Source: Raphidiopsis brookii D9 (lineage in GTDB: Bacteria; Cyanobacteriota; Cyanobacteriia; Cyanobacteriales; Nostocaceae). Taken from it: a stretch of DNA of 5,516 nucleotides. The position numbers were made by a program, and so were the translations under genes. This document shows, piece by piece, positions 1 through 5,516 of this stretch. Positions within the stretch are counted from its first letter, which is position 1, and the number at the start of each line of letters is the position of its first letter. The notes below the pieces were generated by a model. It saw only the letters and a list, made by a program, of their open reading frames with translations, did no database searches and was not told the origin of the DNA. The stretch is from contig ACYB01000013.1 in the NCBI GenBank assembly GCA_000175855.1, positions 1 to 5,516 on the forward strand, in the 5' to 3' direction.

Positions 1-49
1 CTTTTTACAGTATCTCTAACCTGCATTATTCATGAAGGCAAAAACAGGA
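1..49. repeat. Left copy of a cluster-flanking inverted repeat (perfect core 16..49, imperfect extension to base 1)
   Basis: Bases 16..49 (ctaacctgcattattcatgaaggcaaaaacagga) are the exact reverse complement of 5350..5383. Outward of the core the copies still align after a 2-nt indel (a tatctc block, then a ttttt block) up to base 1. The copy is therefore probably truncated by the window edge. Similarity stops abruptly on the inner side at base 50. Confidence 0.9.
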
Positions 50-173
50 AAAACAAAACCTAACATTTATACCCAATTTATGGCGGAACTAACTTAATAA
101 GTAAGGCATTTACTGATAAAATCTGAACGGTACTAAAATTAAGTATCGCCAGAAGTCATTCGTCGTAGGGTGC

Positions 174-178
174 GGGAG
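174..178 (+). promoter_or_regulatory. Shine-Dalgarno-like GGGAG, 5 nt upstream of ATG 184
   Basis: GGGAG lies at 174..178 and ATG at 184. An in-frame TAG at 166..168 closes the frame upstream, so 184 is the first possible ATG. Confidence 0.45.
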
Positions 179-183
179 TAAAT

Positions 184-647
184 ATGCAGTATCAGACCAC
201 TATTGAGCCAATATCTATACAAAAGCAGTTCCCTCTGACTACTGTAGGAGCGCTGGTTATCAATTCTCTCGGACAGGTCTTAATTGTTAAATCTACGAAG
301 TGGCGGGGTGCTTGGGGTGTACCAGGGGAAAAGTAGATTGGGCTGAAACTCTAGAATCTGCACTTTTGAGGGAGTTTCGGGAAGAAGTCGGGTTAGACTT
401 AACTAATGTGCGTTTTGCGTTGCTACAAGAAGCAGTGCTGGACTCACAATTTGTGCGACCTGCCCATTTTATTATGATCAACTATTACGCATTTTCACGT
501 AAAGATACGATTACACCTAATGAAGAAATTGAGGAATGGGCTTGGGTGACTCCCGCACAAGCAAAGGAATATCCTCTCAATAGTTATACCCAAGTATTGA
601 TTGAGGATTTTGTAGAAAATAACATTGGTAGTTTATATAGGAATTAG
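184..647 (+). pseudogene. Nudix hydrolase, frame broken by a 1-nt deficit at the GGGG/AAAA run (325..332); either a pseudogene or a homopolymer sequencing error
   Basis: Frame 1 from ATG 184 reads [50 protein letters not shown] and stops at TAG 334..336. Frame 3 continues [23 protein letters not shown], a perfect Nudix box GX5EX7REUXEEXGU, and runs to TAG 645..647. Adding one G (CCAGGGGGAAAA) would give WGVPGGKVDW and a typical ~154-aa Nudix protein. Confidence 0.8.
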
Positions 648-658
648 GTCTAAGAATA

Positions 659-1378
659 ATGCTGAAAAAAGCACTGGTGACTGGATCATCATCGGGAATT
701 GGTAAGGCGATCGCTCTCGATTTAGCTGCTAAAGGATTTGATGTAGCATTTCATTGTCATAAAAGTGTGGAAGCCTGTAATCAAGCCCGTCAGGAAGGTG
801 CTAAGTACGGCGTAAAAACTGTTGCTTTACAAGCGGATCTGAGAAATCCTGAACAAGCGGAGTTTTTGGTCAAAAATGCTGCTGAGGAATTGGGAGGTCT
901 ATCTGTCGTTGTCAATAATGTGGGTAACTACTTAGACAGACCAACGAGCCAATTATCAGTAGAAGAATGGCATGAAATTATTAATTCTAATCTCCATGGG
1001 ACATTTTATGTCACTAAAGCTGCACTACCTTACCTGAAAGCTGCTAATGGGGGACGTATCATTAATATTGGTTGTGCTGGTGCCCAAAATCTCCTAGCGC
1101 GTTACACTAACACACCTTACTTAATTGCTAAAACTGGCATTATTATCTACTCAAGATCTTTAGCAAAGGAAGTAATTACAGATAAAATTACTGTTAATGT
1201 TGTATCTCCAGGAATAGCAGAAAATTCCTTTGATTTAGAGGAATCTCTACCTGAACTACCTACTAAGCGACCTGCAACTTTACAAGAACTTGTTCATGCA
1301 GCTTGGTTTTTTATTAGTCCAGAATCTGATTATATCACAGGACAGGTATTAGACGTTTCGGGAGGATGGAGGTTGTAA
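659..1378 (+). CDS. Short-chain dehydrogenase/reductase (SDR) family oxidoreductase; candidate pteridine/sepiapterin-type reductase by context only
   Basis: The 239-aa ORF starts 11 nt after the Nudix stop. It has the N-terminal TGSSSGIGKAIA dinucleotide-binding motif, NNVG, YLIAK (YxxxK, 1118..1132), VNVVSPG and a C-terminal ITGQVLDVSGG. The usual catalytic Ser region reads NIGCAGA. Confidence 0.9.
   Translation: MLKKALVTGSSSGIGKAIALDLAAKGFDVAFHCHKSVEACNQARQEGAKYGVKTVALQADLRNPEQAEFLVKNAAEELGGLSVVVNNVGNYLDRPTSQLSVEEWHEIINSNLHGTFYVTKAALPYLKAANGGRIINIGCAGAQNLLARYTNTPYLIAKTGIIIYSRSLAKEVITDKITVNVVSPGIAENSFDLEESLPELPTKRPATLQELVHAAWFFISPESDYITGQVLDVSGGWRL
707..714. repeat. HIP1 octamer GCGATCGC
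   Basis: Exact GCGATCGC inside the SDR gene. Confidence 0.95.
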
Positions 1379-1467
1379 TCAGGTGTGATGATGATTTGGT
1401 TATTTTTGCTCAATGCTTGTGAACAGCTAATAAAAAACTATTGTCTATCAAAAAAAGGATTGGAAAT

Positions 1468-2820
1468 ATGTTGACGATTGAATACATTTATGAAATACAT
1501 GAAAAATATCATGATGCTTTGCAAGTAAAAGTAGAAGAATTTACAATTGGTGATAAAAAATTTAATTTTAATACTGACTCAGCAATTTTAGGAGTGATTA
1601 ATCTTTCTAATGATTCTTGGTACAGAGAAAGCGTATGTTTAAGTTCAGAACAAGCTATTCGCAGAGGATTAGTATTAAAGGCTCAAGGTGCTGATATTAT
1701 AGATATTGGCGCAGAATCTACTTTAGAAAAAGCAGAAAGAGTTGAGGATATTCGCCAAAATTCCCAAATTTTACCAGTGCTAAGATCTCTGAGTCAACAA
1801 GGGGTTTTAACTTCTATTGAAACTTATTATCCTCAAGTGGCTAGAGAATGTTTACAAGCTGGCGCTAATGTGATTAATCTAACGGGTGCTTTTGATAGTG
1901 AGAAAATTTATCAAGCTGTATCTGAATTTGACGCTGGGGTGATTATCTGTTATGTTCAAGGGAAAAATGTCAGAGAAGTTGGTGATTTTGATTTTGGTGA
2001 TGATCCGACAAAATTAATGTATGAATATTTTGCTAATGAAATAGAAATAGCAGCTAAATTTGGGGTGAGAAAAATTTTTGTTGATGCTGGTTTGGGGTTT
2101 TATTATAAGAATCTCCAGGATAGTTCTTTGCGAATTCGTTATCAAATGAAAACTTTTTTGACTACTTTTAGACTGAGAAAATTAGGTTTTCCTGTCTGTC
2201 ATGCTCTCCCTCACGCTTTTGAATATTTTGGGGAAGAAGTAAGAAGTGCAGAATCATTTTTTGCGGTTTTAGCAGCATTAGGAAAAACAGATTTATTCAG
2301 AACTCATGAAGTTCCTAAAGTTAAAGCAGTGTTAGATACACTGTATTCATTTTTAATTATCCAATTATTGGGTAATTTAGGATATAATGATGACTTCAAA
2401 CCGGAATCTGAATCTTTTTTAGAAACTTGGATAATTGGTAAGGAATTCAGATTTGAAGCTGCTCACCAATTACCGAATCATGATGGTAAATGTGCTAGAT
2501 TACATGATCATTCTTGGCGCGGTGTTGTCTATGTTGCAGGGGATAAGCTGATAAACTCAGGTGTTAAACAGGGGATGATTATGGATTATGGTGATATATC
2601 AAAATACATAAAACCCCTGTTGGAAAATTATCTGGATCATTACCATTTAAATGAATCCACAGGTTTAGCTAATCCTACCAGTGAAGCGATCGCTAAATGG
2701 ATTTATGAACAGCTTGAACCCCAAATTCCTGGACTTGTCGCAGTTAGAATTGATGAAACTTGCACCAGTCAATGTATTTACTCAAAAGGAAAAGTTAATT
2801 TTTTTGGGCTTTTAAATTAA
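1468..2820 (+). CDS. Fusion protein: divergent dihydropteroate-synthase-like pterin-binding domain plus QueD/6-pyruvoyl-tetrahydropterin synthase (COG0720) domain
   Basis: The frame is uninterrupted from 1441 to 2820. ATG 1468 is preferred as the start because AAGGA lies 8 nt upstream; the TTG 1441 of the ORF track is possible. Both domains lie in one frame. There is no stop and no in-frame ATG or GTG at the junction (2353..2430), only a TTG at 2368. Confidence 0.88.
   Translation: MLTIEYIYEIHEKYHDALQVKVEEFTIGDKKFNFNTDSAILGVINLSNDSWYRESVCLSSEQAIRRGLVLKAQGADIIDIGAESTLEKAERVEDIRQNSQILPVLRSLSQQGVLTSIETYYPQVARECLQAGANVINLTGAFDSEKIYQAVSEFDAGVIICYVQGKNVREVGDFDFGDDPTKLMYEYFANEIEIAAKFGVRKIFVDAGLGFYYKNLQDSSLRIRYQMKTFLTTFRLRKLGFPVCHALPHAFEYFGEEVRSAESFFAVLAALGKTDLFRTHEVPKVKAVLDTLYSFLIIQLLGNLGYNDDFKPESESFLETWIIGKEFRFEAAHQLPNHDGKCARLHDHSWRGVVYVAGDKLINSGVKQGMIMDYGDISKYIKPLLENYLDHYHLNESTGLANPTSEAIAKWIYEQLEPQIPGLVAVRIDETCTSQCIYSKGKVNFFGLLN
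1579..2352 (+). other. DHPS-like (pterin-binding) domain with altered substrate loops
   Basis: Blocks are collinear with E. coli FolP as I remember it. ILGVINLSNDSW matches VMGILNVTPDSF. GADIIDIGAESTLEKA matches GATIIDVGGESTRPGA. TSIETY matches SVDTS. VINLTG matches IINDI. FVDAGLGFYYKNL matches LLDPGFGFGKNL. DLFRTHEV matches HIIRVHDV. The GMSRKS block is replaced by CHALPHA. Confidence 0.8.
2431..2790 (+). other. QueD / PTPS (6-carboxy- or 6-pyruvoyl-tetrahydropterin synthase) domain
   Basis: FRFEAAHQLPNHDGKCARLHDHSW, LDHYHLNE, NPTSEAIAKWIYEQLEP and DETCTSQCIY closely parallel E. coli QueD (FTFEAAHRLP..GHKCGRLHGHSF, LDHHYLND, NPTSEVLAKWIWDQVKP, KETCTAGCIY; from memory). The catalytic Cys and the three His zinc ligands are present. 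Confidence 0.88.
2686..2693. repeat. HIP1 octamer GCGATCGC
   Basis: Exact GCGATCGC inside the QueD-like domain. Confidence 0.95.
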
Positions 2821-2830
2821 CATAAACAGC

Positions 2831-3355
2831 TTATAAATTGATAGACAAACTCACATCAGAACAGTCTAATTTTTGCAGGAGTTGTGAAATAGGTTCTCTA
2901 GAAAACGGTTCTATCCAATCTGGAGCAATTTCTGCTAATGGAACTAAAACAAAGGCTCTCTGGGTCATTCGAGGATGGGGAATTTGTAAATCTGGTGTTT
3001 CTAAAATCAAGTTATCAAATAATAGTACATCTAAATCTAGGGTTCTAGGTCCCCAACGTTCTTGACGAACTCGACCAAATTCTTGTTCAATATTGAGCAG
3101 AGTTTCTAGCAATTTATAGGGACTAAGTTGCACTTCTAAAATAGCAGCACCGTTTAAATAATCTGGTTGTGATGGTCCGCCTACGGGAGCGGTTCTGTAC
3201 CAACTAGATTGGGCTTTTATGGTAATACCTGGAGTTTTTTCCAGAGTTTTAATTGCACCTTCTAAAATGGCTAAAGATTCCCCTATATTGCTACCAAGAG
3301 CGATCGCACTTAATGAAGGTTTTATCGTTGTTCTCAGGTCAGATATATCAATCAT
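2831..3355 (-). CDS. folK: 2-amino-4-hydroxy-6-hydroxymethyldihydropteridine pyrophosphokinase (HPPK)
   Basis: The 174-aa ORF contains AIALGSNIG, SSWYRTAPVG, QPDYLNGA, GRVRQERWGPRTLDLDVLLF, IPHPRM and RAFVLVPLAEIAP. All are collinear with the hallmark HPPK blocks of E. coli FolK. Confidence 0.93.
   Translation of the reverse strand: MIDISDLRTTIKPSLSAIALGSNIGESLAILEGAIKTLEKTPGITIKAQSSWYRTAPVGGPSQPDYLNGAAILEVQLSPYKLLETLLNIEQEFGRVRQERWGPRTLDLDVLLFDNLILETPDLQIPHPRMTQRAFVLVPLAEIAPDWIEPFSREPISQLLQKLDCSDVSLSINL
3300..3307. repeat. HIP1 octamer GCGATCGC
   Basis: Exact GCGATCGC inside folK. Confidence 0.95.
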
Positions 3356-3520
3356 AAATTTGTAGATGGTAGATGTCAGGAAATTATTAACATAATAATA
3401 ACATATTATCAGATATTTTCACAAAATTGCTTGATCTAAAAAACTGAATTTAGAGTATCATATAACTGATAACTACTGATTTAATTAACCAGGTTCATCA
3501 ACACCAAGGAATTTACTATT

Positions 3521-4519
3521 ATGTCTACAATCTCCAACGGCTTTGAAAAAGTATATGTCCATCCTAGTCAATTTCCCAACAAGGTTTATCAAGATTATTT
3601 AGATTGCTTTTCTGTAGGTAAAATAAATCATAAATTTCATTATGACAGTGTTAAACAAAGTCAGAAATGGTTAAAAATTCATGAATATTATTCTCCAGCT
3701 AGAACCAATGATGATTGTATTAATGCCTATGCAGTATGTTTTCAAAAAACTGCGGAATTTCTGGATATTAATACCAATATCCAAGTAATTGGATTAGGTT
3801 GTGGCGGTGGTGCAAAAGATCATCTTTTAGTATCTTATCTCTTCAATACAGAAAGGGAAATCATTTATTATCCTATTGATGTTAGTTTATCTCTGGCTTT
3901 AATTTCCGGTCAAAAAATTAGGGAATCTTATCCTCAAGTCTCTATACAGCCAATTGTTTGTGATTTACCTTGTGCTGATGATTTAATATTCCATCTTCAT
4001 GATCAAGGAGAAGGACACAGAAAGATCATCACATTTTTTGGGATGATTCCTAATTTTACTCCTGATGAAATATTGCCTATTTTAAGTAATTTTCTCCAAC
4101 CAGGAGATATTTTACTCATGAGTGCAAACTTAGCACCAGGAGACGATTATCTAACAGGAATTAACAAGATTTTGCCACAGTATGATAATGAATTAACCAA
4201 AGATTGGTTAATGACAGTGTTAGTTGACGCAGGGATAAATCGAGACCATGGGACTATTAAATTTTCCCTAAAAGATGATCCAAACCATCAAGAATTAACA
4301 AGAATTAATGCTCAGTTTGAAGTAGAAACTAATATAGATTTGAAATTAGATGATCAAATCATGCACTGGAAAAATGGTGATCAAATTCAATTATTTTTCT
4401 CCTATCGTTATACAACTACTAAACTGCAAAACATTCTCAAACAATATGATATTATCATCCTAGATTATTGGGAAGGTGCAAATCAAGAAGAGGGAGTTTA
4501 TTTTTGTCAAAAGATATAA
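3521..4519 (+). CDS. SAM-dependent methyltransferase of the EgtD / histidine-specific methyltransferase fold (Methyltransf_33-like), substrate unknown
   Basis: The 332-aa ORF has AAGGA 10 nt upstream of its ATG. Its blocks are collinear with mycobacterial EgtD as I remember it. HKFHYDSV..HEYYSPARTN matches KWFYDAVGS..PEYYPTRTE. VIGLGCGGGAKDHLL matches LVELGSGTSEKTRMLL. YYPIDVS..YPQVSIQPIVCDL matches FIPFDVD..YPGIEIDAVCGDF. ITFFGMIPNFTPDE..LQPGDILLMSANL matches VVFLGSTIGNLTPAP..LQPGDSLLLGTDL. Confidence 0.82.
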   Translation: MSTISNGFEKVYVHPSQFPNKVYQDYLDCFSVGKINHKFHYDSVKQSQKWLKIHEYYSPARTNDDCINAYAVCFQKTAEFLDINTNIQVIGLGCGGGAKDHLLVSYLFNTEREIIYYPIDVSLSLALISGQKIRESYPQVSIQPIVCDLPCADDLIFHLHDQGEGHRKIITFFGMIPNFTPDEILPILSNFLQPGDILLMSANLAPGDDYLTGINKILPQYDNELTKDWLMTVLVDAGINRDHGTIKFSLKDDPNHQELTRINAQFEVETNIDLKLDDQIMHWKNGDQIQLFFSYRYTTTKLQNILKQYDIIILDYWEGANQEEGVYFCQKI

Positions 4520-4626
4520 AACAAAAACATCTCCTTGTAGGTAGGGTTTGCAAAAATAAGCCAAGGACATTAGAGGATGTTTGAAAAGTCTAATTTGGGC
4601 GATTAGAAATCACATCTACACAGACA

Positions 4627-4646
4627 AAACCTGCCTACGCAGGTTT
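4627..4646. terminator. Perfect 8-bp stem / 4-nt loop hairpin between the convergent methyltransferase and folB genes; weak bidirectional terminator candidate or dispersed-repeat hairpin
   Basis: The hairpin is aaacctgc (4627..4634), ctac, gcaggttt (4639..4646). T-rich sequence follows on both strands: tttcaaattcttaattttt on + and ttttgtctg on -. The GC core is only 5 bp, so terminator strength is doubtful. Confidence 0.4.
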
Positions 4647-4685
4647 CAAATTCTTAATTTTTCGTATATTAATTTGTATAAATCT

Positions 4686-4704
4686 GGCGGGCAAGATGCC
4701 CACC
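4686..4704. repeat. GC-rich mini-hairpin ggcgggca-aga-tgcccacc, resembling short dispersed hairpin repeats of Nostocales genomes
   Basis: gggca (4689..4693) pairs with tgccc (4697..4701) across a 3-nt loop. The stem extends by gg/cc with one mismatch. It is a GC island inside AT-rich intergenic DNA. The resemblance to genome-wide repeats is from memory only. Confidence 0.35.
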
Positions 4705-4771
4705 CCACAATATCTAACAGTGGTAAAAATTCATACTTTCCTTCAGCAAGTCAAAAAAATAGACATTTGCT

Positions 4772-5139
4772 TCATAAATTTGATTTGCTTCTAGTCAATT
4801 CAATGCGAATATTACCATCAAAATCAGGAATTGGTGCAGCAGGTTTAATGAGAGTAACTTGTACTTGGGTAGTCAGACTACTTTCTTGAAGAATAGCATC
4901 AGCGATCGCACCTGCCAACCTTTCCAATAAATCAAATTTAGATGTTGTCAGCAAGTTTTGGACTAAACTAATAACACTACGATAATCTACTGTATCTTTA
5001 ATAGCATCAGTCTTTGCAGCTTGAGCAAGATCCACCCATAATTTCAAATCTACCTCAAACCATTGTCCTAATACCTTTTCCTCCGGTAATACCCAACATA
5101 ACCATAACCGCGAATCCCTGTCAAATGAATACAGTCCAT
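4772..5139 (-). pseudogene. folB: Dihydroneopterin aldolase, frame broken by a 1-nt deficit near 5087..5097; either a pseudogene or a homopolymer sequencing error
   Basis: On the minus strand, ATG 5139 reads MDCIHLTGIRGYGYVG and then runs out of frame to TAG (5070..5068). The -1 frame continues (V)LPEEKVLGQWFEVDLKLWVDLAQAAKTDAIKDTVDYRSVISLVQNLLTTSKFDLLERLAGAIADAIL...LIKPAAP...IRIELTR. Together these reproduce the full FolB pattern (GxxGxxxEE..Q.F.VD..DTVDY..ERLA..KP), about 122 aa. One extra G in GTTGGG, or one extra T in TATTA, restores the frame. Confidence 0.8.
4902..4909. repeat. HIP1 octamer GCGATCGC
   Basis: Exact GCGATCGC inside folB. Confidence 0.95.
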
Positions 5140-5169
5140 AAAACTCTGATTATAAATCATCAACTGACC

Positions 5170-5211
5170 ATTTTAGATTTTAAATTAAATAACCCAGACC
5201 AAATCTAAAAT
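5170..5211. repeat. 11-bp perfect inverted repeat with a 20-nt spacer, upstream of folB
   Basis: attttagattt (5170..5180) is the reverse complement of aaatctaaaat (5201..5211). The sequence is AT-only, so the match is partly expected by composition. Confidence 0.5.
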
Positions 5212-5218
5212 TAAATTC

Positions 5219-5239
5219 AGATAAATTAAGAATTTATCT
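5219..5239. promoter_or_regulatory. Perfect 9-3-9 palindrome agataaatt-aag-aatttatct, a candidate dimeric regulator binding site upstream of folB
   Basis: 5219..5227 is the exact reverse complement of 5231..5239. The site lies 80-100 nt upstream of the folB start (5139), in the non-coding stretch between folB and the right inverted repeat. Confidence 0.35.
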
Positions 5240-5349
5240 TTCTATAATGTTTTTACATTCATCTATTACGAATGAAAGCAGCAGAAATTATTCAGCAAGC
5301 CCTATTTAATTTTCCAGTAGTTGCACTTAGTAATGTAAGTTGCTAGTTA

Positions 5350-5399
5350 TCCTGTTTTTGCCTTCATGAATAATGCAGGTTAGTGAGATAGGCAAAAAT
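5350..5399. repeat. Right copy of the cluster-flanking inverted repeat (perfect core 5350..5383, imperfect outward extension)
   Basis: 5350..5383 is the exact reverse complement of 16..49. gagata (5385..5390) and aaaaa (5394..5398) continue the alignment with left bases 11..16 and 2..6. The unit also self-pairs: tttttgcc (5355..5362) with ggcaaaaa (5391..5398). Confidence 0.9.
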
Positions 5400-5516
5400 A
5401 TTTCCTAGTGTCTGTAACCACTGATTAAAGCAGAATTAAATCTAGTCAATATACACACGATGTAGACTTTACAGTTGTAGTTTAGTCTTTCCAGTCTTTT
5501 ATATAAACTTGACAAG

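Follow-up and report, generated by a model that had tools for sequence, protein, structure and literature searches.

The window, which is the whole stretch of 5,516 nucleotides analysed from Raphidiopsis brookii D9 (contig ACYB01000013.1), contains seven pterin-pathway genes: a Nudix hydrolase (184–647, forward strand), a short-chain dehydrogenase/reductase (SDR; 659–1378, forward), a DHPS-like pterin-binding enzyme (1441–2356, forward), 6-pyruvoyl-tetrahydropterin synthase (PTPS; 2387–2815, forward), HPPK of the folK type (2831–3355, reverse), an EgtD-like SAM methyltransferase of the Methyltransf_33 family (3521–4519, forward) and dihydroneopterin aldolase FolB (4772–5139, reverse). These seven are the only genes present, and the statement of the first-pass annotation that the window lacks a transposase or recombinase gene is correct. 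Scans of the window with Rfam (E-value mode) and for tRNAs revealed nothing relevant.

Several reading frames in the window are broken. The Nudix frame is interrupted at position 324, where a run of five G is shortened to four (G5 to G4), and that of folB at 5087 (A3 to A2). The first-pass annotation regarded these two genes, each next to a repeat, as the only ones affected, and tied the damage to their position. The window, however, contains six single-base indels (at 71, 324, 2350, 2397, 2799 and 5087), all located in homopolymer runs, and three of them disturb the DHPS-like and PTPS genes, which are fused into one 459-aa ORF by the indels at 2350 and 2397. Sequence L003 contradicts the window at the five indel sites that its alignment covers (247 onward), and L111 does so at every one of the six; in both, the genes are intact where the frames of the window break. 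Judged from these comparisons, the homopolymer-length differences behind the broken frames are unique to this assembly, the breaks at 324 and 5087 are probably sequencing errors, and the apparent association of broken genes with the repeats is an artefact of such errors.

Inverted Repeats and the ISCra1-Like Element

The cluster is bracketed by a perfect 34-bp inverted repeat, with the left arm at 16–49 on the forward strand being the exact reverse complement (34/34) of the right arm at 5350–5383. The two arms are the sole matches to this sequence within the window, even with up to three mismatches allowed, and none of 200 dinucleotide-preserving shuffles of the window gave any arm match, bearing out the earlier view that the repeat is beyond chance. 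Each arm consists of 4 nt of flank (CTAA) followed by nt 1–30 of an insertion sequence (IS), counted from its transposase-distal end.

The IS was recognized through a metagenome scan with a 29-nt core. Five contigs were matched, and all five contain the same element from CCTGCATT onward, preceded by differing upstream flanks. Exact scans with the same core of 185,579 species-representative genomes and of viral contigs gave no matches. Two metagenome loci, L086 and L090, have 1,753–1,756 nt in common at 99.4% identity and diverge beyond. The second end of the element is CCTGGATTATTCAT in reverse complement, and the two ends agree in 14 of their first 16 nt; they start with CC, as is typical of the IS1380 family. 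The 1,753-bp element encodes a 449-aa DDE transposase matching PF13701 (8.5e-136) and the NCBIfam IS1380-family model NF033539 (1.3e-122; bit score 409, cut-off 180). The 90% identity cluster of this transposase includes an “IS1380-like element ISCra1 family transposase” of C. raciborskii, and the name ISCra1 is taken here from this cluster member. A literature search found no paper on ISCra1.

All 20 full IS copies from metagenomes part from their flanks exactly at the tip CCTGCATT, and the tip sequence occurs in more than 15 unrelated contexts. Each of 29 distinct IS-end flanks carries TA at positions -3/-2, at a background TA frequency of 0.08. Insertions of IS1380-family elements are described as producing a 4–5 bp target-site duplication (PMC12116815). 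The full copies studied here appear to differ in this respect, with flanks showing a TA-containing target (NTAN) more often than a clean duplication: six of the eight non-recombinant full copies read TAA, the IS and then N-TAA, with a clean 4-bp repeat in only one.

Homology of the window to the IS is confined to two stumps, both derived from the IRR (transposase-distal) end. The left remnant (20–105, forward) corresponds to IS nt 1–86 with about 95–98% identity, its nearest variant being A30, as found in L098; its tip lies at 20 and its interior points toward the cluster. The right remnant (5350–5379, reverse) corresponds to IRR nt 1–30, matching in 29–30 of 30 nt, with the tip at 5379 and the interior likewise directed toward the cluster. 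The repeat unit was previously thought to stop at the cluster side and to extend outward. It runs inward instead, as positions 20–105 are IS nt 1–86 and the point where the 20 full-length IS copies cease to share sequence with their surroundings is precisely the CCTGCATT tip, base 20 of the window.

The outward similarity pointed out earlier does exist, with about 15 of 21 columns identical between 1–15 and 5384–5400, but it is not part of the repeat unit. Homology of the outer flanks as its cause was rejected, since local alignment of 300 nt of both flanks scored 19 against a shuffle mean of 18.8 +/- 2.4. The outer flanks of the two arms are nevertheless more alike (15/21) than the flanks of other IS copies, which may be chance. 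Under the best explanation of the arms, the identity of the CTAA in both flanks is coincidental.

At its inner end each stump is joined to other DNA. In the window, L111 and L113, IS nt 1–86 are followed by the 3' end of a glyoxalase/VOC-family gene of Dolichospermum/Anabaena origin, of which the last 27 nt or so are retained (100–126, forward). The end of the VOC gene meets IS nt ~86 via a short microhomology (AGTAA/AGTCA). A hybrid -35/-10 at 94–122 may be where transcription of the Nudix operon begins. The right stump is fused at IS nt 30 directly to native folB-upstream DNA. The two inner junctions include TAATAAGTAAGGCATTT and GCTAGTTATCCTGTTTTTGCC, and the junctions of the IS-bounded unit AAGTAAGGCATTT and GCTAGTTATCCTG. 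In other assemblies and sequencing runs, the left junction is reproduced in L111 and L113, and the right one in L001–L005, L111 and L112. The repeats are thus shown to be the tips of two decayed IS copies, whose truncation points at nt 86 and nt 30 are joined to donor DNA.

Among 137 loci examined for MITE-like tip pairs and IS fragments, no second inverted pair was found besides that of the cassette (window and L111); the remaining loci contain either full IS copies or the solo ends termed A and B. A third solo tip, 32 nt long, is located in L003 (11085–11116). Its nearly equal length hints that orphan ends of about 30 nt arise in a more specific way than by random deletion; the internal CAGG at nt 26–29 would be a candidate cleavage site for such end processing.

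Foreign Origin of the Pterin Cluster and Its Chromosomal Site

Exact proteins annotated as Cylindrospermopsis raciborskii identify this species as the host, although exact-protein look-ups with the SDR and the methyltransferase of the window returned no record. The segment between the two stumps (100–5349) is collinear with the pterin cluster locus of Dolichospermum/Anabaena, with 93–98.6% identity. Five Dolichospermum/Anabaena species align within 100–5349 at most, and three of them reach 5349 exactly. Their cluster loci carry no repeat and are neighbored by VOC and lysS-type genes. At the protein level, the Nudix hydrolase matches the Anabaena type with 100% identity, and the identity of the methyltransferase to Dolichospermum/Anabaena is 95–98%. 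A different relationship is seen for the plsY/PPDK-like protein encoded next to the island, which has 96% identity within C. raciborskii and at most 74% in any other genus. Ten other C. raciborskii contigs contain an empty site, in which 12 nt replace the island. The identity of the cargo, the distance of the neighbor gene outside the genus and the empty site elsewhere together show that the 5.25-kb seven-gene cluster is foreign and passed from the Dolichospermum/Anabaena (ADA) clade into some C. raciborskii strains.

The first-pass annotation had named the presence of the cluster at the same locus without repeats in relatives as a test of the link between repeats and cluster. Repeat-free clusters exist in Dolichospermum/Anabaena, where they occupy a different, conserved locus, and this shows that the repeats mark the borders of horizontal transfer. 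Separately, searching with FolB (P0380) led to an ADA-clade arrangement of another kind and yielded no additional flanks. Plasmid and phage collections contained no match to the window that would reveal a vector, the plasmid match being limited to 66%-identical IS1380 elements on Pseudanabaena plasmids. No paper on transfer of this cluster was found in a literature search.

In C. raciborskii the cluster is located in a strain-specific island of about 7.6–7.9 kb between the plsY/PPDK-like gene and an NYN gene, and the unit occupies the same chromosomal site in every assembly examined. The GCA_026929835.1 lineage is an example of a window-type strain. The outer left flank (1–19, forward) is the end of a remnant of a “97-aa ORF” family, a small repeated ORF of unassigned family, with CTAA beside the IS tip; it matches L003 (113–94), inside a 97-aa ORF, in 20 of 20 positions. 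This small ORF has no Pfam match, and an “AP2-like” label suggested by its N-terminal motif was therefore dropped. In relatives, window positions 1–20 are found again 2.2 kb past the right arm. That this recurrence reflects a circular or tandem structure was ruled out by L111, which extends the left flank from the 3' end of the plsY/PPDK-like gene through the ORF remnant to the IS tip: this flank represents a distinct paralogue of the small ORF, with an internal deletion, located beside the plsY/PPDK-like gene. The outer right flank, designated site A (5380–5516, forward), consists of island DNA of C. raciborskii and lies upstream of a 75-aa ORF and a DUF4351 gene. A full-length IS is present at site A in the metagenome contigs L086, L100 and L101.

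Both arms are located upstream of inward-reading genes, Nudix and folB, in the same orientation relative to each, an arrangement expected if the repeat were a shared cis-regulatory element such as an operator or RNA motif. The comparative data already contradict such a role, which is considered extremely improbable. The Dolichospermum/Anabaena versions of both genes lack the element, Type III strains retain Nudix without the repeat, the putative regulatory sequence is an IS tip with many unrelated contexts, and it has no Rfam match.

The first-pass annotation also raised the possibility that recombination between the repeats could invert the 5.3-kb segment, in which case they would form a recombinational switch. 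Rare homologous recombination between the arms of a perfect 34-bp inverted repeat is conceivable in principle. However, the ten window-like loci, drawn from assemblies and sequencing runs, share a single orientation, in which Nudix lies on the plsY/PPDK side and folB on the side of site A. A recombinase gene is absent within and beside the unit, Type III strains lack one arm, and the arms are already accounted for as IS ends. A switch function is accordingly considered highly improbable.

Proposed History of the Locus and Related Mobile Units

In the history favored here as very probable, the arms are IRR-end stumps of an ISCra1-like IS1380-family element that frame the horizontally acquired 5.25-kb pterin cluster. 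Two inverted IS copies with their IRR ends outward would have bordered the point at which the foreign DNA was fixed. The bodies of both copies, including the transposase genes and the IRL ends, would have been lost via illegitimate joints, of which the left one was probably microhomology-mediated. This loss could have occurred when the incoming DNA joined resident IS copies, or through later internal deletions in a composite-transposon-like structure. The present-day repeats are scars without autonomous function.

The first-pass reading of a composite transposon holds insofar as two oppositely oriented copies of a mobile element flank the cassette, but only stumps remain and the structure is not functional. 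In place of the transposase gene of an autonomous IS, there are only the seven pterin-pathway genes between the ends, and in place of two complete IS copies there are truncations at IS nt 86 and nt 30. Composite transposons of the Tn10/Tn5 type are built similarly, their passenger genes being enclosed by an inverted pair of the same IS whose equivalent ends face outward. The unit differs from these in that its inner breakpoints lie within the IS and are fused to the cargo, and in having one known location and no target duplications.

Alternatively, the tip-to-tip unit (20–5379; 5,360 bp) could be a non-autonomous derivative of ISCra1 with two IRR ends, resembling mobile insertion cassettes, in which case the whole unit would have been moved, and could be moved even now, by the ISCra1 transposase acting in trans, and transposition would have brought the cluster into C. 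raciborskii. We consider this quite unlikely. The unit does have outward IS-type inverted ends with tips at 20 and 5379, passenger genes and no transposase, and over 29–30 bp each end shows no difference from those of apparently active copies. IS1380-family transposases, for example that of ISEcp1, accept weakly related surrogate ends and mobilize adjacent DNA (PMC12116815), a tolerance that favors the idea. A second location is hinted at by contig L088, which shows a different outer flank followed by IS nt 1–86 and the cassette-type GG at the contig end; this hint, however, consists of 2 nt at the end of a de Bruijn contig, beside 35 nt common to all IS copies, and may be a graph artefact. 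Every assembly has the unit at a single chromosomal site, rather than at several sites with target duplications as expected of a cassette. No direct repeats surround it: the left CTA-A and the right T-TAG are mutual reverse complements, as opposed to the TAA and N-TAA bordering most non-recombinant full copies. Excision of the unit leaves no continuous restored sequence, and the left end has been lost in Type III strains. Cassettes of the MIC231 type, derived from IS231, similarly combine IS-type terminal repeats and passenger genes with the absence of a transposase and are potentially mobilizable in trans; here, by comparison, mobility is only putative, one end is 30 bp long, direct repeats are absent and the copy number is one.

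Continuing transposase action is suggested at the right end. Two strains carry deletions adjacent to the tip; L001 has lost 8 bp and L111 507 bp. Each deletion begins exactly at the right tip, and the new junctions keep TA at -3/-2. Such tip-precise deletions, landing on the usual TA-containing target, suggest that a transposase supplied in trans still cuts the orphan end; the right 30-bp end thus apparently remains a substrate. The same deletions lend some support to a unit mobilized as a whole. That the 30-bp and 86-bp ends still form a trans-mobilizable transposon, that it carried a complete pterin-pathway operon from Dolichospermum/Anabaena to Cylindrospermopsis, and that the deletions are its footprints is nonetheless unlikely.

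A further comparison is provided by the transposition units that mobilize blaCTX-M with ISEcp1 (ISEc9), which also belongs to the IS1380 family and is linked to the passage of neighboring chromosomal genes between species, in a family that accepts surrogate or partial ends. Those units pair a complete IS (IRL-tnpA-IRR) with a weak surrogate IRR at the opposite end and are bordered by 5-bp duplications, whereas the unit described here ends in a true IRR tip on either side and lacks both tnpA and a duplication. It also differs from ISCra1 itself, as it retains 86-nt and 30-nt stumps of the same end without the transposase, its arms being the first 29–30 nt of the IRR end of the 1,753-bp element.

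Overall, the locus is a familiar kind of mobile-DNA scar and not a new kind of system. It documents the recent passage (about 98.5% nucleotide identity) of a metabolic cluster from one genus of harmful-bloom cyanobacteria to another. A perfect repeat that had lacked an explanation thereby becomes a dated record from which the mechanism can be read, in a strain-variable island with IS-stump borders. This is of use for annotating Cylindrospermopsis/Raphidiopsis pangenomes and provides an example of IS1380-type elements shaping cyanobacterial genomes. The 30-bp orphan end, apparently used by a transposase in trans, offers a small testable case for the biology of the IS1380 family.

The inverted repeats and their source element

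The arms at window positions 16–49 (+) and 5350–5383 (−) are identical in 34 of 34 positions, no further match to the 34-mer occurs in the window with up to three mismatches allowed, and none arose in 200 dinucleotide-preserving shuffles, confirming that the inverted repeat is real. Neither a transposase nor a tRNA is present in the window, and Rfam gave no credible match. When JGI metagenome contigs were scanned with the 29-nt core CCTGCATTATTCATGAAGNCAAAAACAGG, five of them matched. The bases 5' of CCTGCATT differ in each of them, and from CCTGCATT on they are identical, running into ...CAGGCAAAACAAAACCTAACATTTAT..., as after the left arm. Contigs L086 and L090 share 1,753–1,756 nt at 99.4% identity from the tip and then diverge. 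Judged by sequence, the two ends of this insertion sequence (IS) are imperfect terminal inverted repeats, because the reverse complement of its far end, CCTGGATTATTCATCAGAG, matches the tip end in 14 of the first 16 nt. The single 449-aa ORF between them reads toward the CCTGCATT end, matches PF13701 (8.5e-136) and the NCBIfam equivalog 'IS1380 family transposase' (1.3e-122), and falls into a 90%-identity cluster that includes 'IS1380-like element ISCra1 family transposase [Cylindrospermopsis raciborskii]'.

Protein-based look-ups contributed another 16 IS loci, two of which repeat contigs already in the set. In all 20 full copies, the boundary with the flank lies precisely at the tip, and the interiors are near-identical; therefore, each arm consists of 4 nt of flank (CTAA) and IS nt 1–30. 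The A at IS nt 30 is a variant, also present in the full copy on L098. A full IS links one IRL-side flank, which lies downstream of an NTP_transf_9 gene, to three different flanks on the IRR (transposase-distal) side in different metagenomes (L086/L100, L099, L104); this pattern suggests that rearrangement mediated by the IS, or recombination between its copies, is frequent.

The first-pass annotation had the repeat unit extending away from the cluster, and this is contradicted by the inward course of the IS: window 20–105 corresponds to IS nt 1–86 at 95–98% identity, the L098 copy being the closest. At the left joint (...AATAAGTAA|GGCATTT...), which has a short microhomology (AGTAA vs AGTCA), the IS gives way to the 3'-terminal ~27 nt of a glyoxalase/VOC gene. 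On the right side, IS nt 1–30 only (5379 down to 5350) remain, and native folB-upstream DNA follows without any intervening sequence. An outward similarity is present between 1–15 and 5384–5400 (~15/21), but it is found in no other copy's flank and goes no further, as local alignment of the outer flanks (300 nt per side) scored 19 against a shuffle mean of 18.8. A promoter-like site lies at 94–122 (+), with its −35 element (TTAATA) in the IS stump and an extended −10 element (TG-n-TAAAAT) in the VOC remnant. With the VOC gene gone, expression of the Nudix operon could start from this putative promoter; such sites are no commoner than in shuffles.

Donor clade and empty site

Five loci found via the window's HPPK (L001–L005) are 99.3–99.5% identical to window 247–5516, and exact-sequence look-ups of their proteins and of the window-type Nudix returned the annotation Cylindrospermopsis raciborskii. 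Among the best 80 matches in species-representative genomes, the six closest relatives of the methyltransferase belong to Dolichospermum/Anabaena (ADA clade; 95–98% amino acid identity), followed by Scytonema at 77%, and no Cylindrospermopsis representative is present. Five ADA loci and six metagenome or sequencing-run contigs (L107–L110, L115, L116) show 93–98.6% nucleotide identity to the window. These alignments stay within 100–5349, with L006, L008, L010 and L107 ending exactly at 5349, and the repeat is absent from all these loci. Those reaching past the cluster share the order arginase, VOC, cluster, heptamer repeats, class-I tRNA synthetase.

The plsY/PPDK-like fusion gene adjoining the C. 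raciborskii island is 96% identical within the species and at most 74% in any other genus. Ten other C. raciborskii contigs carry an empty site, in which this gene is directly followed by the NYN gene, with 12 nt (CAAGGAGGTGGA) in place of the ~7.6-kb island of L001. From the ADA identity of the cluster, the low identity of the neighbouring gene elsewhere and the empty sites, it follows that the cluster was recently acquired by horizontal transfer from the ADA clade, with IS stumps exactly at both borders. In this region (L001 5640–8200; L119 7910–7960), the island also contains a DUF4351 (Rpn/PD-(D/E)XK transposase-like) gene and a 75-aa ORF. Small-ORF paralogues without a Pfam match are present in two copies, one per island end.

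The 'Anabaena sp. 54' lineage (L006/L107) is the closest donor type; it alone shares a small repeat insertion of ~90 nt at window 4574–4663. Located in the methyltransferase–folB spacer, this dispersed, MITE-like repeat contains a hairpin (AAACCTGCCTACGCAGGTTT), is present in the C. raciborskii copies and absent from other Dolichospermum species, and has a 78% copy 5.5 kb away in both L006 and L107; it is useful for tracing the donor lineage. In the same locus type, the DHPS-like and PTPS genes are separated by an insertion of ~245 nt (L006 8615–8860; L107 12203–12448) that is missing in the C. raciborskii copies; the corresponding BLAST break lies at window 2373–2386.

Reading frames and strain variants

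The window encodes seven pterin-pathway genes: Nudix, SDR, DHPS-like, PTPS, HPPK (−), Methyltransf_33 and FolB (−). Pterin clusters with Methyltransf_33 are widespread in filamentous cyanobacteria (L012–L085, L128–L137), and relatives at 41–48% identity extend to Verrucomicrobiota and a small number of further phyla. In some ADA-type contigs the arrangement is shorter, comprising FolB-HPPK-PTPS and lacking the methyltransferase. The Methyltransf_33 gene shows a 12-nt tandem-duplication polymorphism (AACGGCTTTGAA) near its 5' end, at window 3535; its product is 336 aa long in L001, L003, L004 and Dolichospermum and 332 aa long in L111, L112 and the window.

The window-type assembly L111 (GCA_026929835.1) is 99.5% identical over window 1–5386. 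Relative to it, the window has six single-base indels (71, 324, 2350, 2397, 2799, 5087), all homopolymer-length changes; the five from 324 onward also appear against L003, whose aligned span starts at 247. At these sites L111 and L003 agree against the window, and their genes are intact. The indels are most likely sequencing errors of the source assembly (long-read or homopolymer type), and the broken frames most likely have no link to the repeats. Damage is not, as had been proposed, confined to the repeat-proximal genes: besides the broken Nudix and folB, three of the six indels hit DHPS-like/PTPS, fusing both into a 459-aa ORF.

L111 extends 214 nt farther left, through the plsY/PPDK-like 3' end and what is left of a small repeated ORF after an internal deletion, to CTAA|tip. 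Type III strains (L001–L005) have a 248-nt deletion relative to L111 (window-equivalent about −67 to 181) that took the distal part of the ORF remnant together with the entire IS stump on the left, the VOC remnant and the leader of Nudix, and consequently they retain the right arm only. They also carry a 45-nt in-frame Nudix deletion (window-equivalent 204–248, codons 7–21); the Nudix N-terminus varies among C. raciborskii strains (139–151 aa calls). Another solo ISCra1-like tip, the third, is 32 nt long with one mismatch and occurs in direct orientation in L003 (11085–11116), as well as in L001, L002 and L004, beyond the plsY/PPDK-like gene and inside a 1.37-kb strain-variable segment.

Orphan ends and origin of the cassette

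Two deletions start exactly at the right IS tip: 8 bp are missing in L001 (…GCCTAT|CCTG), and 507 bp, including the 75-aa ORF, in L111 (…CACTTAT|CCTG). Both new junctions keep the T-A at −3/−2 that occurs in 18/18 distinct IRR and 11/11 distinct IRL flanks, against a background TA frequency of 0.08. Since the inner junction is unchanged, these deletions are younger than the stump truncation. They are most simply read as continuing action of a trans-supplied transposase on the orphan end of 30 bp; IS1380-family transposases are known to tolerate ends that are partial or surrogate (PMC12116815), which is consistent with this reading. Past the 507-bp deletion, L111 (5790–5874) diverges from L003 (~1680) right after a HIP1 site (GGGCGATCGCC), another strain-specific breakpoint.

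Movement of the cassette as a whole, tip to tip, would be permitted by its two true outward IRR tips, 5,360 bp apart, but is unlikely. Its flanks (CTA-A|…|T-TAG) are reverse complements without a direct repeat, unlike the TAA|IS|N-TAA of six of the eight non-recombinant full copies, its removal does not restore a continuous target, and it occupies the same site in every assembly. Contig L088 speaks for such movement, having a different outer flank, IS nt 1–86 and then 'GG' as at the cassette junction ('AA' in 20/20 full copies); however, it ends at that 'GG', and the 35 nt before it are common to all copies, so that it may be an assembly-graph artefact.

An inversion switch was rejected because a recombinase is lacking and all ten window-like loci, taken from assemblies and sequencing runs, have the same orientation. 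A shared regulatory element was dismissed because the repeat is absent from the same genes in the donor clade and the IS tip occurs in >15 unrelated contexts, and an assembly artefact because further assemblies and sequencing runs reproduce the two junctions.

The earlier proposal of mobile-element copies flanking a cassette was right in kind, and wrong in direction (inward) and state (decayed stumps). The most likely origin, as proposed, involves two ISCra1-like copies in inverted orientation with IRR ends outward. The first would have been inserted in the small-ORF remnant beside plsY/PPDK and the second in the outer right flank (5380–5516), where metagenome contigs L086/L100/L101 still have a full copy; from the interior of each of the two copies the sequence passes into ADA-clade DNA. 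Illegitimate joining, guided in part by microhomology, may have fixed the incoming DNA to resident IS copies, for instance while transposase-induced breaks were being repaired; alternatively, the cluster may have arrived in a composite-transposon-like structure that subsequently lost its two IS bodies. Two of the solo ends terminate at nt 30 and nt 32, adjoining an internal CAGG (nt 26–29) that mimics the IS terminus, and because of this mimicry solo ends of ~30 nt may reflect a specific end-processing reaction. Overall, this is a horizontally transferred cassette of a well-known class, IS1380-bounded and decayed.

Follow-up and report, generated by a model that had tools for sequence, protein, structure and literature searches.

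A conserved cluster of pterin genes with patchy distribution and its frameshift-riddled copy in Raphidiopsis brookii D9

A compact group of pterin genes in the cyanobacterium Raphidiopsis brookii D9 (contig ACYB01000013.1, positions 1 to 5,516, the whole of which was analysed and is termed the window) raises the question of whether it serves housekeeping folate synthesis or the formation of a different pterin product. The initial annotation favoured a dedicated accessory pathway of six genes, one of them a fusion of a dihydropteroate synthase (DHPS)-like domain with a QueD/PTPS domain. Its gene positions and every Pfam domain were reproduced by profile searches (Table 1), and the absence of folE, pab, folC, folA, queC/queE and glycosyltransferase ORFs from the window was confirmed by an ORF survey. 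The gene count had to be revised, since Nudix, SDR, DHPS-like (DHPSL, 295 aa), QueD/PTPS (141 aa), HPPK, EgtD-like methyltransferase and FolB genes are separate and intact in eight relatives, namely three assemblies 99.3-99.6% identical to the window (L094-L096) and five further ones; the window is a frameshift-riddled copy of this seven-gene pterin cluster. Four HIP1 sites (GCGATCGC; 0 expected) and a 95-99% identity to Dolichospermum/Anabaena contigs support an origin of the window in cyanobacteria. There was no credible Rfam match across the window, the sole match at E <= 1 being a below-threshold snoRNA model at 3995-4090, and thus no riboswitch in the HPPK/methyltransferase intergenic region. 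A description of the cluster was not found in the searchable literature.

Table 1. Features of the window, with supporting matches and state of each gene
Feature	Position	Strand	Evidence and state
IS right-end remnant, 92 nt	13..104	-	tip ~13-16, faces away from cluster; 95.7% identical to L089 2058-2150
Nudix	184..647	+	PF00293, 82 bits after frame repair; frameshifted
SDR, TmpR family	659..1378	+	NF012208, 372.5 bits (cut-off 325), full model length; intact
DHPS paralogue (DHPSL)	1468..2352	+	PF00809 Pterin_bind, 104 bits; stop codon destroyed
DHPSL-PTPS spacer	2353..2387	+	alignments with relatives; read through
QueD-type PTPS	2388..2820	+	PF01242, 106 bits; frameshifted start, altered C-terminus
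HPPK (FolK)	2831..3355	-	TIGR01498, 151.8 bits (cut-off 54.1); intact
Divergent HPPK/methyltransferase intergenic region, presumed promoters	3356..3520		92-97% conserved in L001, L002, L005-L009
EgtD-like Methyltransf_33 methyltransferase	3521..4519	+	PF10017, 78.7 bits; intact
FolB (dihydroneopterin aldolase)	4772..5139	-	118 bits (Pfam) and TIGR00525, 93.5 bits (cut-off 72.15), both after repair; frameshifted
Same IS right end, 36-nt tip	5350..5386	+	faces away from cluster

Comparison with L094-L096 revealed six single-base homopolymer indels, at 72, 324, 2350, 2397, 2799 and 5087, five of which break or merge reading frames and thereby affect four of the seven genes. The Nudix gene, which encodes an uninterrupted 154-aa protein in the relative L001 and in L094-L096, is frameshifted by the loss of one G (G5 to G4) in the run at 321-324, and FolB, intact at 122-129 aa in relatives, by A3 to A2 at ~5087 according to three-frame translations, with an alternative start at 5160; both frameshifts had been overlooked in the initial annotation. 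The DHPSL stop codon is lost through T4 to T5 at 2350, while PTPS has its own start frameshifted (A4 to A3 at 2397) and its C-terminus altered (T6 to T7 at 2799). The proposed DHPS-PTPS fusion was accordingly not sustained, because every one of the 120 best homologues is a separate protein of ~295 aa and the relatives all carry two separate genes; it is specific to the window and probably an artefact. The spacer between the two genes has one 11-nt tandem copy fewer than L001, a difference shared by L094, in which the genes are separate.

The repeat-bounded layout claimed for the locus was substantiated, with a 34-nt perfect core, formed by the 5350-5386 tip and positions 16-49, inside a 66-nt inverted repeat of 80% identity. 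Judged from its sequence, this repeat is two remnants of one end of an insertion sequence (IS): the segment of L089 matched by the left remnant is the end of a 1.76-kb IS encoding a 449-aa DDE_Tnp_1_4 transposase, and window positions 5351-5516, comprising the IS tip and its flank, match L089 2115-2280 at 96%. The left remnant is absent from L001 and L005-L009 and present in L094. These remnants bear on whether the frameshifts and fusion are real, the cluster of this strain decaying into pseudogenes after IS-mediated rearrangement, which we regard as possible, albeit rather unlikely. Five frame-changing indels across four genes, a G40D change, seen in the window alone, in the C-x3-H-G-H zinc motif of PTPS, IS-end remnants to the left and right of the cluster, flanking DNA that differs from that of L001 and L005-L009, and six non-synonymous changes among the ten coding differences from L094-L096 are in keeping with decay. 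However, all six indels are single-base changes within homopolymers of 3-7 bases, a pattern typical of homopolymer sequencing error; neither nonsense substitutions nor larger deletions were found; the three independent, nearly identical assemblies are intact with the same IS remnants; and ten coding differences are too few for measuring selection. The fusion and the Nudix and FolB frameshifts, whose indels are unique to this sequence, are either sequencing errors or recent decay; read as it stands, the window would encode an inactive pathway.

Beyond this copy, the cluster is conserved and patchily distributed, being present in only some cyanobacteria, a minority of them, and in members of two further phyla. 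The DHPSL family was detected in 511 of 185,579 species genomes, and the 80 best loci listed include 47 from cyanobacteria of scattered genera, with no Synechocystis, Synechococcus, Prochlorococcus, Microcystis or Nostoc among these 47, which bears out the view that the locus is not a universal housekeeping operon. Within an 8-kb radius of DHPSL, these 47 loci contain HPPK (36), methyltransferase (33), Nudix (31), FolB (22), a MurL-like gene (19), PTPS (16) and a flavoprotein (12), while the SDR lies directly upstream of DHPSL in every one of them. Gene order is otherwise shuffled between cyanobacterial loci, HPPK often adjoins the methyltransferase, and Trichodesmium and Lyngbya carry the SDR-DHPSL pair as a tandem duplicate. 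DHPSL and the methyltransferase also co-distribute outside cyanobacteria, lying next to each other in Pedosphaera parvula and further Verrucomicrobia and occurring in a FolB-methyltransferase/DHPSL-SDR arrangement in a Pseudomonadota metagenome-assembled genome. The module is not obligatory, because Nodularia groups HPPK, methyltransferase and MurL-like genes but has no DHPSL less than 8 kb away, and most of the verrucomicrobial loci listed have DHPSL without the methyltransferase within the same distance.

The divergent DHPS motifs noted at the outset were corroborated by alignment to E. coli DHPS, whose sequence was verified. DHPSL (best 120 homologues 65-97% identical) retains Asn22, Asn115, Asp185, Phe190, Arg255 and His257 in E. 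coli numbering, thus keeping pterin-pyrophosphate residues, whereas Asp96 is changed to Glu, Lys221 to His, Arg63-Pro64 to Leu-Glu and Ser219-Arg220 to Val-Cys, removing p-aminobenzoate (pABA)/loop-2 residues; more divergent relatives display the same pattern. The protein scores 115 bits against the DHPS equivalog TIGR01496, below its cut-off of 162.6. A TIM barrel of the DHPS fold is predicted by AlphaFold2 (pTM 0.80), and the 50 best-scoring PDB matches of this model in Foldseek are DHPS structures only. DHPSL therefore appears to be a DHPS look-alike that has lost the pABA site, and its product would probably be a pterin conjugate not described so far, and not folate; as Lys221, which is important for pterin binding in DHPS, is replaced, even its use of the pterin pyrophosphate is putative. 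Comparable DHPS-fold proteins, mycobacterial FolP2/Rv1207 and the archaeal methanopterin DHPS-like enzyme, coexist with or replace FolP and make no dihydropteroate from pABA; the latter couples the identical pterin pyrophosphate with an arylamine other than pABA. Nevertheless, DHPSL matches Rv1207 (2vp8) at 53 bits and ordinary DHPS at up to 95 bits, and so is no nearer to the former, it scores 16.7 bits against TIGR00284 (cut-off 256), and no methanopterin genes were seen near it in the few loci with annotated neighbours.

These features weigh upon the reading of the locus as a housekeeping folate operon, in which DHPSL would be a real dihydropteroate synthase and the SDR a dihydrofolate reductase, yielding tetrahydrofolate. 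The cluster does share families and logical order with the folate pterin branch (FolQ/NudB, FolB, FolK, FolP, FolA), each step of which is represented; its FolB and HPPK score above the cut-offs of their equivalog models, the SDR family is named for dihydrofolate reduction, and Prochlorococcus has been listed as lacking DHFR (PMC1971073). Moreover, HPPKs of cyanobacteria that lack the cluster are 68-75% similar, about as close as cluster HPPKs of other orders, so that the cluster FolK may be a sole copy; FolB and FolK may both be housekeeping copies. Against this reading, which we deem improbable, stand the sub-threshold DHPSL score, the lost residues and the patchy taxonomy, together with a canonical FolP (49% identical to that of E. 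coli) 7 kb from DHPSL in the verrucomicrobial genome L088 and a co-distributed methyltransferase without a role in folate synthesis. The cluster further differs from the folate branch in having an SDR in place of FolA and in lacking folC and pab. The patchy spread, the methyltransferase, the missing pABA residues and the coexistence with FolP support an accessory function instead of plain folate synthesis.

The SDR belongs to the dihydropteridine/dihydrofolate reductase type TmpR, which is presumably the family of Tm8-3, a FabG-like enzyme found by functional metagenomics that reduces dihydrofolate and, as the prototype, was selected for trimethoprim resistance (PMC3675766). Its motif is TGSSSGIG rather than the TGX3RXG of FolM/PTR1. 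This assignment and the strict linkage to DHPSL speak against the suggested PTPS-plus-sepiapterin/pteridine-reductase branch. Whereas TmpR has been known solely as a resistance gene that stands by itself, the cluster SDR is always the upstream neighbour of DHPSL in cyanobacteria, suggesting that its native substrate is the DHPSL product. That the pair replaces the sulfonamide- and trimethoprim-sensitive steps as an antifolate-insensitive back-up, for self-protection or resistance to natural antifolates, is very improbable despite the trimethoprim-resistance model met by the SDR, the strict pairing, and Sul1-Sul4 among the NCBIfam and Sul1-Sul3 among the PDB sequence matches of DHPSL, since Sul3, the sole Sul enzyme aligned, keeps the Ser-Arg-Lys motif that DHPSL has lost, DHPSL is 65% conserved across phyla, unlike a resistance variant, and both the methyltransferase and the occurrence of DHPSL without the SDR in Verrucomicrobia would be left unexplained.

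The methyltransferase proved to be a true cluster partner, as had been proposed: the taxon list of its best homologues is that of DHPSL, and the two are adjacent in three phyla. It shares with EgtD and EasF the Methyltransf_33 fold and SAM motif, and equivalents of EgtD Asn166, Tyr206, Thr213 and Ser284 are invariant, in line with the retention of those residues by which EgtD binds the carboxylate and amine of the amino acid (PMC8593015). In contrast, the imidazole-side Glu282 is an invariant Phe, the scores lie far below both cut-offs (68 bits against EgtD model TIGR03438, cut-off 290.9), and neither egtB nor egtC accompanies the gene, the linkage being to pterin genes instead. It is thus predicted to be an EgtD-like SAM-dependent N-methyltransferase other than EgtD.

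Among the remaining enzymes, Nudix scores 20.6 bits against the NudB model (cut-off 103) and is by context a candidate dihydroneopterin-triphosphate pyrophosphatase. PTPS passes the QueD (6-carboxytetrahydropterin synthase) equivalog cut-off of 89.25 (89.4 bits in the window, 97.3 in L001), and retention of the catalytic Cys shows that it is not the Glu-type PTPS-III (PMC2229834). Unlike a regular QueD gene, it is found in just a third of clusters and has no queC/queE nearby. Its rarity and ordinary QueD type disfavour a biopterin-like branch.

From the observed gene families, conserved linkage, residue pattern and taxonomic spread, we infer substrates, an order of steps and a product. Dihydroneopterin triphosphate, made elsewhere by FolE, would be dephosphorylated, possibly by Nudix, whereupon FolB would cleave the product to 6-hydroxymethyl-dihydropterin and HPPK would pyrophosphorylate it, as their family membership suggests. 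In the putative committed step, DHPSL would consume the pterin pyrophosphate and, with its pABA site lost, attach the pterin-6-methyl group to another, hypothetical nucleophile. The TmpR-type SDR may then reduce the dihydro product to the tetrahydro form, and the EgtD-like enzyme may N-methylate an amino-acid-type amine of the acceptor or conjugate, with QueD, the MurL-like enzyme and the thioredoxin-reductase-like flavoprotein as presumed optional add-ons in other species. On balance we lean towards the view that the cluster makes a pterin conjugate through DHPSL acting on a non-pABA acceptor, accompanied by SDR reduction and N-methylation.

The cluster was resolved by a six-frame ORF listing and profile searches into the features collected below, in which the domains and coordinates of the initial annotation were recovered. 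No further credible gene was found in the window by the six-frame listing, where the leftover ORFs are all antisense to the tabulated genes, and an Rfam scan of the window (E up to 1) returned no riboswitch or other RNA, its sole match being a chance snoRNA hit. HIP1 octamers (GCGATCGC) occur four times where none is expected, and the sequence is 95-99% identical to Dolichospermum/Anabaena contigs, which identifies it as that of a nostocalean cyanobacterium.

Features of the cluster in Raphidiopsis brookii D9
Feature	Coordinates	Strand
Nudix	184-647	
SDR (short-chain dehydrogenase)	659-1378	
450-aa ORF with N-terminal Pterin_bind domain and C-terminal PTPS domain	1468-2820	
HPPK	2831-3355	minus
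Methyltransf_33	3521-4519	
FolB	4772-5139	minus

The 450-aa ORF had been taken for a DHPS-PTPS fusion within a cluster of six genes, and neither the fusion nor the count survived comparison with related sequences. All 120 of its best database homologues stand alone, are about 295 aa long and align to no more than its first two thirds, and on the metagenome scaffold L001, which is 96% identical to the window, seven genes lie apart and intact, encoding Nudix (154 aa), SDR (239), DHPS-like (295), PTPS (141), HPPK (174), methyltransferase (332) and FolB (129) proteins. The same seven genes are intact in three closer assemblies of 99.3-99.6% identity to the window, namely L094 (GCA_026929835.1, contig JAPTYE010000068.1), L095 and L096, from which the window differs by some 17 substitutions and by the gain or loss of one base at six sites, every one in a homopolymer (L094-L096/window: C4/C3 at 72, G5/G4 at 324, T4/T5 at 2350, A4/A3 at 2397, T6/T7 at 2799 and A3/A2 at 5087). 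The change at 2350 abolishes the DHPS-like stop codon and that at 2397 moves the PTPS start into the upstream frame, so that the two genes, across a 35-nt spacer open by chance, are read as one ORF; the indel at 2799 gives PTPS a different C-terminus, and those at 324 and 5087 break Nudix (frame change in the G-run 321-324) and FolB (frame change at about 5087). The window-only substitutions (12 synonymous, 7 non-synonymous) are too few to show relaxed selection, and the differences from L094-L096 (4 synonymous, 6 non-synonymous) are likewise too few to decide on it. As it reads, the window's own copy of the cluster is damaged. The indels probably reflect sequencing error rather than real decay; in either case the pathway does not include the fusion by design.

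The nearest intact copy, that of L094, lies on a 5.9-kb contig whose HPPK is labelled Cylindrospermopsis raciborskii, while all other close relatives are Dolichospermum/Anabaena; the label could be due to contamination or transfer. About 77 nt of the spacer that separates the FolB gene from that of the methyltransferase (window 4580-4660), including the hairpin CCTGCCTACGCAGG, are not found in L001, and this segment is regarded as a short dispersed repeat because its 30-nt core occurs three times in the Prochloron locus L038. In Anabaena sp. 54 (L005, about 10319), an in-frame tandem insertion of 12 nt, AACGGCTTTGAA, lies close to the 5' end of the methyltransferase gene.

The cluster had also been described as repeat-bounded, and the inverted repeat itself is real, with a 34-nt perfect core (16-49 versus 5350-5383) and 66 nt overall at 80% identity. 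An exact-match scan of metagenome contigs located this core at the terminus of an IS of 1.76 kb (contig L089, 388-2150), which encodes a 449-aa DDE_Tnp_1_4 transposase and possesses matching terminal inverted repeats. Window positions 13-104 correspond to the final 92 nt of an IS of this type and 5350-5386 to the final 36 nt of the same end, both tips facing outward relative to the cluster. In all seven more distant relatives (L001, L002, L005-L009), homology to the window ends exactly at 100, and in the five of these that reach the right end of the block it also ends at 5349; their flanking neighbours are different, for example a glyoxalase gene or a tRNA synthetase gene. These remnants and breaks point to an IS-involved rearrangement of the cluster surroundings in the window's lineage. 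There is, however, no sign of the block being mobile as a whole, since L094 retains both remnants at the same site and no direct repeat indicative of a target-site duplication was seen beside the IS tips. The outward-tip topology is similar to that of a transposase-less cassette, but the target-site duplication is not seen here. The differing right flank of L094 was discarded as evidence of transposition, because it represents the same locus with a ~500-nt indel, and a comparison of the IS flank with plasmids gave no match.

The DHPS-like protein has the pterin-binding TIM-barrel fold of dihydropteroate synthases, with a PF00809 score of 103.8 bits and an AlphaFold2 model (pLDDT 75, pTM 0.80) for which the 50 best-scoring Foldseek matches in the PDB are all DHPS (TM about 0.7); in sequence comparisons, the solved structures matched are likewise DHPS only (best E about 6e-26). 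It nevertheless falls under the DHPS equivalog cut-off (TIGR01496, 115.3 vs 162.6 bits), and a profile alignment to E. coli DHPS, with the sequence checked against 1AJ0, confirmed the divergent motifs recognized in the initial annotation. Asn22, Asn115, Asp185, Arg255 and His257 of the E. coli enzyme are invariant in the family, Phe190 is kept, Asp96 is an invariant Glu, Lys221 is replaced by His, Arg63-Pro64 of loop 2 by Leu-Glu, and Ser219-Arg220 by Val-Cys; at the pABA site and loop 2, the protein therefore reads Thr-Leu-Glu for Thr62-Arg63-Pro64 and Val-Cys-His for Ser219-Arg220-Lys221. We take Asn22, Asp96, Asn115, Asp185, Lys221, Arg255 and His257 to be the holders of pterin and pyrophosphate in E. 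coli DHPS, and presumably, from DHPS structures, the residues kept are those that hold these two groups, whereas the lost ones make up the site for p-aminobenzoate. Of 10,467 Pterin_bind relatives searched exhaustively with a profile, about 117 representatives matched at E up to 1e-30, and the more divergent full-length members of the family bear the same hallmarks.

In the archaeal methanopterin route, a DHPS-like enzyme couples another arylamine; the case is analogous, although the present protein does not belong to that family (TIGR00284, 16.7 vs 256 bits). An identity with mycobacterial FolP2 was rejected, as the protein's match to Rv1207 is weaker in score than its matches to ordinary DHPS. 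A more divergent, high-GC family member, P0384 (L103, L104), adjoins a DUF3117 gene in an actinobacterial-type context, which indicates that the family reaches beyond the three phyla examined; the FolP2 link hinted at by this neighbour was dropped as well, the best solved match of P0384 being an ordinary Thermus DHPS and not Rv1207.

The SDR matches the NCBIfam model TmpR (NF012208, bifunctional dihydropteridine/dihydrofolate reductase) at 372.5 vs 325 bits over model positions 1-233 of 233. Tm8-3, a FabG-like protein that reduces dihydrofolate, was selected from soil DNA (PMC3675766) and is presumably the TmpR prototype. Reduction of dihydrofolate or dihydropteridine by the window SDR is a prediction, the reported activity being that of Tm8-3 alone (PMC3675766). 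The cofactor motif of FolM/PTR1 is TGX3RXG (PMC1971073), whereas the window SDR carries TGSSSGIG and remains under the cut-off of the pteridine reductase model (NF006598, 132.9 vs 288 bits); motif and score together rule out FolM/PTR1 or a sepiapterin reductase, and the biopterin-type branch initially suggested for the PTPS domain plus SDR is not supported.

The methyltransferase likewise lies far under the cut-off of the EgtD model (TIGR03438, 68.1 vs 290.9 bits). In EgtD, Tyr56, Asn166, Tyr206 and Ser284 contact the carboxylate and amine of the substrate and Glu282 its imidazole side (PMC8593015). The equivalents of Asn166, Tyr206, Thr213 and Ser284 are invariant in the present subfamily, the Glu282 position is an invariant Phe and the Tyr56 position is variable, in an alignment that is weak in its C-terminal part.

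Among the remaining enzymes, FolB (TIGR00525, 93.5 vs 72.15 bits after frame repair) and HPPK (TIGR01498, 151.8 vs 54.1 bits) are above their cut-offs. The PTPS is, judged by its sequence, of the ordinary QueD type: against an equivalog cut-off of 89.25 bits, the L001 protein with CARLHGH scores 97.3, and the window protein with CARLHDH and a frameshifted start scores 89.4. The window reads CAT GAT CAT (2506-2511), giving His-Asp-His where all relatives have His-Gly-His, and this unique G40D falls between both zinc-binding histidines of the PTPS motif Cys-x3-His-Gly-His. In PTPS-III, which replaces FolB, the active-site Cys is substituted by Glu (PMC2229834); the Cys is retained here, by which a FolB substitute is ruled out. 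The Nudix protein is not a NudB orthologue (NudB/FolQ model NF006961, 20.6 vs 103 bits) and is, from gene context only, a candidate dihydroneopterin-triphosphate pyrophosphatase. In L099 (8001-9122), from a nostocalean that lacks the cluster, the gene after HPPK is an unrelated Nudix gene of 183 aa, which may encode the housekeeping pyrophosphatase partner.

When the DHPS-like profile was scanned against one genome per species, relatives were detected in 511 of 185,579 species genomes. Cyanobacteria account for 47 of the best 80 loci at 67-98% identity, including Dolichospermum/Anabaena, Scytonema, Brasilonema, Rivularia, Trichodesmium erythraeum IMS101, Moorena, Okeania, Symploca, Lyngbya PCC 8106, Hormoscilla, Prochloron-like symbionts and others, and the other 33 (63-67% identity) are mostly labelled Verrucomicrobia, a few bearing other labels. 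All ORFs in these 80 loci were clustered. Among the 47 cyanobacterial loci, the SDR lies directly upstream of the DHPS-like gene in every one, and HPPK is present in 36, the methyltransferase in 33, Nudix in 31, FolB in 22 and PTPS in 16. Two further neighbours have no gene in the window, namely a distant MurL relative in 19 loci (460-480 aa, e.g. L018 9100-10539; no Pfam match; NCBIfam MurL 84 vs 700 bits), mostly directly downstream of the DHPS-like gene, and a thioredoxin-reductase-like flavoprotein in 12 (e.g. L008 3753-4739). Because the genes are ordered and oriented differently from one genus to another, the linkage appears functional rather than inherited. The SDR and DHPS-like genes form tandem pairs in L025 (Lyngbya PCC 8106), L026 (a Trichodesmium MAG) and L027 (T. 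erythraeum IMS101); the same region of Lyngbya PCC 8106 holds two HPPK genes.

In Verrucomicrobia, the DHPS-like gene is solitary or convergent with the methyltransferase gene, as in the cultured Pedosphaera parvula, and in a Pseudomonadota MAG a FolB-methyltransferase pair stands opposite a DHPS-like-SDR pair; the best homologues of the methyltransferase subfamily and the DHPS-like family occur in the same organisms. In Nodularia spumigena (L097/L098, 8001-10687), HPPK and the methyltransferase are grouped with a shortened MurL-like gene, and neither an SDR nor a DHPS-like gene lies within 8 kb; this group is either what is left of the cluster or a sub-module able to work without the DHPS-like protein.

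In the pathway proposed here, the early enzymes would furnish 6-hydroxymethyl-dihydropterin pyrophosphate, from which the DHPS-like protein would transfer the pterin-6-methyl group onto a nucleophile other than pABA, and the adjacent SDR would bring the product to the tetrahydro state; a pteroate-like native substrate would fit the cross-activity of its relative on dihydrofolate. The target of the methyltransferase would be an amine of the amino-acid type, belonging to either the acceptor or the conjugate, and the optional MurL-like enzyme, as a distant relative of an epimerase acting on a terminal glutamate, is compatible with an amino-acid-bearing product. The pathway is based on family memberships, linkage, residue patterns and distribution, from which we infer the substrates and product, and its chances as a whole seem slightly better than even. 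More tentatively, the DHPS-like protein, the methyltransferase and the TmpR-type SDR might yield a new reduced pterin conjugate, a pABA-free tetrahydropteroate analogue on an N-methylated amino-acid-type acceptor, with a cofactor or metabolite role in some filamentous cyanobacteria, Pedosphaera-type Verrucomicrobia and some Proteobacteria.

The HPPKs of cyanobacteria without the cluster are 68-75% identical to that of the window, and cluster HPPKs of other orders are no closer, so the cluster FolK and FolB may be the organism's only copies, which bears on the refuting condition set in the initial annotation. A plain housekeeping folate operon is nonetheless improbable, given the pABA residues lost from the DHPS-like protein, the rarity of its family and a canonical FolP (49% identical to E. 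coli FolP) encoded 7 kb from a DHPS-like gene on one verrucomicrobial contig (L088), and it leaves the methyltransferase unexplained. An antifolate-insensitive back-up pair is even less probable, since it faces the same lost residues, rarity and coexisting FolP and offers no role for the methyltransferase either.

The literature searched describes no linkage of a DHPS paralogue with both an SDR and an EgtD-like methyltransferase, and was useful only for general folate comparative genomics, Tm8-3, and EgtD and PTPS residue data. In public annotation, the two signature proteins are termed "dihydropteroate synthase" and "L-histidine N-alpha-methyltransferase"; if the proposed pathway is true, both of these widespread automatic labels, given here to proteins under curated cut-offs, would have to be corrected. 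The cluster is a well-supported lead to a new pterin compound in ecologically important bacteria, and the hypothesis is directly testable, as Pedosphaera parvula and several cluster-bearing cyanobacteria are in culture. The proposed pathway, if true, would also provide a native role for the TmpR/Tm8-3 reductase, so far only a trimethoprim-resistance gene from soil DNA. If the DHPS-like protein couples the pterin pyrophosphate of the folate pathway to an acceptor other than pABA, the cluster would mark a branch of pterin metabolism that has so far escaped discovery. Its carriers would include cyanobacteria that form blooms or fix nitrogen at sea (Dolichospermum, Trichodesmium), as well as Verrucomicrobia common in soil and freshwater.

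Follow-up and report, generated by a model that had tools for sequence, protein, structure and literature searches.

A single open reading frame (ORF) in the draft genome of Raphidiopsis brookii D9 appears to join a protein resembling dihydropteroate synthase (DHPS) to QueD, which raises the question of whether this cyanobacterium encodes a new bifunctional protein or whether two neighbouring genes have been merged in the deposited sequence. The window that we analysed, i.e. the whole stretch of DNA under study, is an entire 5516-bp contig of this genome (454/GS20). In the sequence as given, the ORF runs uninterrupted from 1441/1468 to 2820, and both domains are present in it far beyond chance, with Pfam matches to Pterin_bind (aa 42-224, E = 1.5e-29) and PTPS (aa 323-439, E = 1.3e-30). 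The sequence-only reading of this locus had described one ORF whose junction contains neither a stop codon nor an ATG or GTG in frame, and the fused frame does have this structure; the motifs GAESTLEKA (1708..1734) and GKCARLHDHSW (2485..2517), to which it had drawn attention, can likewise be read directly in the sequence.

An exact match of the 450-aa fused ORF is present in nr as EFA73939.1 ('Dihydropteroate synthase [Raphidiopsis brookii D9]'), and entries EFA73938, EFA73940 and EFA73941 represent the SDR, FolK and methyltransferase of the same contig. EFA73939.1 shares a 90%-identity cluster with both of the unrelated families (DHPS-like and QueD); it is the only listed member of this cluster that spans the two, and it probably bridges them there. 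We consider it likely, with a probability of roughly 0.8, that the 450-aa 'fusion' arose as an artefact of assembly, in which a DHPS-like gene and queD have been joined by single-base homopolymer errors in a 454 draft. If so, the error has already been propagated into the databases via EFA73939.1, and the locus offers not a new bifunctional protein but a textbook example of how a chimeric ORF arises from homopolymer errors.

Distribution of the two domains and private indels in the D9 contig

The sequence-only reading had called for a survey of genomes for the same fusion, and this search gave a uniform picture. The best 120 database homologues are all stand-alone proteins of approximately 295 aa (range 256-309 aa), none with both domains, and of the top 150 matches from 1.84e9 representative proteins not one covers both halves. 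No fused genes were detected in the 80 genome loci examined, the two being separate in every syntenic locus, and among the 46 cyanobacterial loci no more than 14 have QueD adjoining the DHPS-like gene.

Five assemblies of the conspecific or near-conspecific Cylindrospermopsis raciborskii match the window with 99.3-99.5% identity and 7-10 substitutions over 247..5516, and a number of Dolichospermum/Anabaena genomes likewise resemble it closely. In both groups a 295-aa DHPS-like gene ends with a TAA codon and is followed by a 30-nt spacer carrying AGGA and by a separate queD (141/142 aa); in the five C. raciborskii assemblies the Pterin_bind gene encodes 295/304 aa. Five 1-nt indels (at positions 325, 2350, 2398, 2799 and 5088) set the window apart, all of them located in homopolymers and all private to it, and the alternative state is common to up to seven other sequences, including the Dolichospermum outgroups (approximately 95% identity). 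The private changes thus comprise about five indels, all in coding sequence, versus about four to five substitutions, a balance that is not what purifying selection leaves.

The continuity of the fused ORF hinges on two of these indels. A T5 homopolymer (2350..2354, + strand) replaces the T4 found in 8/8 comparison sequences, the extra T putting the TAA out of frame, and an A3 homopolymer (2398..2400, + strand) replaces the A4 of all relatives, the base missing three codons into queD. The +1 T and the -1 A cancel each other, so that the stop, spacer and start are read through; loss of the A restores the upstream frame and completes the apparent fusion. These T5 and A3 states were found in no other genome compared, and a junction allowing T4/T5 and A3/A4 had no match in two scans of JGI metagenome contigs. 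What looks like a coding linker is a shifted-frame reading of the TAA, the native intergenic spacer (2357..2386, + strand) with its Shine-Dalgarno-like AGGA (2379-2382), and the start ATGATG (2387-2392); AGGA and ATGATG, which both lie out of frame here, are the native ribosome-binding site and start of queD in every relative, and in the window ATGATG opens an ORF of 11 codons. The spacer was delimited by alignment to loci L004-L008, where Pterin_bind and PTPS reside in separate genes with 30 nt between them. Removal of one T brings back the DHPS-like C-terminus (..LYSF*) with the native TAA at 2354-2356, and a three-base correction yields proteins of exactly the family lengths.

The remaining three of the five private indels disrupt the genes for NUDIX and FolB and the C-terminus of queD. 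The NUDIX hydrolase gene (184..647, + strand), intact in relatives (139-154 aa), is split into two ORFs by the loss of one G from a run at 325-328 (G5 in relatives), while folB (dihydroneopterin aldolase; 4772..5139, - strand), also intact in relatives (122-129 aa), is frameshifted by the loss of one base at 5088, in a run of three bases in relatives. At 2799..2805 (+ strand) the window has a T7 homopolymer where all relatives have T6, so that QueD ends with NFFGLLN* instead of NFLGF*. Technology-driven homopolymer errors do occur at this locus, because another assembly of it (L005, on a 3.48-Mb contig) has private homopolymer indels of its own that split the same genes.

The true locus would therefore be organized as in the relatives, with a 295-aa DHPS-like gene ending with TAA, the AGGA-containing spacer, and a 142-aa queD starting from ATGATG. 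Two miscalls located 48 nt apart would bracket the stop, spacer and start and, by cancelling each other, would expose a shifted frame that is by chance open, making two genes look like one ORF; the three other miscalls within the 5.5 kb would account for the broken NUDIX and folB genes and the altered end of queD. The exact compensation of the two junction indels is a coincidence under such an error model, which speaks against an artefact; it is also a selection effect, because the compensation is the reason why the ORF was noticed.

The D9 genome was sequenced by 454/GS20 at 27x, with little correction by Sanger reads (only 188 small-insert, 491 fosmid and 253 finishing reads), and the authors of this genome mentioned the intrinsic errors of 454 (PMC2821919). 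Five errors in 5.5 kb would be a high number for 27x 454 data, except if coverage was low on this short contig with its flanking repeats. Contigs of D9 terminate at repeats (PMC2821919), and an end-of-contig repeat element (2..67, no strand assigned) recurs in inverted orientation at 5332-5397, with 80% complementarity; the repeat copy at 5350-5384 is also kept in C. raciborskii.

The same five indels might be real D9 mutations in a decaying pterin cluster, in which case the fused ORF would be an accidental by-product of two slippages. Other traits are already missing from D9, whose genome is the smallest of its group (PMC2821919), so pseudogenization in such a reduced genome is not implausible. 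The NUDIX and folB genes are disrupted too, and the window-private coding substitutions (Asp to Tyr at 1483 and Pro to Arg at 4242) are both non-synonymous, which fits relaxed selection, two events being too few to weigh. However, a divergence of about 0.15% from C. raciborskii leaves little time for five independent frameshifts, every change is a +/-1 event in a homopolymer (the signature of pyrosequencing), FolK is still 100% identical to the protein of C. raciborskii, and the window contains none of the larger deletions that usually dominate pseudogene decay. We regard real mutations as an unlikely source of the indels, which appear to be errors.

Far less probable still is a genuine functional D9 fusion, i.e. 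a bifunctional DHPS-like/QueD protein with channelling of a pterin intermediate, which the sequence-only reading had proposed. In its favour, the ORF is open with both domains complete in the deposited sequence, and consecutive folate enzymes are fused elsewhere: FolB-FolK-FolP in fungi, HPPK-DHPS in plants and apicomplexans, and DHPS-reductase in H. pylori (PMC4224340, PMC1971073; PDB matches for the first two types). Those fusions are conserved across lineages, whereas the DHPS-like/QueD ORF is private to a single deposited 454 contig, depends on two homopolymer differences and has no counterpart among the best representative proteins searched. Moreover, its 'linker' is an out-of-frame spacer retaining a native ribosome-binding site and start, the NUDIX and folB genes are frameshifted on the same contig, and QueD is no constant neighbour of the DHPS-like gene. 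Judged by sequence comparison, the fusion is not a real feature of the locus, because the junction indels are private and no protein matches both halves. Two separate genes, an outcome that the proposal itself had recognized as fatal, are what the comparative evidence indicates.

The DHPS-like paralogue and QueD

With the two genes separated, the locus exposes a highly conserved DHPS paralogue that is probably mis-annotated in hundreds of genomes and whose neighbourhood, with genes for a reductase and a methyltransferase, is conserved as well. The gene (1468..2356, + strand; 295 aa in relatives; Pfam Pterin_bind, 1.5e-29) belongs to a real, widespread and strongly conserved family, whose members have 295-304 aa and a C-terminus of the form ..LDTLxxF*. 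The family is present in at least 584 species genomes, and the loci studied here are the best 80 of 584 relatives (46 cyanobacterial and 34 other). Its proteins, annotated everywhere as 'dihydropteroate synthase', share 63-68% identity between phyla. A TIM-barrel fold is predicted unambiguously from the sequence; E. coli FolP (PDB 1AJ0), which has the same Pterin_bind fold, is matched with an hhalign probability of 99.4% at 27% identity, and PDB matches to FolP and Sul1-3 (PDB 7S2L) reach down to 2e-21.

A profile alignment to E. coli FolP revealed a consistent pattern of retained and altered residues. Equivalents of Asn22, Asn115, Asp185, Arg255 and His257 are kept and invariant in the family, so the pterin pocket is preserved with the one exception of Asp96, replaced by Glu (SIETY). 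Loop 2, in contrast, reads GAESTL(E/x)xA (GAESTLEKA in the window) versus GGESTRPG in FolP, Arg63 and Pro64 being changed to Leu and Glu, respectively. The position of the SRK motif reads PVCHALPH, with neither Lys nor Arg (phmmer against Sul3; hhalign against E. coli), and an invariant GFPVCHALPHAFE block stands in place of this loop-7 motif and its Lys221. In canonical DHPS these loop-2 and loop-7 residues serve to handle diphosphate and pABA. The DHPS-like protein also has an N-terminal extension of approximately 35 aa relative to FolP. The earlier residue-level observations, namely that pterin-pocket blocks are kept while the loop-2 and SRK motifs have been lost, are thus borne out. It is plausible that the DHPS-like protein is not an ordinary pABA-using DHPS, because the pterin pocket is kept and the canonical loop-2 and SRK residues are gone. 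In place of SRK, the invariant Cys-His-x3-His block may provide a new site for an acceptor or a metal.

Mycobacterial FolP2 (Rv1207; PDB 2VP8) offers a precedent, being a paralogue with the DHPS fold and a DHPS annotation that nevertheless serves another role; it does not complement folP and clusters with non-folate genes (PMC1971073). It is matched by the DHPS-like protein only distantly (E = 7e-11), more weakly than true DHPSs are, and its neighbours are cell-wall genes, in contrast to the SDR, FolK and methyltransferase genes found here. We found nothing specific in the literature on a characterized DHPS-like paralogue of this kind or on a cyanobacterial pterin cluster of such composition.

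The queD gene (PTPS-I type, CxxxHDH) extends over 2387..2815 (+ strand), from the native ATG at 2387 to a native TAA that, after correction, lies at about 2813-2815; the corrected translation (MMTSKPE...NFLGF*) has the same length as its relatives. Both the fused ORF (89.4 bits) and an intact orthologue (91.9 bits) exceed the cut-off of the QueD model TIGR03367 (89.25). The PTPS-I signature is CxxxHGH (PMC5041015); at this place C(A/T)RLHDH is found in the proteins of the window and C. raciborskii, which share with QueD/PTPS-I the CxxxH-x-H spacing, both His residues of the motif and the three His zinc ligands, with Gly changed to Asp. Orthologues outside Cylindrospermopsis/Raphidiopsis read CARLHGH. 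The LHDH that the sequence-only reading had noted is therefore real in the sequence, but it is a G-to-D change specific to these two genera and not a trait of the family; a new PTPS subtype was rejected on the same ground, since other genera have LHGH in the orthologues encoded in this neighbourhood. Assignment to PTPS-III (the FolB bypass) was also rejected: the residue after Cys is Ala or Thr, the Glu of ExxHGH being absent, and folB is present. Without a Glu following the Cys, D9 QueD is neither a PTPS-III nor a PTPS-I/III folB-bypass enzyme. The queD product is most probably an ordinary 6-carboxytetrahydropterin synthase of the PTPS-I type.

Gene neighbourhood and a putative pterin pathway

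An SDR reductase gene of TmpR type (EFA73938.1; 659..1378, + strand) immediately precedes the DHPS-like gene, and this arrangement is found in 46/46 cyanobacterial loci. The SDR passes the NCBIfam TmpR model (NF012208; 372.5 bits vs a cut-off of 325), which we take to be derived from Tm8-3. The latter, obtained by functional metagenomics, is an SDR that resembles 3-oxoacyl-ACP reductase and reduces dihydrofolate (PMC3675766). On the origin of the TmpR name the literature yielded nothing specific save this precedent. On the other side lie folK (HPPK; EFA73940.1; 2831..3355, - strand; TIGR01498, 151.8 bits vs a cut-off of 54.1) and a gene for an EgtD/EasF-like methyltransferase (EFA73941.1; 3521..4519, + strand; Pfam PF10017, Methyltransf_33, 5.3e-22). 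The methyltransferase scores 68.1 bits with the EgtD model TIGR03438, below its cut-off of 290.9, so its membership in Methyltransf_33 holds at the family level only. A methyltransferase gene is located near the DHPS-like gene in 33/46 cyanobacterial and 16/34 other loci, which makes it the most often conserved neighbour across phyla. Genes linked in cyanobacteria also include those for FolK, FolB, NUDIX, a MurL-like PP-loop enzyme and a TrxR-like flavoprotein.

Independently of the fusion question, the 295-aa protein could be a housekeeping DHPS with divergent loops, and the cluster (a FolQ-like NUDIX, the TmpR-type SDR as a DHFR substitute, FolP, FolK and FolB) an ordinary folate operon. Its universal annotation agrees with this, as does its location beside folK, folB, a NUDIX gene and a reductase named dihydropteridine/dihydrofolate reductase, and the active enzyme Sul3 also does without the loop-2 Arg (GAASSNPD). 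On the other hand, Sul3 keeps the Lys/Arg that is missing at the SRK position, and the protein scores only 115.3 bits with the DHPS equivalog model TIGR01496 (cut-off 162.6). The family is patchy in cyanobacteria, which are folate prototrophs (PMC1971073): among the best 80 of 584 relatives, Nostoc, Synechococcus, Prochlorococcus, Microcystis and Synechocystis labels occur in 0/46 cyanobacterial loci. Verrucomicrobia carry the DHPS-like gene beside a methyltransferase gene without folK, folB or SDR, and Trichodesmium contains tandem duplicated SDR and DHPS-like pairs. By our own expectation, the identity between phyla also seems unusually high for a housekeeping FolP. When 88 loci were searched for a canonical folP with E. 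coli FolP as the tblastn query, the matches were paralogue copies only. Overall, a housekeeping role appears rather improbable.

We tentatively favour another possibility, to which we would give slightly less than even odds: that the stand-alone DHPS-like protein, the SDR and the EgtD-like methyltransferase form an uncharacterized pterin pathway of cyanobacteria and Verrucomicrobia. The FolP paralogue would most likely still bind 6-hydroxymethyl-dihydropterin diphosphate (HMDHP-PP) supplied by the adjacent FolB and FolK, and would pass its pterin-6-ylmethyl group on, the acceptor being a compound different from pABA. The product would then be reduced by the TmpR-type SDR, whose gene always adjoins that of the paralogue in cyanobacteria, and probably methylated by the methyltransferase. 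The outcome would be a new pterin conjugate, both reduced and methylated, which may be a cofactor or metabolite. Should a non-pABA acceptor be confirmed, this would define a new branch of pterin metabolism and would bear on the annotation of sulfonamide targets and of the folate pathway in cyanobacteria. What looked like an insertion within the DHPS-like gene at two loci (L024 and L027) was rejected, as it corresponds only to an offset of the reported match.

Junction of the deposited open reading frame

In the window, a single open reading frame beginning at TTG 1441 or ATG 1468 stays open until a stop codon at 2818-2820; from ATG 1468 it encodes 450 aa, deposited as the 450-aa protein EFA73939.1 under the public name 'Dihydropteroate synthase [Raphidiopsis brookii D9]' on a 5516-bp contig that the window covers in full. 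Pfam detects two domains, Pterin_bind (aa 42-224, E 1.5e-29) and PTPS (aa 323-439, E 1.3e-30), so the uninterrupted frame with both domains described by the sequence-only reading is indeed present, and the positions it gave for GAESTLEKA (1708..1734) and GKCARLHDHSW (2485..2517) are exact on direct reading. The NCBIfam model for dihydropteroate synthase (DHPS), TIGR01496, scores 115.3 bits, below its cut-off of 162.6, and QueD TIGR03367 89.4 bits, barely above its cut-off of 89.25.

The proposal built on this frame, a covalent DHPS-like/QueD fusion enzyme, finds no counterpart among the relatives. In a search of 5.8 billion proteins, the best 120 matches were 256-309 aa long (nearly all 295-297) and spanned just 56-66% of the query, i.e. 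the DHPS-like part, at 64-97% identity. The closest of them, from Dolichospermum (P0001, 97%), lies in a locus with the gene order of the window: NUDIX (154 aa), SDR (239), Pterin_bind (295), PTPS (141), HPPK (174, minus strand), Methyltransf_33 (332) and FolB (129, minus strand). When 1.84 billion representative proteins were searched by HMMER with the 450-aa query, none of the best 150 of 13,754 matches spanned both halves, each covering either residues 1-297 or 312-445. A survey of genomes for the same fusion was equally negative, with no fused gene in the 80 loci retrieved for the DHPS-like family (the best 80 of at least 584), and PTPS adjoins the DHPS-like gene in just 14 of the 46 cyanobacterial loci among these.

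Five assemblies (four from GenBank, one from Logan) encode a FolK identical to that of the window and match positions 247..5516 at 99.3-99.5% identity; NCBI labels the proteins of the FolK and QueD cluster Cylindrospermopsis raciborskii. Pterin_bind and PTPS are separate genes in all five, PTPS with 141-142 aa and Pterin_bind with 295 or 304 aa in four, being cut in the fifth (L005) by that assembly's own indels. The comparative evidence is thus of two separate genes, the arrangement that the sequence-only reading had itself set against its proposal. An insertion of ~0.2-0.4 kb, possibly a small mobile repeat, interrupts the DHPS-like/queD spacer of several Dolichospermum and Anabaena genomes (L002, 1366-1656; L003; L011, L012, L013), further showing that these are two distinct cistrons.

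Base-by-base comparison revealed how the frame was joined. The relatives read TAT TCA TTT TAA, then a 30-nt spacer with AGGA, then ATG ATG ACT TCA AAA CCG. The window has five T instead of four at 2350-2354, which puts the TAA out of frame, and three A instead of four at 2398-2400, so that the original frame returns three codons into queD. Across the stop, spacer and start, which lie between these sites, translation follows a shifted frame that is open by chance. The presumed ~25-aa linker is this shifted-frame reading. The native AGGA (2379-2382) and ATG (2387) are unharmed, the latter now beginning an 11-codon ORF. Reverting the changes at 2350, 2398 and 2799 (T7 versus T6, altering the QueD C-terminus) yields a 295-aa protein ending in LYSF and a 142-aa QueD ending in NFLGF, exactly the family lengths.

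Sequencing error, mutation or functional fusion

Two further changes of the same type affect the flanking genes: four G versus five at 325, which splits the NUDIX gene, and a two-base versus three-base run at 5088, which shifts the folB frame. All five single-base homopolymer indels (325, 2350, 2398, 2799, 5088) are private to the window; the other state is common to as many as seven further sequences, among them Dolichospermum and Anabaena outgroups ~95% identical (L001 and L008 do not span every site). In total, the private changes comprise about five homopolymer indels, all five within coding sequence, and 4-5 substitutions, a pattern that points to base-calling error or complete loss of selection, and not to an evolved fusion.

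The D9 genome was sequenced with the 454/GS20 system at 27x, with just 188 small-insert Sanger reads, 491 fosmid reads and 253 finishing reads added, the Sanger reads serving to fix '454/Roche technology intrinsic errors' (PMC2821919), and the window (35% G+C) contains 138 homopolymer runs of at least 4 bases. Moreover, L005 (GCA_002321935.1, a 3.48-Mb contig) carries its own private homopolymer insertions at 5290-7893, leaving its methyltransferase and DHPS-like genes in fragments; such artefacts therefore arise readily at this locus, and assembly errors have struck it more than once. Judged from these comparisons, the fused frame is most probably a sequencing artefact (probability about 0.8). 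That the indels are real pseudogenising mutations of D9 is a reading we consider quite unlikely, and a functional DHPS-like/QueD fusion, which has the open frame itself in its favour and the relatives against it, is highly improbable. Searches for D9 reads or for a second assembly of D9 found none. The fusion is literally in the deposited sequence, yet it does not reflect a true biological feature.

The 90%-identity protein cluster of P0001 holds both 295-aa DHPS-like and 141-aa QueD proteins, which belong to unrelated families. No listed member other than the chimeric EFA73939.1 extends across both, so it probably bridges them, and the mixed cluster suggests that the error has passed into clustered databases, a point of caution for annotation.

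The DHPS-like paralogue and its gene neighbourhood

Apart from the fusion claim, the DHPS-like family is worth keeping, since it may represent a branch of pterin metabolism not yet characterised. Twelve of its proteins, from cyanobacteria and Verrucomicrobia (64-89% identity to P0001), share the invariant blocks GV(I/V)NLSxDS, G(A/S)E, S(I/V)ETY, NLTG, D(A/P)GLGF, FRLRxLGFPxC, LPH(A/G)FE and LGKTDLxRTHEVP. Profile alignment to E. coli FolP (PDB 1AJ0; 99.4% probability) showed that Asn22, Asn115, Asp185, Arg255 and His257 are retained, Asp96 is replaced by Glu, and Arg63, Pro64 and Gly65 by Leu, Glu and Lys, with no Lys or Arg at the SRK (Lys221) position; the latter was likewise absent in a phmmer alignment to Sul3. 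The earlier residue-level account of this domain was thus essentially right. Sul3 is an active DHPS in which the loop-2 Arg is missing and SRK is kept, whereas the DHPS-like protein lacks both, and the missing lysine is the strongest sign of an altered reaction. The nearest precedent is mycobacterial FolP2 (PDB 2VP8), a DHPS paralogue that did not complement folP (PMC1971073); a literature search found no paper on the present paralogue or its gene cluster.

Relatives occur in at least 584 genomes (one per species scanned). The best 80 comprise 46 cyanobacteria (Dolichospermum/Anabaena, Scytonema, Brasilonema, Rivularia, Trichodesmium, Okeania, Moorena, Symploca, Lyngbya PCC 8106 and Prochloron among them) and otherwise mostly Verrucomicrobia (62-68% identity), and none of the 46 is labelled Nostoc, Synechococcus, Prochlorococcus, Microcystis or Synechocystis. 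Taking into account the lack of these labels among the 46, the folate prototrophy of cyanobacteria (PMC1971073), the SRK loss and the DHPS score below cut-off, the evidence argues for an accessory paralogue; that the protein is just the housekeeping FolP seems rather unlikely.

Neighbour counts (46 cyanobacterial and 34 other loci) are lower bounds, many contigs being short: SDR, mostly directly upstream (46/46 and 1/34), FolK (36 and 0), Methyltransf_33 (33 and 16), NUDIX (31 and 0), FolB (21 and 0), PP-loop protein (18 and 0), PTPS (14 and 0) and a thioredoxin-reductase-like flavoprotein (13 and 1). The 464-aa PP-loop protein (SGGKES, CNCPKC motif; L052, 6486-7880, and 17 other cyanobacterial loci) distantly resembles the MurL epimerase (78.7 bits, cut-off 700), and the flavoprotein is found at L030 4150-5124 and 13 other loci; their recurrence suggests a larger biosynthetic cluster. 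Trichodesmium erythraeum IMS101 (L026, 4163-7894) has a tandem duplication of the SDR/DHPS-like pair, with DHPS-like proteins of 301 aa and 297 aa in that order, the former being the more divergent (GTESTVKTA; FPVFNQIPTALE). A second, divergent copy is also present in Lyngbya PCC 8106 (L035, 206-1006).

In the pathway we consider most likely, FolB and FolK would provide 6-hydroxymethyl-7,8-dihydropterin diphosphate, which the DHPS-like TIM barrel would hold in its conserved pterin pocket; the nucleophile receiving the pterin-6-ylmethyl group would not be pABA, and the Cys-His-x3-His block in place of SRK may hold this acceptor or a metal. The dihydropterin product would then be reduced by the TmpR-type SDR, presumably co-transcribed, and the EgtD-like enzyme would methylate that product or its acceptor. 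For QueD, a plain role in the queuosine pathway is probable, its gene lying close to others whose enzymes also use dihydroneopterin triphosphate.

Other genes of the window

The QueD motif has the CxxxH-x-H spacing of PTPS-I (CxxxHGH type), as opposed to PTPS-II (CxxxxxHGH) and PTPS-III (ExxHGH) (PMC5041015). In this zinc motif, every Cylindrospermopsis and Raphidiopsis sequence (including L004-L008) has HDH (2503-2511) and no other does, HGH being otherwise universal; orthologues from Dolichospermum, Scytonema, Trichodesmium, Lyngbya and others have CARLHGH. The unusual LHDH pointed out earlier is therefore a real, lineage-specific Gly-to-Asp change in an otherwise ordinary QueD.

The NUDIX gene, broken into ORFs 184..336 and 300..647 at the G-run 325-328 (one G short), is intact in relatives (139-154 aa), and its split probably has the same cause as the fusion. 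A 45-nt in-frame stretch in its N-terminus (202-246, 15 codons), also found in Dolichospermum/Anabaena and missing from all five C. raciborskii assemblies, is a true strain or lineage difference. The SDR (659..1378) passes the 'TmpR dihydropteridine/dihydrofolate reductase' model (372.5 bits, cut-off 325), and folK occupies 2831..3355 (minus strand). The truncated-looking folB (minus strand; 4772..5047 as listed, 4772-5139 with the frameshift) has lost a base from a three-base run, and its intact orthologue scores 93.5 bits against the equivalog cut-off of 72.15.

The Methyltransf_33 (EgtD/EasF-like) gene at 3521..4519 is publicly named 'L-histidine N(alpha)-methyltransferase', probably an over-annotation, as its EgtD score is 68 bits (cut-off 290.9) and no egtB lies nearby. 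At 3536 it carries one copy of the 12-nt tandem unit AACGGCTTTGAA (coding NGFE), which varies in frame, with two copies in C. raciborskii and Anabaena sp. 54 and one in Dolichospermum.

An inverted repeat of 66 nt (80% complementary) lies at both contig ends (2-67 and 5332-5397). D9 contigs break at repeats (PMC2821919), and the 454 assembly probably stopped here because the element is short and dispersed. The copy at 5332-5397 is kept in C. raciborskii and that at 2-67 has no counterpart at its position; alternatively, D9 could have undergone a rearrangement upstream of NUDIX.
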